Shown here one piece after another: positions 1 to 64,000 of a stretch of 64,000 nucleotides of DNA. This stretch comes from Spirochaetota bacterium. Its GTDB lineage: Bacteria > Spirochaetota > GWE2-31-10. A program made the translations under genes and the position numbers. The first letter of the stretch is position 1. Every line of letters starts with the position of its first letter. The notes beneath the pieces are model-generated. The model had not been told where the DNA came from and did not search any database. It saw only the letters and a program-made list of their open reading frames with translations. The stretch is from the NCBI GenBank assembly GCA_045133795.1, contig JBGUUT010000126.1:7943-71942 (forward strand), given 5' to 3'.

Positions 1-874
1 TTCCGCCACCGGGACCGATGTCTCCGATTTTCAAAGTCTTTTTTAATTCTTCCATAATAGGTGTATAAAGAGCATCAACTATATCTTTTGTATAAGTTGG
101 TAACAAATCAAAGATATCGTCTATAGAGCCAAACTGTTTTTTTGAGGACGAGAGTACAACCGCAGTCTTCAAGTCAATGACTGTAGAAGAAAGGTACATT
201 CTGCTTCCTAGCTTGATTATTTGTCCTCTTGCTACCATTGTTGCGTTTATGGCATTACCTAAAGCGACTGTCTTTTCTTTATTCGACCAGTCGGATGCTT
301 GAAATTTCATTTCTTTGATTGTCTTATCAAAGTTCGCTCTGTCTACTACATTTACTTTGCCGGTAGAAACAAGTTCTGCAATAAACAGTTCTGTTATTGC
401 ATCTGCTTCTTCACTGTTTACTGCCCCTGCTGTTATATCAAACGTCGAAACTGCGACATAGGGAAGTTGCATTTCTTGAGTTCCTTTAACTTGCGTAATA
501 CTTGTACTGACTGTTTTAGGATGTCTTAATACTCCGTCTTTAGTTCCGAATGAGTTAAATACAAATTCCGGCATTTCAGGATCTTCAAAATACAGACCAT
601 CATTAGGATTATAAAACTTATAATATTCTATTGGTTTTTCCATTACAAAACGATATTCCCATTCACCTTGTGCATTTCTTACCATCGGTTTGCCCGGTTC
701 TTCCCAGTCATTTGTCATTGTTCCGATACAGTTCACGGCTGACATCTTGTTATTTTTATATGTGATGATACACGTCCATTTGCTGTCTTTTTCCTCATAT
801 CTGACTTTTGCATTTACAGCCATTACGGAAAATAACAACATTGTAACTACTAATAATTTGATTAGTTTTCTCAT
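1..874 (-). CDS. Secreted protein, partial (the 3' end runs off the window start). The C-terminal half has a CsgG/LpoB/TolB-N-like periplasmic fold signature.
   Basis: ATG at 874..872 preceded by AAAGGAGA. My hand translation of the minus strand gives MRKLIKLLVVTMLLFSVMAVNAKVRYEEKDSKW..., a Sec signal peptide ending in an AVNA|K cleavage site, and the frame stays open to position 1. The segment VSTFDITAGAVNSEEADAITELFIAELVSTGKVNVVDRANFDKTIKEM..LGNAINATMVARGQIIKLGSRMYLSSTVIDLKT resembles CsgG/LpoB-type domains. It is absent from the ORF track because it is truncated. Confidence 0.45.
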   Translation of the reverse strand, partial: MRKLIKLLVVTMLLFSVMAVNAKVRYEEKDSKWTCIITYKNNKMSAVNCIGTMTNDWEEPGKPMVRNAQGEWEYRFVMEKPIEYYKFYNPNDGLYFEDPEMPEFVFNSFGTKDGVLRHPKTVSTSITQVKGTQEMQLPYVAVSTFDITAGAVNSEEADAITELFIAELVSTGKVNVVDRANFDKTIKEMKFQASDWSNKEKTVALGNAINATMVARGQIIKLGSRMYLSSTVIDLKTAVVLSSSKKQFGSIDDIFDLLPTYTKDIVDALYTPIMEELKKTLKIGDIGPGGG

Positions 875-901
875 TTATTTGTCTCCTTTATTTTTTGATT
901 A

Positions 902-1957
902 TTATATATGGTCTATAGTAAGAACTGTTTTCGATTTTGGACTTCCCCAAATTCTTTCAAATTGAGTTATAAATTGATTCGATATTTCAGGATTTAATTC
1001 AGAATTTATATAAAATACAAATGAATTCCTTGTTACTTCCGTGGCTGTATACAATGCGATATACAAAATGTTGTCACAGCGGATATAGGAAAAATACGGA
1101 ATATCATCATAGTATTTTAAACAGAGAGAAGCTTCTTGTCTGTTCATGGCGTTTTTAAATTCAAGATTATTTGAAAATGTATCTTTTAGTTCTTGATATT
1201 TCTTTTTTGTTTCTGTTGCTTTATCAAAGAAATCTTTTGTATCACCATTTCTGATATACGAAAATCTAGCTTTAACTAAATTTGATTCCGGTGATAACGC
1301 CATTATTCTGATTCTGGCACTTTGTGTATTAAGTAAGTTATTTTTAAAAATATCTAATGCTTCGGTAGATGTTTCACCTGTCATGCTTAAAATATCAATC
1401 TCTGTTGCTCTAGAAAATGCTGTTTTAATTATATCTTGGACTTTTGGGTCTATTCGTCTTCCGAGAAGATGAAGTCCCTTTTTATCTTCTCTGTTAAAAG
1501 CTATATTTTCACAATATTTATTATGTTCATATATTCTAAAAATATGCTCAACACTTTGCCGTATCTCATTTTTTGTTAATTCTATATCTTTTGAAATAGG
1601 ATTCATATTTGGATATGGATATGCAATAACATTCATTGCTCCTATATCAAAAGGAATCGAATCCTTAGAATTACCTGCTCTCAAAATAATACAAGGTTTA
1701 CCAGTCATGTGGCGGATTCCTAATTCATAAAAAACATTAGGATTTAAATCTGTAATGTCACATACAACTAAATCGGCTTCTTTAAGATTATGTACTATAT
1801 CAGTTGTAATGATATTTCGAGGAATATCAATTGGTAATAAAATATTGAAGTCATCTCCCAGAGCAGGAGTAAGTATATTATCTTGAACATATCTAGAACG
1901 TTTTCGTTCGGGCGAATCCGCTTCTTTCAATGTACAAATAAAAAACGCTGTTTTCAT
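902..1957 (-). CDS. Protein with an N-terminal nucleoside 2-deoxyribosyltransferase-like (SLOG/Rossmannoid) domain and an uncharacterised roughly 220-aa C-terminal domain
   Basis: 351-aa ORF with RBS AAAGGAG. The N-terminus MKTAFFICTL...EADLVVCDITDLNPNVFYELGIRHMTGKPCIIL matches the NDT/SLOG pattern (buried beta-strand start, D-x-x-D, NPNV-x-YELG with the Glu, GKP). The C-terminal region matches nothing I recognise. Confidence 0.55.
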   Translation of the reverse strand: MKTAFFICTLKEADSPERKRSRYVQDNILTPALGDDFNILLPIDIPRNIITTDIVHNLKEADLVVCDITDLNPNVFYELGIRHMTGKPCIILRAGNSKDSIPFDIGAMNVIAYPYPNMNPISKDIELTKNEIRQSVEHIFRIYEHNKYCENIAFNREDKKGLHLLGRRIDPKVQDIIKTAFSRATEIDILSMTGETSTEALDIFKNNLLNTQSARIRIMALSPESNLVKARFSYIRNGDTKDFFDKATETKKKYQELKDTFSNNLEFKNAMNRQEASLCLKYYDDIPYFSYIRCDNILYIALYTATEVTRNSFVFYINSELNPEISNQFITQFERIWGSPKSKTVLTIDHI

Positions 1958-2126
1958 TCTTATTTCTCCTTTATGTTTTGATTATTTTTACTTTCCATTC
2001 CGGAAAGTTTTTTTCTTTTGACCGGGAGTTCGACTTAGCTTTTTGCCGTTTTTTCCTGATGGGAAAAACTTCGTTCGTTCGCAATGCGAACTCACCTTAG
2101 CTCACGTTCGTCACTCCACGAGAACA

Positions 2127-2227
2127 CCTCTCATAACTGCATGAGAAATGCTCTCATAGCATTATGAGAATCTCTCTCATGCCGTTATGAGAACGTCTTC
2201 ACTCGTACTATGAGAGCCCCTCTCATG
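2127..2227. repeat. Tandem array of four imperfect 20-25 bp palindromic units (CTCTCATA-N5-7-TATGAGA). It may be operator-like and lies in the 5' region of the 902..1957 gene.
   Basis: Read directly: cctctcataactgcatgagaa, gctctcatagcattatgagaa, tctctcatgccgttatgagaa, then the inverted-orientation unit tatgagagcccctctcatgc. Additional dyads lie just upstream: GTTCGCA|TGCGAAC at about 2078-2092 and GTTTTTCC-tgat-GGAAAAAC at about 2049-2070. Confidence 0.6.
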
Positions 2228-2228
2228 C

Positions 2229-2963
2229 TTAATCATCGATTGCGTTACAAGCGTAGTTGTAAGTAATCTCACGTATCGAAGCGAGATTTGCTCCGCCGCT
2301 GTAGTTCGTTTTGATTTTCACGGTTACGGCTCCGGCAGGTACTGTCGACGGTACACGTGCGATTATTTGGCTCGGTTTGTTTACTGTCAGTCGGCGTGTT
2401 ACTCTGTGTTCTGCTCCCGTAGAGTCCACGATAAAGATTCCTTGATTTTGGTCGGCTTCATCGGTGATTTTGATTTTTTCGCCGTCGATTACGATGTCGT
2501 CGCCGATTGTGATTGTGCCGTCTTTGAGTCCTGTGGCACCGTCAGTAATCGCCGTGATTCGTGCAGAGGCTGATGTAGCTCCCATTACTTTCACAGATAT
2601 TCCGTCAAGTGTGCTTCGTAAATCTGCTGTCGGTACAAGGTCTACCGTGCGTTTGTGAGTAGCTGGGTCGAAGCTCGCTGCTTCATTTTCCCAAACTCCG
2701 CTTACTCTCGGCGTGATTTGCACTAAGCCGTCACGGAAACTTGAGCATTCTTGGATAAATGCTTTTACTGCATTGTCACGCAGGTTAAGAATATTGAGGA
2801 TTGTGTCCTTGCGGTATTCGCTTCGTTCGCTGACGATTCTTTCCGCTACGTCTTCGTTTGTCAATGTAGCACCGTTAAGGTGAACATCGGCGATACAGTC
2901 TTTGTCATTGTCTTTTGTGAGTGCGTTCGGTCGTAAGTAGACCTGCCATTGGTTGTTTGCCAT
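2229..2963 (-). CDS. Bacteroidetes-type HU-family DNA-binding protein (HU-HIG N-terminal domain plus DUF4469/Ig-like C-terminal domain)
   Basis: 244-aa ORF with RBS AAAGGAG. The N-terminus MANNQWQVYLRPNALTKDNDKDCIADVHLNGATLTNEDVAERIV follows the HU-HIG pattern (basic start, N-x-LT-x-D, Y/C-x-A-x-V) and FDPATHKRTVDLVPTADLR follows the DUF4469-like pattern. Local GC is clearly higher (about 48%) than the flanks (about 33%). Confidence 0.55.
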   Translation of the reverse strand: MANNQWQVYLRPNALTKDNDKDCIADVHLNGATLTNEDVAERIVSERSEYRKDTILNILNLRDNAVKAFIQECSSFRDGLVQITPRVSGVWENEAASFDPATHKRTVDLVPTADLRSTLDGISVKVMGATSASARITAITDGATGLKDGTITIGDDIVIDGEKIKITDEADQNQGIFIVDSTGAEHRVTRRLTVNKPSQIIARVPSTVPAGAVTVKIKTNYSGGANLASIREITYNYACNAIDD

Positions 2964-3031
2964 AGTAAATACTCCTTTGATTTCTTCTTTCCTTATGTGT
3001 AGTAAAGGCTGGAAGAAAGCAAAGAGAATGT

Positions 3032-3047
3032 AAAAAAAAAAAAAAAA
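3032..3047. repeat. A16 homopolymeric tract (T16 on the minus strand), 69-84 bp upstream of the 2229..2963 gene start
   Basis: 16 consecutive A residues counted in the sequence. Confidence 0.9.
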
Positions 3048-3226
3048 CTGTCAAATTTATTGATAATATATAGGAGTAAAAACATTTTTTTGGGCGTGCA
3101 GTTGGCTTCTTTTCTCCTCTTTGGCTGCCGGCACGCTCTTTTTAGGAAAACGGAAAGGTGAAAGAGGGAAGATGAGAAATGAGAATGAACTCACCGAGAG
3201 GAGCGTCCTTTTCTCTTGGGAGTTAT

Positions 3227-3268
3227 AGAGGGTATTCTCTTTTCATCGCAAAAAAGAGAATACCCTCT
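3227..3268. repeat. Perfect 17-bp-stem hairpin (AGAGGGTATTCTCTTTT / AAAAGAGAATACCCTCT), not followed by a T-run
   Basis: The inverted repeat is read directly and is not a canonical terminator on either strand. Confidence 0.7.
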
Positions 3269-3276
3269 AACTTCTA

Positions 3277-3470
3277 CCAACTTTGAACCAAAGTTGCATT
3301 TTAACGCCGGCTATGCCGGCAAAAAGAGCCTTAAACCTAAGTTGGTTTATAAAACTTTAAACCAAAGTTGCATTTTAACGCCGGCTATGCCGGCAAATAA
3401 AGCTCCAAACCTTGCAAAGTTTTAGAAAAGTTTTGTCCCCAAAACGACCATAACTCGCCGGCTATGCCGG
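3277..3470. repeat. Mosaic direct repeats (about 45-bp unit, present 2.5 times). Each unit carries an AT-rich hairpin (CAACTTTG..CAAAGTTG) and a GC hairpin (GCCGGC-TAT-GCCGGC).
   Basis: aaccaaagttgcattttaacgccggctatgccggcaaa occurs at about 3288 and again at about 3358. cgccggctatgccggcaaaag occurs a third time at about 3447, and the aactttaaacc modules are also repeated. Confidence 0.7.
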
Positions 3471-3518
3471 CAAAAGGAACTTTAAACCCACGTGGTTTGA
3501 AAAGCTTTGAAGAAAGCT

Positions 3519-3920
3519 TTAGTTTTGTTGTTCGCCGTTGTAGTCGTTGATTCCGCCGATTTCGATAATATTTGCATATTTTAAATCAATAAGTTTTTGT
3601 GCTGCAATTTTACTGCGGCGACCGCTTCTGCAATAAACAAAGATTTGTTGTTCTTTATTCGGTAAAATCGTTTCACATGTTCGCTCGCTAATATTATCGT
3701 GCGGAAATAAAACTGCACCCGGAATATGACCGGAAGCAAATTCATCTAAGCTGCGAACATCCAGCAAAATATAATCAGAAGATTCTGACATGATTTTTAA
3801 ACCTTCTTCCATCGAAACGGATTGATAAGTAAGATTTTTTTCAGCTTCTTTTTGATTAATACAGTTGAAAAGGAAAGGAACGCACATAAAAATAATCAAA
3901 TATTTAAAGTAATTTCTCAT
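3519..3920 (-). CDS. Rhodanese-like sulfurtransferase domain protein with a signal peptide
   Basis: Rhodanese active-site loop CRSGRRS, a GHIPGA motif and a hydrophobic N-terminus. Confidence 0.8.
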   Translation of the reverse strand: MRNYFKYLIIFMCVPFLFNCINQKEAEKNLTYQSVSMEEGLKIMSESSDYILLDVRSLDEFASGHIPGAVLFPHDNISERTCETILPNKEQQIFVYCRSGRRSKIAAQKLIDLKYANIIEIGGINDYNGEQQN

Positions 3921-4133
3921 GTTGCAAATGTATAGATGAGATTTTGTAATTTATCAATGATAATCACAACTTATTTTTTTCATGGTAAAAACTTTTTTCA
4001 AAAGTCGACAATTAAGAACTTTTTTTTCTTACCGATAAAAGGAAAAGGGAATTTACATTTTACGTAATTTAAATGTAGATGAGACACAGGAGAGCAATTT
4101 TCTTCTGATATTTTTTGCGGCAATGGGCGGGGT

Positions 4134-6932
4134 ATGTTTTTAAAGAATCTTACTATTAATGGCTTTAAATCGTTTTGTGAAGCATCGGAGATAAAATTTG
4201 ATAAAGGGATTTCGGCAATTGTCGGACCTAACGGTTGCGGTAAATCAAATATTGTAGATGCATTAAAGTGGGTTTTGGGAGAACAAAAAAATCGATCTTT
4301 GCGTGCAAACAATATGACGGATGTTATTTTTAAAGGTACTACCGAAAAAAAAGGTTTGGGACGTGCCGAAGTTCGTTTGACATTGGTAAATGAAAACGGG
4401 TTGTTGCCGTTGGATTTTAATGAAGTAGAAGTTGCTCGTATAATTTATGCAGACGGTGAAAATGAATATTACATCAATAAAGAAAAAGTTCGTTTGAAGG
4501 ATATTCATGAGCTTTTTTTTGATACCGGAGTTGGTAAGTCGGCGTATTCATTTATGGAACAGGGAAAAATCGATATGATTCTTTCCAATAAGCCGGAAGA
4601 CCGTCGTTATATTATCGAAGAAGCTGCCGGAATTACAAAATATAAATCACGAAAACATGAAGCAGAAAATAACCTTAATCGTGCGAATGAAAATATTGTT
4701 CGTGCTCAAGATATTTTTTCTGAGGTTTCCAAACAATACGAATCAATGAAAAAACAAGCTGATAAAGCTCAACGTTATATGGAACTTAAAGACGGCGTGC
4801 GAGATTTGGAAATCGAGCTTGGAATCAACAGACTTATGTTGCAAAAAAATATAAAAGACCGTTTTGCCGGCAAACAGTCAAAAGTCGACGATGAATTAGC
4901 GGCGATTCAGGAAGAAATAGACAGCTTGCAATCTGACGTTTCGGAAAAAATGATTGCGGTTAATAATTTGGAACAGGAAAAAATAGACAGACATCGTGAG
5001 ATAGAAAGAACTGACGGAGAAATCAAAGCTTTGAATGTAAAAAATGCTGCTTTACGTGATAAAGAGGCGACAATTTCCAGTTCATTACGTACCGATGAAG
5101 AAAAGCTCGGTCGATTGGATAAAACGATTGCCGATACTGATGAAGAACTGGCGGCTGTTGATGATGAACGTTTTGATACAGTTTCAAAAATCAGCAGTAT
5201 TGAAAAGGATATTTCTCGTCATAACGAAATGATTTCGCAAATTGACATAGATTTGAAAAAAAATGATGAGCAAATCAAATCATTACACGGTTTGATAAAA
5301 GATTTAGCTGCGGAACAGGCAAGTAAACGAGGTCATTTAAAGGAAATTACAGACGCTTTGATTGTAAAGATTGAAGAGTCGCTAAATGTTTTTGATATGA
5401 ATTCTCGTGAAATTATGACGCTAAAGGAAAGTGTCGGCCATGATATTCCGAGAGTACGTGAAGAATTCAGAACTCGTCGTCAATTTTTGGAAGATGTTTT
5501 GAAGATTAGAAATATTCCGTCAGACAGCAGTGCGTTTTTTCAGCAGTTGGAAGATTTCGGAAAACATTTGCAAGATTTGGAAGAAAAACTCGGACACGCC
5601 GGCGAAAATGTAAATAAGTATGTGAAAGCGACTGAAATCTTTATGAATGATATTTTCAGCCCGGAAGGTATTATCCAGAGAAAACGTAAGACAGAACAGG
5701 AAATCGCAGAGTACGATAAACGTATGCATAATTACAGAATTGAAATTGAGAATTTGGAACGAAATTCTGAAACTAAAGAAGAGCAAAAGGAAAATTACAG
5801 AAAGCTTGTGGAAGAAGCAAAAGTAATTTATTCGTCGTTATTGGAAAAACAAAAATCTTTTGACCGTGAAATACAGCGTATTACAAAGATTAAAAATGAA
5901 TATATTGCACAGAAATCGGAAATTGAACGAACAATAAAATCTCGTAACGAAGAGCTTGAAGAAGTTCAATATGAAATTGACGAACTTGACGGTTTGTTGA
6001 GAACCGAACGCAACAAGAAAAAGAAGATAGAAGAACGTATTGAAGAATTGGACAATTTGATTCAATCGGAAAGTGAAAAGATGTCTCAACAGCAGTTGAG
6101 AATGCGTAATATAAACGAGTCTTTCTTAAAAAAGAAAGCGGAAATCGAAGAATTGAAGCTCAAACTTGCGGAAGTAGATACGACAATTAGCGAGATTTAT
6201 CGAAATGCGTACGACAATCTTTCCATTAACTTAAAGGAATATGAGAATTCCGAAAAATATAACACCGGGCGAGAAGCTTCCGTTATCCGAGAAACTCTTT
6301 CCGGAATAAAAAATGACATGATGTCATTGGGGCAAGTAAATATGGCGGCAATGCAGGAATGCGAATCGTTGAAAGAACGTTATGATTTACTTATGTCACA
6401 ATTAGAAGATTTGCAAAAAGGTAAAGATGATTTGCTTACTATAATAAATGAGCTTAACGGAAAGTCTCAAGAGATGTTTGAAAAAACTTATGTGGAAATC
6501 AGAAAGAATTTTCAGATGATTTTCTCTAAGTTATTTAACGGCGGAAAGGCTGATATTTTACTTACGGAACCGGAAAATCTTCTTGAAACCGGTATTGATG
6601 TAGAAGTGCAGCCGCCGGGACAGACTCGAAAAAGTATTACGCTTCTTTCCGGAGGACAGCGAACAATGACGGCAATTGCGTTGATGTTTGCTACTTTTAT
6701 GGTAAAACCGTCGCCGTTTTGTTTGCTGGATGAAATTGACGCAGCGTTGGACGAAGCTAATGTTACTCGTTTTATAGAGTTGGTTCAGGATTTTAAAGAC
6801 CAAAGCCAGTTTGTAATGATTACGCATAATAAAAAAACTATGTCTGCCGCAAATGTAATGTACGGTGTAACTCAAGAAACTATGGGGGTATCGAAAATTG
6901 TTTCTGCAAAATTTATTGAAAAAATTCTCTGA
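4134..6932 (+). CDS. smc: Chromosome segregation protein SMC (short form, 932 aa)
   Basis: The N-terminus FKSF...GPNGCGKSNIVDALKWVLGEQ and the C-terminus LSGGQRTMTAIAL...LLDEIDAALD are SMC head motifs, joined by a long coiled-coil middle. Confidence 0.9.
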   Translation: MFLKNLTINGFKSFCEASEIKFDKGISAIVGPNGCGKSNIVDALKWVLGEQKNRSLRANNMTDVIFKGTTEKKGLGRAEVRLTLVNENGLLPLDFNEVEVARIIYADGENEYYINKEKVRLKDIHELFFDTGVGKSAYSFMEQGKIDMILSNKPEDRRYIIEEAAGITKYKSRKHEAENNLNRANENIVRAQDIFSEVSKQYESMKKQADKAQRYMELKDGVRDLEIELGINRLMLQKNIKDRFAGKQSKVDDELAAIQEEIDSLQSDVSEKMIAVNNLEQEKIDRHREIERTDGEIKALNVKNAALRDKEATISSSLRTDEEKLGRLDKTIADTDEELAAVDDERFDTVSKISSIEKDISRHNEMISQIDIDLKKNDEQIKSLHGLIKDLAAEQASKRGHLKEITDALIVKIEESLNVFDMNSREIMTLKESVGHDIPRVREEFRTRRQFLEDVLKIRNIPSDSSAFFQQLEDFGKHLQDLEEKLGHAGENVNKYVKATEIFMNDIFSPEGIIQRKRKTEQEIAEYDKRMHNYRIEIENLERNSETKEEQKENYRKLVEEAKVIYSSLLEKQKSFDREIQRITKIKNEYIAQKSEIERTIKSRNEELEEVQYEIDELDGLLRTERNKKKKIEERIEELDNLIQSESEKMSQQQLRMRNINESFLKKKAEIEELKLKLAEVDTTISEIYRNAYDNLSINLKEYENSEKYNTGREASVIRETLSGIKNDMMSLGQVNMAAMQECESLKERYDLLMSQLEDLQKGKDDLLTIINELNGKSQEMFEKTYVEIRKNFQMIFSKLFNGGKADILLTEPENLLETGIDVEVQPPGQTRKSITLLSGGQRTMTAIALMFATFMVKPSPFCLLDEIDAALDEANVTRFIELVQDFKDQSQFVMITHNKKTMSAANVMYGVTQETMGVSKIVSAKFIEKIL

Positions 6933-7446
6933 TTTGTGGCATCACGGTAAATCTAAAATATCGGTAGTAAAAAGTGATGTCTTTCCTAAGCATAAGGACG
7001 ATTATTTTATTTATCGAAATAAGCGTGAAATTATAATTATTTTTGCTTCATTGTTAATCGTGTTGTTTTGTGCAGCTTCGATAACTCATCATGCGGTAAA
7101 AAGCGGACAGCGAAAAAAGCAGTTTGCTCAGGCTGAAGAACAGGTAAAAAATGAAAATGTTGAGGTCGAAAAAAAAGCTGTAAGTAAAAAAAAGAAACAA
7201 AAAGTTTCTCCGGCAAGAGAAGTAAAAGCCGGAGTATTAAATGAAGAAGTTTTATTTTTACTCAACGGAGCTGTGGCTTATCCCGTATCCGATAAGGAGC
7301 AGTTTTTTGCAGATTATATCGAAATGTACCCTTTAAATAATTATAACCTTGCCGATACTAATCTTATCATGGATGAATACAACAAGATTATTGAGCAATC
7401 AATAAACGACAGTTGTAGTTTTAACTTTGAACGCAGGAGAAAATAG
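6898..7446 (+). CDS. Hypothetical small membrane protein (the true start may be an internal ATG)
   Basis: The ORF has one predicted TM helix (IIIIFASLLIVLFCAASI) and a Lys-rich region, and it overlaps the 3' end of smc. Confidence 0.4.
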   Translation: MFLQNLLKKFSDLWHHGKSKISVVKSDVFPKHKDDYFIYRNKREIIIIFASLLIVLFCAASITHHAVKSGQRKKQFAQAEEQVKNENVEVEKKAVSKKKKQKVSPAREVKAGVLNEEVLFLLNGAVAYPVSDKEQFFADYIEMYPLNNYNLADTNLIMDEYNKIIEQSINDSCSFNFERRRK

Positions 7447-9716
7447 TGAAAAGATTAGGCGGGATAATCACTGTTTTACTTGTCGTTTTTTGTACGGGAG
7501 CAGTGATTTCTTGTGCCGGTACAAAAAATGCAATAGTAAAAGACTCAAACAAAGAAAATAACACATCAAAAAAATCAGCGGAAAATCAGGCGGAATCTTT
7601 ATCAAATCCGCTTGAGGAATCTAACCAAGTCGATAATACGACCGACTCTGTGGAAAATGACGAATTAACACAAGGTTTAAATCAGACTGAAAATGTACAA
7701 CCGGAAGCTTTTTTGGAAACAGAAAGTCTTACAGCACAACTGTTTGATGTTCCGGGAGTTTTGTTTCAGGAAGAGATTGCTGAGGAAGAATCAGAAATCG
7801 AAGCTGCGATTAATCAAGAAGAAATTGCACATAGCGAAAATATTTCCGGTAACGGCGGAAGCGTACTTTTTACATTAAAAAGAGCTGAAGAAATTAAAAA
7901 CGGTGAATCTGTAGAAACAGAAATTACTGAAGCTGATATTTCTAACGTAGAGCGACCGACAATGACTGTTTTAGAAGAACGTTTGCTCGGTTATAACGGA
8001 AAGTCAGTTTTTAATAATGAAGTGGTAACAGCTGAACCTTCTGTGTCTACTTTTGAAAATTATGAAACTGAACTTGCGGTTTTACCGGCAATTTCTGTTG
8101 AGCCGATTAAATCGGAAGCAACTATTCAGGAAAATGCGTATTTAGCACAGATTATTTCATTACCTAAAATTGCGGAAGAGACTTTGGGCGAAATTGCAAA
8201 AGAAGAAAAATTGTCAGATGAAGAAATTGTTGCAGATATTGAAATTGCAGAAGTTTCAGATGATGAAAATATGTTGTTGTCTGAGCCTAAACCTTTAGAA
8301 ATTGCGTTGGGAAATTCTGTGACTCCTTTCGGATTGCCGGGAAGTTTTCTTTCTCCGCTTGCCAATCCGGATACTGTAGTAAAAGCAATGAATGACAAAA
8401 CGGAAAATGCAGAAACAGAACAAGCTGTTGAGGAAAAAGTAATTTCTGATGTTGTCGAAATGAAAGCTTCTAAGAAAGAAGAAAATCCTGTTGAAATAAA
8501 AAAAGATGTTAAAACTCAACAGTATGTTGAAATTCAACAAAAACCGATTTTATCGACAGAATCTGTTCCGGAAGTTGCATTTGCCGCAAAAAAAACGGAA
8601 GAACAGAATGTTGCTTTAAATGAGATACTTTCTGTGAATAAAATAGAAATGCCTGCTGCGGAAAATAAAGCAGTTTCTGCGAAAAAAGCTTTTCCGGAAA
8701 TGAAAGTTTCGGTAGTTTATCCGCAAGTCGGAGAGCCGGAAGAACTTGAAGAAGTTGAAGATTTTGAAATGAAACCGGATTTTGTTTATCCGCAAGAAAA
8801 AATTTCAGGATTGGAAAATCAGGAAACAATTATCAGAATGCAAGGTGACGGTTGGCGAATAGATTCAATGAATCATAATGCAATGAAGCTTTTGGAACGA
8901 AAAAATAATAGAGACGGTAATACGACTTTCAGAATAAAGAACGGTAATGCCGGGACTGAACAGATTAAATTTACTCGCTATAATGAAGATGAAAATCGTC
9001 ATGAAATTCGTGTTTATTCCGTTGATATAAAACCGGTTTTATTAACTGCAGAAAATAATAAAAAGAATGCTCCTAAAGCAAAAAAGGCAAGTAAATCAAA
9101 AGGAATCGATGATTACAGAAAAACTCTTGCAGACCATTTATTTGCGGATGAAAATTTTGCACAGGCTTCTGTATATTATAAGAAGTTGATAGACGAAAAT
9201 ATTGTAGACAGTGAACTTTTGTATAAGGCTGCTCATTCAATGAAAGAAGCCGGAAATACAAAAAATGCGATGGAATATTATCAAAAGAATTTGGCAGAAG
9301 AAGGGAATCCTTTTTATGATGATGCGATTATCGAATATATTCATCTGTTGAAAGAACAAAAAGAGTTTGATAAGGCGATAAATGTTGTTTATGAACGCGG
9401 TTTATCTAAAAGTGTAAGTGAAGATTGTACTCAAAAATTGTACAGAACATTGGGTGATTTATTTTTTAATGTCAAAAATTATACCGAAGCAATCAGAACT
9501 TACAAAACCGTATTAAGTTTGTATCCGGCAGGTAACGGTGAGGATAAAGCAATGTTCTATTTGGCGTATGCTTTGGAATTGCAGGAAAATCCGGAATTTA
9601 AGGAAGCACAACGTTTTTATCGAGAGCTTTTGGATGTTTATCCTGAATCGCAATATGTGAATTTAAGTCGTTCCAGAATAGGTTTTATAGACCGACATTA
9701 TATTAAAGTTAATTAA
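7446..9716 (+). CDS. Lipoprotein with an acidic low-complexity middle region and C-terminal TPR repeats
   Basis: GTG start, a lipobox (VISCAG), and TPR-like helices at the C-terminus (YYKKLIDEN...AMEYYQKNL...). Confidence 0.6.
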   Translation: MKRLGGIITVLLVVFCTGAVISCAGTKNAIVKDSNKENNTSKKSAENQAESLSNPLEESNQVDNTTDSVENDELTQGLNQTENVQPEAFLETESLTAQLFDVPGVLFQEEIAEEESEIEAAINQEEIAHSENISGNGGSVLFTLKRAEEIKNGESVETEITEADISNVERPTMTVLEERLLGYNGKSVFNNEVVTAEPSVSTFENYETELAVLPAISVEPIKSEATIQENAYLAQIISLPKIAEETLGEIAKEEKLSDEEIVADIEIAEVSDDENMLLSEPKPLEIALGNSVTPFGLPGSFLSPLANPDTVVKAMNDKTENAETEQAVEEKVISDVVEMKASKKEENPVEIKKDVKTQQYVEIQQKPILSTESVPEVAFAAKKTEEQNVALNEILSVNKIEMPAAENKAVSAKKAFPEMKVSVVYPQVGEPEELEEVEDFEMKPDFVYPQEKISGLENQETIIRMQGDGWRIDSMNHNAMKLLERKNNRDGNTTFRIKNGNAGTEQIKFTRYNEDENRHEIRVYSVDIKPVLLTAENNKKNAPKAKKASKSKGIDDYRKTLADHLFADENFAQASVYYKKLIDENIVDSELLYKAAHSMKEAGNTKNAMEYYQKNLAEEGNPFYDDAIIEYIHLLKEQKEFDKAINVVYERGLSKSVSEDCTQKLYRTLGDLFFNVKNYTEAIRTYKTVLSLYPAGNGEDKAMFYLAYALELQENPEFKEAQRFYRELLDVYPESQYVNLSRSRIGFIDRHYIKVN

Positions 9717-9728
9717 TTTTGACTGGCT

Positions 9729-9771
9729 GAGACTGCTCAGAGGTAAATTACCGAGCAGTCCGGCTTTTTTG
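9729..9771 (+). terminator. Rho-independent terminator
   Basis: Stem GACTGCTC/GAGCAGTC followed by a T6 run. Confidence 0.5.
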
Positions 9772-9948
9772 TATATATGCAAGTTTTACGTTTTTCCTTT
9801 GGGATTAATAAAGGTGTTCTATACTTGACAAAAGGTAATGTAAAATTTTAAAAGAGTGCCATTAATAAAGGTAAATAAGCTGAAGTGGAAAAATCGGATA
9901 TGATTTTAGCTTCTTCTTAAAAAATAAAAAAAAGAGTGAGGTTCTGTT

Positions 9949-10671
9949 TTGAAAGCGAAACTTTTCTTTTGTTTTCTGTTGAGTTGTGTTTTTTGCCAAT
10001 TAAATGCACAGGAACAATTGCTTGGAGCTAAAGATCTTTTGGCGTCCATATCGGAAACTTATAAAACAACAATAAAAGATTATGAAGCTAAGGTTACATG
10101 GACACAAGAAAAAGATGTTCAGACCGGGAATTTATGGTTCAAAAATCCTCAAAAATTGAGAATAGATTTTACCGAACCTAAAGGTCAAGTTTTATGTACT
10201 AACGGTTATGAATTTTGGGTTTATATTGACAATATGAATGTGACTTTACATCAAGATATTCTTGCAAAGGAAAAAGAAAAAGACGAAAACGGTAAAATCG
10301 TGGTGAAAGAGCAGAATGTTCTTTTGGAAGCTGTAGGTTTTGACAGATTTTTAAAAGATTATGCAATAGAATATCAAGATGCGAAAACATTGCAGGAATA
10401 CACGGACAAAAACGGTAATGTAAGCAGTGTTTATAAATTTAAATTAATTCGTTGGCGTTCAAGCCAAAATGGTTTTAACGTGATTTATTTAACGGTAGAG
10501 CCAAACGGATTAATTCGTAAAGTTGAAGGAATTACGGCTGCATATAAAAAGATAATCTTTGAATTGGATGATTACAAAGTTAATCCGGGGATTGCGGATT
10601 TAAAGTTTGAGTATGATCCTCCGGCACATGCAAATACAGTTAATAATTTTATATCAAATCAAGGGGACTAA
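9949..10671 (+). CDS. LolA-like outer-membrane lipoprotein-sorting fold protein (secreted)
   Basis: TTG start with an RBS and a signal peptide. The size and beta-rich pattern are typical of the LolA/LolB-like family, but this call is tentative. Confidence 0.4.
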   Translation: MKAKLFFCFLLSCVFCQLNAQEQLLGAKDLLASISETYKTTIKDYEAKVTWTQEKDVQTGNLWFKNPQKLRIDFTEPKGQVLCTNGYEFWVYIDNMNVTLHQDILAKEKEKDENGKIVVKEQNVLLEAVGFDRFLKDYAIEYQDAKTLQEYTDKNGNVSSVYKFKLIRWRSSQNGFNVIYLTVEPNGLIRKVEGITAAYKKIIFELDDYKVNPGIADLKFEYDPPAHANTVNNFISNQGD

Positions 10672-10674
10672 TTG

Positions 10675-11829
10675 ATGGAACCATTGGGCTTATATTTAAA
10701 ACAGGTCAGAGAAGGGAAAAAGCTGACTATCGATAAAGTAATTGAAGATACTTTCATTATGAAAAAATTTATTATTGCAATAGAAGACGATGATTTTTCT
10801 TCTTTTCCGGGAGAAGCTTATCTAAAAGGTTTCTTGCGAAATTACGGAGAATATTTAGGGCTTGATCCGTCTGATTTAATTTCACGTTATGAAAGAATAA
10901 AAATGTCAGAAATGCCGTCACCTACAGAGCTTTTGATTCCTAAACCAAAAGCATTTTTCTCAAAAATGTTGCTGATTGTTTTAATTGTAATGCTTTTGGT
11001 TGCTGTAGTTGTCGGTATTGGTGCTATTGCCGTGGCTATGCGTTCGACAGTTGCAAATACAGCCGTAAAGACAAAAGAAGAAGTTAAAACAGAAAAAGAA
11101 AAGGCTCGTTCTGAAAAGAAAAAGAATCTTTTGGTAAAGGAAAAAAAGAAAGCTCAGGTAGAAACAACTGAAGACAGTAAGTCTAAAGTTTTTACATTTG
11201 AAGCTGAAGCTGATAATTTTACAGTTAAAAAAGATGAGAAAATAAGCTTTAAATTGGATGATGAAAAAACATATTCTATTTGGGTGTCAGAATTAGAGCC
11301 GACTGTTATATTGAAAAGTTCGGCAGACAGACAGCAATTTCTTATAGCGAACGGTTTTACAAATAAGTTTGATGTAAACGGCGACGGAAAAGAAGATTTG
11401 GAAATTGTGTTAAGTTTCTGGACAGATAAAAATGCTACTATCGGTTTAAAAAGAATTGCTAATTCTCTTTGGAGTGACAGCAGTATTGACAGTGAATTCT
11501 TTTTACCGGATACAATCGAGGTTATCGGTGAAAAAGCAAGCAAGTCAGAAATTTCACTAATGATTTCATTTTCTGAAATGGCATATTTGAAATATCAAAT
11601 AGATAAAAATCCGGAAGTAGAAAAGACTTATAAGGTTGGTGCTGTTTTAGAATTAAAGGCAAATGAACGTGTTCTTTTGTGGATGTCGGATGCCGGAGCC
11701 GTAAATGCTGATTTTTCAGAGTATAACAAACGAGTTGTTCTCGGAGAAAAAGGTAAAGTTGACGTGAAGATTATCGGTTGGACTAAAAACAATGGTAATT
11801 ACTCATTACAAATGAGTTCATTGAATTAA
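10675..11829 (+). CDS. RodZ-like protein (N-terminal XRE-type HTH, one TM helix, C-terminal DUF4115-like domain)
   Basis: LYLKQVREGKKLTIDKVIEDTFIMKKFIIAIEDDDFSSFPGEAYLKGFLRNYGEYLGLD matches the RodZ N-terminus, followed by a TM helix and a Lys/Glu-rich linker. Confidence 0.55.
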   Translation: MEPLGLYLKQVREGKKLTIDKVIEDTFIMKKFIIAIEDDDFSSFPGEAYLKGFLRNYGEYLGLDPSDLISRYERIKMSEMPSPTELLIPKPKAFFSKMLLIVLIVMLLVAVVVGIGAIAVAMRSTVANTAVKTKEEVKTEKEKARSEKKKNLLVKEKKKAQVETTEDSKSKVFTFEAEADNFTVKKDEKISFKLDDEKTYSIWVSELEPTVILKSSADRQQFLIANGFTNKFDVNGDGKEDLEIVLSFWTDKNATIGLKRIANSLWSDSSIDSEFFLPDTIEVIGEKASKSEISLMISFSEMAYLKYQIDKNPEVEKTYKVGAVLELKANERVLLWMSDAGAVNADFSEYNKRVVLGEKGKVDVKIIGWTKNNGNYSLQMSSLN

Positions 11830-11833
11830 TGGT

Positions 11834-13180
11834 ATGAAAGAAAAAACAGTTTATATTGAATCTTTAGGTTGTGCAAAAAATCAAGTCGATTCCGAAAAAA
11901 TGGCTGCTCTTTTAGAGCAGCACGGTTGGAATTTAGTTGATAATTCCGAAGAAGCTGTTTGTATTATTATAAATACTTGCGGTTTTATAGAAAGTGCAAA
12001 GAAAGAAGCAATTGATGTTCTTTGTGATGCGATAAAACAAAAACAATGCGGTAAATGTCGTATCGTTGTGGCAGCAGGATGTTTTGCTCAACGATACCAT
12101 GACGCGTTAAAAGAAGAATTTGGTGATGATGAAATAGATGTAATTTTCGGAATCGGAGATATTTCGAAAATTGCAGATATTGTGGAAGACACTTTTTTAA
12201 ATAAACAACCGTCAAAGCGTGTTGAGATTCCGCAAATGGCGGATGATAATCTGTTGGATCGTAAAGTTTCCGGTTTTCCGGGGTCTGCGTACTTACGAAT
12301 CAGTGACGGTTGTTCTAATCATTGTACATATTGTGCTATTCCGTTAATCAGAGGGGAGCTTCATTCCAGAAAGATGGAAGTAATTCTAAAAGAGTTGGAA
12401 TTATTATTACCCGGAACATTAAAGGAATTGAATGTAATCAGTCAAGATACAACAAATTACGGAAAGGATATTTATGGTGAAAGTAAGCTTGCAGATTTAC
12501 TGGAAGCTATTGATGATAAACTTTCTGATGGTATCAGAATGCGTTTGTTGTATATGCATCCTGATCATATTACGGACGATTTGCTTGACAGAATGACCAA
12601 ACTTCGTCATTTCGTACCTTATTTTGATTTGCCGTTTCAATCCGCAAGCAAAAATATTTTACAGAAGATGGGGCGTAAAGGAGATTCACAAACTTATCTT
12701 AGTTTACTTGAACGTATTCGACAGCGTTTTCCGGATGCAGTAATTCGTTCTACATTTATAGTCGGATTTCCGGGAGAAACAGCAGAAGATGCCGAAGAAT
12801 CTTTGGAATTTATAAAACGTGCCGGAATGGAATGGGTTGGGGCGTTTGCTTATTCTCCGGAAGAAGATACGCCGGCTTATGATTTGCCGAACAGAGTAAA
12901 AAAGAATGTAGCTAAAAAACGACTTGATAAATTAATGGAAGTTTCGGAAGAAATTGCATTACCGAGACTTGAAAGATTTGTCGGAGAAAGAGTTGAGGTT
13001 TTGATTGAAGAACGCATTGATGAAGAACTTTGTATCGGGCGTTTTTGGGGACAAGCTCCGGATGTTGACGGATTGACAGTTGTTGAAAGTGCTAATGCAG
13101 TTCCCGGAGAAATGATAGATGTCGAAATCCTAAGATTGAACGGAAAAGATTTCTACGGGATACAATCTGTAAATAATTAG
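11834..13180 (+). CDS. rimO: Ribosomal protein S12 methylthiotransferase RimO (radical SAM, MiaB family)
   Basis: N-terminal LGCAKNQVDSE, the radical SAM motif CSNHCTYCAIP and a C-terminal TRAM domain. Confidence 0.8.
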   Translation: MKEKTVYIESLGCAKNQVDSEKMAALLEQHGWNLVDNSEEAVCIIINTCGFIESAKKEAIDVLCDAIKQKQCGKCRIVVAAGCFAQRYHDALKEEFGDDEIDVIFGIGDISKIADIVEDTFLNKQPSKRVEIPQMADDNLLDRKVSGFPGSAYLRISDGCSNHCTYCAIPLIRGELHSRKMEVILKELELLLPGTLKELNVISQDTTNYGKDIYGESKLADLLEAIDDKLSDGIRMRLLYMHPDHITDDLLDRMTKLRHFVPYFDLPFQSASKNILQKMGRKGDSQTYLSLLERIRQRFPDAVIRSTFIVGFPGETAEDAEESLEFIKRAGMEWVGAFAYSPEEDTPAYDLPNRVKKNVAKKRLDKLMEVSEEIALPRLERFVGERVEVLIEERIDEELCIGRFWGQAPDVDGLTVVESANAVPGEMIDVEILRLNGKDFYGIQSVNN

Positions 13181-13208
13181 TTTTATAAAAAGTATTACCG
13201 GAGGGAAA

Positions 13209-15293
13209 ATGAACGACTTTATGATGGGGCTCAATCCACGCCAAATGGATGCGGTTTTGAGTGAATCTAAACATCTTCTTATCTTAGCCGGTGCTGGTTC
13301 CGGGAAGACTAAAACGATTACGACACGAATCGCACATCTTTTGCAAAATGAAGAAGTACATCCCGGACAGATTTTAGCTTTAACATTTACAAATAAAGCT
13401 GCACGTGAAATGAAAGAGCGTGTTTTTTCATTTATCGGGGAACGTCCCGGTTTGCTGTTGAAAACTTTTCATTCTTTCGGTGCTACTTTTTTACGGCGTT
13501 ATGCAGAATGTGTGGGGCGTAAAGATAACTTTGTAATTTATGACGACCATGATTCGAATCACTTGCTTGATTTGACAGCGGCAAAATACGGTGTTCAAAA
13601 AAGTGATTTAAAAGTTTTGAAGAAATGGGTGAAACGTTATAAGCAAAATTTAGAAGCCGTAACGGAACAACCTGACAATCCTAATTTTCTTGAGATTTAT
13701 GAAGAATATAACAAAGCTTTAATTAATTATAATGCGTTTGATTTCGAAGATTTAATTTTTCAATGTGTAAGAATTCTGGAAAATAATCAAGCAGTCGCAG
13801 ATTATTATCATAATCGTTATTTGCACGTTCTTGTGGATGAATATCAAGATACAAATATGTCGCAGGAGCGTTTTTTGTCATTACTTTGCGGAGATAAAAC
13901 TTCGCTTGTAGTTGTCGGTGATGAAGACCAGTCTATTTATAGATTTCGCGGAGCTGACGTTGAATTGATTCTTAATTTCCCGGAGAAATATCAGGACACT
14001 GAAATTGTGAGACTGGAAGAAAATTATCGTTCTACGGAAAATATTTTGAATGCAGCGAATGCTGTTATTTCTAATAATACTTCACGATTGGGGAAAACTC
14101 TTTTTTCGGCTAAAGGAGCAGGTTCTAAAGTTCGTTTGGCAAAAAATGAGAACGAAAATGAAGAAGGCGATTACATTGCCAACGAGATAAAATCTTGTGG
14201 TTATGATTTGAAAGAAACGGCAGTTTTGGTGCGAATAAATGCTCAAACTCGTGCGATAGAAGAAAGTTTCAGACGAGGGAAAATTCCTTATGTTGTAATC
14301 GGAAGTTTGAGTTTTTACGAACGTGAAGAAATAAAAGACGTTCTTTTGCTGTTACGCTGGTTTTCTAATACTTTTGATGCGTTGGCGTTTTCACGTTTTG
14401 TTAATAAACCTGCACGAGGAATCGGCAAGAAATCTTTGGAAACTTTTTTGGAATTTGCAGATAGCCGATACGGCGGAAATATTTATAATGCGTTGAATAA
14501 TGTTGCAACTAGCGGATTAAAAGGTAAAACTCTTAAAGCGTTACAAGATTTGGCGGCGATTTTCTTTGATTTCGAAAAGCAGTTTTCTACGGGAAGTGTG
14601 CAAGAAGTTTTTGCGGAATATTTGGAAAAACTCGGAGTTATCGAATATTATTCCAATATCGATAAATGTGACGGAACGGACAGAGTTGATAATATAAAAG
14701 AATTTGTTAACGGCTTGGCTGATGTTGAGCCGGGGCTGGAAAATATTACTTCTTTCCTTGAAGAAAACGCTTTGATTAGTCAGAGTGATAAGATAGACGA
14801 TGAGGACACAGTAAAAATAATGACTGTTCATCATGCAAAAGGTTTGGAATTTGAAAATGTTTTTATTTCCGGCTTGGAACAAGATCTTTTTCCTCACGGT
14901 ACATCGTTGATGGAATATTGCGATGATGAAGAAGAACGGCGTTTGTTTTACGTTGCGATTACCAGAGCAAAAAAAGAGCTTTATTTGTGTTATACAAAGT
15001 CACGCTTTTTACACGGACATCGCTGCATGAATCCGCCGTCATCATTTTTGGCGGAGATTCCGAATGAATTGTTGGAGTTGATAAAAAGTAATAAAAGTGA
15101 TACTACATCTGAAAAATTTTCTGAATTTGTCGAAGGTCGTATGGTACGTCATCGTGATTACGGCAGCGGAAGAATTTTGAAAGTTAGAAACGCCGGAAAA
15201 TATTATTTGGCAAGTATAGATTTTTTTGATTATTCACAAGCAGAAGTAATTTTAAATTATGAAGCTAAGAAAATGGAGTTTATTGATGATTAA
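13209..15293 (+). CDS. ATP-dependent DNA helicase, UvrD/PcrA/Rep family
   Basis: LNPRQMDAVL, GAGSGKT, DEYQDT, VGDEDQSIYRFRGA, a TRAK-like region and a C-terminal Tudor-like tail. Confidence 0.85.
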   Translation: MNDFMMGLNPRQMDAVLSESKHLLILAGAGSGKTKTITTRIAHLLQNEEVHPGQILALTFTNKAAREMKERVFSFIGERPGLLLKTFHSFGATFLRRYAECVGRKDNFVIYDDHDSNHLLDLTAAKYGVQKSDLKVLKKWVKRYKQNLEAVTEQPDNPNFLEIYEEYNKALINYNAFDFEDLIFQCVRILENNQAVADYYHNRYLHVLVDEYQDTNMSQERFLSLLCGDKTSLVVVGDEDQSIYRFRGADVELILNFPEKYQDTEIVRLEENYRSTENILNAANAVISNNTSRLGKTLFSAKGAGSKVRLAKNENENEEGDYIANEIKSCGYDLKETAVLVRINAQTRAIEESFRRGKIPYVVIGSLSFYEREEIKDVLLLLRWFSNTFDALAFSRFVNKPARGIGKKSLETFLEFADSRYGGNIYNALNNVATSGLKGKTLKALQDLAAIFFDFEKQFSTGSVQEVFAEYLEKLGVIEYYSNIDKCDGTDRVDNIKEFVNGLADVEPGLENITSFLEENALISQSDKIDDEDTVKIMTVHHAKGLEFENVFISGLEQDLFPHGTSLMEYCDDEEERRLFYVAITRAKKELYLCYTKSRFLHGHRCMNPPSSFLAEIPNELLELIKSNKSDTTSEKFSEFVEGRMVRHRDYGSGRILKVRNAGKYYLASIDFFDYSQAEVILNYEAKKMEFIDD

Positions 15294-15576
15294 TAAAGAA
15301 ACAATTGATCGAATCTGCGATATGGCAAGACTTGAAATCAGTGAAAATGATAAGGATAAATTTGTCGGTCAGATGAATGATATTCTTGGTTATGTAGAAT
15401 CAGTTGCGAAACTTGATACAAGTTCTGTCGGTGACAGGGAAAGTGTTTTTGATGAGAAAAATGTAATTGATGAAGATGAAATTGAAAATGGATTGTCTGC
15501 CAGTCAGTTAAGAAAGTATACAAAAAATTATCTTGACGGTTATTATGCTGTTCCTAAGATTTTAAATAAAGGCTGA
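15286..15576 (+). CDS. gatC: Glu-tRNA(Gln)/Asp-tRNA(Asn) amidotransferase subunit C
   Basis: [37 protein letters not shown] is typical of GatC. The start is taken at the internal ATG. Confidence 0.75.
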
Positions 15577-15586
15577 GTTTTATATT

Positions 15587-16126
15587 ATGGAAAATTTAAT
15601 TACTCAAATAATAACGCAAATCGGCGAGAATCCGGAGCGTGAAGGACTTTTGAAAACTCCTGAGCGTGCGGCTAAAGCTTTGAAATTTCTCACAAAAGGT
15701 TATGAAGAAAAGCTTGAGGATATAATTAACGGAGCTGTTTTTCAGGCAGAAGACAATGAAATGGTAGTTATTCGTGATATAGAATTTTATTCATTATGCG
15801 AACATCATATGTTACCGTTTTATGGGAAATGTCATATCGGTTATATTCCGAACAAGTCGATTTTGGGACTTTCTAAGTTTGCACGAATTACAGATCATTT
15901 TGCTCGACGCTTGCAAGTTCAGGAACGACTTACAACTCAGATTGCCGATGCTGTACAAGAAATTTTGCAACCTTTGGGAGTCGGAGTAACGATAGAGGCT
16001 TCACATCTTTGCATGATGATGCGTGGCGTGCAGAAACAAAATAGTTTTACTATTACAAATTCATTGCGTGGCGTGTTTAAGTCTGATGTAAGAACACGAA
16101 ACGAATTTTTGCGTTTGATTCGTTAA
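15587..16126 (+). CDS. folE: GTP cyclohydrolase I
   Basis: [23 protein letters not shown] and the overall size. Confidence 0.9.
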
Positions 16127-16135
16127 TATTAGATT

Positions 16136-16181
16136 AAAAAATCATAAGGTACCTTGTAGATAAACGAGGTACCTTTTTTTA
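16136..16181. terminator. Bidirectional Rho-independent terminator between folE and the convergent transporter gene
   Basis: Stem AAGGTACC/GGTACCTT flanked by an A-run and a T-run. Confidence 0.6.
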
Positions 16182-17126
16182 TACCAGAAGCAATGCTAAA
16201 AGCGGAATAGTAAAGATAGAAAGCATTGTAGATAAAAAAACAGATTGTGCTGCTGTCTCGCAGTTTCCGCCGTAAGCTTGAGCCAGTATAGGAGTACTTG
16301 CAGCTGCCGGCATTCCGCAGATAAGTACGATTACTCCCAAAAACATTTTATTGTCGATAAAATTGCGCAATATTAACCATAAAATACAAGGCAGAACCAG
16401 AAGCCGCAGTCCGGACAGAATATAGAGTCGCCAATTTGTAAATGCTTTTGTCAGACTGTTTTGAGCTAAAATTGCACCGATTACGAACATTGACATCGGA
16501 ATTGTTACATCACCGAGAAGTTCCATCGGTTCTTTTATTACTTGCGGTAGGTGAATATTCATCGCAAATAAAGCAAAACCGATGATGACCGAAACGACGC
16601 CCGGATTTAATATTTGCGAGATTGAAATGTGGTAACTCTTGCCCGGTTCCGATGTACGGGAAAAAGTTTTGTCTTGCATTAAAAGAATTACACCGAGTGT
16701 GAATGTCAAAAAGTTGAACGGAAGGTTGTAAATCGCAGCGTAAAATAACGCACCTTCTCCGAATACAGATTTTACGACCGGGAACCCCATAAATGCGACG
16801 TTGGAAAAAATCGTGACAAATTGAAAAACTCCTCTTTCGCCGTTGTGCGGTTTGAGAATAAAAGGAATTATCAACGCGATAAAAAAAGAAGCTGCATATA
16901 CACTGATTGAAATAAATAATAATTGTGCACTTTCTATCAAAAGGGAAGCATTGTAATTCATTTGCATGGAAACTATGGTTAATGCGGGAAGCGTAACTTT
17001 TAAAATGATGTTATTAATTCCGCGAGTTGTTGTGTTGTCGAAGATTTTTAATCTTCGTGCAATAAAACCGGCTAATAATAACAAAAATAAAACAAGAACT
17101 TTTCCCAGTACGACTGACGGATTCAC
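16179..17126 (-). CDS. AEC (auxin efflux carrier/malate permease-like) family transporter
   Basis: Polytopic membrane protein with 10 TM segments and AEC-like topology. Confidence 0.7.
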   Translation of the reverse strand: MNPSVVLGKVLVLFLLLLAGFIARRLKIFDNTTTRGINNIILKVTLPALTIVSMQMNYNASLLIESAQLLFISISVYAASFFIALIIPFILKPHNGERGVFQFVTIFSNVAFMGFPVVKSVFGEGALFYAAIYNLPFNFLTFTLGVILLMQDKTFSRTSEPGKSYHISISQILNPGVVSVIIGFALFAMNIHLPQVIKEPMELLGDVTIPMSMFVIGAILAQNSLTKAFTNWRLYILSGLRLLVLPCILWLILRNFIDNKMFLGVIVLICGMPAAASTPILAQAYGGNCETAAQSVFLSTMLSIFTIPLLALLLV

Positions 17127-17386
17127 GATAATTTTCCTTTATTTTTTTATGAAATTAATAAAAGCACAATATGCTCTAAAACGCTTTCTTTGTAAATATG
17201 AAACCTTCTTTGTTTATTTGTGAATCAAAGAAATTGAATAAGATGTATAAAATTTGAATGTAAGTAATCGTTAAGATTTGCTTGGTGTGTATAAAGGATA
17301 AAATTTGATTTGTGATTATTTTTATACATAAATGTAAATGAAACTTGACAATGCTTCATGATTCTTCTACTATGGATGAAATATGA

Positions 17387-18934
17387 ATGGAGGGCAAGAT
17401 TATGGTTTATGTTATAGTCAGTCTTGTTTCCATCCTTATTGGCGGACTAACCGGATTTATTATTAGAATGATAATTGGTAAAGTTGACCTTAATTCAGCG
17501 GAAAACAAAGCCAAAATTATTTTAAGAGAATCAGAATTGGAAGCGGAATCTAAGAAAAAAGAACTTCTGCTGGAATCAAAGAATTCTATGATTCAAGAAC
17601 GAAATAGTTTTGAGCGAGAAACTAGAGAGCGAAGAGCTGAGTTACAAAAATATGAACGTAGAGTAACTCAGAAAGAGGAACAACTGGAGAAAAAAATTGA
17701 AGATCTTGAAAAAAAGGTCTTTGATGTCGGCGTGAAAGAAAAAGAATGTGAAGCCAAGTCAAATGAAGTTTCTAAATTGATAGAAACTTGGCATCAAAAT
17801 CTTGAAAAGTTGGCAGGTATGTCTTCTGAGCAGGCTAAAGAAATTCTTATAAAGGAATTGGAAGGTAAAGCAAAAGAAGATGCTCATCATCTTATTACTA
17901 AGATAGAAGAGGAAGCAAATAGAACTGCAACTAAAAAGGCAAGAGAAGTTCTTTTAACAACCATGCAACGTGTATCTTCTGAAGTAACTTCTGAAGTAAC
18001 GGTGGCGAGCGTTTCTCTCCCTAATGATGAGATGAAAGGTCGAATTATTGGTAGAGAAGGAAGAAACATTCGAGCATTAGAAACTCTTATTGGTGTTGAT
18101 GTTATTATTGATGATACTCCAGAAGCAGTAGTAATTTCTTGTTTTGACCCTGTAAGACGTGAAATTGCAAAAATCGCTCTTAGTCGACTTGTTGCTGACG
18201 GAAGAATTCATCCAACCAGAATTGAGGAAGTTGTCAATAAAGTTATCAATGAAGTTAATGAAACGATTTTTGATGAAGGTGAAAAGACAACAATGTCTCT
18301 TGGTATTCATGGTTTACCTTTGGAGGGAATGGTTGCATTAGGACGGCTTTATTATCGTTCTAGTTACGGACAAAATGTTCTTTATCATTCTATTGAAGTT
18401 GCTAAAATTGCCGGTGTTTTGGCAGCAGAATTGGGGTGTGATGTAGCTTTGGCTAAGAGAGCCGGGTTGCTTCATGATATTGGAAAAGGTGCCACAACGG
18501 ATGGAGAAAGTAGTCATACAGAAGCTGGTTATGAAATGGCTAAGAAATTCGGAGAATCCGAAAAAGTTCTTAATGCTATTTTAAGTCACCACGGAGATGT
18601 AGAGCCTACTTGTTTAGAGTCGGTTATTGTACAAATTGCAGATGCAATCAGTGCAAGCCGTCCTGGAGCGAGACGAGAAAGTATTGAAGGTTATATTAAG
18701 CGTCTGGAAAGCTTGGAAAAATTAGCAGAAAGTTTTGAAGGTGTTGAAAAAGCTTATGCAATTCAAGCAGGACGTGAAGTCAGAGTTGTTTTAAACAACG
18801 TAAAAACTGATGAAAGAACCGCAGCAGAAATTGCTAAGGAAATTGCAAAGAAAATTGAAGCTGAGCTTCGTTATCCTGGTAAAATAAAAGTTACTGCGAT
18901 AAGAGAAACCAGATTTATAGAATATGCAAGATAA
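17387..18934 (+). CDS. rny: Ribonuclease Y
   Basis: N-terminal TM helix, coiled coil, KH domain (GRIIGREGRNIRALE) and HD domain (HSIEVAKIAG...LLHDIGK). Confidence 0.9.
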   Translation: MEGKIMVYVIVSLVSILIGGLTGFIIRMIIGKVDLNSAENKAKIILRESELEAESKKKELLLESKNSMIQERNSFERETRERRAELQKYERRVTQKEEQLEKKIEDLEKKVFDVGVKEKECEAKSNEVSKLIETWHQNLEKLAGMSSEQAKEILIKELEGKAKEDAHHLITKIEEEANRTATKKAREVLLTTMQRVSSEVTSEVTVASVSLPNDEMKGRIIGREGRNIRALETLIGVDVIIDDTPEAVVISCFDPVRREIAKIALSRLVADGRIHPTRIEEVVNKVINEVNETIFDEGEKTTMSLGIHGLPLEGMVALGRLYYRSSYGQNVLYHSIEVAKIAGVLAAELGCDVALAKRAGLLHDIGKGATTDGESSHTEAGYEMAKKFGESEKVLNAILSHHGDVEPTCLESVIVQIADAISASRPGARRESIEGYIKRLESLEKLAESFEGVEKAYAIQAGREVRVVLNNVKTDERTAAEIAKEIAKKIEAELRYPGKIKVTAIRETRFIEYAR

Positions 18935-18965
18935 AAACTTTCACACACACTTGTTTGTGAGTTTC

Positions 18966-19006
18966 AAAAAGCCATATACAGAGAAAATGTATATGGCTTT
19001 TTTTAT
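18966..19006 (+). terminator. Rho-independent terminator after rny
   Basis: Stem AAAGCCATATAC/GTATATGGCTTT followed by a T-run. Confidence 0.7.
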
Positions 19007-19105
19007 TTGTGTTGCTTGATGAACTTTTTCTTTAATCTTATCAGAAAGTAAACATTATCAATTTGAATTATTTGTTTTGTTGTAATTTTTGAATATTAAA
19101 AGAGC

Positions 19106-19147
19106 ATAAAAAAAAGCGGCAGTTGTATAAAACTGTCGCTTTTTTGA
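19106..19147 (-). terminator. Rho-independent terminator after rpsI
   Basis: Stem GCGGCAGTT/AACTGTCGC flanked by an A-run and a T-run. Confidence 0.55.
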
Positions 19148-19164
19148 TATATAAAAGATACAAA

Positions 19165-19575
19165 TTATCTCTTTGAGAATTGGAATCTTTTTCTTGCTTT
19201 TTTCTGACCGAATTTCTTTCTTTCTACCATTCTTGGGTCACGAGTTAAAAGTTTCAAACTCTTTAAAGGTTTATGGTTGTTCGTATTGTCAATTAAATCC
19301 AAAGCTCTTGCAATTGCATGACGAATTGCACCAGCTTGTCCGCTTAATCCACCACCGTAAACATTTATAGAAATATCGTACTGTTCTAAGCTGTTTGTCA
19401 CAACTAAAGGTTGTTTTACAATCATGTCGTAAGTTCCGACAGGGAAGAAATCAGCAAGAGTTTTTCCGTTTACTTTAATTTCTCCCTTACCTTTTACTAC
19501 AACTACTCTGGCTACTGAAGTTTTTCTTCTACCTGTAGCAAAATATTTATTTCCAATTTTTTTTGCAATACCCAT
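19165..19575 (-). CDS. rpsI: 30S ribosomal protein S9
   Basis: GGGLSGQAGAIRHAIARAL and the C-terminal KKARKRFQFSKR. Confidence 0.9.
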   Translation of the reverse strand: MGIAKKIGNKYFATGRRKTSVARVVVVKGKGEIKVNGKTLADFFPVGTYDMIVKQPLVVTNSLEQYDISINVYGGGLSGQAGAIRHAIARALDLIDNTNNHKPLKSLKLLTRDPRMVERKKFGQKKARKRFQFSKR

Positions 19576-19589
19576 TCATGTCTCCTTAA

Positions 19590-20045
19590 TTATTTGATTT
19601 CCAGTTTTTCAGGGTTCTGAGAAACTTGTTTATAATCAGCACCAGCATAAACTCTTACATTTCTGAATAATTCACGTCCTAAAGGTCCATGTGGAAGCAT
19701 ACCTTTAATAGCTTGTTCCATAGGGTAAGTAGGTTTCTTTTCCATAACTTTGTCATAAGAATTTTCTGTAAGTCCGCCCGGATATCCTGAGTGTCTGTAA
19801 TACATTTTATCAGAACCTTTGTTTCCTGTCATTACAGCTTTTTCTGCATTAATAATAATAACGTTATCACCGGTATCAAGGTGTGGTGTATAAATAGCTT
19901 TGTGTTTTCCTCTTAAAATATAAGCTGCTCTTTCAGCAACACGTCCCATAGAAACGCCAGCAGCATCGATAAGATACCATTTTTTCTGAATATCTTTTTT
20001 TGTAACATTGTAAGTTTTAAAGTGATTCATTTTAACTCCTGTCAT
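19590..20045 (-). CDS. rplM: 50S ribosomal protein L13
   Basis: The L13 N-terminal pattern (KTY...KKWYLIDA) and the conserved rplM-rpsI order. Confidence 0.9.
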   Translation of the reverse strand: MTGVKMNHFKTYNVTKKDIQKKWYLIDAAGVSMGRVAERAAYILRGKHKAIYTPHLDTGDNVIIINAEKAVMTGNKGSDKMYYRHSGYPGGLTENSYDKVMEKKPTYPMEQAIKGMLPHGPLGRELFRNVRVYAGADYKQVSQNPEKLEIK

Positions 20046-20382
20046 TTTTGAAAATCCAATAAAATGTAACGGGATTACCGGAATTTCACACAGCTTTTAC
20101 GGCTGGTTGGCACCGAAAAAGACTGTTGGCAAACTAGCACAAATTTTAATTGTTAGCAAGTTTATTTTCGAACAAAGGGGGGAATGGTTTAATTTAAAAA
20201 TTATTTTTTTGGGGGAGAAAAATATTTTGTGTAATTTATTTCAGTTTAGGGTTATAAAAATTTCCTTTTTTCAATGAAATTGCCGATTCGCATATATGAT
20301 TTTTTAAAATATATAACCGTATGGTTTTATAGATAAGATATTGTATACTGACTTTTTAAATTAGGAAATTAAGGGGAAATTA

Positions 20383-21120
20383 ATGAAAAAGCTATGTTTG
20401 ATTATGTCTGTTTTGTTTATCTGCAGTTCAATTTTGTTTGGTGAGGAAAAAAAACAAGAGGAAAAAAAGAGTGCATTGACATGGGTACAAAACATGGGGG
20501 TTGTACGAAAAGCTTTAATCGACTCAAATAAAATTCAGGAGTTGGAACGAGTTGATAAAGAAATACTTAACCAAATAAAGGAAAAGAATATTTCGGATTG
20601 CGAAAAAGAAGCTGCACAATTGATTGGTTATATTATTGTTTCAAAAAATTATTATTCTACGGCTAACACAGCATTAGGTTTGGAAGTGCTCTTTTCTGAT
20701 TTTTCAGATAAGAATTATTTTTTAGATACAGTTTGTGAGATTGCCAGTTATGATTTTATGTCAAATTATTTGGTTCTTTCAACGGTACTTACCGGTTTTA
20801 GAAAAAGCTTGGGTGTAGATGAAGATAAACTTTTTAAAAGTTACAAAATAATATCAGCTAATTTTTCTTCTTATGTTTGTGACCAATCGAAAGTAGGTTC
20901 AATTCCGGTAATAACTTCTTTGATTTTATTTTTAAATGATTATTTTGTTTTAGTAGAAGACGGGAAGTTAGCAGGACATTATAATTCTGTCGCAGAAGAT
21001 ACTTTCGGGATTTTAAGTTCTTTATTACACGGAGATTTGAAAAAATATCAGGGCGGTGCAGATCTTCAGAAAAACTTCAATTTTTATGCGAATAATCGTC
21101 GAGAACGCGGTGCGTACTGA
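20383..21120 (+). CDS. Hypothetical secreted protein
   Basis: Signal peptide present and no recognisable domain. Confidence 0.5.
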   Translation: MKKLCLIMSVLFICSSILFGEEKKQEEKKSALTWVQNMGVVRKALIDSNKIQELERVDKEILNQIKEKNISDCEKEAAQLIGYIIVSKNYYSTANTALGLEVLFSDFSDKNYFLDTVCEIASYDFMSNYLVLSTVLTGFRKSLGVDEDKLFKSYKIISANFSSYVCDQSKVGSIPVITSLILFLNDYFVLVEDGKLAGHYNSVAEDTFGILSSLLHGDLKKYQGGADLQKNFNFYANNRRERGAY

Positions 21121-21146
21121 TTTATACTAAATTAATAAGGGAAAAT

Positions 21147-22598
21147 ATGAATACGGCAGAAAAGATTCTTGAGCAATATAAAACGATAACGATGATACAA
21201 TATTTGGAACAAGTATTAGATTGGGACTGTGAGGTGAATCTTCCCAACGGCGGTTATGCATATCGTGCGGAGCAAGCTGCGTGGCTTGCCGGTGCTGTAC
21301 ATCAAAAACTCACAGAACCAAAATTTGTTGAAGATGTATTAAGTTATGTTCCCGGTGATAATGCTTTGCAAAATGATGAGATTGCACACATCAGAAGAAT
21401 AGTGGAATTGGAGCAGAAAATTCCGGAAAAGCTTCGTAAGGAAAAGGCTCGTCTTTCTGCAAAAGCGGGAGGTTTGTGGGAGGCTGCAAAGAAATCAGGA
21501 GATGATTCGGAATTTCTTCCGATATTAACTCAGATAATTCATTTGGAGCATGAATATTGTAAATGCAAAGGTTTCGAAAAAGATATTTATGATGCGTTGC
21601 TTGATGATTATGACAGAAATCTATCGTATTCGTTTGTAGAAAAATTATTTAATAATTTAGTTCCGCAATTGAAAGAACTTATAAATAATGCCAAAGAAGA
21701 CAGCAGAAAATTACGTTTTTTTGCAGATAAGACAAAACAAGAAAAACTCAGTCGTATAGTAATTAATGAAATCGGTCTGGATTCTCAACGTTCTCGGCTT
21801 GATATATCGACTCATCCTTTTACGGCGACTTTAGGTATCGGGGATGTTCGAATTACAACTAATTATGATGAAAATAATTTTACGTCTTCTATGTTCAGTA
21901 CCTTGCACGAAGGTGGACATGCCCTTTATGAATTGGAGACTCAAAAGATTTTTGGGGATTCTCCCTGTGCGTCTATAGTTTCGTTGGCACAACACGAATC
22001 GCAATCTCGTTTTTTTGAAAATACAATAGGGCGAAGTAGAGCTTTTTGTGAATATATTTTTCCACAGTTAAAAGAACTTTTCTTGCCGGAGGATATTACA
22101 CCGGAAATTTTTCATGATAGCGTAAACAGTGTGTCATATACGCCTATTCGTGTAGATTCCGACGAACTTTATTATAATCTTCATATTGCGTTGCGAACAA
22201 AATTGGAACATAGTTTGATTAATGATGACTTGCAACCGAAAGATTTGAGTGACGCATGGGATTATGAATTTGAGCTTTTGTTTAACAAAAAACCGGAGTC
22301 AAAAAAAGACGGTTATTTGCAGGACGTGCATTGGTCTTGCGGATTGTTCGGATATTTTCCGACATATACAATAGGAAATCTTATTGCGGCACAGCTTGCG
22401 ACAAAGGTAAATAGTGACACCGGGATTTTTGATAAGGCATTTGATAAAAACAGTATTCCGACCATAAAAGAATGGTTATGTAAGAATTTTTATGTTTACG
22501 GAAACAGATATTGTACTGAAGATTTAGTGAAGAAAGTAACGGGACAGTCGCTAAGTACAGATTCTTTGATTGCAGATTTGAAAAAGCGTTATTGTTAG
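21147..22598 (+). CDS. M32 family carboxypeptidase (Taq-like)
   Basis: HEGGHALYE zinc motif, HPF motif (STHPFT) and the overall length. Confidence 0.8.
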   Translation: MNTAEKILEQYKTITMIQYLEQVLDWDCEVNLPNGGYAYRAEQAAWLAGAVHQKLTEPKFVEDVLSYVPGDNALQNDEIAHIRRIVELEQKIPEKLRKEKARLSAKAGGLWEAAKKSGDDSEFLPILTQIIHLEHEYCKCKGFEKDIYDALLDDYDRNLSYSFVEKLFNNLVPQLKELINNAKEDSRKLRFFADKTKQEKLSRIVINEIGLDSQRSRLDISTHPFTATLGIGDVRITTNYDENNFTSSMFSTLHEGGHALYELETQKIFGDSPCASIVSLAQHESQSRFFENTIGRSRAFCEYIFPQLKELFLPEDITPEIFHDSVNSVSYTPIRVDSDELYYNLHIALRTKLEHSLINDDLQPKDLSDAWDYEFELLFNKKPESKKDGYLQDVHWSCGLFGYFPTYTIGNLIAAQLATKVNSDTGIFDKAFDKNSIPTIKEWLCKNFYVYGNRYCTEDLVKKVTGQSLSTDSLIADLKKRYC

Positions 22599-22602
22599 AG
22601 GC

Positions 22603-23460
22603 ATGGTTATGAAAATAATTGCAGATTCTCATTTACATTCAACTTTTTCTTCCGACGGAAAAAATTCTATCAAAGAAATGGCTTTTTCAGCTATAGAAAA
22701 AGGAATAAAAACGATAACTTTTACAGACCATGTCGATATCGATTATCCGATATGTCCGAATCCTCAAACCGGCAAAGTTGAAATATTTAACAAATTAAAT
22801 ATAGATGAATACCGCAAAGCCTTAACTGCATTGCAAGTCGAATTCTGCAATAGATTACAAATATTAATCGGCGTAGAAACCGGCTTGCAACCGAATACTT
22901 CTATTCATTCCAGAACTAAAGATTTTACCGACAGGCTCAATCCTGACTTTATAATTGCCAGTACACATTGTGCCTGCGGGCAAGTTTTGGCTCCGTATAG
23001 TTTTTTTAAGGATAGAACAAGAGATGAGGCGTATCGTAAATATCTTGAAGAAGTTCTTGCAAACCTTAGTATGACGGACAATTATGATACTGCAGCTCAT
23101 CTTGATTTTGTAGAAAGATATTACCCGGCAGAAAATGTAGAAGAAAAATTATTGAAATACGAAGACTTTGCTGATGTAATAGATGAAATCTTGCTTACGC
23201 TTATTCGTAAAGATAAAGCCTTAGAAATTAATACTGCCGGTATTCGTTATGGGCTGGGAGTTCCTCACCCGTCACAAAGAATTCTTTTAAGATACAAAGA
23301 GCTGGGCGGAAAACTTATTACCATAGGAAGTGATGCTCATCGAGCGACAGATATTGCGGCAGATTTTGAGACTGTAGCTCAATATTTGTTAGATGCCGGT
23401 TTTAAAGAATATTGTGTTTTCGAAAACAGAAAACCGAGATTGTTGGCTTTTGGAAAATAA
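22603..23460 (+). CDS. PHP-domain histidinol-phosphatase family protein
   Basis: N-terminal ADSHLHSTFSSDG and a second metal site DHVD. Confidence 0.7.
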   Translation: MVMKIIADSHLHSTFSSDGKNSIKEMAFSAIEKGIKTITFTDHVDIDYPICPNPQTGKVEIFNKLNIDEYRKALTALQVEFCNRLQILIGVETGLQPNTSIHSRTKDFTDRLNPDFIIASTHCACGQVLAPYSFFKDRTRDEAYRKYLEEVLANLSMTDNYDTAAHLDFVERYYPAENVEEKLLKYEDFADVIDEILLTLIRKDKALEINTAGIRYGLGVPHPSQRILLRYKELGGKLITIGSDAHRATDIAADFETVAQYLLDAGFKEYCVFENRKPRLLAFGK

Positions 23461-23472
23461 AAAAGGAAACAA

Positions 23473-24243
23473 ATGAAAATTATCTTAACAGATTTAGATG
23501 AAACTTTGCTTCATTCAGATAAGACGATTTCTGACTATACAAAAGATGTTTTATCACAATGTAGAGCTTGCGGAATTTTAGTGGGATTTTGTACTTCACG
23601 AGGAATGGCCGGAATCCGTGATTATATAAAACAGATTCAACCTGACATTGTGATTTGTAACGGCGGAGCTTGTATTTATTATAATGACGAATTAGTTCAT
23701 TCTGCAACTTTTACGACAGAAGAAACACGTGAGATTTTAGCAAAGGCGTATGAGGTTTGCGGTGAGAGCTGTGAAATAACTTTGGATACTCTGGAGTATA
23801 TTTATTGGAACAGAGGAAAAGATGAAACCGTGAAATATGTAGATAATGCAATTTTTGATGATTTTTCAAATTTTGCACAGCCGGCAATGAAAATTTGTGT
23901 TCAGACCGATGACCCGGAAAAAGCAAAAATGATTGCACAATGCGTAACGTCTTGTGATTATCTGTCGTTTTCGGATATTCCGTGGTATAAATTTTCAAGC
24001 GGAATTGCGACTAAAGAATATGCGGTGAAAGTGCTTTCAGAGAAATTAAAAGTTTCTTTAGATGAAATAATTGCGTTCGGTGATGATTTTAACGATATCG
24101 GGATGTTAAAGCTTTGCGGTAAGGGAATCGCTATGGAAAATGCAATTTTGCAGGTAAAAGAAGTTGCCGATGATATTACGTTGTCAAATAATGAAGACGG
24201 AGTGGCAAAATATTTGCAATTACATGGTATAATTACAATGTAG
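23473..24243 (+). CDS. Cof-type HAD-IIB family hydrolase
   Basis: Motif I DLDETLL and a C-terminal GDDFND motif. Confidence 0.75.
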   Translation: MKIILTDLDETLLHSDKTISDYTKDVLSQCRACGILVGFCTSRGMAGIRDYIKQIQPDIVICNGGACIYYNDELVHSATFTTEETREILAKAYEVCGESCEITLDTLEYIYWNRGKDETVKYVDNAIFDDFSNFAQPAMKICVQTDDPEKAKMIAQCVTSCDYLSFSDIPWYKFSSGIATKEYAVKVLSEKLKVSLDEIIAFGDDFNDIGMLKLCGKGIAMENAILQVKEVADDITLSNNEDGVAKYLQLHGIITM

Positions 24244-24291
24244 CATAATTGTAGAAGAACTACCTGAATCAAAAAAATCTTGAGGTAACAA

Positions 24292-26487
24292 ATGGACCAA
24301 TTAAAACAAAACTTAGAACGAATTTTAAAAGTGCGTGATGTCGACCTTGGGCTTTTTATACTTGCAATGCATTCACTTATAGAACGTTGTCTTAGTGAAA
24401 AATACGGTACGGGGAATTATGATTCCGATAACACATTCGGAACTCTGCTAGGCCGTTATATAAATGATTATTATAATACTCACGGGAAGCCGGGATTCCC
24501 ATGTGCTGAAAAAAGAATTTTATCAAATGCCGAATGGAATTTGTTTCAAAGTCTGAAGAAGCTTTATAAAAATCACCATCTTTCTAATGATGTTCGTCAC
24601 AGATTTGACACAAAAAATATAGAAGAAGCTCAGGCGACCGTAAAATGTTTCCTTTCATTCGCAGAAGCGGAAAATTGGAAATTTCATGAATTGTTGAATA
24701 AACTCAAAAGAGAACTGGAAACTTGGGATTCTCACAGTTCATATCAAAGCGAAGAACTTACAAAAGCAATCGCACTGATTAAACAGTTAAAAGCGGAAAA
24801 TGAAAATCTGGCAGAAAAAGTAAATACTTTTGAAGATTTGCAAAATCAGTTGAATGTTTTAACTTCTAAAGAAAATCTATTAAAAACTCAACTTCAGGAA
24901 ACGGAAGCACGTCTTTCAAAAAAAGATGCAAAAGTTGATGAACTCAGAAAAAAGACGCATGACCAAATGATGTCTTTTCAAAACGAAAAGAAAGAAATTT
25001 TGGAACAATTAAAAGAATATGAATCGACAAAAGAATATATTTCTCATTTAGAAAAGGTCGCTTTTTATACAAAAACTCGCCATGATTACGAATCGTCCGT
25101 AACAAAGCTTACAACCGAACAAACAGAAGTTTTGGAACAAATCAAATTGAATAAAGATTATCTTGTAAAAGGTTCTGCCGGAACTGGGAAGTCTTTGGTT
25201 CTTTTAAAAACTTTAGAAAAATCTGTAGAGTCTTTGAAGTCGGACTTAAACTTTGAAACGATAAAAAATCATTTCAGGCTTTTAACATACACAAAAAGTT
25301 TGGTTAAATATAATCAGTATGTCACAAAAATACTGGGAACTGAAATCCCGGAGGAAACAATAACAACGGCGGATTCATTCCTTTTTTCTATGATGAAAAA
25401 ATTCTATCCGGCAAAAGATATTTCCTTTGGTTTTGAAGATTTTTTTGACGCTATTTTTGCTTGTGAAAAATTTTCAGCGAAAGAAGTTTTTACAGAGTGT
25501 CAGGAATTTATTTGGGCAAATTGCATTACAAAAGAAGCGTACATCGAAAAAGTTTGTGACCGTGTAGGTATGAAAAATCCGATGAAAAAGGAAGAGCGAA
25601 TTGTAATGTGGGCAGCTTTGGAAAATGCTGAAAAGCAACTTGAAACATATGATAAATGGCCTCGCAATTTTGCTGCAAAAAAGATAATTGAAGCAATGGA
25701 AGAGGCGATAAAAAATGATAATACTGATTTTCGTGCTGAATATTCGTTTGTGGATGAAGCACAAGATTTACCGCCGGTAATTCTTTCGCTTATAAAAAAA
25801 GCGACAAACAGAGGTGTGTTTCTTGCAGGAGACAGCGACCAGTCGATTTATAGAAAAGGTTTTAATTGGAATAGTTCCGGAATCGATATCAGAGGAAGAA
25901 CAAAAATTCTTAAAACGAATTTTAGAAACACAAATCAAATTCACGATTTTGCGGAAAATTACCGTAGAAAATTTAAGAATATGGATAAAACTTCTGAACC
26001 GACAGCTTTTAGACCTGGCCCGCCGGTGGAACATTCAATCGGCGAAAATACAAATGATTTAATGAATCAAATTGTTCAGCAAGTAAAACTTCTTTTGAAT
26101 GTTTTAAAATATGATGAAGAAAATATTTGTATTATCGCAAATCAAAATCAAAAACTGGAAAAAATCCGAAATCTTTTGGATAAAAAGCTTGGCATAAAAA
26201 GTTTTCAGATAGTGGAGAAAGATTTTGATTTTGCAGAATCAAAAGGAATCAGACTTTGTACAATGCAAAACTGTAAAGGCTTGGATTTCCCTGTTGTTTT
26301 ATTTTTGGCAGACCACAGAATCCAAGGGGCAGAACAACAATCGGTGTTTGATTCGGAAACTTATTATGAACAACAATACAATATGGTTTACGTTTGTCTG
26401 ACACGTGCAATGGAAATGCTTCATATTTTTACCGTAAAAACTTCAGAATTTGCTCCGTTTAAGGATTTGACTTTAGATTCAGAATAA
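24292..26487 (+). CDS. Standalone UvrD-like SF1 helicase protein with an unknown all-alpha N-terminal domain and a coiled-coil linker
   Basis: Helicase motifs read directly: GSAGTGKS (Walker A), FVDEAQDL (motif II), LAGDSDQSIY (III), KTNFRNTNQI (IV), CKGLDFPVV (V) and YVCLTRAME (VI). Residues 1-130 have no recognised motif and residues 130-270 are heptad-rich. Confidence 0.6.
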   Translation: MDQLKQNLERILKVRDVDLGLFILAMHSLIERCLSEKYGTGNYDSDNTFGTLLGRYINDYYNTHGKPGFPCAEKRILSNAEWNLFQSLKKLYKNHHLSNDVRHRFDTKNIEEAQATVKCFLSFAEAENWKFHELLNKLKRELETWDSHSSYQSEELTKAIALIKQLKAENENLAEKVNTFEDLQNQLNVLTSKENLLKTQLQETEARLSKKDAKVDELRKKTHDQMMSFQNEKKEILEQLKEYESTKEYISHLEKVAFYTKTRHDYESSVTKLTTEQTEVLEQIKLNKDYLVKGSAGTGKSLVLLKTLEKSVESLKSDLNFETIKNHFRLLTYTKSLVKYNQYVTKILGTEIPEETITTADSFLFSMMKKFYPAKDISFGFEDFFDAIFACEKFSAKEVFTECQEFIWANCITKEAYIEKVCDRVGMKNPMKKEERIVMWAALENAEKQLETYDKWPRNFAAKKIIEAMEEAIKNDNTDFRAEYSFVDEAQDLPPVILSLIKKATNRGVFLAGDSDQSIYRKGFNWNSSGIDIRGRTKILKTNFRNTNQIHDFAENYRRKFKNMDKTSEPTAFRPGPPVEHSIGENTNDLMNQIVQQVKLLLNVLKYDEENICIIANQNQKLEKIRNLLDKKLGIKSFQIVEKDFDFAESKGIRLCTMQNCKGLDFPVVLFLADHRIQGAEQQSVFDSETYYEQQYNMVYVCLTRAMEMLHIFTVKTSEFAPFKDLTLDSE

Positions 26488-26504
26488 AACTGTTTATGAA
26501 CCAA

Positions 26505-26558
26505 TAAAAAAATACCGTGTTTGTTTTTTGGGAGAAAACAAACACGGTATTTTTTTGT
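26505..26558. terminator. Bidirectional Rho-independent terminator
   Basis: 17-bp stem AATACCGTGTTTGTTTT/AAAACAAACACGGTATT flanked by an A-run and a T-run. Confidence 0.75.
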
Positions 26559-26582
26559 ATTGAAGTCTAATTTTAATATTTT

Positions 26583-28745
26583 TTAAACTTTAAATTGGTC
26601 GATTTGACTGCTGATTTCATCGATAGAGTCTATTAATTTAGGAGTAATGTCATTTAATTCATTACCGGAGTCTTTTATTTTTGAAGTTTGCTCTGTTATT
26701 AATGCCATGCATTTTTGCATTTCTCCCGTAATTTCGTGAAGATGTTTTATTTCCTCAAGAATGGATTGGTTGCCTATTGACATTCTTTTGCTGGCGTTAC
26801 GAACATCTGTGGTATTGTTATTCATTGTATATAATGAATCGAATATTTGCTTTGAACCTTCGTTTTGTTCGTCCATCGATTTTCTTATACTGAGAATCAT
26901 TTCATTTGTAGAGTTTATAAGTGCGGAAACTCTTGAAAATGCTTCCATTGATTCAATTGATGCTTGTACTACATCTTTAATAGAACCGGTGATTTTGTTT
27001 AATTGCTCATTAATTCTGTTTGATTCCAATGAAGAACTTTCAGAAAGTTTTTTTATTTCATCGGCTACAACACTGAATCCTTTTCCTGATTCTCCGGCGT
27101 GAGCTGCTTCGATTGCGGCATTTATAGCAAGAAGATTTGTTTGTTGTGCGATGGTAGAAATAATAGTGTTTGCATTTTGCAAAGTTTGAGATTGTATTTC
27201 AATGTCTTTAATTTTTTGACTTACCAATTCCTGCTTTTTTATTCCGACGTTTGTATTGTTGAATAACAAAGCAAAGGAGTCAGCCATTGTGTCTATTGAT
27301 TTATCGACAGATGAAATATTTCCTATCATTTGTTCTATGGCGGAGGAGGCACGAGTAACTCCGGTTGCTTGTTTTTCTATCATGTCTTCTAAAGATTGTA
27401 TGTTTTCGGAGATTTCAGTTACGGAACTTGTAGTTGAATTAATGCTGTTTCCCTGTGTTGTAATTTGAACTTGCATATCTTCAATATCTAAAAAAAGAGA
27501 TGATATGGAACTGGTTGTGGCGGATGTATTTTCTTTCATTATTTTGCCGACATTAGTAAGATTTTCCTTTGACTCTTTTATGTCGGTAATTATATTTTGC
27601 AGTTTTTCTTCAAAGAGATTGAAACTCTGTACAACAGCACCGATTTCGTCGTCTGATGAAATTATAATACGTTTTGTAAGGTCGGCATGACCGGTTGCGA
27701 TTTCGTTAATTGCAGATTTTACAATGTTAAGCGGTCCGATAGAACGAGAAATAATAAAACCAACAATAAAAACAGAAATTAAAGTAAGGAATGTAACGTA
27801 AATTATAATGATATTTCGTACTCGGTTTATCCCTTTTTGAAAGTCATTGTAAGGGACGGAAATTATGGCAGTCCATTGAGTTTCCGGTATTTTTTGAAAA
27901 GCTAAAATATAAGCTTGATTGTCTTGAGTAAATTTAATTACACCTTTTTCTTCTGTTTTAATTTTTGAAATTTTTTCTATGTATTCTTTATTTTCAGATG
28001 CTGATGCATTTGTGAATAAATTCTCAACGTAAAAGTTTTCATAATTTGTATTATTTTCTAGATATTTTTCAGAGGCAACAATTGTTCCCGGAGAGTGAAA
28101 TTCAGAAAATGCTTCATTTTTTCCGCCGATACCGTCTTGTAAAGTTATTAAAAATGCGGAACGATTGTCACCGGCTTTATGATTTATGGCAAGTTGGCTT
28201 AATTGCAGACCGTCGATTACACAAAAAAGCACGTTTACAACTTTATTATTTTCGTCAAAGACGGGAACTGAATAAAATATCGCAGGGGCATTTGTAACTT
28301 TGTTGATAAAAGGGTCGCTTACGAATCTTTTTCCGGTTGTATATGGATGTTGAAAATATTTTCTTTCGGTAAAAGGAATTTTCTTTACACCGTTGTTTAT
28401 CCATGCAAAACCTTTTGTATCAAGAATGCATACGTCAATGTAATCTTTATTGCTATACATTGCTTCATAAATAGTATGAGTTTTTTCCAACAAATCAATA
28501 TTAGAATTTCTTATTTCCGGTAAAGCGGCAAGAGTCTCTAACATTTTAAACTCTCGTTCATTTTTCGCTTTTATAGTATCAACTGTTGCATGAACGGATT
28601 CTATAAGAGCATTTGTCATTTCTTCTTCAAGGCTGTGTTTGGCACTTCTTATAGAAATTAATGCAATAGAAGCAAAAGACAATATCATGATAATTAAAAC
28701 TATAAGACCGATTTTTAATTTTAAGCTTTTCATTGATTTCTCCAT
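26583..28745 (-). CDS. Methyl-accepting chemotaxis protein (periplasmic Cache-like sensor, HAMP, MA domain)
   Basis: Two TM helices flank a roughly 280-aa periplasmic domain. A HAMP domain and the conserved methyl-accepting hairpin ([29 protein letters not shown]) follow. Confidence 0.85.
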
Positions 28746-28814
28746 TCTGATAAGAAAAAAATTAACAAATTATTATACTTTTATAAATGTATTAATGTAA
28801 ATAAAATATCGTTA

Positions 28815-28859
28815 ATAAAAAAAATAGCAGATTAATTAAGAAATTAATCTGCTATTTTT
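28815..28859 (-). terminator. Rho-independent terminator after lgt
   Basis: Perfect 17-bp stem AAAATAGCAGATTAATT/AATTAATCTGCTATTTT with a T-run on the minus strand. Confidence 0.7.
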
Positions 28860-28868
28860 ATTCAAAAT

Positions 28869-29942
28869 TTATTTAGTTTTTGTTTTTTCCTTATTAATAC
28901 AAGGTAAATCTTTGGGCTTGTAGAGATATTTAATAAATAGAGCCAATAAAATCCCGGATGCAAACATCAAAAATGAAAGTATTTGTCCCATAGAGAATAT
29001 TCCGGCAACAGTTCCGATATATTTACCTGATGAAAAATCGGCAAATTGGTAATCCGGTTGTCGGAAAAATTCAACGATAAAACGTGCGATGGCATAACCG
29101 CAAATATAAAATGTACCTTGATAACCTTGTAACGGTTTGTATTTTCTTGTGATAAACCACATAACAAGGAACAAAAGAATTCCTTCTAAAAATATTTCAT
29201 AAATTTGTGAAGGGTGACGCGGAAGATTAATAGCGGTTACAACGGAATTATTTAACATCATTTTTCCGACAAGACCGTTTATTGTATCTCCGGCAGCCGT
29301 TGTGATAATTCCTGTGGTTTCATTTACTTGCCATTGTAATTTTTCCAAAACTTTTTGTACGTCCGGTAAACTCAAAGGCAGTTTTTCGGCATCCGGAAAA
29401 ATCATTCCTATCGGATTTGCGGTTATTCTTCCGTAAAGTTCGGCATTAATAAAATTCCCCAAACGTCCGAATGCGTATCCTAACGCTGTTGACGGGAAAA
29501 TTACGTCGATGGCTTCACGCCAGTCTATCTTTTTGATAGTAGCGTATGTTGCCAATGAAACAAATATTCCGATTACGGCTCCGTGATATGCCATTCCGGC
29601 AAAACCGGTGAATTGTCCGCGTGAATTTATCGGAATCAAAATTTCTGTCAAATGTCTTGAGAAATACGGCCAATCGTAAACTAAGCAGTAGAATATTCTC
29701 CCGCCTAATATTAATCCGATTACTCCTATAAAAAACATGTTATCCAGTCTTTCATCATTGAGAGTTTTCAGTTTGTCTTTGTAGTAACGAATTTGATAAT
29801 GTGCCAGAACTAAGAAAATAAGAAGTCCGACGATATACATAACTCCGTACCAGCGAATAACACCTAAAAATGATAATGCCGGCGGAAAGTTTACTCCGGC
29901 AAAAACTTCGGGTTTGAGCCAGGATGGAAAATAATTTGGCAT
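28869..29942 (-). CDS. lgt: Prolipoprotein diacylglyceryl transferase
   Basis: Lgt signature region HPSQIYE, the G-rich motif and a polytopic membrane topology. It is longer than typical Lgt. Confidence 0.8.
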   Translation of the reverse strand: MPNYFPSWLKPEVFAGVNFPPALSFLGVIRWYGVMYIVGLLIFLVLAHYQIRYYKDKLKTLNDERLDNMFFIGVIGLILGGRIFYCLVYDWPYFSRHLTEILIPINSRGQFTGFAGMAYHGAVIGIFVSLATYATIKKIDWREAIDVIFPSTALGYAFGRLGNFINAELYGRITANPIGMIFPDAEKLPLSLPDVQKVLEKLQWQVNETTGIITTAAGDTINGLVGKMMLNNSVVTAINLPRHPSQIYEIFLEGILLFLVMWFITRKYKPLQGYQGTFYICGYAIARFIVEFFRQPDYQFADFSSGKYIGTVAGIFSMGQILSFLMFASGILLALFIKYLYKPKDLPCINKEKTKTK

Positions 29943-30102
29943 GTTGTCCTCTTTTAAAAATTAAAAATTTTGTTTGAAGTATCATTACTAATGAAAAAAA
30001 TCAATATAAATACAAAATTAGACAAGCTAAAATACTTGCTTAAAAGCTATTTTAATTCTAATATGCACAAATTTTTTCTAGTTTACATTATAGAAAGATT
30101 TT

Positions 30103-31359
30103 ATGGAGGAAAGCGTGAAAATTTGGATAAAAATGCTTATTGCAATGATTTTTGGAGTTGTTCTGGCAATATTTTTACCGGCAGATAATGCTTCATTTAA
30201 AACAATATTACCGTTGTTGTCGAAAATCTCGTTAAATATATTGTTATATTTTGCAGTGTTGCATACTTTTGTAAAATTTTATGTCGGTATTGTTAATTTG
30301 AAGCAAAAGAAGTTAACTGTCAGAAAATCATTAATTGTTTTCTTTTTATGTGTATTGGCATCTTTAGGATTTACGGCTGCAATATCGGTTTTTGCGATGA
30401 ATATTTTTTCATCACCTCAAGAATCGTTTTTTAATTTTAATCAACATTCTTCTTATAAAATGCAGTTGTTTACGTTTTCAGATTTGCTTTTGAATATTTT
30501 TCCGGATAATGCAGCAACCATTCTTACAAAAAGTACTTCTTTTTTATTTCCGTTGTTAGTTTTAGCATTAATATTGGCTTTAGGTTCATTAAAGAACGGA
30601 AAAAAAGCAGAACCGTTTTATGATATTATGAATTCTTTAGGCGGCATTCTTGATACGATTGAATTTTATGTATTAGAATTTGCTCCGATATTTTCATTTT
30701 TTATTATTGCAGCTTTTATTCGTTACGGATTTTCGGACGTTTCGAATATTGCGATAATTCTTCGTCCTATCGGAATAATTGTTGTGGTATGTATGGTAAC
30801 TCTTGCGGTTATTTCCGTTTTCTTTCATGTATTTTTTAAAATTAATCCGACATATTATTATCGAAATATTTTAGGTGCAGCTCTTGTCGGTGCTGCTACC
30901 GGAAATGTTATTTCGACAATCGTTCCGTTAAATTTGCATTTGAAACGTAATGTAAAATTGAATCATGATATTGTTGATATTTTGGTTCCTATGGGAAGTA
31001 TTTTGAATCAAACCGGAACGGTAATTGTATCTACGGTAGTTTTAATGTCCATAATTGTAGGTTATTCTTTAAATATTCTCACATTGGAATTGCAGTTTTC
31101 TATTTTTATGTTGGTGATTTTATTTTCTTTCAGACTGGACGGAAGTACAGAATTTACTTTCCTTGTCTTGATAGCAATGATATTTAAAGTTCCGAGTTTA
31201 CATTTGGAAGAATCAAGTTATTTGTTGTTTATAGGGTTAGCTCCTTTGTTTTCACGTATTGCCGTATTTATAAATGTTTTTACCAGCGGAATTTATACAT
31301 TGATGGCTGCACGTTATGTGTCCGGTATACAGCCGATGGAAAATCAAGATTTAATTTAA
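30103..31359 (+). CDS. Polytopic membrane protein, possibly a divergent cation symporter (SDF/DAACS-like)
   Basis: About 10 TM segments. The N-terminal region is loosely reminiscent of sodium:dicarboxylate symporters. Confidence 0.35.
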   Translation: MEESVKIWIKMLIAMIFGVVLAIFLPADNASFKTILPLLSKISLNILLYFAVLHTFVKFYVGIVNLKQKKLTVRKSLIVFFLCVLASLGFTAAISVFAMNIFSSPQESFFNFNQHSSYKMQLFTFSDLLLNIFPDNAATILTKSTSFLFPLLVLALILALGSLKNGKKAEPFYDIMNSLGGILDTIEFYVLEFAPIFSFFIIAAFIRYGFSDVSNIAIILRPIGIIVVVCMVTLAVISVFFHVFFKINPTYYYRNILGAALVGAATGNVISTIVPLNLHLKRNVKLNHDIVDILVPMGSILNQTGTVIVSTVVLMSIIVGYSLNILTLELQFSIFMLVILFSFRLDGSTEFTFLVLIAMIFKVPSLHLEESSYLLFIGLAPLFSRIAVFINVFTSGIYTLMAARYVSGIQPMENQDLI

Positions 31360-31376
31360 AATCAAGGATTTGATAA

Positions 31377-32138
31377 ATGATTGAAAAAAGTTATCAGACA
31401 GTAGACGGCCGTGTAATTTCTTATTGTGATAATGAAGCATTTGATAAAAAAACTGTTGTATTTCTTCATGGTTGGGGGTGCGATAAGGAAAATCTTCGTG
31501 GGATTTATTTGTTATTATGTGAAGATTTTCGTGTTATTTCAATAGATTTACCGGGATTCGGGAAGAGTAACCGGCCGGCGGAAACTTGGGGCAGTAGTGA
31601 TTATGCAAAAGACATTGCTGGCTTTTTGAAAAGTTGCGGAATAGAAAAATATAGTTTGTTCGGACATTCTTTTGGTGGCAAGATCGCTTTTCTTATTGCT
31701 TATTTATATCCACAAAATGTGGAAAGATTGGTTTTAATGGCTGCAAATGTTTTGCGTAATCGTCACGGTTTGGCGTGGTATTGGAAAGTTTGGACTTACA
31801 AGCTGATGAAAAAAGTTATGAGTATTTTTTATTCTCGTGAGAAAATTGAAGAGTGGAAAAAAAGATTTGGTTCTGAAGATTATAAAATGTCAGAAGGTAT
31901 GCGTGATATTTTAGTCAAAGAAGTCAATGAAGATTTTTCATCTTTGTTGTCGAAAGTGAATATTCCGGTTTTTTTATATTGGGGAAAAAAAGATACAGCA
32001 ACTCCGCTTTGGATGGCAAAGAAAATAAATCGCAATTTATCAGATTGCGGAATGTTTGTAGTTGATAACGGAACTCATTATCCTTTTTTGCAGGATATGA
32101 GGATTGTTTCGATAATAAAAACTTTTATTTTGAATTGA
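31377..32138 (+). CDS. Alpha/beta hydrolase
   Basis: VVFLHGWG, the nucleophile elbow GHSFGG and a C-terminal His. Confidence 0.7.
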   Translation: MIEKSYQTVDGRVISYCDNEAFDKKTVVFLHGWGCDKENLRGIYLLLCEDFRVISIDLPGFGKSNRPAETWGSSDYAKDIAGFLKSCGIEKYSLFGHSFGGKIAFLIAYLYPQNVERLVLMAANVLRNRHGLAWYWKVWTYKLMKKVMSIFYSREKIEEWKKRFGSEDYKMSEGMRDILVKEVNEDFSSLLSKVNIPVFLYWGKKDTATPLWMAKKINRNLSDCGMFVVDNGTHYPFLQDMRIVSIIKTFILN

Positions 32139-32145
32139 GGGATTT

Positions 32146-33828
32146 ATGTTTACGCTGATGTTTGTTTTTTTCTTGGCGGGTTTGTGTTTTGTCAAGATTA
32201 TTATTCAAGGTATTTATTTGATTCATAAATTACAACAAGTAGGGTATAGCAATGCCAAAATGTTGACGTGGTTGGAAGGTGCGGTTTATAGAAAAGTTTT
32301 GGTTTGGAACTTGTTCGAATTGTTTATTCCGTTATTGGTAATTTTGATATTTTATTTTGTAACTAAAGGTCAATTATCTCTATATAAATGGATTACTTCT
32401 ATTGTAATGGTAAGTGTTTTTATGTGGAAAATTATTCACCCTTTTATTGCCGGGTGGATGGGGCCGAGAGCTAATTACAAGAAGCCTTTGGTTTATACGG
32501 CTCGTGTAAAACGTCTAATGTTTACATTGTGTCTTTTGGTGTTTATAATATTATTGCTTACTTTTTCATCGGTAATTTACCCTATAGAGAGTTTTTCTCT
32601 CAGTTCTTGGAACTTTTTACGTTACAATGCGTTTATTTTGCTTTACAGTGTTTTAACTCCTATTTTTATATTAATTGCTAATTTATTAAATGCTCCGGCA
32701 GAAATGCTTGTTCGTCATATCTATTTTGTAAAAGCTAAAAATAAACTTAAAAAATCGCAAATTGATTCTATCGGTATAACCGGAAGTTTTGGGAAAACGT
32801 CGACAAAATTTTTTTTGGCAAGCATACTGAATTCTAAATACAAAACGCTAACAACGCCCTCATCTTTTAATACACCTATGGGAATTTCTAAAGTGTTAAA
32901 CGGGGAGGATTTAAATGATTATAAATATTTTACGGCAGAAATGGGAGCGGATCATGTCGGTGATATAAAAGAACTTTGTAATTTAGTTCAGCCTAAAGCC
33001 GGAATTATTACGGCCGTAGGAATTCAACACCTTGAGACATTTGGAACTCCTGAAAATATTTTAAAGACAAAATTAGAGCTTTTTGACGCAATTCCGGATG
33101 AAGGCTTCGGTATTTATAATTATGATTGTACTATGTTGCGTAACGAAATTGCGGAGCGTTCTTATAATTTCCCTTTATATACGTACAGTGTTGAACCGCA
33201 AAATTTTTCGAGTGTTGATTTGTATGCCAAAGATATTATTCAAAGCCGTGAAGGTTTGTCTTTTTTGGCAATTTTTAAGGACGGCAGAGAATTAAAAATA
33301 AAAACCGGTTTATTAGGACGTCATAATGTACAAAATCTTTTAGCAGTGATTTTGGCAGCGTGGAAAAGCGGATTAAGTGATAAAGAAATAGAGTTTGGAA
33401 TGAGAAATATTGAAGCTGTGGAACATCGTCTAAAACGTATAGATTCCGGTAGCGGTGTTTTAGTTTTAGATGATGCTTTTAATTCGAATTATAACGGTGC
33501 GATTGAAGCTGTAAATGTATTAAATGAAATCGGAGAACATAAAAAGATAATTGTTACACCCGGATTCGTAGAATTGGGCGAAATGGAAGAAGAACAAAAT
33601 CGAAAGTTCGGTAATTATATGGCATCAAAAATTGATTATGCAATTCTTGTCGGAGGGGGAAAAAGTATGTCTATCCGTGACGGACTTTTGGATAACGGTT
33701 TTATTTATGACCATATTTTTTATGTAAACAGCTTATCTGAGGCTCAGGAAGTTTTGGCTAAGATATTGAGTTTTGGTGATGTTGTTTTATTTGAAAATGA
33801 TTTGCCGGATGTCTATTCTGGTAAATAG
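32146..33828 (+). CDS. Mur ligase family protein (MurF-like central and C-terminal domains) fused to an N-terminal roughly 200-aa polytopic membrane domain
   Basis: ITGSFGKTSTK P-loop, DDAFNSN, and 5-6 predicted TM helices in residues 1-190. Confidence 0.6.
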   Translation: MFTLMFVFFLAGLCFVKIIIQGIYLIHKLQQVGYSNAKMLTWLEGAVYRKVLVWNLFELFIPLLVILIFYFVTKGQLSLYKWITSIVMVSVFMWKIIHPFIAGWMGPRANYKKPLVYTARVKRLMFTLCLLVFIILLLTFSSVIYPIESFSLSSWNFLRYNAFILLYSVLTPIFILIANLLNAPAEMLVRHIYFVKAKNKLKKSQIDSIGITGSFGKTSTKFFLASILNSKYKTLTTPSSFNTPMGISKVLNGEDLNDYKYFTAEMGADHVGDIKELCNLVQPKAGIITAVGIQHLETFGTPENILKTKLELFDAIPDEGFGIYNYDCTMLRNEIAERSYNFPLYTYSVEPQNFSSVDLYAKDIIQSREGLSFLAIFKDGRELKIKTGLLGRHNVQNLLAVILAAWKSGLSDKEIEFGMRNIEAVEHRLKRIDSGSGVLVLDDAFNSNYNGAIEAVNVLNEIGEHKKIIVTPGFVELGEMEEEQNRKFGNYMASKIDYAILVGGGKSMSIRDGLLDNGFIYDHIFYVNSLSEAQEVLAKILSFGDVVLFENDLPDVYSGK

Positions 33829-33918
33829 AATTTTTTCAGTGAAGAAAATAGGGTATTTTATGAGTAAAAAATATTTTTTATTCATAAAATAAAAAAAAAC
33901 TATTTTTTAGAAAAATAA

Positions 33919-33946
33919 TTGACACGGGATTTTTATAGAGTATTAT
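33919..33946 (+). promoter_or_regulatory. Sigma70-type promoter (TTGACA-N16-TATTAT) upstream of the ABC transporter operon
   Basis: The hexamers are read directly, about 40 bp upstream of the RBS AAGGAG. Confidence 0.4.
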
Positions 33947-33985
33947 AGATATGTTTTTAATACTTTATTAATTAAGGAGAAAAGA

Positions 33986-35206
33986 ATGCGAAGATTAGGA
34001 ATCTTGTTTGTTACAGCCCTAATGACTCTATTGACTATAGTTCCTTCTTTTGGTGCTAGAAAGAAAATAGAAGTTTGGTGTACAGACAAAGAAGTTGCAG
34101 GGCTTGAACCTGTAGCGAGAGAATTCAAAAAGAAGAACAAGGTTGAAGTTGAAATCGTTGTTCAAGCAGAAGTTCGTTCTAAGTACAAACAAGCTGCTAT
34201 TGCAAAAACAGGACCAGACATTGTTGTTGGTGCTCACGACTGGGTTGGTGAGTTGGCAAAAAATGGTGTTATTGGTGAAATTAACCTTTCTAAAAATGAT
34301 AAGGAAAAATATTTCCCTGTAGCAGTAGAAGGTTTTACTTACAACGGAAAAATGTACGGTGTTCCTTATTGTGTAGAAGCAGAAATTTTATTCTATAACA
34401 AGAAATTAATTTCTACTCCTCCTGCAACATGGGAAGAATTGTTGGAAACAGCAAAAAAAATGACTGACGGAAATGGAAAATATGGATTCCTTTACGGAAT
34501 TGATAACAATTTCTATAATAACTTCCCATTTATCGGTTCTCAAGGTGGATATATCTTCAAATGGGAACAAGATAAAGGTCGTTTTGATATCTTAGATGTT
34601 GGTTTGGATACTCCGGGCTCTATCGATGCTTGTAACTTCATTTACAAACTTGTTCAAGAAGGTGTTGTTCCACCATCAACAAACAACGGTGTTGTAATTT
34701 CTAGCTTCAAAGACGGTAAAGCTGCTATGGTTATGGATGGTCCTTGGAATACTAAAGACTATGTAGATAACATGGGTGCTGATGTTGTAGGTGTTTCTAA
34801 ACTTCCTACATTGAACGGAAAGAAAACTGTTCCTTTTGTTGGAGCAAGAGGTTTTATGTTGAACAGTGCTTCTAAAGTTCAGGCTGATGCTCTTAGCTTT
34901 ATGATTAGTTTTGCTGGAGATGAAAAAGGACAAGTTGCTATGTTTAAAGCAGGCGGAAGACCACCTGCACACGTAAAAGCATGTGAAGAAGCTAAAAAAT
35001 TAGACCCTAGCGTTGGTGTTGTTATTGAGTCTGTAATGGACGGTGTTCCAATGCCAAACGTTAAAGCTATGGCAGTTATTTTCAATTATGCTGCTGGTAT
35101 GATTGACAAATTCAAAACTGGTGAACAATCAGTAGAAAATGCAGTTAAAACTGCTGTAAGTACTATCAGAGGAGAACTTTCTGATAAACAAGCTAGATAT
35201 GAATAA
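33986..35206 (+). CDS. ABC transporter substrate-binding protein, MalE-like (maltose/maltodextrin family)
   Basis: Signal peptide, and KIEVWCTDKE...GAHDWVGELAKNGV matches the MalE N-terminus. Confidence 0.8.
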   Translation: MRRLGILFVTALMTLLTIVPSFGARKKIEVWCTDKEVAGLEPVAREFKKKNKVEVEIVVQAEVRSKYKQAAIAKTGPDIVVGAHDWVGELAKNGVIGEINLSKNDKEKYFPVAVEGFTYNGKMYGVPYCVEAEILFYNKKLISTPPATWEELLETAKKMTDGNGKYGFLYGIDNNFYNNFPFIGSQGGYIFKWEQDKGRFDILDVGLDTPGSIDACNFIYKLVQEGVVPPSTNNGVVISSFKDGKAAMVMDGPWNTKDYVDNMGADVVGVSKLPTLNGKKTVPFVGARGFMLNSASKVQADALSFMISFAGDEKGQVAMFKAGGRPPAHVKACEEAKKLDPSVGVVIESVMDGVPMPNVKAMAVIFNYAAGMIDKFKTGEQSVENAVKTAVSTIRGELSDKQARYE

Positions 35207-35220
35207 TATCTGATGTTAAT

Positions 35221-35257
35221 GGTGTAAGTTTCTTTTAGAGGCTTACACCTCTTTTTT
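35221..35257 (+). terminator. Rho-independent terminator
   Basis: Stem GGTGTAAG/CTTACACC followed by a T-run. The downstream permease genes are therefore probably transcribed separately or by read-through. Confidence 0.5.
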
Positions 35258-35348
35258 GTATATAAATACTTTTTTATATACTTGAACGTTTTTTATTGGT
35301 TTAAAATTAGAAAATAATTATTAACTAAATATAAATGAGGAATATATA

Positions 35349-37862
35349 ATGAATGGTGAAAAAGATAAGTTTGCACCAGAGAATAAGCCTAAGGATAGTC
35401 CTTTAGGGAAAATCATTGCGACATTGATTGTTGGCGGGATTACACTTTTTCTCTGTATATCTCTTTTCGGTAAGTTCGGAAAGCTATTAATTCCTACACT
35501 TGTTCTTGTAGCAGGTGGGTTCCTTCTTCTTACAGTTTGGCTGAAAAGTTTGTATATTTATAGATACTTATATTCAGCAATGATTATTATCAGTATATTT
35601 ACGCTTTATCCAATATTTTATACAATATTTATTGCGTTTACTAATTACGGTACCGGTCATTTATTAGTAAAAGAAAGTGCTAAGGAAGAATTGTTAAACA
35701 GTAAATGGCATGTATATGAAGATGAAGAACCTTTGTATGCCGAATTCTTTATATCTGAACAATATGTAACAGATGTTAATGAAAAATGGAAAGCTGAGTA
35801 TGACAAGTATCAAAAAGCACTTGAAAATGCAGGCAGTGAATCTAAAGAAGAAAAGATTGAAGATGATTGGAGTAGAAAAGAAATCGAAGTAGTTAACAGC
35901 TGTTTCGAAAGCTTGAAATTATCTGATGTTGTTGCATTCTTTTTTGAAACAGAAGAAATTGAAGTTGGAGCAGATGCTCTTCCTTTGGAAGCTAGCGTAA
36001 GTTCTGATGCAAGCAATGATACGGTTGCATTTCCTAAAGTTTATCAAGCGAAGTATTTCAAAGAAGGACATGACGAGGGATTCCGTTTAGAACCTGTAGC
36101 TTTTGATAAGTTAAGTGAACTGACAAAAGGTATGTATTTGGTTAATGAACAAGTAAGAGTTAATCCTGAAGCAGATGATGATTATGATTATGATGATGAA
36201 TCTTATGCAGTTGCATTAAATGATATCGCTGTATTAAAATTAGCATTAGAAAAACTTCCTTTTATGTTATACGATGAAACAAGTGATGTAGAAAAGAAAT
36301 TCTTAAACAGTAGAACTAATGAGTTCATGAGAAAAGAAAAACTTTTCACAGAAAAAGAAGATGGTAATGTTTATCGATTAACAGAACTTGGAAACGGTAA
36401 ATTTGGTTATGAAACTCGTGTTTGGGAAGAAAATAAAAACGGTGTTTTTGTTGTTACTGAAGACGGAAATAAACCAACTTTCTGGAAAGAATATGAATTA
36501 CCGGCATTGGAATATGTTTATTCAATGTTCAAGTTGTCTAGCAATAAGGAAGTAGAAAAATTCTTAGAAAGTAATTTTTCTAAATTTGCTTTAGACCAAG
36601 ATTATGTGCCTTCTTTTGAAAAAATCAAAGGGGTGAAAAAAACTGAAGTTTCTGAGGCTGATTTAGTTCCTGTTTTTGATGAAATTAAAGCGGTTAATAA
36701 AAAAATCAAAGAATTTAATCGTGAAATCCCATTGATGAAAAAGGCTTTTATTGAACAAAAAAGTCAGGAAATTGCCAGACTTAATAAAGAAGCCGAAGGT
36801 GAAATGGCTAAAAAAAGAGATGAAATTGCTTCTTTAAAAAATAAGATTAAAGATTTGAAAAAGCAATCTTTGAGTAAAGCAGATCATCCGTATTTAGTAG
36901 TTGAACAAATTACTGAAAATAATAAAAAGATTAAAATCTTAAGTAATGAAATTCGTCGTTTAAAAATAGACCACGAAGGTCGTTTAGTTCAGTTGAAATC
37001 AGTGGATTTCCCAAAATTAAAGAATGTAAAACTTAAATTTGAAGAAAATTCAAATATTGAGTCTGTTCTTGAACCGGGATATATGGTTACTGTTGCGTTG
37101 AAAAACTTTACTAAGATTTTTACGACAAGAAATATTACTTCTCCGTTCTTACGTGTATTTATTTGGACAGTTTTGTGGTCATTGTTCTCTGTATTATCTT
37201 CATTTGCAGCCGGTTTGGCATTGGCATTGGTATTAAATGCCGGAGATTTGAAAGGACGATATTTCTACAGAACATTGTTTATTTTACCGTATGCAATCCC
37301 TTCATTTATAACAATCTTAATGTGGGGAGGATTCTTAAATGAAGATTTTGGTATCATAAACCTTGCAACTGGCGTTACAATTCCATGGTTAAGTGACCCT
37401 AACGGAATTTTGCCTAAAGTAAGCTGTGTTGTTGTAAACTTATGGTTAAGTTTCCCTTATCAGATGATTATAAGCTTGGGTGCATTACAGTCAATTGATG
37501 CTAGTATGTATGAAGCTGCAGATGTTGATGGTGCAACAAAAGCACAACAATTCTGGAAAATTACATTGCCGTTATTGTTAGTTACTTTAGGACCAATGTT
37601 GGTTGGATCATTTGCGTTTGCATTTAACAACTTTGGTGGTATCTTCCTTTTAACAGGTGGTGGTCCGGTTATGGATCCGGGTGTTCTTCCGGGACAAACA
37701 GATATTTTGATTTCTTATACATATAAACTGGCATTTGGTGCTAATGAAACAGATTATGGTTTAGCTTCTGCTATTGGTATTATCGTATTCTTCATCATTG
37801 GTACTATTACATTCTTACAGTTCAAGTATACAGGAGCTTTCAAGGAGGTAGACAATGCTTAA
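35349..37862 (+). CDS. ABC sugar permease, MalF-like, with a roughly 490-aa periplasmic insertion
   Basis: Three N-terminal TM helices, a large coiled-coil-rich soluble domain, then the core permease with the EAA-like region (YEAADVDGATKAQQFWKITLP). Confidence 0.75.
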   Translation: MNGEKDKFAPENKPKDSPLGKIIATLIVGGITLFLCISLFGKFGKLLIPTLVLVAGGFLLLTVWLKSLYIYRYLYSAMIIISIFTLYPIFYTIFIAFTNYGTGHLLVKESAKEELLNSKWHVYEDEEPLYAEFFISEQYVTDVNEKWKAEYDKYQKALENAGSESKEEKIEDDWSRKEIEVVNSCFESLKLSDVVAFFFETEEIEVGADALPLEASVSSDASNDTVAFPKVYQAKYFKEGHDEGFRLEPVAFDKLSELTKGMYLVNEQVRVNPEADDDYDYDDESYAVALNDIAVLKLALEKLPFMLYDETSDVEKKFLNSRTNEFMRKEKLFTEKEDGNVYRLTELGNGKFGYETRVWEENKNGVFVVTEDGNKPTFWKEYELPALEYVYSMFKLSSNKEVEKFLESNFSKFALDQDYVPSFEKIKGVKKTEVSEADLVPVFDEIKAVNKKIKEFNREIPLMKKAFIEQKSQEIARLNKEAEGEMAKKRDEIASLKNKIKDLKKQSLSKADHPYLVVEQITENNKKIKILSNEIRRLKIDHEGRLVQLKSVDFPKLKNVKLKFEENSNIESVLEPGYMVTVALKNFTKIFTTRNITSPFLRVFIWTVLWSLFSVLSSFAAGLALALVLNAGDLKGRYFYRTLFILPYAIPSFITILMWGGFLNEDFGIINLATGVTIPWLSDPNGILPKVSCVVVNLWLSFPYQMIISLGALQSIDASMYEAADVDGATKAQQFWKITLPLLLVTLGPMLVGSFAFAFNNFGGIFLLTGGGPVMDPGVLPGQTDILISYTYKLAFGANETDYGLASAIGIIVFFIIGTITFLQFKYTGAFKEVDNA

Positions 37863-39129
37863 TAAAAAGAAAACTATTGGTTCTATAATAGGAGAAATTT
37901 GTCAGCATATAGTTCTAATCTTTATTGCTTTTGTTGTATTAGTTCCTATTATAGAAGTTGTATTTGCAGGTTTTCGTAAGAATCAGGCAATTTATGGACC
38001 TCATTTTGGGTTGATTCCTATTATTGATACAAATACTTGGATTGATACAAATGAGTCAGACAGACGTGCCAATATGGTAAAAAAGAACGTTTTGATTGCT
38101 CGTTTTACAAATGCAGTAGATGGAATGTCTGAATTAGAGATAATGGATAATGAAGTTGTCGGAAAATTAAAAGTTGCTTCGGCAAAGAAAACTGATAGTG
38201 TAGCAGCACAGGATGTTAAAAATACTTTTATCAAAATGGTAAAAGGTAATGGAAAAAGCACTTTAGTTGACCTTTTCAAAACTTCATTTGATAATTGGAA
38301 AGCTGATTCTGCAACGGATTCGAAAGCTGTAAAAACAGTCGAAGATATGTTCTTCTCTAGTAACGGTGCAATGAGATATGTTTATGATGTTCGATTTACA
38401 TTCGATAACTATAAAATATTTTTTACCGGTATAGGTGTTCCTGATAATCCGAGAGCAAAATTCCCTATGTTGAAATGGTTTTTGAATTCAATAATTGTTT
38501 CATTGTCTGTTGCTATAGTACAGTTGGCAATTGTTGCGTTAGCTGGATATGCATTCAGCCGTTTTAACTTTGGTGGTAAAAAAATTGGATTGATGACAAT
38601 CTTAACTATTCAGGTATTCCCTGGTACCATGGCTATGGTTGCATTGTATTTGTTGCTTACATATTTAGGAAAGATTCATCCGATATTTGGTTTGAATAGT
38701 TTGGTCGGATTGATATTGATTTATCTAGGTGGTGGTATTCCGTTCAATATTTGGATGGTAAAAGGATACTTTGATTCAGTTCCTAAAGCACTTGAAGAAT
38801 CTGCTATGATTGACGGTGCTACACCATGGCAGGCATTTACAACAATTATTTTGCCTTTAGTTCGTCCTATTTTGGCTGTAGTAACAATTCTTCAGTTTGT
38901 AGGTCAATATAACGAATACGTTTTGGCTTCTGTAATGTTGACTTCTCCTGAAAACTTTACTTTAGCGGTAGGTTTACAATCATTTATTGCTGGTCAAGGT
39001 GCAATGAATACCAGATTCGGTATTTTTAGTGCGGCAGCGTTTATCGGTTCATTACCTATTGTAGTATTGTGGTTGTCACTACAAAATCAGATTATTTCCG
39101 GTTTAACAGGTGGATCTGTAAAAGGTTAA
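37855..39129 (+). CDS. ABC sugar permease, MalG-like, with a roughly 150-aa periplasmic insertion
   Basis: TM1, an insertion, then the core with EESAMIDGATPWQAFTTIILP. Confidence 0.75.
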   Translation: MLNKKKTIGSIIGEICQHIVLIFIAFVVLVPIIEVVFAGFRKNQAIYGPHFGLIPIIDTNTWIDTNESDRRANMVKKNVLIARFTNAVDGMSELEIMDNEVVGKLKVASAKKTDSVAAQDVKNTFIKMVKGNGKSTLVDLFKTSFDNWKADSATDSKAVKTVEDMFFSSNGAMRYVYDVRFTFDNYKIFFTGIGVPDNPRAKFPMLKWFLNSIIVSLSVAIVQLAIVALAGYAFSRFNFGGKKIGLMTILTIQVFPGTMAMVALYLLLTYLGKIHPIFGLNSLVGLILIYLGGGIPFNIWMVKGYFDSVPKALEESAMIDGATPWQAFTTIILPLVRPILAVVTILQFVGQYNEYVLASVMLTSPENFTLAVGLQSFIAGQGAMNTRFGIFSAAAFIGSLPIVVLWLSLQNQIISGLTGGSVKG

Positions 39130-39161
39130 TTCACAGGTTGAATTTGGTGATTTAATTTATG

Positions 39162-39205
39162 AAGTGTATTTCTTGGATGTTTTTTCAAGAAATACACTTT
39201 TTTTA
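39162..39205 (+). terminator. Rho-independent terminator after the ABC operon
   Basis: Stem AAGTGTATTTCTTG/CAAGAAATACACTT followed by a T-run. Confidence 0.7.
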
Positions 39206-39221
39206 TTTGTACAGGTGGGGA

Positions 39222-39268
39222 GAATAAAAAAATCTTCCTTATCCTTGAAATGGTTGGATAAGGAAGAT
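39222..39268 (-). terminator. Rho-independent terminator after the flagellar rod gene
   Basis: Stem ATCTTCCTTATCC/GGATAAGGAAGAT with a T-run on the minus strand. Confidence 0.65.
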
Positions 39269-39295
39269 TTTTATTTTTTAAATTAAATTACGGAT

Positions 39296-40150
39296 TTAAC
39301 CTCTTGCAATTCCGGCTTGGTTAATTGCTTTTCCCAATAGATTATCATGGCTTTGAATTGCTTTTTGATTTGCTTCATATAGTCGCTGAACTTCAATCAT
39401 TTGTACCATTTCGGAAACAACATTAACATTAGAACCTTCTCTGAATCCTTGCAAAACTTCAGGGCGATTGTTTCCTGTTGCAATTTGAGCTGAACCCGAA
39501 AATTCTGTTGAATAATATAGTGAGCTACCTTCTTTGCGAAGTTCTCTTTCCCTAGGGAATCTTACGATTTTTAGAGTTCCTATTAATTCTCTTTCTTTCC
39601 ATTCATTTTCATCTTTTTTTACCAAGCGATTAGGATCACTGTCGTATTCTTTATTAACGTAGATATTTCCTTCTTTATCGATTGCGAAGTTATTTTCTTT
39701 GATTTGGATGTATCCGGTTTCAGAAAGAACTTTGTAACCTTCTTTTGTTACAAGATAACCATCTTTATCAAGAGTAAAAGCTCCGTTACGAGTATATCGT
39801 TCGCCTCGTTCGGTTTCGATAGTCATAAAGCCTTTACCGTTGAGTGCAAAGTCAAAATCGTTATTAGTTTCTTTTAAATTTCCCTGCTCCCAAACAGTGA
39901 AGTTTTCATTTAATTCTACTCCGGTTCCTAGTTTCCCTACGACAGGCATAGTATCGTAACTTCCCAAAGGAAAAGACATTAAACCGTCATCGTTTCCACG
40001 TCGAATTTGTATATCAGGAAAAGCTTTCATAACAGCAACATCTTTTTTATATGCTGACAAATCCACATTTGCCATGTTATTAGAAATTATATCCATTTTC
40101 CCTTGCATTACAGACATACCTGCAGCACTAGTATGAATCCCTCTTATCAT
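39296..40150 (-). CDS. flgG: Flagellar basal-body rod protein, FlgG/FlgF family
   Basis: N-terminal MIRGIHTSAAGMSVMQGKMDIISNNMANV and C-terminal SNVNVVSEMVQMIEVQRLYEANQKAIQ, both rod-family signatures. Confidence 0.75.
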   Translation of the reverse strand: MIRGIHTSAAGMSVMQGKMDIISNNMANVDLSAYKKDVAVMKAFPDIQIRRGNDDGLMSFPLGSYDTMPVVGKLGTGVELNENFTVWEQGNLKETNNDFDFALNGKGFMTIETERGERYTRNGAFTLDKDGYLVTKEGYKVLSETGYIQIKENNFAIDKEGNIYVNKEYDSDPNRLVKKDENEWKERELIGTLKIVRFPRERELRKEGSSLYYSTEFSGSAQIATGNNRPEVLQGFREGSNVNVVSEMVQMIEVQRLYEANQKAIQSHDNLLGKAINQAGIARG

Positions 40151-40327
40151 ATTTCCTCCCGTTAATTTAAAAGACAATCATAAAAACTATCGTATTTTTT
40201 TTAGAAACCTTAATGGATGAGGAATATATAAGATTTAAATTGTAGTAAAATTGTCTTATTTATTCCATGAAGTAATTTTTTATGATAAAGTCGATTTTAA
40301 TATTTATTATAGGTTAAGGATGAAAAT

Positions 40328-41908
40328 ATGACAGCAGTAACAGTTAGCGGAGAAAATTTAACAATCGAAGATGTGTGTGATGTTGCGTATAAAAATGAAA
40401 AAGTTCAACTTCCGGAAGATAAACAATTTTGGGAAACGATAGAAAAATCTCGAAAATTTTTAGAAGATTATATTGCAACTGGAGTTCCGACTTACGGTGT
40501 AACAACAGACTTTGGAGATTCTTGTCATAATCAAATTAGTGTGGATAAAGCTGGAGAATTACAGCGTGTAATTTGTACTTACCACGGAATCGGTCTGGGA
40601 CCAAAATTTGATCACGAAACTGCACGTGCTGTAGTTCTTTGCCGTTTAAACGGAAATGTAAAAGGTGGTCATTCGGCAATTAGACCGCAACTTGCGAAAA
40701 TGATGCTTACTTTGCTGAATAAAGATATTATTCCTGTAATTCCGCAACTTGGTTCGGTAGGAGCTTCCGGAGATTTGACTCCGTTAAGTTATGTCGGAGC
40801 TGTAATTATGGGACAGCGTGAAGTTTATTATAAAGGAAAAATTGTTCCGACAATGGAAGCATTTAAGGCTGAAGGAATTGAACCGCTTCCGATAGAAGCA
40901 AAAGAAGGGCTTGCAATTATGAATGGAACATCTGTTATGACTGCAGTTGCTTCTTTAGCTTGGAAAAAAGCAGAACGCCTTGCAAAAATTTCAGACTTTT
41001 TAACAGCAGTTACATCAGAAATTACTCGCGGAAAAGATACGCCTTTTGTTGCTAAAGTCAGTGAAATTAAAAATCATAGCGGACAATGTGAAAGTGCAGC
41101 TTACGTTTATAATATTATTAAAGATTCAAAGCGAGTTTTTCGTTATGAAGACTTTTTGAATAATCAGATAGAAAAAATGGACGGAAAAGGTTTTGTCGCT
41201 CAGCAAAATAAAATTCAAGACAGATATTCTATTCGTTGTGCACCGCAGATTACAGGCGTTTATCGTGATACTTTGCAAATTGCACGCAATTGGATTACGG
41301 AAGAATTAAACTCTGCAAATGACAATCCTTTAGTTGATATTGAAGCCGGTCGTCTTTATAACACAGGAAATTTCTATGGCGGTCATATTTGTGCTGCTTG
41401 TGATTATATGCGTACGGCATTGGCAAATATTTCAGATCTTTCAGATAAACAAGCCGAAGTTATTATTGATGGAAAATTCAATGGTTTAACTGAAAATTTG
41501 ATTCCGTTTACACCGGAAGACCACCCTCGTGCAGGACTTCGTCTCGGATTTAAAGCTGCACAGATTACAATCAGTGCAATTCGTGGTGAAGTAATGAGTT
41601 ATTGTTTTCCTGTAAGTTTAACAAGTCAGCCGACAGAAGCTTTAAATCAAGATAAAGTTTCTATGGGTACAATCAGTGCTCGTAAATGGGCCGAACAAAT
41701 TGAGCTTGTATATTTGCAATTTGCGACACACCTTTTGGCAGCAATGCAAGCTGTTGATTTGGCAGGAAAAGAAGATTTTGCACCGTTTACTAAAAAAGTT
41801 CACGATGAAGTTCGAAAAATCAGTGCCTTTGTTGAAGATGACAGAGAATTGGACAAGGAAGCTACGGAAGTTGCAGAATGGTTGAAAACTACTGATTTAT
41901 TTGCTTGA
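40328..41908 (+). CDS. hutH: Histidine ammonia-lyase family (aromatic amino acid ammonia-lyase, MIO-dependent)
   Basis: GASGDL MIO-forming triad and the overall length. No other hut genes are adjacent. Confidence 0.7.
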   Translation: MTAVTVSGENLTIEDVCDVAYKNEKVQLPEDKQFWETIEKSRKFLEDYIATGVPTYGVTTDFGDSCHNQISVDKAGELQRVICTYHGIGLGPKFDHETARAVVLCRLNGNVKGGHSAIRPQLAKMMLTLLNKDIIPVIPQLGSVGASGDLTPLSYVGAVIMGQREVYYKGKIVPTMEAFKAEGIEPLPIEAKEGLAIMNGTSVMTAVASLAWKKAERLAKISDFLTAVTSEITRGKDTPFVAKVSEIKNHSGQCESAAYVYNIIKDSKRVFRYEDFLNNQIEKMDGKGFVAQQNKIQDRYSIRCAPQITGVYRDTLQIARNWITEELNSANDNPLVDIEAGRLYNTGNFYGGHICAACDYMRTALANISDLSDKQAEVIIDGKFNGLTENLIPFTPEDHPRAGLRLGFKAAQITISAIRGEVMSYCFPVSLTSQPTEALNQDKVSMGTISARKWAEQIELVYLQFATHLLAAMQAVDLAGKEDFAPFTKKVHDEVRKISAFVEDDRELDKEATEVAEWLKTTDLFA

Positions 41909-42055
41909 TAATTACCCTATATATAAAACAAGTTGACAGAAAATAAAAAAAAGATTATATGTTTCAGGCAACTTATCCAATGGAATAATGATAGGAAAAG
42001 AAGCGTAAATAATATGCCGGTTTATCGGTTTACATAAAGTGGAGGACAAGTAACA

Positions 42056-42283
42056 ATGGGAAGATGTTGTGAAGTATGTGGAAAAGGAACTAGTGTTGGA
42101 TATAATGTACCAAGAAAAGGTTTGTGCAAAAAGAAAGGTGGTACAGGTTCTAAAATTGGTGTAAGAACAAAAAGAACATTTAAAGCAAATTTAGTTGATA
42201 AATCTCTTAATGTAGATGGTGAAATGAGAAAAGTAAAAATCTGCATGAGATGTTTGAGAACTTTGAACAAAGTAGAAAGATAA
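42056..42283 (+). CDS. rpmB: 50S ribosomal protein L28 (C4 zinc-ribbon form), divergent
   Basis: MGRCCEVCGKG...NLVD...KVKICMRCL has the L28 pattern (R-x-C-x-V-C-GK N-terminus, a second CxxC, about 75 aa), plus an RBS and a downstream terminator. Confidence 0.55.
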   Translation: MGRCCEVCGKGTSVGYNVPRKGLCKKKGGTGSKIGVRTKRTFKANLVDKSLNVDGEMRKVKICMRCLRTLNKVER

Positions 42284-42300
42284 TATCTTTTGTTTGTGAG

Positions 42301-42333
42301 AAAAGGCAGTCCTGTTTTGGACTGCTTTTTTTA
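42301..42333 (+). terminator. Rho-independent terminator after rpmB
   Basis: Stem GCAGTCC/GGACTGC followed by a T7 run. Confidence 0.65.
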
Positions 42334-42474
42334 TTTGTTGGGGCTAAAATGAATACTGGTTATTTTGATTGTTTGTTTAACTTGAAAAGATATTAAATTG
42401 CTTTGTGGGGGAAGAAAATAAAAAAGCTGCTCTAATCAATAGAACAGCTTTTTTATTTTTACTCACATAAAAAA

Positions 42475-42564
42475 TTATTTTTTCTTATGTCTATTCTTTC
42501 TTAATTTTTTCTTTCTTTTGTGTTTTGCAATCTTTGCTCTTTTTTTCTTTTTTACTGATGGCAT
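42475..42564 (-). CDS. 29-aa extremely basic peptide, bS22-like small ribosomal protein candidate
   Basis: Not in the ORF track. Translation is MPSVKKKKRAKIAKHKRKKKLRKNRHKKK. An RBS AAGGA lies 6-10 nt upstream, and an upstream TTGGCA-N17-TATAGT promoter-like element sits at about 42590-42625 on the minus strand. Confidence 0.45.
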   Translation of the reverse strand: MPSVKKKKRAKIAKHKRKKKLRKNRHKKK

Positions 42565-42663
42565 ATCTATTCCTTTTTCTAAGAATTTTGTTTCCAAATA
42601 ATTTTGTACACTATATACTATTTTCAATAAGTTGCCAAACAATTTTTTGCTTTTAGAGTACTT

Positions 42664-43578
42664 TTAAGCTAAAAAGTTATTCACAAGTGATAGAATTTCA
42701 TCTTCTTGATTTGGTGAAAACCAATAGACGTCATCCATTTTTCTAAACCATGTTAATTGTCGCTTGGCATAGTGTCGAGAGTTTTGTTTAATTTTTTCTA
42801 CAGCTTCTTGAAAAGAACATTTTTTTTCAAAATAATCGAGAAACTCAACATAACCGATACCTTTCATTCCCCAGTCATTTCGTGTATATCCCATTTCTAA
42901 AAGCTTTCTAACTTCATTTTCAAGTCCGGCTTGAATCATAATATCAACGCGTTGATTAATTTTTTCGTATAAATCTTCTCGTGAAATATTTAAGCCGATT
43001 TTCAAATAAGAAACATTGTTTAAATTATTACGTTCTTCCTTATAGAAATCAGAAAGTTTACGACCTGTTCCGAAAAATACTTCTAAGCCACGTAATATTC
43101 GTTGAGAATCGTTTTTACTTAATCTGGTAGATAGTTCATAATCTACAAGTTCAAGCATACGAAATATCCATTCTTTATCGCGTTTTAGCAATAATTCTCG
43201 TAAGCGATTTCGTAAAACTTCATCAATTTTAGGAATGTCGACAATTCCGTTTATTAATGTTGAAAAATAAAATCCCGTTCCTCCGACAAGGAACGGAATT
43301 TTATTATGTTTTGCAATAGAAATAATTTTATCTTCACTGAAGCGTTTAAAATCTCCGGCAGTAAAAGGTTCATCTGGATTTACAACATCAATTAAATGAT
43401 GAATAACTCCGTCTTGTTCTTGCGGAAGAATTTTTGCAGTCCCTATGTCCATGTGACGATAAACTTGCATTGAATCTACAGAAATTATTTCCGCATTATT
43501 CTTTTTTGCAAGTTTTAATGATAAGGCTGTTTTCCCAACGCCGGTAGGTCCAAATAAAGCTACAGCTCGATAATTCAC
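42664..43578 (-). CDS. miaA: tRNA dimethylallyltransferase
   Basis: GPTGVGKT P-loop and the length. Confidence 0.9.
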   Translation of the reverse strand: MNYRAVALFGPTGVGKTALSLKLAKKNNAEIISVDSMQVYRHMDIGTAKILPQEQDGVIHHLIDVVNPDEPFTAGDFKRFSEDKIISIAKHNKIPFLVGGTGFYFSTLINGIVDIPKIDEVLRNRLRELLLKRDKEWIFRMLELVDYELSTRLSKNDSQRILRGLEVFFGTGRKLSDFYKEERNNLNNVSYLKIGLNISREDLYEKINQRVDIMIQAGLENEVRKLLEMGYTRNDWGMKGIGYVEFLDYFEKKCSFQEAVEKIKQNSRHYAKRQLTWFRKMDDVYWFSPNQEDEILSLVNNFLA

Positions 43579-43580
43579 TA

Positions 43581-43778
43581 TTATTCTTCTTCTACTCTAT
43601 ATTTTACTTTTCCTAAAAGAACTTGGCGTAAAGCTGCCGGTACGATTTTACCTTTGTGTGTTTTCTTTACTTCTTCGTCTTTTGTTAAATTAATTTGTAT
43701 TGCTCTTTTTATGGCAGCACAAGTTAATTCATATCTGTTTCCTTTGTAATCGATAAGTTCATCTACTGGTACAATCAT
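43581..43778 (-). CDS. rpoZ: DNA-directed RNA polymerase subunit omega
   Basis: MIVPVDELIDYKGNRYELTCAAIKRAIQI and the position downstream of gmk. The start is trimmed to the internal ATG. Confidence 0.7.
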   Translation of the reverse strand: MIVPVDELIDYKGNRYELTCAAIKRAIQINLTKDEEVKKTHKGKIVPAALRQVLLGKVKYRVEEE

Positions 43779-43806
43779 GTAAACTCCTTTATTATAATTT
43801 ATCAAA

Positions 43807-44373
43807 TTATTCAAAAATGTACTTTTGTAATTCACGATATGCATCATCTAAATCTTTATTTATGATTACATAATCGTATTTGTCTTTTTGTGCAATTTCT
43901 CCGATTGCATTTTTTAATCTTCGTTCAATTGCGTCTTGTGATTCAGTGCCTCTTTTTTCTAAGCGGCTTTTTAACACTTCAATATTTTCCGGTGCAATAA
44001 ATAAAAATATTGCAGGGATTTTTGTATTTCTTACGCTGTCGGCACCTTGAACATCAATATCCAATATACAGTTTTTACCGGCTAAAAGAATCTCTTCGAC
44101 TTCAGTTTTTCCGGTTCCGTAATAATTATCATGTACGCACGCCCATTCAAGAAAATCGTTACTTTCAATTTTTTTCTTAAAAGTTTCAGTGTCTGTAAAA
44201 TAATAATCTTTCCCGTGAGTTTCACCGTTTCTAGGATTTCGAGATGTATACGAAACCGAAAAACTTACTTTATCTGGATATTCCTGAAACAGTCGGTGTA
44301 ATAATGTACTTTTACCGACACCGGAAGGACCGGATATGACTACTAATTTACCTTTATTTTTCGTATTACTCAT
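43807..44373 (-). CDS. gmk: Guanylate kinase
   Basis: GPSGVGKST and the GMP-binding region. Confidence 0.9.
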   Translation of the reverse strand: MSNTKNKGKLVVISGPSGVGKSTLLHRLFQEYPDKVSFSVSYTSRNPRNGETHGKDYYFTDTETFKKKIESNDFLEWACVHDNYYGTGKTEVEEILLAGKNCILDIDVQGADSVRNTKIPAIFLFIAPENIEVLKSRLEKRGTESQDAIERRLKNAIGEIAQKDKYDYVIINKDLDDAYRELQKYIFE

Positions 44374-45240
44374 TTATTCAATATTCCTGATTTGTTCACG
44401 TATTTTTTCAATAGCATTTTTTATTATAATAACACTGTCTGTAATTTTAGATAATGAAACTTTACTGCCGAGAGTGTTAATTTCTCGGTGCATTTCCTGA
44501 CACAGAAAATCTAATCTTTTACCGATGTCGGAAGATTCTTCGCAAATGTTACAAAAATGCTCAATATGATGTTTTAAACGTTCTAATTCTTCGTTTACGC
44601 AAGAATGTGAGACCATTATTCCGACTTCATTTAACAATCTGTCTTGATCTACATGCTCTCCGATAAGTTCATTCATTTTTTTATGAAGCTCATCGAAAAT
44701 ATTTTTTTCCATTTCAGGAATATAAGTTTCGATAACATCGCGACTTTGGCGAATTTCGTCTAAAATACTGAGAATGTTTTTCTTTGTAGATTCGCCTTCT
44801 TTTGCTTTCATTACAAAAACATCTTTTATGTTCTCGGACAAACTTTCTTTTATAACATCAAGATAAGATGAAAAATCACGTTTATTTTCAACATTGAGTA
44901 CATCGTCATAATGCAAAAGATGACTGAGTTTTACTTCGTCATTTAAACCGCAACCTTCAATGAGAGAACGTAAACTGTCTGCATATTGTTTGGCAATTGT
45001 TACATTTGGTTCTATTTTAGAAGTAAGCTCTTTTACTCGAATGAAAACGCTTACATCAACTTTCCCACGAACAAAATGTTTATTTATAAAGTTACGTATT
45101 TCAAGCTCCAAAGAACTCAAAAGTCCCGGAAGTCGAACATTTACTTCAAGAAAACGATGATTTACCGTTTTAATTTCAGTAGAAATATAAGTATCTCCTA
45201 CATAAAAATCTCTAAAAGCATATCCTGTCATTCCAGTCAT
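44374..45240 (-). CDS. yicC: YicC/YloC family stress-induced protein
   Basis: MTGYA N-terminus, the length, and the conserved yicC-gmk synteny. Confidence 0.8.
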   Translation of the reverse strand: MTGMTGYAFRDFYVGDTYISTEIKTVNHRFLEVNVRLPGLLSSLELEIRNFINKHFVRGKVDVSVFIRVKELTSKIEPNVTIAKQYADSLRSLIEGCGLNDEVKLSHLLHYDDVLNVENKRDFSSYLDVIKESLSENIKDVFVMKAKEGESTKKNILSILDEIRQSRDVIETYIPEMEKNIFDELHKKMNELIGEHVDQDRLLNEVGIMVSHSCVNEELERLKHHIEHFCNICEESSDIGKRLDFLCQEMHREINTLGSKVSLSKITDSVIIIKNAIEKIREQIRNIE

Positions 45241-45439
45241 AACTAAAACCTCTTTTGTAAAGGATTATCTATATCATATTCAAAGGTTTTTGGCAATTGA
45301 AAAAGAGTGCGGCGGACTAAGATATAGTATATATACGTTTATGAATAAAGTAAAATTGGGATGTTGAAACAGCGGATTTTTTGGTCAGATTTTTTTTGTG
45401 ATAAAGAAAATTTTCATTTTTTTTGTTTTTAAAAAGCAT

Positions 45440-45468
45440 TTGACATTATTTATTTCTCAAAATATAAT
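45440..45468 (+). promoter_or_regulatory. Consensus sigma70 promoter TTGACA-N17-TATAAT, giving an approximately 230-nt 5' leader for the RRM protein gene
   Basis: Both hexamers are perfect and the spacer is 17 nt. Confidence 0.45.
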
Positions 45469-45702
45469 GTTTTTGCTCTTTGTTATATCCATCGTTGAGA
45501 AAATATTTTGTATTCAATGGTACATGTAGAATACACATTTGTAATTGCTAATATGACTGGGACTTTTGTCCAATTATAAAATACAACTCAAATAAATCTA
45601 ACCTTGAGCTGCTTATCGTTGATAGGCATCTTATTAATAAAAGGAAAAGTCATAAGCTTTTTCTTTGTTCTAATTTTATTTTTTTAAGAGAAGGGAAAAC
45701 CC

Positions 45703-45972
45703 ATGGGAAAGAAAATCTATGTAGGTAACATGAACTACAACACAACACAAGAAACATTGGAAGCAACTTTCGGTGAATTTGGAGCAGTTACATCTGTTAA
45801 AATTATTACAGACCACATGACAGGTCGTCCAAAAGGATTTGCTTTTATTGAGATGGAAACAGAAGATGCAGCTCAAAATGCAATTAATGCACTTAACGGA
45901 AAAGAATTGGATGGAAGAGCTTTGAGAGTAAATGAAGCTCACGATAAACCATTTAACAAAAGACCGGAATAA
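45703..45972 (+). CDS. RRM-domain RNA-binding protein
   Basis: RNP2 IYVGNM and RNP1 KGFAFIEM. Confidence 0.8.
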   Translation: MGKKIYVGNMNYNTTQETLEATFGEFGAVTSVKIITDHMTGRPKGFAFIEMETEDAAQNAINALNGKELDGRALRVNEAHDKPFNKRPE

Positions 45973-46004
45973 GTATTTATCAATGATTTATTATTGAGTT
46001 TTTA

Positions 46005-46031
46005 AAGTGGTCAATAAGACCACTTTTTTTA
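46005..46031 (+). terminator. Rho-independent terminator
   Basis: Stem AAAGTGGTC/GACCACTTT followed by a T-run. Confidence 0.7.
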
Positions 46032-46117
46032 TTGATGTGATTTTGTGTAAATATATTTCAGATTATTAAATCTTGAATACGATAATAAATATTATTTTTT
46101 AATTCGAAGGTTCTGTA

Positions 46118-46711
46118 ATGGCTGTTAGAAAAAAGTTTTTACTTACTATTTTTTTTGTAATCGATATTTTACTAATTCTTATTTCATCAGAAATAATTGC
46201 ATTGAAATTCTCATCGTTATCAAAAGATTATGAAAAGCAATTGTTTGATAATGTTGTTGATAATAAATTATGGCAAGACAGTGAAAGTCTGAAAACAATT
46301 CCGAACGGGGTTATCAGAGTTTTATGGCGTAAATGTTCAGATGAAAAAATATTTTCTCCGATTATTTATGATACTCGTTATTACAAAAATAGCGATTTTA
46401 CATCACGTCTTTCACCTAATTCTTTTAATATATATAAAATGCAGAAGGATAAAGAAGAGTATATTGCATGGATAAAACCGTTTTCGGTTCCGGTTTGTAT
46501 GAGATATATTTTTATTCCGATATTAGTGACGATTTTTATTATTTTATTTTTTAACATAATTTTTATTTTACTGTTTGTTCCTAAGATTGCGGATGAGATT
46601 GTACAAGAAGAAGATTCTGAAGAGGATAATCTTGAAACTAAAACTTATGAGTTGACACCGGAAGAACTTGAAGGTTTGTTAGGTAAAGATGAAGAAGTTG
46701 ACGAGATTTAG
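46118..46711 (+). CDS. Hypothetical membrane protein with an acidic C-terminus
   Basis: Two TM helices and a C-terminal EEDSEEDNLE... tail. Confidence 0.45.
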   Translation: MAVRKKFLLTIFFVIDILLILISSEIIALKFSSLSKDYEKQLFDNVVDNKLWQDSESLKTIPNGVIRVLWRKCSDEKIFSPIIYDTRYYKNSDFTSRLSPNSFNIYKMQKDKEEYIAWIKPFSVPVCMRYIFIPILVTIFIILFFNIIFILLFVPKIADEIVQEEDSEEDNLETKTYELTPEELEGLLGKDEEVDEI

Positions 46712-47418
46712 AAATAGTCGGTCCATTTCCCTTTATTAGTTTCGTGTGTAGTTAAATCTTTACGTAATTTATTTATGAAATCATCGCGTTTGATATTTTC
46801 GGCTCCGTAGCGTGCCATGTTTTCTGTATAGGCTTGACAGTCGACGATATCCAGACCTAATGCCGGCATTTTTTCCGTAAGCGTTATAAACGCCGTTTTG
46901 GAAGCGTTGTCGGCACGAGAAAACATTGATTCTCCGAAGAAGTAATTTCCCAGTGACACACCGTACAAGCCTCCGACTAATTTTTCTTCCAGCCAGCACT
47001 CTACCGAGTGAGCATATCCCATTTCAAAGAGTTTACAATATCCGTCTATAACAGCCGGTGTAATCCATGTGCCGTATTGTCCTTCTCGTTTTATTATTCT
47101 GCAGCTTTTTATCACTCCTTTAAAACATGTATCAGCCGTAATTCTATACGGACTGCGTTTCATCCATTTTCGCATACTTTTCCCGATGTGCAACTTTTCC
47201 AACGGTAAAACAAATCTTTCTACCGGTGATTGCCACAAAATCGGCATTGATTCGTCATACCAAGGGAAAATTCCGTTTTGGTAAGCAACCAGAAGTCGTT
47301 CCGGCGTAATTTTTCCTCCGATAGCAACAATATCATCAAGTGCTTCTAAAGGTTCCGGAAAGTTGTAATTTCCATTTTCGGTAATAAAATATCGTCCGTT
47401 AAACAAAAAATATGACAT
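46708..47418 (-). CDS. aat: Leucyl/phenylalanyl-tRNA--protein transferase
   Basis: PERLLVAYQNGIFPWY, a C-terminal acyltransferase fold, and the position immediately after clpA. The start is trimmed to an internal ATG abutting the clpA stop. Confidence 0.7.
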   Translation of the reverse strand: MSYFLFNGRYFITENGNYNFPEPLEALDDIVAIGGKITPERLLVAYQNGIFPWYDESMPILWQSPVERFVLPLEKLHIGKSMRKWMKRSPYRITADTCFKGVIKSCRIIKREGQYGTWITPAVIDGYCKLFEMGYAHSVECWLEEKLVGGLYGVSLGNYFFGESMFSRADNASKTAFITLTEKMPALGLDIVDCQAYTENMARYGAENIKRDDFINKLRKDLTTHETNKGKWTDYF

Positions 47419-47419
47419 A

Positions 47420-49705
47420 TTACTCCTGTTGTGTTGACAAAGTCTTGACTTGAATTTCAGAATTATCCGTAACATCGCAAAATATATTTGTGACATTTTG
47501 TTCTTTTCTGAAAAGTACGATATCAATTAATTTATCTTTTATTTCTTGTTCAATAATTCTGGCAATTTCTCTGGCACCGAATTCTTCAGAGAAACCTTTT
47601 TGAGCAATAACATCACGGCAGGCGGAAGTTATTTCCAATTCAATTCCTTTTTTATTTAGGAACTTTTTAAGTTCATCAATTTGTTGTTCTATAATTTTAT
47701 AGATTTGTTCTTTTCCTAAATGATTGAAAGGGACTACGGCATCAAGTCTATTTCTGAATTCCGGCGTAAAAGTATTTTTTACGGCAGTCATCATTGAGGC
47801 TGTTCTGGAATGAGTTTTTGTGCTTCCCAATCCGATAACGGAATTTGCGTCGTGAGCTCCGGCGTTTGAAGTCATAATAAAAATAACATTTCTGAAATCT
47901 GCTTTTCGTCCTTGATTGTCAGTTAAAGTGGCGTAATCCATTATTTGTAATAATGTACTGAAAATGTCAGCATGTGCTTTTTCTATTTCATCAAGTAAAA
48001 CGACGGATTCCGGATGTCTGCGAACGGCTTCAGTCAATAATCCTCCGTTTTCATAACCGACATATCCGGCGGAAGCTCCCAGTAATTTTGAAACAGTATA
48101 TTTTTCTTGATATTCACTCATATCAAATCGAAGCAACGGAATTTCCAAATATTTTGCAAGTTGTTTTGTCAATTCAGTTTTTCCGACACCGGTCGGTCCT
48201 ACAAACAAAAGCGAAGCGATAGGTTTTTCTTCATTGTGAAAACCGGCTTTTGCACGTTTTACGGCTGTGGCCAATATATCAGCGGCTTCATCTTGTCCGA
48301 AAATAGAACTTTTCAAATGAGATGCAAGGTGTATTAATTTGTCATTTTGACTCAGTACGACATTATCAAGTGAAATCCCTGTAATTTTAGAAACGATTTT
48401 TTCTATAGCTTCAGTATCTATTTTATTGTTTTTAGATTGTTTGCTATTTTTTATATTTCCTTTTTTATAAAAAGAACCGCATTTCAATTGACATAGAGCT
48501 CCGGCTTCATCAATTATATCGATAGCTTTGTCCGGCAATCTTCGTTCGTTCATATATTTTACAGATAAATCAACGGCTTTTTTTAGTGCAGAATCGGTAT
48601 AACGGACGTTGTGATATTTTTCAAAGTTGGCTTTTACTTGTTTTAAAATATTAAGACATTCTGCCGGAGTCGGCTCGGAAATATCAACTTTTTGGAAGCG
48701 ACGAAGAAAACCTTTATCTCGTTCTATATAATTTTTGAAATCTTCGTAGGTTGTTGTTCCGATACAACGAATTTGTCCATTTGTAAGTACCGGTTTTAAC
48801 ATTTCAGAAGCACTTAACGCACCGTCTCGTCCGCCGCCTAATTCCATTATTGAGTGAATTTCGTCGATAAACAAAATACATTTGCCTTTTTTATCAAGAA
48901 AATCGATAACAAGTTTTATGCGTTCTTCAAATTCTCCGCGAAATTTTGTGCCGGCTATTAAGCCACCTATGTTCAAGGAGTATAAACGGAAATCTTTTAA
49001 ACAATCCGGAACTTCTCCGGAAAACAGGCGTGCGGCAACTGCATTTCCCAGAGCTGTTTTTCCGACACCGGCATCACCGATAAGTAGCAGGTTGTTTTTT
49101 ATTCTGCGACATAAAATATGAAATATTCGTTCTAATTCTTTTTCTCGTCCGATTACGGGGTCTTCCGACGGTTTTAATTCTTGACAGAGTTCTTCAAGCA
49201 TAATGGTTTCATCGGGAAACATTCCGTCATCGTCAAAACGCATATCAGCATCTAAATCTTCATCGGATTTAACGTACATCTGATTATGAGCAACTTGTTG
49301 AATAAAAGAAAATTCATCAAGTCCGGATTTTTTAAGAAAATACAATGCAAAAGATGAATTGTCTTGTAGATAAAAAAATGAAACCAGAAGATGGTCTAAT
49401 TGAATTTCTTCTTTATCCGCACATTGACAGCTTGTTTCTGCAAGTGTCAAAAGATTTAACGAAAGCATACTGAAAGGCGGATTATCTATTTCCCTTATTT
49501 TCTCCATCTTTGTACAGAAAAAGTTTTCTAAATCTTTTCTTAATGAAGTTAAATCCGCACCGGCAGCCGAAAGCCATCTTTGAGCTTTCGGGTCTGATAA
49601 GATTGCTGAAAGAATGTGTTCCGGAGTTATGTATTCATGCTTATTTTGTATAGTTATATCTTTGGCATAATCTAAAATATTTTGGACTTTTTCACTGAAT
49701 ATCAT
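47420..49705 (-). CDS. clpA: ATP-dependent Clp protease ATP-binding subunit ClpA
   Basis: Two AAA+ modules (GDAGVGKT and GPTGVGKT), the N-domain, and the conserved clpS-clpA order. Confidence 0.9.
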   Translation of the reverse strand: MIFSEKVQNILDYAKDITIQNKHEYITPEHILSAILSDPKAQRWLSAAGADLTSLRKDLENFFCTKMEKIREIDNPPFSMLSLNLLTLAETSCQCADKEEIQLDHLLVSFFYLQDNSSFALYFLKKSGLDEFSFIQQVAHNQMYVKSDEDLDADMRFDDDGMFPDETIMLEELCQELKPSEDPVIGREKELERIFHILCRRIKNNLLLIGDAGVGKTALGNAVAARLFSGEVPDCLKDFRLYSLNIGGLIAGTKFRGEFEERIKLVIDFLDKKGKCILFIDEIHSIMELGGGRDGALSASEMLKPVLTNGQIRCIGTTTYEDFKNYIERDKGFLRRFQKVDISEPTPAECLNILKQVKANFEKYHNVRYTDSALKKAVDLSVKYMNERRLPDKAIDIIDEAGALCQLKCGSFYKKGNIKNSKQSKNNKIDTEAIEKIVSKITGISLDNVVLSQNDKLIHLASHLKSSIFGQDEAADILATAVKRAKAGFHNEEKPIASLLFVGPTGVGKTELTKQLAKYLEIPLLRFDMSEYQEKYTVSKLLGASAGYVGYENGGLLTEAVRRHPESVVLLDEIEKAHADIFSTLLQIMDYATLTDNQGRKADFRNVIFIMTSNAGAHDANSVIGLGSTKTHSRTASMMTAVKNTFTPEFRNRLDAVVPFNHLGKEQIYKIIEQQIDELKKFLNKKGIELEITSACRDVIAQKGFSEEFGAREIARIIEQEIKDKLIDIVLFRKEQNVTNIFCDVTDNSEIQVKTLSTQQE

Positions 49706-49717
49706 ATTTTATTCTGC

Positions 49718-50023
49718 TTACTCCTCTTCAATTGTACATAATAACGGGAAATGTTGTTCTCGTGCCGCAGTTGTGACTAGTGCTACTTTAGTTTCTGCAA
49801 TGTCAAGCGTGTAAGTTCCAACATTTGCTTGTCCTTTATTGTGAACTGCAGCCATTAAAAAGACTGCTTCATCATGAGATTTATGGAATATCTCAACCAA
49901 CACGGAAACAACAAAGTCCATCGTAGTGTAATCATCATTATGCATGATTACATGGTACATAGACGGTTCTTTAAATTTTGTTTGTTCAATGGTAATATTA
50001 GAACTTTCTCTTTTATATGCCAT
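49718..50023 (-). CDS. clpS: ATP-dependent Clp protease adaptor ClpS
   Basis: MYHVIMHNDDYTTMDFVVSVL and the length. Confidence 0.85.
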   Translation of the reverse strand: MAYKRESSNITIEQTKFKEPSMYHVIMHNDDYTTMDFVVSVLVEIFHKSHDEAVFLMAAVHNKGQANVGTYTLDIAETKVALVTTAAREQHFPLLCTIEEE

Positions 50024-50576
50024 ATACGACTGCCTTTCTCAAAGTTTCAGCGTTATCTTTTCCGCAAAAAACAGAAACCATTGATAACCCTAAATCTAAA
50101 GCTGTTCCTACGCCGCGACTTGTGATAATCTTACCGTCGATAACAACAGAATCTTCTGAGTATATACCGGTTTTAATTTTAGAGGCGGTAGACGGGTAGC
50201 AAGTGAATTTTTTATTTTCTAAAACACCGGCATCGGCTAAAACTAACGGAGCGGCACAAATAGCACAGACATATTTATCGTTTTTAGCAAAATCTTGTAC
50301 TGCATTAACAACATTTTTATTTGCTTGTAAATTTGTGACGCCCGGCATTCCGCCCGGAAGAAAAATACAATCTGCATTTTTTAAATCTGTGTCATTCCAC
50401 AATTTATCTGCAATAATTTTAAAATCATGTGCTCCGGTAACAGTCAGTTGCTCTGTCGATGAAACAATGCAAACATCAAGTTTTGCACGTCGAAGTAAAT
50501 CCGTAACGGCAATAAATTCTGTTTCTTCAAATCCTTCCGCTAATATTGCAATTATTTTCATATTATAAAACCTCAC
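50013..50576 (-). CDS. DJ-1/PfpI family protein
   Basis: EGFEETE motif and a nucleophile-elbow Cys (CAICAAP). Confidence 0.75.
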   Translation of the reverse strand: MRFYNMKIIAILAEGFEETEFIAVTDLLRRAKLDVCIVSSTEQLTVTGAHDFKIIADKLWNDTDLKNADCIFLPGGMPGVTNLQANKNVVNAVQDFAKNDKYVCAICAAPLVLADAGVLENKKFTCYPSTASKIKTGIYSEDSVVIDGKIITSRGVGTALDLGLSMVSVFCGKDNAETLRKAVVYGI

Positions 50577-50605
50577 TTTGACTTTGTAATTTTCTTATCA
50601 GCATA

Positions 50606-51631
50606 TCAAAAAATAACGACATCAAAATAACTTTTGTATTCTTCCAGTGTTTTCTTTTCAACTTCTTTTTTTGCATTTTTAATATTTTTCTTTTTTACTT
50701 CATCCATTGCGATAGCATAAGCATCTTCGCCGGTAATTTCTTTTTCAGGAATTCTTTCGATTAAATAGAAAATAAAAACGCCGTCTTGTGTAGCAAAAAG
50801 TTTTGGTACAAGCCCGTAATCGGCTTGAGAAAGAGTAGTCAAAATGTCTTGAGAAAAACGTTTTTTTGTATATTCATCTTCACGTTCTACTTTTCCGTAG
50901 TATCCTATAGGCGATTGTCTCAAGGAATACAGGTCTTCGGAATAATTTTTTGCCATCGCACTGAAATCTGCACCGCCTTTTAAACGGCCTAAACATTCCT
51001 CTGCGGTTTTGCATTTTTCGGCAATTTCATTTTTGGTAAGTTGTCTTCCTTCCTTAGAAAAAAAGGAGAAATAAATTAACATCAAATCGTATGTTTCTGA
51101 TTTTTTGAATAATCTGGGATTGTCTTTTATAAAGTTGTCAATTTCCTCTTGGCTGATTGTGTTGTTTTTCAGTTCGACTTCGGAATATAATGCGTTCATA
51201 TAATTTTCAACCATAATTCTTTTTATTGTGTAATCACGGTATTCTCTCATCGAACGATTTTGAAATCCTATGGAATTAAGAAATTCTTGGTCGGAAATTG
51301 ATTCGGTATCACGACGAAAATGAAGTGCGTAATATTGTTTTTCTTCCTTTATTGCATCCAGTATGACTTTTTCGTCCGGAACCGGCAGTCTGATTTTTGC
51401 GGCTTGATATAAGATTTCAAAATTAATGAGATTTTCTAAGGCTTGTTCGTATGAAACTTTAGATTGTCGCATAGCTTCTTCGACTTCGCTTTTTAGGAAA
51501 ACTTTATTTCCGACTTTAGCTGCACGATTTTTTTTGAAATCAAGCTTTGCGGCAAATACAAGGCTGCTTTCGGCAAATAAAAGAACAGTGATAAAAAATA
51601 TAAAAAAATTATTACGGTTAATTATTTTCAT
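50606..51631 (-). CDS. SurA/PrsA-like peptidyl-prolyl isomerase (parvulin) with a signal peptide
   Basis: A SurA-like N-terminal chaperone region and a parvulin-like GGADFSAMAKNYSED...GYYG segment. Confidence 0.55.
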   Translation of the reverse strand: MKIINRNNFFIFFITVLLFAESSLVFAAKLDFKKNRAAKVGNKVFLKSEVEEAMRQSKVSYEQALENLINFEILYQAAKIRLPVPDEKVILDAIKEEKQYYALHFRRDTESISDQEFLNSIGFQNRSMREYRDYTIKRIMVENYMNALYSEVELKNNTISQEEIDNFIKDNPRLFKKSETYDLMLIYFSFFSKEGRQLTKNEIAEKCKTAEECLGRLKGGADFSAMAKNYSEDLYSLRQSPIGYYGKVEREDEYTKKRFSQDILTTLSQADYGLVPKLFATQDGVFIFYLIERIPEKEITGEDAYAIAMDEVKKKNIKNAKKEVEKKTLEEYKSYFDVVIF

Positions 51632-51730
51632 AACTCAATATCCTTATGTGATTTAAAGAGTTTTGTAACACAAGAGATGACAAATCTCAATTAGTTTCAT
51701 TATAGAAAAGTAAGAAAATAAAAGTCGTAA

Positions 51731-51759
51731 TTGACAAGGATATTATCTATCGATATAAT
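51731..51759 (+). promoter_or_regulatory. Consensus sigma70 promoter TTGACA-N17-TATAAT
   Basis: Perfect hexamers about 65 bp upstream of the PPIase start. Confidence 0.4.
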
Positions 51760-51822
51760 CGCACGAAAATTTCAGACAAAGAAATATGATTATTTGTTAT
51801 CATCAAAAACGATGGAGGGAAT

Positions 51823-52884
51823 ATGAAAAAAAATGCCAAAATAATCTTGTTTTTTTTGGCAATACTTAGTATTGCATCATGTAAAAAAGCACCAAACATA
51901 AAGGAGAATGGAATGTTTGCAGTATTTAATACAAATATGGGAAGTTTTACTTGCCAATTATTTTATGACAAAGTTCCTGTAACCGTAGGAAATTTTGTAA
52001 GCCTTGTAGAAGGTAAAATGGAATTTACCGATCCTAAAACCGGCGATAAAGTAAAGAAAAGATATTATGACGGTTTAATTTTTCATAGAATTATTGACGG
52101 TTTCATGATTCAGGGCGGTGATATTTTGGGAACAGGTTACGGTGGCCCGGGATATTCTTTTATCGATGAGTTTGATTCTTCATTGAAACATTCAAGCGAA
52201 GGTATTCTTTCTATGGCTAATGCCGGTCCGGATACAAACGGAAGCCAATTTTTTATAACTTTGGTTCCTACGCCACATTTAGACGGTCGTCATGCTGTAT
52301 TCGGAAAAGTTGTTGACGGAATGGAAGTTGTTCGTGAAATCGGAAAAGTTAAAGTTGACCAAAACGACCGTCCGTTTAAAGAAGTTTTTATCAAAAACAT
52401 TGAAATAGTAAGAAACAGTGATGAAGCTAAAGCTTTTGACGAACTTGCAGCGTTCGGTAAACAAAATGAAATCTTGAAAAAAAGAGAAATCGAAAACGAA
52501 GCTAAAAAAGTTGAATTGTTGAAAACTTTGGGTTGTGACGGTCTTGAAATGAAGAAAACTTCATCAGGAATGGAGTATTGTGTTCTTAAAGACGGTTCTG
52601 GAAAACAACCTACAAAAGGTAAAATCATTACAGCTCATTATGCCGGATATTTCTTAGACGGAAGTAAATTTGACAGTTCTTATGACAGAGGTGAACCGTT
52701 TAACGTTAATATCGGAGTAGGAAGAGTTATTCCGGGATGGGATGAAGCACTTCTTGATATGAAAGAAGGTGAAAAAAGAGTAATTATTCTTCCTTATTAT
52801 TTAGCTTACGGAGAGCGTGGTTACGGTCCGATTCCGCCGAAAGCTACATTAGTATTTGAAGTAGAGCTTTTAAAAGCAGAATAA
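51823..52884 (+). CDS. Bifunctional peptidyl-prolyl isomerase lipoprotein (N-terminal cyclophilin plus C-terminal FKBP)
   Basis: Lipobox LSIASC, the cyclophilin segment FHRIIDGFMIQGGD...GPDTNGSQFFIT, and the FKBP segment GKIITAHYAGYFLDGSKFDSS...IPGWDEAL. Confidence 0.8.
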   Translation: MKKNAKIILFFLAILSIASCKKAPNIKENGMFAVFNTNMGSFTCQLFYDKVPVTVGNFVSLVEGKMEFTDPKTGDKVKKRYYDGLIFHRIIDGFMIQGGDILGTGYGGPGYSFIDEFDSSLKHSSEGILSMANAGPDTNGSQFFITLVPTPHLDGRHAVFGKVVDGMEVVREIGKVKVDQNDRPFKEVFIKNIEIVRNSDEAKAFDELAAFGKQNEILKKREIENEAKKVELLKTLGCDGLEMKKTSSGMEYCVLKDGSGKQPTKGKIITAHYAGYFLDGSKFDSSYDRGEPFNVNIGVGRVIPGWDEALLDMKEGEKRVIILPYYLAYGERGYGPIPPKATLVFEVELLKAE

Positions 52885-52895
52885 TTTTGTTAAAG

Positions 52896-52939
52896 TAAAA
52901 AAAATGTTGTTCTTAATGTTTTAAGAGCAACATTTTTTT
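52896..52939 (+). terminator. Rho-independent terminator
   Basis: 15-bp stem AAATGTTGTTCTTAA/TTAAGAGCAACATTT followed by a T-run. Confidence 0.7.
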
Positions 52940-52966
52940 ATAATGCTGGGTATATAAAACAGAGTA

Positions 52967-53725
52967 ATGAGGGGTTCAGAAATGCTTTTTGTTAATTTTT
53001 TCTTAAATATTATAACTTATTTGGCTTTGGTTATCATGACAGTATGTTCTGTTCCGCTTTTTTTCTGGTTGTTGTTTATTAAAAAAACATCACGATTTCC
53101 TATTGCATCAAAATTAATTTTTGGACCGTGGTCGTTTATTATAAACAGAGTCTTGTGTCATATTAATCTCAAAATCAGGGGACAGGAGTTTGTTGATAAG
53201 AAACGTAAAACAATTTATATCTGTAATCATCAATCATGGCTCGACATTACAACGTTTATAAACAGTACCGGAGCTGTTCCGATTTCAAAAGAGGAAGTAA
53301 AAAAGATTCCGTTTTTAGGAATGATGATTGTTTATAACGGACCGATTTATTTACAGCGAAATAATACCAAAGACAGACTCGGAATAATAAAAGAAGTTCG
53401 AGAACTTTTCAGTGATGAAAAAAGAGCACAATCGCTTTGTTTTTTTCCGGAAGGAACACGAAGTATCAACGGAGAATTACAAGCTCCTAATTTGGCATTG
53501 ATAAAACTTGCTTATAAAATGAATGTTCCTGTAGTTCCGGCTGCAATTAACGGAACAATAAACGTACTTCCTAAAGGTAAGATTTTTATCAGAGGATTCA
53601 AAAAAGTTACTTTAGAATATACGCAACCGATTTTACCTGGCGATTATCCGGACAGCAATTCGTTCAGTGAAGCTTGTTGGGAAAGAGTAAAGACTACTTA
53701 TGATAAACTTGTTTCGGAAAATTAA
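52967..53725 (+). CDS. plsC: 1-acyl-sn-glycerol-3-phosphate acyltransferase
   Basis: NHQSWLD (the HX4D motif) and FPEGTRS, with an N-terminal TM helix. Confidence 0.75.
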   Translation: MRGSEMLFVNFFLNIITYLALVIMTVCSVPLFFWLLFIKKTSRFPIASKLIFGPWSFIINRVLCHINLKIRGQEFVDKKRKTIYICNHQSWLDITTFINSTGAVPISKEEVKKIPFLGMMIVYNGPIYLQRNNTKDRLGIIKEVRELFSDEKRAQSLCFFPEGTRSINGELQAPNLALIKLAYKMNVPVVPAAINGTINVLPKGKIFIRGFKKVTLEYTQPILPGDYPDSNSFSEACWERVKTTYDKLVSEN

Positions 53726-53890
53726 TTAGTTTTTCTCGTCTGAAGTTTGTAATACGTAATATTTAAAAACATTTAGTAAATTTTCTTGTAAGACCCCTTG
53801 TTCTGTTTATTTTGGCTTGAATGAAATAGAGGAACATTATATAGTTAAAAATATTTGATAAATTTTCTTGCTACTTGGGAGGTGGAGAGA

Positions 53891-56800
53891 ATGAGAAGGG
53901 CTTTTGTTCGAACCGGAAATATTTTTGGGTATGTAAGTTTATTTCTGATGTTTATATTTTTCGGTTGTACACAGGAATGTATGAATGGTGATAAGCCTGA
54001 AAAAAAAGTCGAAAAAAATAAACATTCTACGACTTTACAGGATGTGGTAAATAATGCAGCTGCCGGTGAAGAAATTGATTTAGCGGAATATGAAAGCATT
54101 ACAGACTACAATGCCGTAATAAGTAAGCAACTTGTTATTAAAAACGGAAGCTTGAGTAATGCAAAATTAGTTATAGATTCCGAAAATGTCAAACTTGATA
54201 AAGTAAAAGGTGTTTCCGTAACAACATTGTCAGCTTCTTCTTTAACTATAACTGACAGTAGTATTAATGAGTTACTGTTTATCGGGAAAAACTATTCAGA
54301 CAACAGCACTTCAAGAAGTTCTAAATCATATTCTTTTATGAAAGAAAGCAGCGTGACGATGAACGGAATATCAACCGTTAATTGCGTTACTATGAATTTC
54401 AGTAAAGCGAAATTAAAAATATCGGACGGTTCTTCTGCCGAAACTGTAGCAATTTTAGATGATGCGGCAATTTCCGGAAAAATTGAAGAATTAGTAATTA
54501 AAGAATTAAATACTGCGGTGACTTTAGAAAAAGCAAATATTACAAATGTTGTAATGGACGGTTTTAATTCTCAACTTGCGGTATTGGATACAGAGACTGT
54601 ATTAGAAAATGTATCTATAAATACGGAATGTAAAATCTTGTGTAATGCGGTTATGTCGGATGAAATGGAAAAGGCGTTTACTTCAGACGGTGTATTGACT
54701 GTTGTGGATATGACGGAAAAACCGCAATTGGAACGTTTGTTAATATTAAGTATGCCTACAAATATTTTCAGCGACAACGGTGAAATAGATTTTACCGGAT
54801 TGAAAGTTTGCGGTGTATATGAAAATGTTACGTCAAAAGTTTATACGGGTGTCGGCGAAGAAGAAAACAAAGAAGCTTTTATGAAATTGGAAACCGATTA
54901 TAAAATAGAAGTGATTTCGGAAGAAGACGGTATTATAAAAGTTCGTATAAGCAAAGACGGAAAAGAATGTATTTTTGAAATGCTTGATTCCGAGAAAATT
55001 GCAAAGTATACGGTAAAACATTGTCAGGAAAATGCAGAAAATGAGAATTACGAAATTATTGTAACTGCAGATACAGAAACAAAAACCGGAAAAGTTGGCG
55101 AACTTACAAATGCAGAGGCAAAAACTTATGAAGGTTATACTGTTGAGCCTATAGAGCAAGTTGAAATAACGGCAGACGGAAATGCTACAGTATATATTAA
55201 ATACAAGAGAAACAGAGTTACATTGACGTTGAAATTTGACGACGGAACAACAACTACAGATAAAAAAATAAATGGAAAATATGGAGTAACGGTACCGACA
55301 GTAGAGACTCCGACTAGAAATGGATATAATTTTGCCGGTTGGAATCCGCAGTTACCGGAGACTTTCCCTGCCGAAAGTACGACATATACGGCTAAGTGGG
55401 CAAAAGAGGGAGATTATATTATCACGTACGAGCTTAACGAAGGAACAAATGCCGACAGTAATCCGCCAAGTTATAATGAAGAAACATTGCCTATAACATT
55501 AGCCGATGCAACCAGAGAAGACTATATATTCGGCGGCTGGTACAAAGATAAAGATTGTACAGAAGAAAACAAAGTGACCAAGATCCCTAATGGTTCAACC
55601 GGAAATATTACGCTTTACGCAAAATGGATTGCACGAACTTTAGAGCAGACGTTTGAGGCTGGCTATTCAAATCAAAACAATGCTAATGCAAACGGTGTTT
55701 CATATAATACGGACAAAGGTTATGGTGTTGTAACGGTAAAAGCTCCGGATTCTACCGAATCAGTTTGGGATTATTATGTAAGGTCAAAGGATGTGACTTT
55801 TACGTATAAAAAAAATTATACGGTTTCGGTAGATTTAAAAGCAGACAAAGCGAGCGTTGTTGCGATTGCAGCGGCAAGAGCGGATATGTTTTTTACAGTC
55901 GGAACAGAATGGACAACTTGTACTTTTGAAACCGGCTATTTGGAAACAGACCTTTCGAATAAAGAACAAAATTGTATAACAATCGGTTCCGGATTGGTTG
56001 GAACGCTTTCTATATCAAATCTGGTTATTACAAAAACAGAGGAAAATGACAACTTGCCGACATTAAGTTTCTTTATTGAAAAAGCCGGTATTAATACTTA
56101 TTTGAATTCAGATTTTGCAACGAAAAATATTATCGAAGTTGAGAAAGCAAAAGATGCTGAGACTGAAACTAAAATACTCGGATATAAGCTTACACTTAAT
56201 TCTACCGGTGTGTCTTTACAATTGAGAGATTATGCTCCTGTTTCAGGAAATAAATTAAACAGGGCGATTTTTAATCTTAAAACAGACAATGAGATCTTGA
56301 ATTCTGCCGTGGTGGCTTCGGTGGCTTCTTCAAGCGGTTATGTAAATTGTTGGAATAAGGCGTCCGTTATAGGAACTTCCGGAAAAGATTGCGAGGTATG
56401 TTTCCCTTCATATTCAGAAGAGACTTCCGGCGTGGAAGAGTGTGCGGTAGAGGGGATTATTAGCAAAGATGCGAACAATGGAATCACAGAACAGGTCGGA
56501 AATACGATAACTATTACGAACTTTTCAATTACTAATGTCACTGATTTGGCAAATTCTGGCAAAACTTTTGCAATAAAGAAAACAGAAAACAACTCAGATA
56601 TTTGGAGTAAATCGAGCTCAGTGCCTTTTTACGTAGACGTAACTATTCCTGCTAATAATCACACTGTTTTTGATGTACTTTTAGGAAATAAAGTTGAAGA
56701 GGGTAAATCTTTCAACTGGGATGATGTTACTCGATTCTTGTACCAAAAGACTTCCGGGGAACTTATCGATAATTCGAATGTAGTTAAATATGTGATTGAC

Positions 56801-57385
56801 AAAGGTAGTAGTGGTAATCCGACATATAAATTGGTTAATACATCGACAGAGAGCGATGTTACTTGTATAATTACACTTACAAAAGACCTAAAGGTTGAAA
56901 TCTCAGAAGGATTAGTTATTAATCTTGATGATGAAACTAATAACCTTAAACAGACTATTAGAGAGTACATAAATGAAGTTGCTGGTGATGTAAACGAAAA
57001 GACAATAAGAATAACTGGTGTAGATGGCAATAACTATATAAATGATATATCTGAAGGTTTGGGGAAAGGTTCTTCTGATGCTCGTATAAATCTAGATTTA
57101 AGCGGAGTGACGGGATTGAGTGAGATTCCGGAATATGCTTTTGAAGATTGCGATAACTTGGTAAGCATTACAATTCCTGCCGGTGTAAATATAATCGGAG
57201 CAAATGCTTTTAGTGATTGTACTTCGTTAGAAGAAGTTTACTTTATGGAGACTGGTGTTATGTGGGATTTGATGGATACTGAAATTACAGTTGTGGGAAC
57301 TATCACAGTTAGTACTGATGCCAAGGAAAATGCAAGAAACCTACTAGCAAACTCTTCTTATGATTGGGGTAAATCAGATTATTAA
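53891..57385 (+). CDS. Large surface lipoprotein with Listeria-Bacteroides (Flg_new) repeats and C-terminal BspA-type leucine-rich repeats
   Basis: RBS GGAGG and a lipobox (FFGC). The Flg_new-type repeats include NGYNFAGWNP...YTAKWA and EDYIFGGWYKDKDC...LYAKWIA. The BspA-like LRR is IPEYAFEDCDNLVSITIPAGVNIIGANAFSDCTSLEEVYF. Confidence 0.7.
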   Translation: MRRAFVRTGNIFGYVSLFLMFIFFGCTQECMNGDKPEKKVEKNKHSTTLQDVVNNAAAGEEIDLAEYESITDYNAVISKQLVIKNGSLSNAKLVIDSENVKLDKVKGVSVTTLSASSLTITDSSINELLFIGKNYSDNSTSRSSKSYSFMKESSVTMNGISTVNCVTMNFSKAKLKISDGSSAETVAILDDAAISGKIEELVIKELNTAVTLEKANITNVVMDGFNSQLAVLDTETVLENVSINTECKILCNAVMSDEMEKAFTSDGVLTVVDMTEKPQLERLLILSMPTNIFSDNGEIDFTGLKVCGVYENVTSKVYTGVGEEENKEAFMKLETDYKIEVISEEDGIIKVRISKDGKECIFEMLDSEKIAKYTVKHCQENAENENYEIIVTADTETKTGKVGELTNAEAKTYEGYTVEPIEQVEITADGNATVYIKYKRNRVTLTLKFDDGTTTTDKKINGKYGVTVPTVETPTRNGYNFAGWNPQLPETFPAESTTYTAKWAKEGDYIITYELNEGTNADSNPPSYNEETLPITLADATREDYIFGGWYKDKDCTEENKVTKIPNGSTGNITLYAKWIARTLEQTFEAGYSNQNNANANGVSYNTDKGYGVVTVKAPDSTESVWDYYVRSKDVTFTYKKNYTVSVDLKADKASVVAIAAARADMFFTVGTEWTTCTFETGYLETDLSNKEQNCITIGSGLVGTLSISNLVITKTEENDNLPTLSFFIEKAGINTYLNSDFATKNIIEVEKAKDAETETKILGYKLTLNSTGVSLQLRDYAPVSGNKLNRAIFNLKTDNEILNSAVVASVASSSGYVNCWNKASVIGTSGKDCEVCFPSYSEETSGVEECAVEGIISKDANNGITEQVGNTITITNFSITNVTDLANSGKTFAIKKTENNSDIWSKSSSVPFYVDVTIPANNHTVFDVLLGNKVEEGKSFNWDDVTRFLYQKTSGELIDNSNVVKYVIDKGSSGNPTYKLVNTSTESDVTCIITLTKDLKVEISEGLVINLDDETNNLKQTIREYINEVAGDVNEKTIRITGVDGNNYINDISEGLGKGSSDARINLDLSGVTGLSEIPEYAFEDCDNLVSITIPAGVNIIGANAFSDCTSLEEVYFMETGVMWDLMDTEITVVGTITVSTDAKENARNLLANSSYDWGKSDY

Positions 57386-57407
57386 ATCTGTGATTTATTT
57401 TTAGATA

Positions 57408-57456
57408 TAAAAAAGCATACCGTAAAGTTTTTCGCTTTTAGGTATGCTTTTTTTGT
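57408..57456. terminator. Rho-independent terminator. It is copy 1 of a duplicated terminator and is bidirectional in form.
   Basis: Stem AAAAGCATACC/GGTATGCTTTT followed by a T-run. A near-identical copy lies at 57716-57759. Confidence 0.65.
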
Positions 57457-57465
57457 TGCAGTTAA

Positions 57466-57573
57466 TTATTTATTTAGCTCGGCGTAAAGTTCAGCTTTAG
57501 CTTTTATTACAGTGTCGATTAATGTGTCCGGTGCAACGATTGTTTTCTCATTGTTGGGAAAAACTTCGCTCAT
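57466..57573 (-). pseudogene. Duplicated fragment of the proS 3' end (last roughly 30 codons), with a fortuitous ATG
   Basis: The stretch at about 57471-57560 is roughly 85% identical to 57771-57863. Its translation MSEVFPNNEKTIVAPDTLIDTVIKAKAELYAELNK compares with the ProS C-terminus ...NNEKTIVALDALIDTVVKAKAELYAELNK. Confidence 0.55.
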
Positions 57574-57595
57574 GTATTACGTACATTCGCCACAG

Positions 57596-57712
57596 CCGGA
57601 ACGATGTTATTCCATTAAGCTCGAACGATGTGTTTTAGCTAGCCGGAACGATGTGTTTCATTAAGCTGGAACGATGTGTTTCATTAAGCTGGAACGATGT
57701 GTTCACGTTGCG
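57596..57712. repeat. Tandem repeat of about 23 bp x 5 (consensus GGAACGATGTGTTTCATTAAGCT), contiguous with no spacers
   Basis: Copies read at 57596, 57622, 57644, 57668 and 57691. The last copy is degenerate. Confidence 0.75.
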
Positions 57713-57715
57713 AAT

Positions 57716-57759
57716 AAAAAAGCATACCGTAAGTTTCTCGCTTTTAGGTATGCTTTTTT
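57716..57759 (-). terminator. Rho-independent terminator of proS (copy 2)
   Basis: Same stem as at 57411-57451, with a T-run on the minus strand. Confidence 0.7.
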
Positions 57760-57770
57760 GTGTAGTTTAA

Positions 57771-59498
57771 TTATTTGTTTAACTCAGCGTAAAGTTCGGC
57801 TTTGGCTTTTACTACAGTGTCGATTAAAGCGTCCAAGGCAACGATTGTTTTCTCATTGTTGCCAATAGTCACTTCTGCACCGCCGTTTTGCAATGATTTT
57901 TCGCCTAATGCAATTTTTATAGGAGAACCGATAAGGTCTGCGTCTTTAAATTTAAATCCCGGAGATGCGTTTCTGTCATCATAAAGAACTTCTATTCCGG
58001 CAGCTTTCAATTTTGCATAAATGTCTTCACAGATTTCTTTTACGTTGTTTTGGTTGTCTTTGTGCAATCCTATCAACTCTACTTCAAACGGAGCGATAGA
58101 AATAGGCCATAAGATTTTGTCTTCATCGGCACGAACTTCCAAAACACTTGCAAGAAGACGACCGACACCGATTCCGTAACATCCCATAATCATCGGAACT
58201 TCTTTTCCTTCTTTATTTAGGTACATACATTTCATAGATTGTGTGTATTTTGTACCGAGTTTAAAAATATTTCCGATTTCGATACCACGTTTTACTGTCA
58301 AAGGTTTACCGCAACATGGACAAGCTTCACCTTCGTTTACACTGGAAATATCCAAAACTTCGTCAGTATTCCAGTCTCTTCCAAAATTTGTGTTTTTTGT
58401 GTGTACATCAATTTTGTTTCCGCCGGCAATCAGATTGCTAGAGTTGGCTGCAGACTCATCTGCTATGATTCGAACTTTTTTACCGTTGAAAGTCTGTCCT
58501 ACAGGTGAGGCAAAACCTTTTACTATACCGGCAGCTTCAAGTTCTTCGTCAGTTGCAAGGAAAATTGTTTTTGCTTTCAAGTAATTGCGTAGTTTTGTTT
58601 CGTTTATTTCCAAATCTCCGCGAATTGCACAGAATGCCAATTCTTCTCCGGTAGAATAAACAACGGCTTTTAAAGTGTGGTCGGCTGTAGTTCCCAAGAA
58701 TGTTGCAACTTCATCGATAGTTTTTTGGTTCGGTGTAGCGACATCTTCCATCGACAACATTTCTTCTTTCAAATAATCACGTTTTGCTTTTGCAACTTCT
58801 TTGTTTGCACGGTAGTCGCATGATGAACAAATTACGAGTGTATCTTCACCGGCTTCTGTTACAGCCATAAATTCATCAGCTCCGGAACCTCCCATCATTC
58901 CGGTATCGGAAGAAACTGCAAGGGCGTTGATTCCGCAACGTTTGAAAATTTTATGATATGCATCGTACATTTCTTGATAATATTTTTCTAAATCTTCGTA
59001 AGATTCATGGTAAGAGTAAGCGTCTTTCATTACGAATTCACGTACTCGGATTAAACCGCCTCGAACTCTCGGTTCATCACGGAATTTAGTTTGTAATTGG
59101 TAAACTTTCATCGGTAATTGCTTGTAAGATGTCACGGCATAACGAATTAAATCGGTAACGATTTCTTCGTGTGTCATGCTCAAAACCATTTTTCTGCCGC
59201 TTCTGTCATCAAAGCGAAGTAATTCTTCTCCGACCCTTTCGTAGCGACCGGACTCTGCCCAAAGTGAAGCCGGTACTGCTACAGGCATATTGATTTCTTG
59301 ACAGCCGGTAGCGTCCATTTCTTCACGAATTATATTTTCTATTTTCTTTAAAGCTCGCCAAGCGATAGGTAAGTAAGTAAATATACCGGCTCCGACTTGT
59401 TTTACATAGCCGCCGCGTAATAATAATTTGTGACTTTTTAAATCTGCGTCTTTTGGTGTTTCTTTTGTTGTTTTTAATAAATATCCGGAAAGTTTCAT
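57771..59498 (-). CDS. proS: Proline--tRNA ligase (bacterial type with an editing INS domain)
   Basis: Class II motifs, the length (575 aa), and an N-terminus typical of ProS (MKLS.YLLKTTKE). Confidence 0.9.
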   Translation of the reverse strand: MKLSGYLLKTTKETPKDADLKSHKLLLRGGYVKQVGAGIFTYLPIAWRALKKIENIIREEMDATGCQEINMPVAVPASLWAESGRYERVGEELLRFDDRSGRKMVLSMTHEEIVTDLIRYAVTSYKQLPMKVYQLQTKFRDEPRVRGGLIRVREFVMKDAYSYHESYEDLEKYYQEMYDAYHKIFKRCGINALAVSSDTGMMGGSGADEFMAVTEAGEDTLVICSSCDYRANKEVAKAKRDYLKEEMLSMEDVATPNQKTIDEVATFLGTTADHTLKAVVYSTGEELAFCAIRGDLEINETKLRNYLKAKTIFLATDEELEAAGIVKGFASPVGQTFNGKKVRIIADESAANSSNLIAGGNKIDVHTKNTNFGRDWNTDEVLDISSVNEGEACPCCGKPLTVKRGIEIGNIFKLGTKYTQSMKCMYLNKEGKEVPMIMGCYGIGVGRLLASVLEVRADEDKILWPISIAPFEVELIGLHKDNQNNVKEICEDIYAKLKAAGIEVLYDDRNASPGFKFKDADLIGSPIKIALGEKSLQNGGAEVTIGNNEKTIVALDALIDTVVKAKAELYAELNK

Positions 59499-59629
59499 TT
59501 TATCTCCTTTTAAATTACGGAAAATATTTTATTACGAATGTTTTTTTGTATGTATTTGAAAAACAGGGCATTTTACAAAAAATTACAGGAAATGCAATGT
59601 ATCTACGCTAATTTACAACTGCAAAAATG

Positions 59630-60028
59630 TTATTTTTGACAAATAAGACTGGCAAGAGTTCGTTGTGCGAAATAGTCTTCGATATTGTTAGATAATCCTT
59701 TCCACAATGAATTCATAATACACTCGTCACCGTTTGGGCAAAGATTGTCGTTGCAATCATTCAAACATACAGTTCCGTCAAGTGCATGGTAAATATTTAA
59801 TAAAGTAATATCTTGCGGTGCATGGAGTAATAAATAACCGCCTTTTGCACCGCGAGAAACTTTAACCAGACCGGCTTTTTTTAAAGAAGTCGCAATTTGT
59901 TCTAGATATTTCGGCGAAATCTGTTCCTTGTCGGCGACTTCTTTTATTTGTACGAGTTGATCCGGATAATTTAATGCAAGATTTATCATGAAACGAAAAC
60001 CGTAACGAACTTTTGCAGAGATTTTCAC
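59630..60028 (-). CDS. Rrf2 family transcriptional regulator (IscR-like, with a 3-Cys cluster-ligand motif)
   Basis: The wHTH segment ISPKYLEQIATSLKKAGLVKVSRGAKGGYLL and the cysteine motif C-x5-C-x5-C. Confidence 0.8.
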   Translation of the reverse strand: MKISAKVRYGFRFMINLALNYPDQLVQIKEVADKEQISPKYLEQIATSLKKAGLVKVSRGAKGGYLLLHAPQDITLLNIYHALDGTVCLNDCNDNLCPNGDECIMNSLWKGLSNNIEDYFAQRTLASLICQK

Positions 60029-60039
60029 TTTAGATAATC

Positions 60040-61059
60040 CTATTTGCTTACGATTTCAATCATTTTTTTCAAAGATTGAGCTGCAAATTCTTTATATTGC
60101 GATTCAACATTTACAAGGTTTTCCAAAGCAACTCCATTTTCGATATGTTGCTTTACGTTTTGTAATGATTTAAGCAAAAGTTCCGGTGTTGTTTTTGCCA
60201 TGTTTGTACATACGGAGTCTTTTAGCATATAAATATTTTTTGTCGGGAATTCGACAGCCAAACGTTTTACAAATGTACTTTCAGTTCCCACAATCCAGCT
60301 GCTTCCGTCCGGTGATGCGGCTATTTTTTTCAAAATGTATTCTGTAGAACCGCTGTCGTCAGAGTTATCAACTACATCTTTTGTACTTTCCGGATGGACA
60401 ATAACTTTTGCTTCCGGATATTTTTTTCGCATTTCTGTAACGTCTGAAACAGTAAAATTTAGGTGAATCGGACAGAAGCCGTCCCAAAGAATTACTTTTT
60501 CGTTGTTATATTCAGATATATTTTTGCAATTTATAGTATCTTTTTCTGTCAGTCCCAGCTTCATCGCTGTATTGATTCCCAAATTTCTGTCCGGAAAGAA
60601 CAGAACTTTTTTGCCTTGATTTAAATAGTATTTCATAATTTTTTCGGCATTTGATGAAGTACACACACTTCCGCCGTGTTTTCCGCAGAAACTTTTTAAA
60701 TCTGCGTATGAATTCATATAGACAATCGGAGCGATATTATCTTTGTCCGGTAAAGACGCAAATATTTTTTCTACAGTGTCCAAATCTGCCATGTTTGCCA
60801 TAGGACAGTCTGCTGTCGGAGCAGGAATGACTACTTTTTGTCCGGAAGTGCTTAAAATGTCAGCACATTGTGCCATAAATAAAACACCGCAGAAAACAAT
60901 GAATTCAGCATTTGTTTTACAACAATCTACTGCTAACATATAAGAATCTCCGACAAAATCAGCGACATCTACGACATCTTTTGCTTGATAGTGATGTACC
61001 GGAATTACAACTTTATTGCCCAATTCTTTTTTTAATGCTTTAATTTCATTCATAACCAT
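60040..61059 (-). CDS. nadA: Quinolinate synthase A
   Basis: HHYQ, IVFCGVLFMAQCADIL, the three conserved Cys, and the length. Confidence 0.85.
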   Translation of the reverse strand: MVMNEIKALKKELGNKVVIPVHHYQAKDVVDVADFVGDSYMLAVDCCKTNAEFIVFCGVLFMAQCADILSTSGQKVVIPAPTADCPMANMADLDTVEKIFASLPDKDNIAPIVYMNSYADLKSFCGKHGGSVCTSSNAEKIMKYYLNQGKKVLFFPDRNLGINTAMKLGLTEKDTINCKNISEYNNEKVILWDGFCPIHLNFTVSDVTEMRKKYPEAKVIVHPESTKDVVDNSDDSGSTEYILKKIAASPDGSSWIVGTESTFVKRLAVEFPTKNIYMLKDSVCTNMAKTTPELLLKSLQNVKQHIENGVALENLVNVESQYKEFAAQSLKKMIEIVSK

Positions 61060-61226
61060 ATCTAACTCCTAGTTTTGTAAATTATCATATCTGATTTTGA
61101 AATGGAAGTTTTTACAAAAAAACTCAGTTTTAGTAGTACTTAAAAGGTATACATTAATATAATTTTTATGTATAAAAACATATTCAACTTATATAATTTC
61201 AGATTGGAAAATTTAAGGAAGGTGGA

Positions 61227-63944
61227 ATGAGATATTTTTTGATTGTAATGACGTGTTTTATGTATTTGTCTTTTCTTGCTTGTTCGGCTCCGACGGAAGA
61301 TTTGAAAAATACAGAAAATGAGAGCAGTAATAAGGTAATCATAGATATTCAAAAAAATCAGTTTTCTCTTACTTACGGCGGCGAAGAAATAAAAGATAAT
61401 AAAGCTTTTGCAAAAAGCGGTGCCGCATTAAAAGTTTTGACAGATATTTCTGATAAGACCGGAGATTTGTCTTTCCGATGGTACAAAGATGATAAAGAAA
61501 TTTCGGGTGCTACAAAGGATTCTTATGTCGTTACTGAATATGCAACCTATTACTGTGTTGTGTCAAATCTTATAGCCGGGGAAGATTATAAGGAAGATGT
61601 TACAACAGATAAGGTTGAAATAGTTCAAAATGAGATTTCATTTCAGGATGTTGTAAACAATGCAGAAAGCCGTTCGGCAAAAAAGTTGACTATTACCGAT
61701 ACTGCGGTTTCTTATGATTCGGAAGAAATTGAGCTGGGAGATGGTTTCAGTCAATATTCTTTTACCGGAGGAGATGCGGTAATAAAAAAGAGTTTGGTGA
61801 TTTCATCATCAGCTGGTTCTTCACTTTTAAATAAATCTAAATTATCAATAGATGTAGATAAAGTAACTTTGAATAAAGTGACGCTTTCTACGGTCGAAGC
61901 AACGTCTTTGCTCGGAAAAGGTTCACTTACAATAACAGATTCAAAATTAAGTAATTTGTTGATAAACGGCGGTGGTTATAACTCTATTCATTTAGAGGGG
62001 GCCAATGATATCGAAAATGCCAGTTTCGGGAAGTTGGATGACGGCAGAACTGAATATACTCGTGTAGAAATTGCTGCAAACGGAAAAACTACGATTGGTA
62101 CTTTAGATGTTTCTGAAGGTAGCGGAATATTGGATTCTAAAGGAAACGGCGTGGTAAAAAATATGATATTCAACGGTAATTCACGCAGTGGTAACGATGA
62201 AAAGTTTTCTGTGGAAAGCTTGGCTCTTGATTTATCTTCGAATGTTACAATTCCGGAAGGCGTTATTACGATTTATTTTGGTAAAGATAACGATGGAAAA
62301 TATGAACCGAAATTTAAAATATTTTTATCTCCTACTGTAATGCTTAATGAAACTTTTTTAAATCAGGCGGGATTAAAACTTTGGGGGGATGATTTCTATG
62401 GTTATTCATGGCGTGATGTGGATAGCGAAAAAAAATATGAGATAACAATCTTAACAAGAAGTGTTATCAGCGATTTATTGAAAGATGATACAAAGATTCT
62501 TAAGTTGTCTTGTGCGGCAAAGGAAAAAGCAATTTTTTTACCGCATATTATGCCGACAGAATGCTTAATGTTTAAAAATAATAATTGGATTACTGCCGTA
62601 AAACAATTTCATTTGACGCATTATTCTAAATTGTATGAATCTTTAAGTAATCACGAAGATACAATCGATATTGATGATCAGGAAGAAGTAGAATTGGAAA
62701 CTCTTTTACTTAATCCGGATACTGACGATTACGTATATCCGGATTTAAAAGGGTATGAAAATGCTTTTTCCGTAGTTCATGATAATAACCGTAATGTTTA
62801 TGCTACGATAGCTTGCGGAAATGTTACGAGTACCACAGACTTAACACGTTATGGGCACTTTTATATAAAAATGTTGCGTGAAGAAGATATTACCGACAGT
62901 TTGAACGGAAAAGAAAGTAATATTAGTATGGAAAAAATATTTGAATTACCGGATTATCTTACAGACTTAAGTTATTTAGGGGGGGTATCTTCTGACTATT
63001 CTGCTGTAAATACAAAAGTTGCTTATTTTATGAATGTAGGCGATTTTTGTTTTAACAATAATTTTGTAGCTTCTTTTGCCAGATTGGCTGTAAACGGTGA
63101 CGGAACTAAGTTGTATTTATTGACCGGTGCGGACGGTAAGGATATGACCGGAGAAACTTACAAGCTTTGTGTTTATGATTTAACAAGTAAAAGTGATAGA
63201 ATTTCACCGACAGAAATCAGTGTGACTTGGAAATCTGGAGTTCCGCAAGCAATGGCATTGAGTGAAGACGGAACTAAGTTGTATGTCGCAGAAATTGCTT
63301 ATAGTGTAGATGGTTATGAAGGGATTTCTGTAGAAGATTATAATAGTTATATAAATACTTATACATTAAACGAAAATTCAGCTGTTTATTCTGGAGAATT
63401 ACTTTCTTATTGTGATTTGCCGGATACAAGCGATTTTGGATACGCCAATTTAAACAGTAAACTTTTCTTTGGTAAAACTCGTGTCGGAGTCAGCGACATG
63501 AAAACCGGTAATGGATGTTTGTACATAACAACGGAGAATGTAAATAGGCACGTTTCTGTTTCGCCGAAAGTTACTCGTTATAGCCGTGGTGCTTTAACTA
63601 TTGTAGATTTAAGTACCGGAGAGATTAAAGCAGGAAAAGAAGCAATCGGTTGGTCGGAAAGTAATATTCCTACAGAGGCGAAAGAGTATTCTTGTTTTTA
63701 CGGTCCGACAAGAATTTTAGCTGTAGAACCGAAAAAGATTATAATCCTTGATGACGGAAACATTGATGATGAGGAAGTTCTTGATTTCTCTTTGAATATG
63801 TCAGGTTCTGCAATATGGAGCGAAAAATTCTTAAAGCAGAAAAATAGAGTGGCAGTATACGATTTGGAAAAAGAAACGTTAAACTTTGCCAATATGGGGT
63901 CTGCTTTCGGTTTGTATTCAACTCGAGTTAACGGTTCATTCTAA
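61227..63944 (+). CDS. Large surface lipoprotein, paralogous at its N-terminus to the 53891..57385 protein
   Basis: Lipobox (LACS). ISFQDVVNNAESR...LTITDTAV parallels TTLQDVVNNAAAG...LTITDSSI in the other protein. It is Asp/Gly-rich with beta-propeller-like repeats. Confidence 0.65.
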   Translation: MRYFLIVMTCFMYLSFLACSAPTEDLKNTENESSNKVIIDIQKNQFSLTYGGEEIKDNKAFAKSGAALKVLTDISDKTGDLSFRWYKDDKEISGATKDSYVVTEYATYYCVVSNLIAGEDYKEDVTTDKVEIVQNEISFQDVVNNAESRSAKKLTITDTAVSYDSEEIELGDGFSQYSFTGGDAVIKKSLVISSSAGSSLLNKSKLSIDVDKVTLNKVTLSTVEATSLLGKGSLTITDSKLSNLLINGGGYNSIHLEGANDIENASFGKLDDGRTEYTRVEIAANGKTTIGTLDVSEGSGILDSKGNGVVKNMIFNGNSRSGNDEKFSVESLALDLSSNVTIPEGVITIYFGKDNDGKYEPKFKIFLSPTVMLNETFLNQAGLKLWGDDFYGYSWRDVDSEKKYEITILTRSVISDLLKDDTKILKLSCAAKEKAIFLPHIMPTECLMFKNNNWITAVKQFHLTHYSKLYESLSNHEDTIDIDDQEEVELETLLLNPDTDDYVYPDLKGYENAFSVVHDNNRNVYATIACGNVTSTTDLTRYGHFYIKMLREEDITDSLNGKESNISMEKIFELPDYLTDLSYLGGVSSDYSAVNTKVAYFMNVGDFCFNNNFVASFARLAVNGDGTKLYLLTGADGKDMTGETYKLCVYDLTSKSDRISPTEISVTWKSGVPQAMALSEDGTKLYVAEIAYSVDGYEGISVEDYNSYINTYTLNENSAVYSGELLSYCDLPDTSDFGYANLNSKLFFGKTRVGVSDMKTGNGCLYITTENVNRHVSVSPKVTRYSRGALTIVDLSTGEIKAGKEAIGWSESNIPTEAKEYSCFYGPTRILAVEPKKIIILDDGNIDDEEVLDFSLNMSGSAIWSEKFLKQKNRVAVYDLEKETLNFANMGSAFGLYSTRVNGSF

Positions 63945-63967
63945 AAAAACTAAGTCAATAATTTTAA

Positions 63968-64000
63968 AAGACACATTTCGTTTGTGAAGTGTGTCTTTTT
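63968..64000 (+). terminator. Rho-independent terminator
   Basis: Stem AGACACATTTC/GAAGTGTGTCT followed by a T-run at the window end. Confidence 0.5.

Follow-up and report, generated by a model that had tools for sequence, protein, structure and literature searches.

What is encoded in the short gap that follows miaA in this spirochaete, and does the small, lysine-rich reading frame found there represent a gene at all? The window, that is, the whole 64,000-nucleotide stretch of DNA that was analyzed, has a G+C content of 32-37%. On its minus strand lies a 29-codon ORF (42475..42564; ATG at 42564..42562 and TAA at 42477..42475), which an earlier note had picked out by inspection as a small basic gene resembling that for the ribosomal protein bS22. 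Its translation, its matches in the PDB, and its codon conservation all bear on the answer. We consider it highly probable (about 0.93) that the ORF is the bS22 gene of an uncultured Treponema-like spirochaete, apparently set up as a separate transcription unit, with binding of the product to the ribosome predicted by homology.

Translation of the minus strand from 42564 to 42475 gives MPSVKKKKRAKIAKHKRKKKLRKNRHKKK followed by a stop, confirming that a small basic ORF is present, although the count of basic residues is 20 of 29 (14 K, 4 R, and 2 H; 69% K/R/H) and not the 21 given previously. The calculated mass, 3608.5 Da, agrees with the peptide size of about 3.6 kDa that had been predicted, and the pI is 12.0. 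When all 424 ATG-started ORFs of 20 to 60 aa, from any of the six frames of the 64-kb window, were compared, this one was the sole extreme outlier in basic content, with a basic fraction of 0.69, compared to 0.48 for the next and a mean of 0.18 (sd 0.09). We also weighed a longer, 55-aa ORF beginning at a TTG (42642) as the actual gene but discarded it; the added N-terminal extension is unconserved, and in relatives it is cut by in-frame stops at differing places, so that the ATG is the start.

A phmmer search against all PDB chains retrieved solely bS22 chains. They comprise three different sequences, each of which aligns over the full length and without gaps. The best matches were the Flavobacterium johnsoniae protein (Fjoh_1533; 7JIL chain 5, listed as 7jil_5; E = 1.7e-5) and the Porphyromonas gingivalis protein (9I5V/9I5X; 9i5v_10; E = 3.4e-5), with 21/29 identical residues in each case, followed by that of Borreliella burgdorferi (bb0822; 8FMW chain V, 8fmw_V; E = 7.8e-4), with 19/28. 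All three chains were modeled into cryo-EM density as bS22 (PMC7797042, PMC12123416, PMC10618245). The 7JIL-type chain carries the double label "S22 / L38" in some entries, which we regard as a naming slip: the 30-aa Fjoh_1533 is bS22, and bL38 is a different protein of 5.6 kDa (PMC7797042). The Flavobacterium and Porphyromonas proteins share with the window peptide the length of 29-30 aa and the HKRKK...NRHKKK core; more generally, its size, its basicity, and its H-K-R-K-K ... R-H-K-K core are those of the Bacteroidota/Spirochaetota bS22 proteins, which have 28-33 residues.

Could such a resemblance arise from composition alone? Lysine codons come easily in AT-rich DNA, the window is low in G+C, the ORF itself is A-rich, and HMMER reports large bias terms for the PDB matches, all of which would fit a chance ORF in an A-rich spacer with a purely compositional likeness to bS22. 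We therefore turn to controls that hold composition constant. Across 5,000 shuffles of the peptide, with Met1 kept in place, identity to the three chains was 7.4-8.1 +/- 1.8, compared to the observed 21, 21, and 19, and not one of the 5,000 reached the observed identity, the observed BLOSUM score, or the observed identity at non-K/R positions. A family profile was also built from 26 members, some of them from related loci and others from peptides called as "hypothetical," with the three PDB sequences left out; it matched 7jil_5, 9i5v_10, and 8fmw_V with E values of 6.9e-13, 1.7e-11, and 1.1e-10, respectively. The shuffles together with the gain from the profile show that the match to bS22 is not mere shared composition, and the resemblance put forward in the earlier note is supported. 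The window peptide retains every one of the 12 columns that are invariant in the 26-member alignment.

Comparison with relatives speaks to the same point. It had been suggested beforehand that conservation of the frame be checked in related genomes, and there the ORF proved to be intact, at the orthologous position, and altered mostly by synonymous changes. The peptide is identical in six contigs of the same species. Beyond the species, we worked through MiaA homologues of decreasing identity, inspecting the DNA 3′ of each miaA for a bS22 ORF. One is present after miaA at MiaA identities of 84% (L088/L089), 81% (L090), 77% (L091), 62% (L092), and 52% (L096), and also at 57% (L093) and 53% (L095), in both of which one gene lies between. 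That intervening gene (2919-3917 in L093 and 2918-3925 in L095) encodes 332-335 aa and has no recorded Pfam match.

Over this 84-52% range of MiaA identity, the peptide differs from that of the window by 0-3 residues. The counts of synonymous/nonsynonymous codon differences from the window in the seven-locus series are 2/0, 3/0, 4/0, 8/0, 11/1, 6/3, and 14/2, giving pN/pS values of 0-0.11, with pS near saturation (0.99) in L096. The variable columns of the alignment number 5, 3, and 22 at codon positions 1, 2, and 3. Random single-base changes in this ORF would be synonymous in 17.5% of cases, so that 8 synonymous changes out of 8 would be expected by chance with a probability of about 9e-7. 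Over the same distances, the flanks of the ORF diverge past alignability. The ORF is a real protein-coding gene under strong purifying selection. The shuffles, the codon pattern, with its synonymous-only divergence and third-position variation next to flanks that become unalignable, and the outlier status among the 424 short ORFs refute a chance origin; the conservation of the peptide in a relative that is high in G+C and encodes it in quite different codons also stands against it, and we attach next to no probability to that reading.

The ORF was absent from the available flank at three loci: L094, in which the contig ends about 400 nt past miaA; L097 (MiaA identity 48%); and L087. Synteny of miaA and bS22 is thus not universal. 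At L087, the gene at 2501-2728 encodes an L28 identical to that of the window, with a Bmp-family lipoprotein and an HD-domain protein as neighbors, and neither miaA nor bS22 was found within 2.5 kb of it. Either L087 is another genome with the same L28 or it is a rearranged strain.

We next consider how the gene might be expressed. The ribosome binding site proposed in the earlier note is present, as a Shine-Dalgarno-like AAGGA on the minus strand (42571..42575) 6 nt before the ATG, read from the sequence. Purine runs resembling Shine-Dalgarno (SD) sites (AGAGGA, GAGG, AAGG/GGGG, and AAGGAG) occur at similar spacing in L092, L093, L095, L096, and the more distant L077, in each case within an upstream region that is otherwise unalignable, and SD-like runs of this kind are retained in all of the relatives. 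SD sequences are mostly lacking in Bacteroidota, and in having such a site, the window gene is unlike most genes of that phylum.

Also present, as had been described, is a sigma-70-type promoter-like element, TTGGCA-N17-TATAGT (42610..42638, minus strand), which agrees with the consensus at 10/12 positions and lies about 45 nt 5′ of the ATG. Eight sites of this grade were found in the same 1 kb, compared to 4.1 expected, so the element taken alone is weak evidence. It is kept in near relatives, being identical in L083, L088, L090, and L091, and L092 has TTGGCA-N17-TATAAT; we infer that it functions as a promoter. At the other end, about 15 nt past the stop codon, the minus strand contains a hairpin resembling an intrinsic terminator (42415..42459), with a 20-bp stem and flanking A and U runs. 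Its folding energy is -23.9 kcal/mol (z = -7.27), and none of 200 shuffles reached this stability. A G+C-rich hairpin followed by a T-run is found in the same place, with differing stems, in L083, L088, L090, L091, L092, and L093. To judge from these comparisons, the putative promoter and terminator are either conserved or functionally replaced in relatives. A second hairpin lies on the rpmB side (42299..42332); it has a 14-bp stem and T-runs on both strands and reads as a bidirectional terminator, so that the 190-nt convergent gap holds two separate terminators, at 42299..42332 and 42415-42459.

The setting of the gene is as follows. Upstream on the same strand is a block consisting of yicC, gmk, rpoZ, and miaA, of which miaA, encoding the tRNA dimethylallyltransferase (42664..43578, minus strand; Pfam IPPT/IPT), is the last and the conserved upstream neighbor of the ORF. 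Downstream and convergent are rpmB, encoding ribosomal protein L28 (42056..42283, plus strand; Pfam Ribosomal_L28), an aromatic amino acid lyase gene, and then a flagellar rod gene. Exact matches to the proteins of this neighborhood come from metagenome-assembled genomes named "Spirochaetales bacterium," and the corresponding 90% clusters also include "Treponema sp." members, which points to an uncultured Treponema-like spirochaete of the gut or rumen. A tRNA scan and an Rfam scan of the 64-kb window gave zero matches, and no rRNA or riboswitch was found in it. Every related locus has the yicC-gmk-rpoZ-miaA block, and rpmB adjoins bS22 in the window lineage only, with other neighbors in more distant relatives. 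The stable unit is therefore the yicC-gmk-rpoZ-miaA-bS22 block. Gene order breaks directly past the bS22 terminator (42284-42474 in the window and the equivalent positions in L088-L096). The genes found there are those for a response regulator and glycogen phosphorylase in L088, and flgH, with dxs next to it if the locus extends far enough, in L090-L093, L095, and L096. Within the block, the rpoZ ORF of the window (43581-43847, minus strand) encodes 88 aa when read from the ATG at 43847 and then overlaps the end of gmk; public calls give 65 aa, and that shorter start is probably correct.

A small intergenic ORF flanked by two genes with roles in translation might also be suspected of being a leader peptide, or an upstream ORF, that regulates miaA or rpmB through its own translation. 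The arrangement does not favor this: the ORF is 3′ and not 5′ of miaA, its own terminator follows at once, and rpmB is on the opposite strand. The downstream neighbor also varies among relatives (rpmB, a response regulator gene, or flgH), and the sequence of the peptide remains constant. Conservation at every residue across phyla is, to our knowledge, not usual for leader peptides. We regard a leader function as extremely improbable.

How far does the association with miaA extend? Among the matches listed in a search of contigs with MiaA, the distant loci (at most 46% identity) were mostly from Lachnospiraceae and Desulfobacterota, and they included L077, a high-G+C metagenome-assembled genome (MAG) labeled "Spirochaetia bacterium" with a MiaA identity of 42%. 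Directly after its miaA, L077 encodes VPCGRKRKRHKIATHKRKKKLRANRHKKKLR, beginning with GTG and preceded by the SD sequence GAAAGGAG, in codons quite unlike those of the window. In B. burgdorferi, bS22 is bb0822, with a GUG start (PMC10618245), and it adjoins miaA, which is bb0821. A bS22 gene next to miaA, in the manner of bb0821/bb0822, is found in the window, in seven more distant relatives (with one extra gene intervening in two), and in L077. Taken together, L077 and the Borrelia pair show that the linkage of miaA and bS22 spans the phylum; apart from the two loci with an intervening gene, bS22 in the spirochaete loci examined lies directly 3′ of miaA. According to a study of Borrelia, the position following miaA, which hfq usually occupies in other bacteria, is without a gene in B. 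burgdorferi.

The Borrelia protein is the closest precedent in the same phylum. Its 19 of 28 identical residues align without gaps, it is likewise highly basic, its gene likewise adjoins miaA, and it too had been left unannotated in the genome, being found by a translated search (PMC10618245). Mass spectrometry in that study did not detect bS22; a peptide such as that of the window is cut to pieces by trypsin. It differs from the window protein in its GUG start and MPCG N terminus, where the window gene has ATG and MPSV, and, compared to Borrelia, a promoter-like element and a strong terminator of its own accompany the window gene. The earlier note had confined the family to Actinobacteria and Bacteroidetes. 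Both of those groups stand, but Spirochaetes were omitted, although the Borrelia bS22 had already been described (PMC10618245); the host here is a spirochaete and neither a Bacteroidete nor an Actinobacterium. The Flavobacterium and Porphyromonas proteins, which are the best matches, belong to another phylum, Bacteroidota, in which the bS22 gene is annotated as encoding a hypothetical protein.

What might the peptide do? In the published structures, bS22 occupies a pocket of the 30S subunit between h44 and h45, together with h2 and h27, and touches 23S rRNA at H68/H70 (PMC10618245, PMC7797042, PMC12123416). Specifically, the Borrelia protein is in the h2/h27/h44/h45 pocket with a contact to H68 (PMC10618245), and the Flavobacterium and Porphyromonas proteins are between h44 and h45, contacting H70 (PMC7797042, PMC12123416). 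Mycobacterial bS22, mitochondrial mS38 (AURKAIP1/Cox24), and eukaryotic eL41 are similar short basic helices in the same pocket (PMC10618245, PMC7797042, PMC12123416). By homology, we imagine the following for the window gene. As a small transcription unit of its own 3′ of miaA, with a candidate promoter, an SD-like site, and a putative terminator, it would give a short transcript from which the 3.6-kDa peptide is translated. The peptide would be a bent alpha-helix, folding only when buried in its rRNA pocket; it would insert into the 30S pocket formed by h2, h27, h44, and h45 of 16S rRNA, beside the decoding center, where it could neutralize the charge of rRNA phosphates, and it may touch 23S rRNA (H68/H70) and so provide an additional intersubunit contact. 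That this organism translates the peptide, that the peptide binds the ribosome, and which pocket it fills there are all predictions by analogy with these better-characterized relatives.

Given that ribosome binding is here predicted by homology, and that few informative positions define the family, one can envision a conserved, bS22-like peptide that is translated but has another job, perhaps in nucleic acid binding or regulation, and is not a stoichiometric component of the ribosome. In line with such a difference, residues 3-4 are Ser-Val in the window lineage, compared to Cys/Ser-Gly in most homologues. The family-invariant H15-K-R-K-K and R25-H-K-K are nevertheless all kept, the top similarity is to proteins seen in ribosomes of two phyla, including another spirochaete, and extreme purifying selection over 29 residues fits tight packing against rRNA. 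We consider this alternative very unlikely, if somewhat less so than a leader peptide or a chance ORF, and favor a ribosomal role as bS22.

That leaves the question of why standard annotation does not recognize the protein. The NCBIfam equivalog model NF047430 (ribo_bS22) matched the window peptide at 12.2 bits (E = 0.15), below its cut-off of 34 bits, and the Pfam model PF08213 (COX24_C, for the C-terminal domain of mS38/AURKAIP1) matched at 18.2 bits (E = 0.0023), below its threshold of 23, along positions 1-29 of the 33 in the model; these matches are weak but end to end. PF08213 matched 16 of the 26 family members at E<=1, with a best value of 3.1e-7. The behavior of known bS22 proteins in the same searches is instructive. 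NF047430 gave no match to the bS22 of F. johnsoniae, P. gingivalis, or Borrelia but scored the Mycobacterium smegmatis protein at 54 bits; PF08213 gave no match to F. johnsoniae or B. burgdorferi bS22 and scored P. gingivalis at 11.7 bits and M. smegmatis at 40.3. Since structure-verified bS22 proteins fail these models and the mycobacterial one passes, the models cover the actinobacterial/mitochondrial branch only, and falling short of their cut-offs does not argue against bS22. Pipelines leave the gene unnamed because the curated models lack this branch; in the NCBIfam and Pfam libraries checked, the Bacteroidota/Spirochaetota branch is without a curated HMM.

Conversely, the 26-member profile, searched against the PDB, did not retrieve the mycobacterial bS22 chain, and according to the supplement of the Borrelia paper, identity to the M. 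smegmatis protein falls to 19% (PMC10618245). What connects the two bS22 branches is the evidence of the published structures, along with intermediate sequences such as P0276 (MGSVIKKRRKKIAKHKRKKRMRADRHKKKKR). A role in aminoglycoside accessibility has been reported for the M. smegmatis protein only (PMC10081302, cited in PMC12123416).

Among the papers searched, none names bS22 together with Treponema, and bS22 in this lineage is a previously unreported member of a known family. Beyond Borrelia, the family now takes in Treponema-like spirochaetes, which adds modestly to an idea of the Borrelia authors, who had already predicted such finds (PMC10618245). Whether bS22 of the Bacteroidota/Spirochaetota type is a general and systematically unannotated ribosome component throughout Spirochaetota, Treponema-like gut lineages among them, and perhaps in further phyla, is a broader proposal that we put forward tentatively and consider rather doubtful as it stands. 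If it were true, spirochaetes would have bS22 anchored behind miaA, where, according to the cited study of Borrelia, other bacteria usually have hfq; the case for regarding bS22, mS38, and eL41 as a single ribosomal protein, ancient and near-universal, would be strengthened; and it would mean that annotation pipelines miss such proteins because no curated model exists for this branch.

The value of the finding is mainly practical: it corrects the annotation of a conserved, probably essential-class ribosomal component and adds its linkage to miaA. An HMM built from an alignment of this bS22 branch would mend annotation in both spirochaetes and Bacteroidota. The expectation that gene callers would miss the ORF was borne out, as no public contig examined carries a correct call. 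A search for related called proteins, with a 40-aa in-frame extension of the peptide as the query, returned 56, none of which bears the name bS22. The JGI record P0225 is a 40-aa version of the peptide with a wrong start, and in two NCBI MAG records, the accessions of MiaA and L28 are consecutive. At two loci, something else has been called in its place. In L095, a 31-aa out-of-frame ORF (MKGEEVRNAFSKEKKKSEDIKAQKKEKIKKE) is annotated over the bS22 locus (3915-4010, plus strand), and in L089, a 101-aa antisense ORF (2912-3217, minus strand) is annotated over bS22, rich in F and L as the mirror of its lysine codons. Each of these two calls is probably a spurious database entry.

What the first reader, a model, noticed from the sequence alone, without database searches (positions are those of the whole stretch)
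57408..57770. Duplicated proS 3' end and terminator flanking a 23-bp x 5 tandem repeat, a recombination scar or minisatellite
The last roughly 90 bp of proS together with its terminator hairpin (57716-57863) are repeated at 57408-57560 with about 85% identity. This leaves a 35-codon pseudo-ORF (57466-57573). Between the two copies lie five head-to-tail copies of GGAACGATGTGTTTCATTAAGCT (57596-57712). The tandem repeat has no spacers, so it is not CRISPR-like. The pattern suggests a past insertion or illegitimate recombination event at the proS terminator, perhaps associated with acquisition of the neighbouring large surface-protein gene. The minisatellite could be variable in copy number between strains.
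Basis: seen in the sequence. Interest (0 to 1): 0.5.

Follow-up and report, generated by a model that had tools for sequence, protein, structure and literature searches.

The report
Orphan proS end plus variable minisatellite
Downstream of the essential proS gene of an uncultured herbivore-gut spirochete lies a leftover second copy of the gene's last ~90 bases with its terminator. A 23-base repeat array separates it from the gene and varies from about 4 to 16 copies between strains. This is a real but ordinary recombination scar, with no sign of a function or of a mobile element.

Summary
Window 57408-57556 is an ~85% identical second copy of 57714-57861, which holds the last 91 nt of proS plus a bidirectional terminator hairpin. 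Between the copies lies a 23-bp tandem array (57594-57703, 4.7 units).

Related assemblies show a strain polymorphism in one clade of uncultured gut Spirochaetales:
- **Empty sites:** nearly identical proS alleles occur with no insertion.
- **Filled sites:** about a dozen independent contigs carry the same architecture, with about 3.7 to 15.8 units.
- **Orphan copy:** it matches real proS 3' ends of other strains (2/90 and 1/90 differences). This explains why most differences between the copies are synonymous.
- **Exchange between copies:** copies within a locus show mosaic or concerted patterns.

The 23-mer was found only here. The IMG/VR, JGI, plasmid and phage searches gave nothing beyond two chance matches in JGI, and no recombinase gene lies nearby. 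The neighbouring LRR surface-protein gene is orthologous in empty-site strains, so the scar is not tied to its acquisition.

Best reading: a displaced 3' end left by inter-lineage recombination at the proS boundary of a variable surface-protein locus, plus a slippage-driven minisatellite. It is probably neutral. Interest is low.

The parts
57771..59498 (-). proS, a bacterial-type prolyl-tRNA synthetase of 575 aa. Its last 91 nt belong to the proximal repeat copy.
   Evidence: ORF and translation. Pfam tRNA-synt_2b, tRNA_edit and HGTP_anticodon on the identical protein. 99% identical to P0001 and in a cluster named proline--tRNA ligase.
57714..57861 (-). Proximal copy: the functional proS 3' end (57771-57861) plus terminator 1.
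   Evidence: Direct repeats D2, D4 and D5 and the alignment. Its 90-nt coding part is identical to the proS end of empty-site locus L028.
57716..57759 (.). Terminator hairpin 1: A-tract, 13-bp stem, U-tract, so bidirectional in form.
   Evidence: Inverted repeat I4. RNA fold -15.6 kcal/mol, z -3.8.
57704..57716 (-). Left junction TATTCGCAACGTG (in proS orientation), between terminator 1 and the array. It is identical in the window, L002 and the P0128-lineage loci.
   Evidence: Sequence comparison of the loci. Empty sites read TATCTAAAAATAAAT here instead.
57594..57703 (.). 23-bp minisatellite, 4.7 units here. Consensus in proS orientation is AACACATCGTTCCAGCTTAATG(G/A). Interior units are identical and edge units are diverged.
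   Evidence: TRF and the repeat finder D1/D3. Copy numbers of 3.7 to 15.8 in related loci.
57557..57593 (-). Right junction segment (GGCTGTGGCGAATGTACGTAATACATGAGCGAAGTTTTTCC) between the array and the orphan copy. It supplies the ATG of the pseudo-ORF and has no Shine-Dalgarno sequence.
   Evidence: Its similarity to the proS sequence upstream of the repeat is not significant. In L002 the array abuts pristine proS sequence instead.
57408..57556 (-). Distal orphan copy of the proS 3' end (coding-like part 57466-57556, within the 35-codon pseudo-ORF 57466-57573) plus terminator 2.
   Evidence: It differs at 2/90 nt from the real proS end of L025. It carries an L-to-P change seen in no real allele.
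57409..57453 (.). Terminator hairpin 2. It also serves the convergent LRR gene that ends at 57385.
   Evidence: Inverted repeat I2. Folds of -17.4 kcal/mol (minus strand) and -23.1 kcal/mol (plus strand), z -6.0 and -5.4.
53855..57385 (+). Convergent neighbour: a large Flg_new/BspA-type LRR surface protein. It is context only and not part of the scar.
   Evidence: Pfam. Orthologous gene in empty-site locus L016, about 94% nt identity.

Best explanation
The feature is a strain-polymorphic, non-coding scar in the convergent intergenic region downstream of proS, with three elements.

1. **Proximal copy.** It is the working 3' end of proS with its intrinsic terminator.
2. **Distal copy.** It is an orphan: a 3' end of a different proS allele, with its terminator, that was displaced when DNA of another lineage recombined at this gene boundary. 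The boundary is the edge of a hypervariable surface-protein locus. The event was either one homologous plus one illegitimate junction, or a Campbell-type single crossover (inferred).
3. **Array.** The 23-bp array between the copies is a minisatellite. It changes length by slipped-strand mispairing or unequal crossing-over (mechanism inferred; length variation shown).

The two ~150-bp direct repeats keep exchanging sequence by gene conversion (shown as mosaic and concerted patterns). Recombination between them can also delete the insert and restore an empty site, possibly with a swapped C-terminal allele (inferred).

No function is needed to explain the feature. At most it adds a second terminator between two convergent genes.
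For: **Architecture**
-.

**Presence/absence polymorphism**
- L027 (array) and L028 (empty) encode the same ProRS protein, P0131.
- L016, L018 and L025 are also empty, with the terminator followed directly by TATCTAAAAATAAAT.

**Same architecture elsewhere**
- It occurs in L002, L006-L009 and L012-L014, from different samples and assemblers.
- Partial versions occur in L001, L010, L015 and L027, where contigs end in the array.

**Orphan copies match real alleles**
- The window orphan differs from the L025 proS end at 2/90 nt.
- The L002 orphan differs from the L016 proS end at 1/90 nt, and is 97.4% identical over 192 nt.
- This explains 8 synonymous against 3 non-synonymous differences between the window copies.

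**Lineage breakpoint at the stop codon in L002**
- Positions 1-3095 are 97.6% identical to L019, whose native terminator is different.

**Exchange between copies**
- Proximal-distal differences per 90 nt range from 2 to 27.
- L007 and L009 are mosaic.
- Two synonymous sites co-vary between the copies in 6 of 7 P0128-lineage loci.

**Array behaviour**
- Length varies from 3.7 to 15.8 units, with conserved edge units and homogenised interior units.
- L007 and L009, from two different samples, have identical arrays.

**No function indicated**
- No Shine-Dalgarno sequence precedes the pseudo-ORF, although neighbouring genes have one.
- The ORF start is absent in L002 and the copy is destroyed in L011.
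- No promoter-like site and no Rfam family.
Against: - The origin of the 23-bp unit and of the right junction segment is unexplained. No progenitor was found in about 290 kb of related sequence. Similarity to proS is only in the top 1-2% of windows.
- The left junction is 100% conserved across lineages whose flanks are only 85-92% identical. This could point to constraint or to recent horizontal spread.
- Copy numbers come from short-read metagenome assemblies that often break or gap in the array (L001, L008, L010, L013, L015), so individual counts may be wrong.
- The direction of the founding event, and whether foreign DNA was involved at all, cannot be determined.
Confidence: 0.62

Rival explanations
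1. Decayed integrative element (CIME-like). A site-specific element that targets the 3' end of proS integrated, bringing its own proS-like 3' end and terminator, and then lost all its genes. The two copies would be attL and attR, and the 23-bp repeats would be former arm-type recombinase-binding sites that later expanded.
For: - Direct repeats of a gene's 3' end flank an insert, and the gene is restored.
- Precise empty sites exist.
- The same insert is joined to three different proS end alleles.
- The left junction is perfectly conserved.
- CIMEs are defined as elements that keep attL and attR but have lost their integration and transfer genes (PMC5704250).
Against: - No integrase or relic lies in or near the insert. 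Gene order is the same in filled and empty sites.
- No larger element sits at this site in any of about 25 related loci.
- The 23-mer is absent from IMG/VR, from JGI metagenomes apart from two chance hits, and from plasmids and phages.
- Homology spans about 150 bp with mosaic divergence, rather than a short identical core.
- The insert is only about 150-400 bp.
Confidence: 0.12
2. Purely local origin. Replication slippage or template switching at the terminator hairpin produced a tandem duplication of the proS end. The upstream part of the extra copy decayed and amplified into the 23-bp array. Divergence between the copies came later, through ordinary allelic recombination.
For: - In L008, L012 and L013 the two copies are almost identical, with 2-3 differences per 90 nt.
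- The left junction plus first unit aligns collinearly with proS TATTGGCAACAATGAGAAAACAATCGTTGCC...GCTTTAATCGACAC, with p about 0.01-0.02 against random windows.
- A TAT microhomology lies at the junction.
Against: - The unit's similarity to proS is weak: top 1-2% of 25,504 windows, with many unrelated windows scoring higher.
- In the window and in L002 the copies match different real alleles, so extra recombination steps would be needed.
- Near-identity in L008 and L013 is equally explained by gene conversion.
Confidence: 0.16
3. Functional module. The array is a protein-binding or promoter region, and the 35-codon ORF (or an sRNA ending at terminator 2) is expressed. For example, it could make a peptide that mimics the ProRS C-terminus, or it could act as a silent cassette for switching the proS C-terminal allele.
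For: - The ORF is intact, with an ATG, in the window and in all seven P0128-lineage loci that hold a distal copy.
- It has its own terminator.
- Sequence is exchanged between the orphan and the real end.
- Real alleles equal to orphan copies exist.
Against: - No Shine-Dalgarno sequence and no promoter-like site.
- The ORF start is absent in L002 and the copy is destroyed in L011.
- The window's orphan carries an L-to-P change absent from all real alleles.
- Many strains lack the whole structure.
- Intactness is explained by gene conversion and by the youth of the copy.
- The array lies between two convergent gene ends.
Confidence: 0.05

Closest known systems
Bacterial intergenic VNTR / minisatellite loci, such as those used for MLVA typing (for example MIRU-VNTR of Mycobacterium tuberculosis; from general knowledge)
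   Same: Head-to-tail repeats of a few tens of bases in an intergenic region. Copy number differs between strains. Interior units are homogenised and edge units are diverged.
   Different: Here the array is embedded between two copies of a gene's 3' end and terminator. The unit is unique to this locus rather than belonging to a dispersed family.
C-terminal displacement leaving 'orphan' 3' ends in rhs, cdiA and T6SS effector-immunity loci. [quoted passage not shown]
   Same: A full-length gene is followed by a displaced 3' fragment that matches functional alleles in other strains. One junction is homologous and the other apparently illegitimate. The arrays then spread by homologous recombination.
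   Different: The gene is a housekeeping aminoacyl-tRNA synthetase, not a polymorphic toxin. There is no immunity gene and only one orphan. The variants differ by a few conservative residues, so diversifying selection is not evident.
attL/attR duplications of a target gene's 3' end around integrative elements, and their gene-less relics (CIMEs) (PMC5704250)
   Same: Direct repeats of a gene's 3' end flank an insert. The gene stays intact. Empty and filled sites coexist in the population.
   Different: No recombinase, no cargo, no larger relative and no second site were found. Homology is about 150 bp and mosaic rather than a short core.
Silent-cassette gene conversion systems of spirochetes (Borrelia vlsE/vls, Treponema pallidum tprK donor sites; from general knowledge)
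   Same: A partial, unexpressed copy next to an expressed gene exchanges sequence with it by gene conversion in a spirochete.
   Different: There is a single cassette, the target is an essential cytoplasmic enzyme, the amino-acid variation is minimal, and many strains lack the cassette.

Membership tests
VNTR / minisatellite | Head-to-tail repeats of a unit of about 10-100 bp | tested here: met
   TRF finds period 23, 4.7 copies and 81% matches at 57594-57703, with the repeat finder families D1 and D3.
VNTR / minisatellite | Copy number differs between strains at the same locus | tested here: met
   3.7 (L002), 4.7 (window), 8.7 (L007), 12.8 (L006) and 15.8 (L012) copies. Caveat: these are short-read assemblies, and several break or gap in the array.
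VNTR / minisatellite | Interior units are homogenised and edge units diverged, the signature of slippage or unequal crossover | tested here: met
   The first unit and the last two units are shared between the window and the P0128 lineage, while interior units vary in number and are near-identical.
Integrative element scar / CIME | Direct repeats of the target gene's 3' end flank the insert, and a precise empty site exists | tested here: met
   (empty sites L016, L018, L025, L028).
Integrative element scar / CIME | A related full-length element with a recombinase at the same site, or a recombinase relic inside the insert | tested here: not met
   Neighbours are NadA, Rrf2, ProRS, a surface protein, an acyltransferase and a PPIase in both filled and empty loci. 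The insert has no coding capacity apart from the 35-codon ORF.
Integrative element scar / CIME | Element sequences recur at other sites, in other genomes or in mobile-element collections | tested here: not met
   0 hits in IMG/VR. Two chance hits in an unrelated soil CDS in JGI metagenomes. No plasmid or phage match. Within the fetched loci the sequence occurs only downstream of proS. ENA and Logan could not be searched by nucleotide sequence.
C-terminal displacement loci (rhs / cdiA / T6SS EI) | An orphan 3' fragment downstream of the full gene that matches functional alleles elsewhere | tested here: met
   The window orphan differs from the L025 end at 2/90 nt. The L002 orphan differs from the L016 end at 1/90 nt and is 97.4% identical over 192 nt.
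C-terminal displacement loci (rhs / cdiA / T6SS EI) | The variable 3' region encodes a toxin domain with a cognate immunity gene | tested here: not met
   The gene is proS. The variants differ at a few conservative residues. No gene lies between the copies.
Diversity-generating retroelement (TR/VR pair) | Mismatches between the two repeats fall at adenines of one copy, and a reverse transcriptase lies nearby | tested here: not met
   The 11 differences are of mixed types: C/A, T/C, G/A, T/A and C/T. No reverse transcriptase is among the neighbours.
CRISPR array | Repeats separated by unique spacers of similar length | tested here: not met
   The units abut one another with period 23.
Plasmid iterons / partition centromere arrays | Tandem repeats of about 17-23 bp next to a rep or par gene, or on a replicon | tested here: not met
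   No rep or par gene is in the neighbourhood and there is no plasmid match. Protein binding cannot be tested here.

The most novel reading that the evidence does not exclude
The orphan copy could be a silent cassette that lets an essential aminoacyl-tRNA synthetase switch its C-terminal allele by gene conversion or deletion. Alternatively, the 35-codon ORF could be expressed as a peptide that mimics the ProRS C-terminus, with the 23-bp array acting as its variable control region. The evidence shows sequence exchange between the orphan and the real end, and real alleles identical to orphan copies. It shows no expression signals, and many strains lack the structure.
Probability: 0.04. Interest if true: 0.6.

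Novelty: new member of a known kind. Interest (0 to 1): 0.2.

Why it matters
- **Practical value.** It gives a strain-resolving length marker (4 to about 16 units of 23 bp) for an uncultured Spirochaetales species of ruminant and herbivore guts.
- **Assembly warning.** It explains why short-read assemblies of this species break just after proS.
- **Recombination example.** It shows that the 3' end of an essential gene can be a recurrent inter-lineage recombination breakpoint at the edge of a variable surface-protein locus. A displaced gene end can then persist and undergo concerted evolution with the functional end.
- **Limits.** It does not reveal a new mechanism or system.

Tried and rejected
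- **Dispersed or mobile repeat.**
  - The tandem pattern and the single-unit pattern gave 0 hits in IMG/VR.
  - JGI metagenomes gave 0 hits with the tandem pattern and 2 chance hits with the single-unit pattern, both inside an unrelated soil CDS.
  - blastn of the whole feature found nothing in plasmids or phages.
- **REP-like dispersed hairpin.** The hairpin occurs only at the two copies.
- **Known RNA family, tRNA or tmRNA.** None found.
- **DGR template/variable repeat pair.** The mismatches are not adenine-specific.
- **Replication terminus or dif-type site.** GC skew follows gene strand, with no switch at this locus.
- **Array derived from proS sequence.**
  - The left junction gave p of about 0.01-0.02.
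  - The unit alone ranks only in the top 1-2% of windows.
  - The right junction is not significant.
  - This idea is left as a hint.
- **Progenitor of the unit or junction in related loci.** None found in about 290 kb.
- **Searching with the 35-aa peptide.**
  - An exact look-up found no called gene.
- **Tn7-like end next to a conserved gene's terminator.** Considered from memory and rejected: all units are in direct orientation, there are no inverted ends, and a 150-bp duplication is not a transposition footprint.

Full report
**1. What is in the window**

- **proS.** The gene lies on the minus strand at 57771-59498. It encodes a 575-aa bacterial-type ProRS with an editing domain.
- **Terminator 1.** In proS orientation, the stop codon is followed by an A-tract/13-bp stem/U-tract hairpin at 57716-57759 (-15.6 kcal/mol, z -3.8).
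- **Left junction.** The sequence TATTCGCAACGTG follows the hairpin.
- **Array.** Next comes a 23-bp tandem array at 57594-57703 (4.7 units, 81% matches).
- **Right junction.** A 37-nt segment follows the array.
- **Second copy.** It comprises the last ~90 nt of proS with a second hairpin, 57408-57556, terminator at 57409-57453 (-17.4 kcal/mol on the minus strand and -23.1 on the plus strand).
- **Repeat statistics.**
  - The two copies form three collinear direct-repeat segments with a 305-307 nt offset: 108 nt at 85%, 29 nt at 97% and 19 nt at 100%.
  - No other long repeat of this kind exists in the 64 kb.
  - The hairpin motif occurs only at these two places.
- **Pseudo-ORF.** The distal copy sits in a 35-codon ORF, MSEVFPNNEKTIVAPDTLIDTVIKAKAELYAELNK.
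- **Neighbour.** The convergent gene at 53855-57385 encodes a Flg_new/BspA-LRR surface protein.

**2. The differences between the copies are not random decay**

- In the 90 coding-like nucleotides there are 11 differences.
- By codon, 8 are synonymous and 3 are non-synonymous (read).
- That pattern is expected if the two copies diverged while each was the end of a functional proS gene in a different lineage.

**3. Related sequences**

The organism belongs to a clade of uncultured Spirochaetales from ruminant and herbivore guts. The ProRS 90%-identity cluster has 99 members, with several C-terminal variants. Contexts were fetched for six ProRS sequences, including the window's own, and for four MAGs.

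- **Empty sites.**
  - L016 and L018 (P0127), L025 (P0001) and L028 (P0131) have proS, one hairpin, then TATCTAAAAATAAAT and the LRR gene. None has an array or a second copy.
  - L028 has exactly the window's proS end (90/90 nt) and is 98.7% identical to the window over proS.
  - L027 encodes the same ProRS protein as L028 but carries the array.
  - The structure is therefore a presence/absence polymorphism within one allele background.
- **Filled sites.**
  - L002, L006-L009 and L012-L014 have the full architecture.
  - L001, L010, L015 and L027 end inside the array.
  - L008 and L013 have N-gaps in the array.
  - TRF copy numbers are 3.7 (L002), 8.7 (L007), 12.8 (L006) and 15.8 (L012).
  - L007 and L009, from different samples, have identical arrays.
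  - The first unit and the last two units are shared between lineages, while the interior varies. This is the usual signature of slippage or unequal crossing-over.
- **Orphans match real alleles.**
  - The window's orphan differs at 2/90 nt from the real proS end of L025.
  - L002's orphan differs at 1/90 nt from the real end of L016 and is 97.4% identical to it over 192 nt.
- **A chimera in L002.**
  - Positions 1-3095 are 97.6% identical to L019.
  - L019's native context has a different terminator and no array.
  - From the stop codon onward, L002 carries the GCATACC terminator, the array and an L016-type orphan.
  - The proS stop codon and terminator is thus an inter-lineage recombination breakpoint.
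- **More distant relatives.** L003-L005 and L019-L024 have other terminators and no repeats.

**4. Ongoing exchange between the two copies**

- Proximal-distal differences per 90 nt are:
  - 27 in L002
  - 14 in L014
  - 11 in the window
  - 10 in L006
  - 7 in L007 and L009, where all but the first two fall in the 3' half
  - 3 in L012
  - 2 in L008 and L013
- Two synonymous sites (ACA/ACG and ATC/ATT) differ between P0128-lineage loci. They agree between the two copies of the same locus in 6 of 7 cases.
- This indicates gene conversion or repeated recombination.
- Recombination between the direct repeats would also delete the insert and recreate an empty site whose proS end may be the former orphan. 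This step is inferred, not observed.

**5. Not linked to the surface-protein gene**

- Window 50000-57200 is about 94% identical to empty-site locus L016, LRR gene included.
- The same scar sits next to a 790-aa protein without Pfam hits in the P0128 lineage.
- In L011 it sits next to a different, unidentified protein gene.
- The gene downstream of proS is itself highly variable between strains.

**6. No evidence of a mobile element or of a function**

- The 23-mer is absent from the rest of the window.
- It is absent from IMG/VR.
- In JGI metagenomes it gave only two chance hits in a soil CDS.
- It has no plasmid or phage match.
- In all fetched loci it occurs only downstream of proS.
- No recombinase, rep or par gene is nearby, and synteny is the same in filled and empty loci.
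- There is no Rfam family, tRNA or promoter-like site.
- The pseudo-ORF lacks a Shine-Dalgarno sequence, whereas most neighbouring genes have one.
- Its ATG segment is missing in L002 and the copy is destroyed in L011.
- In the window the orphan has an L-to-P substitution seen in no real allele.
- The 23-bp unit contains a stop codon in one frame on each strand, so no ORF can cross three units (read directly from the sequence).

**7. Origin of the array**

- The left junction plus first unit aligns collinearly with the proS segment at the start of the duplicated region, with p of about 0.01-0.02.
- The unit alone ranks only in the top 1-2% of 25,504 windows, and the right junction is not significant.
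- No progenitor was found in related loci.
- The origin of the unit stays open.

**8. Comparison with known systems**

- The feature behaves as an intergenic VNTR combined with a displaced gene end.
- The closest mechanistic analogue is C-terminal displacement with orphan 3' ends in rhs, cdiA and T6SS effector loci. [quoted passage not shown]
- It is not a member of that class, because the gene is housekeeping and there is no toxin or immunity gene.
- It formally resembles a CIME, which retains attL and attR without genes (PMC5704250). However, it fails the tests for a recombinase relative and for recurrence elsewhere.
- It is not CRISPR, a DGR or an iteron array.

**9. Verdict**

- It is a real, population-variable recombination scar with a minisatellite: a new instance of known kinds of events.
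- It is probably neutral.
- It is useful as a strain marker and as a warning about assembly breaks.
- Confidence in the best explanation is 0.62.
- Interest is 0.2.

Noticed in passing
window 3279-3489: Three direct copies of a ~60-nt unit, spaced 74 and 77 nt apart and 90% and 65% identical to the first. Each carries the GC-rich palindrome GCCGGCTATGCCGGC. They lie in an intergenic region between two minus-strand ORFs. No Rfam family matches.
   Followed up: partly
window 53855-57385 and the equivalent position in L002, L006-L014, L016, L019 and L011: The gene downstream of proS is a hypervariable surface-protein slot. Different strains carry Flg_new/LRR proteins of 1116-1202 aa, a 790-aa protein with no Pfam hit, or, in L011, an unidentified protein gene unrelated to these. 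The flanking genes (NadA, Rrf2, proS, acyltransferase, PPIase) are conserved.
   Followed up: partly
window 57137-57392 (3' end of the LRR gene): This stretch is only 84-89% identical to L016, L025 and L028. The rest of the downstream region is about 94% identical to L016. A further recombination boundary may lie inside the LRR gene's 3' end.
   Followed up: no
L011 3020-3260: This is a variant of the scar. After about 6 units comes a decayed version of the right junction, then one isolated extra unit (CTAGCTAAAACACATCGTTC), then unrelated sequence with a different terminator and a different downstream gene. The orphan proS copy is missing.
   Followed up: partly
L001 5056-5152; L010, L015 and L027 contig ends; L008 and L013 N-gaps: Short-read assemblies of this species repeatedly end or gap inside the 23-bp array just after proS. 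The locus is therefore a systematic contig-break point.
   Followed up: yes
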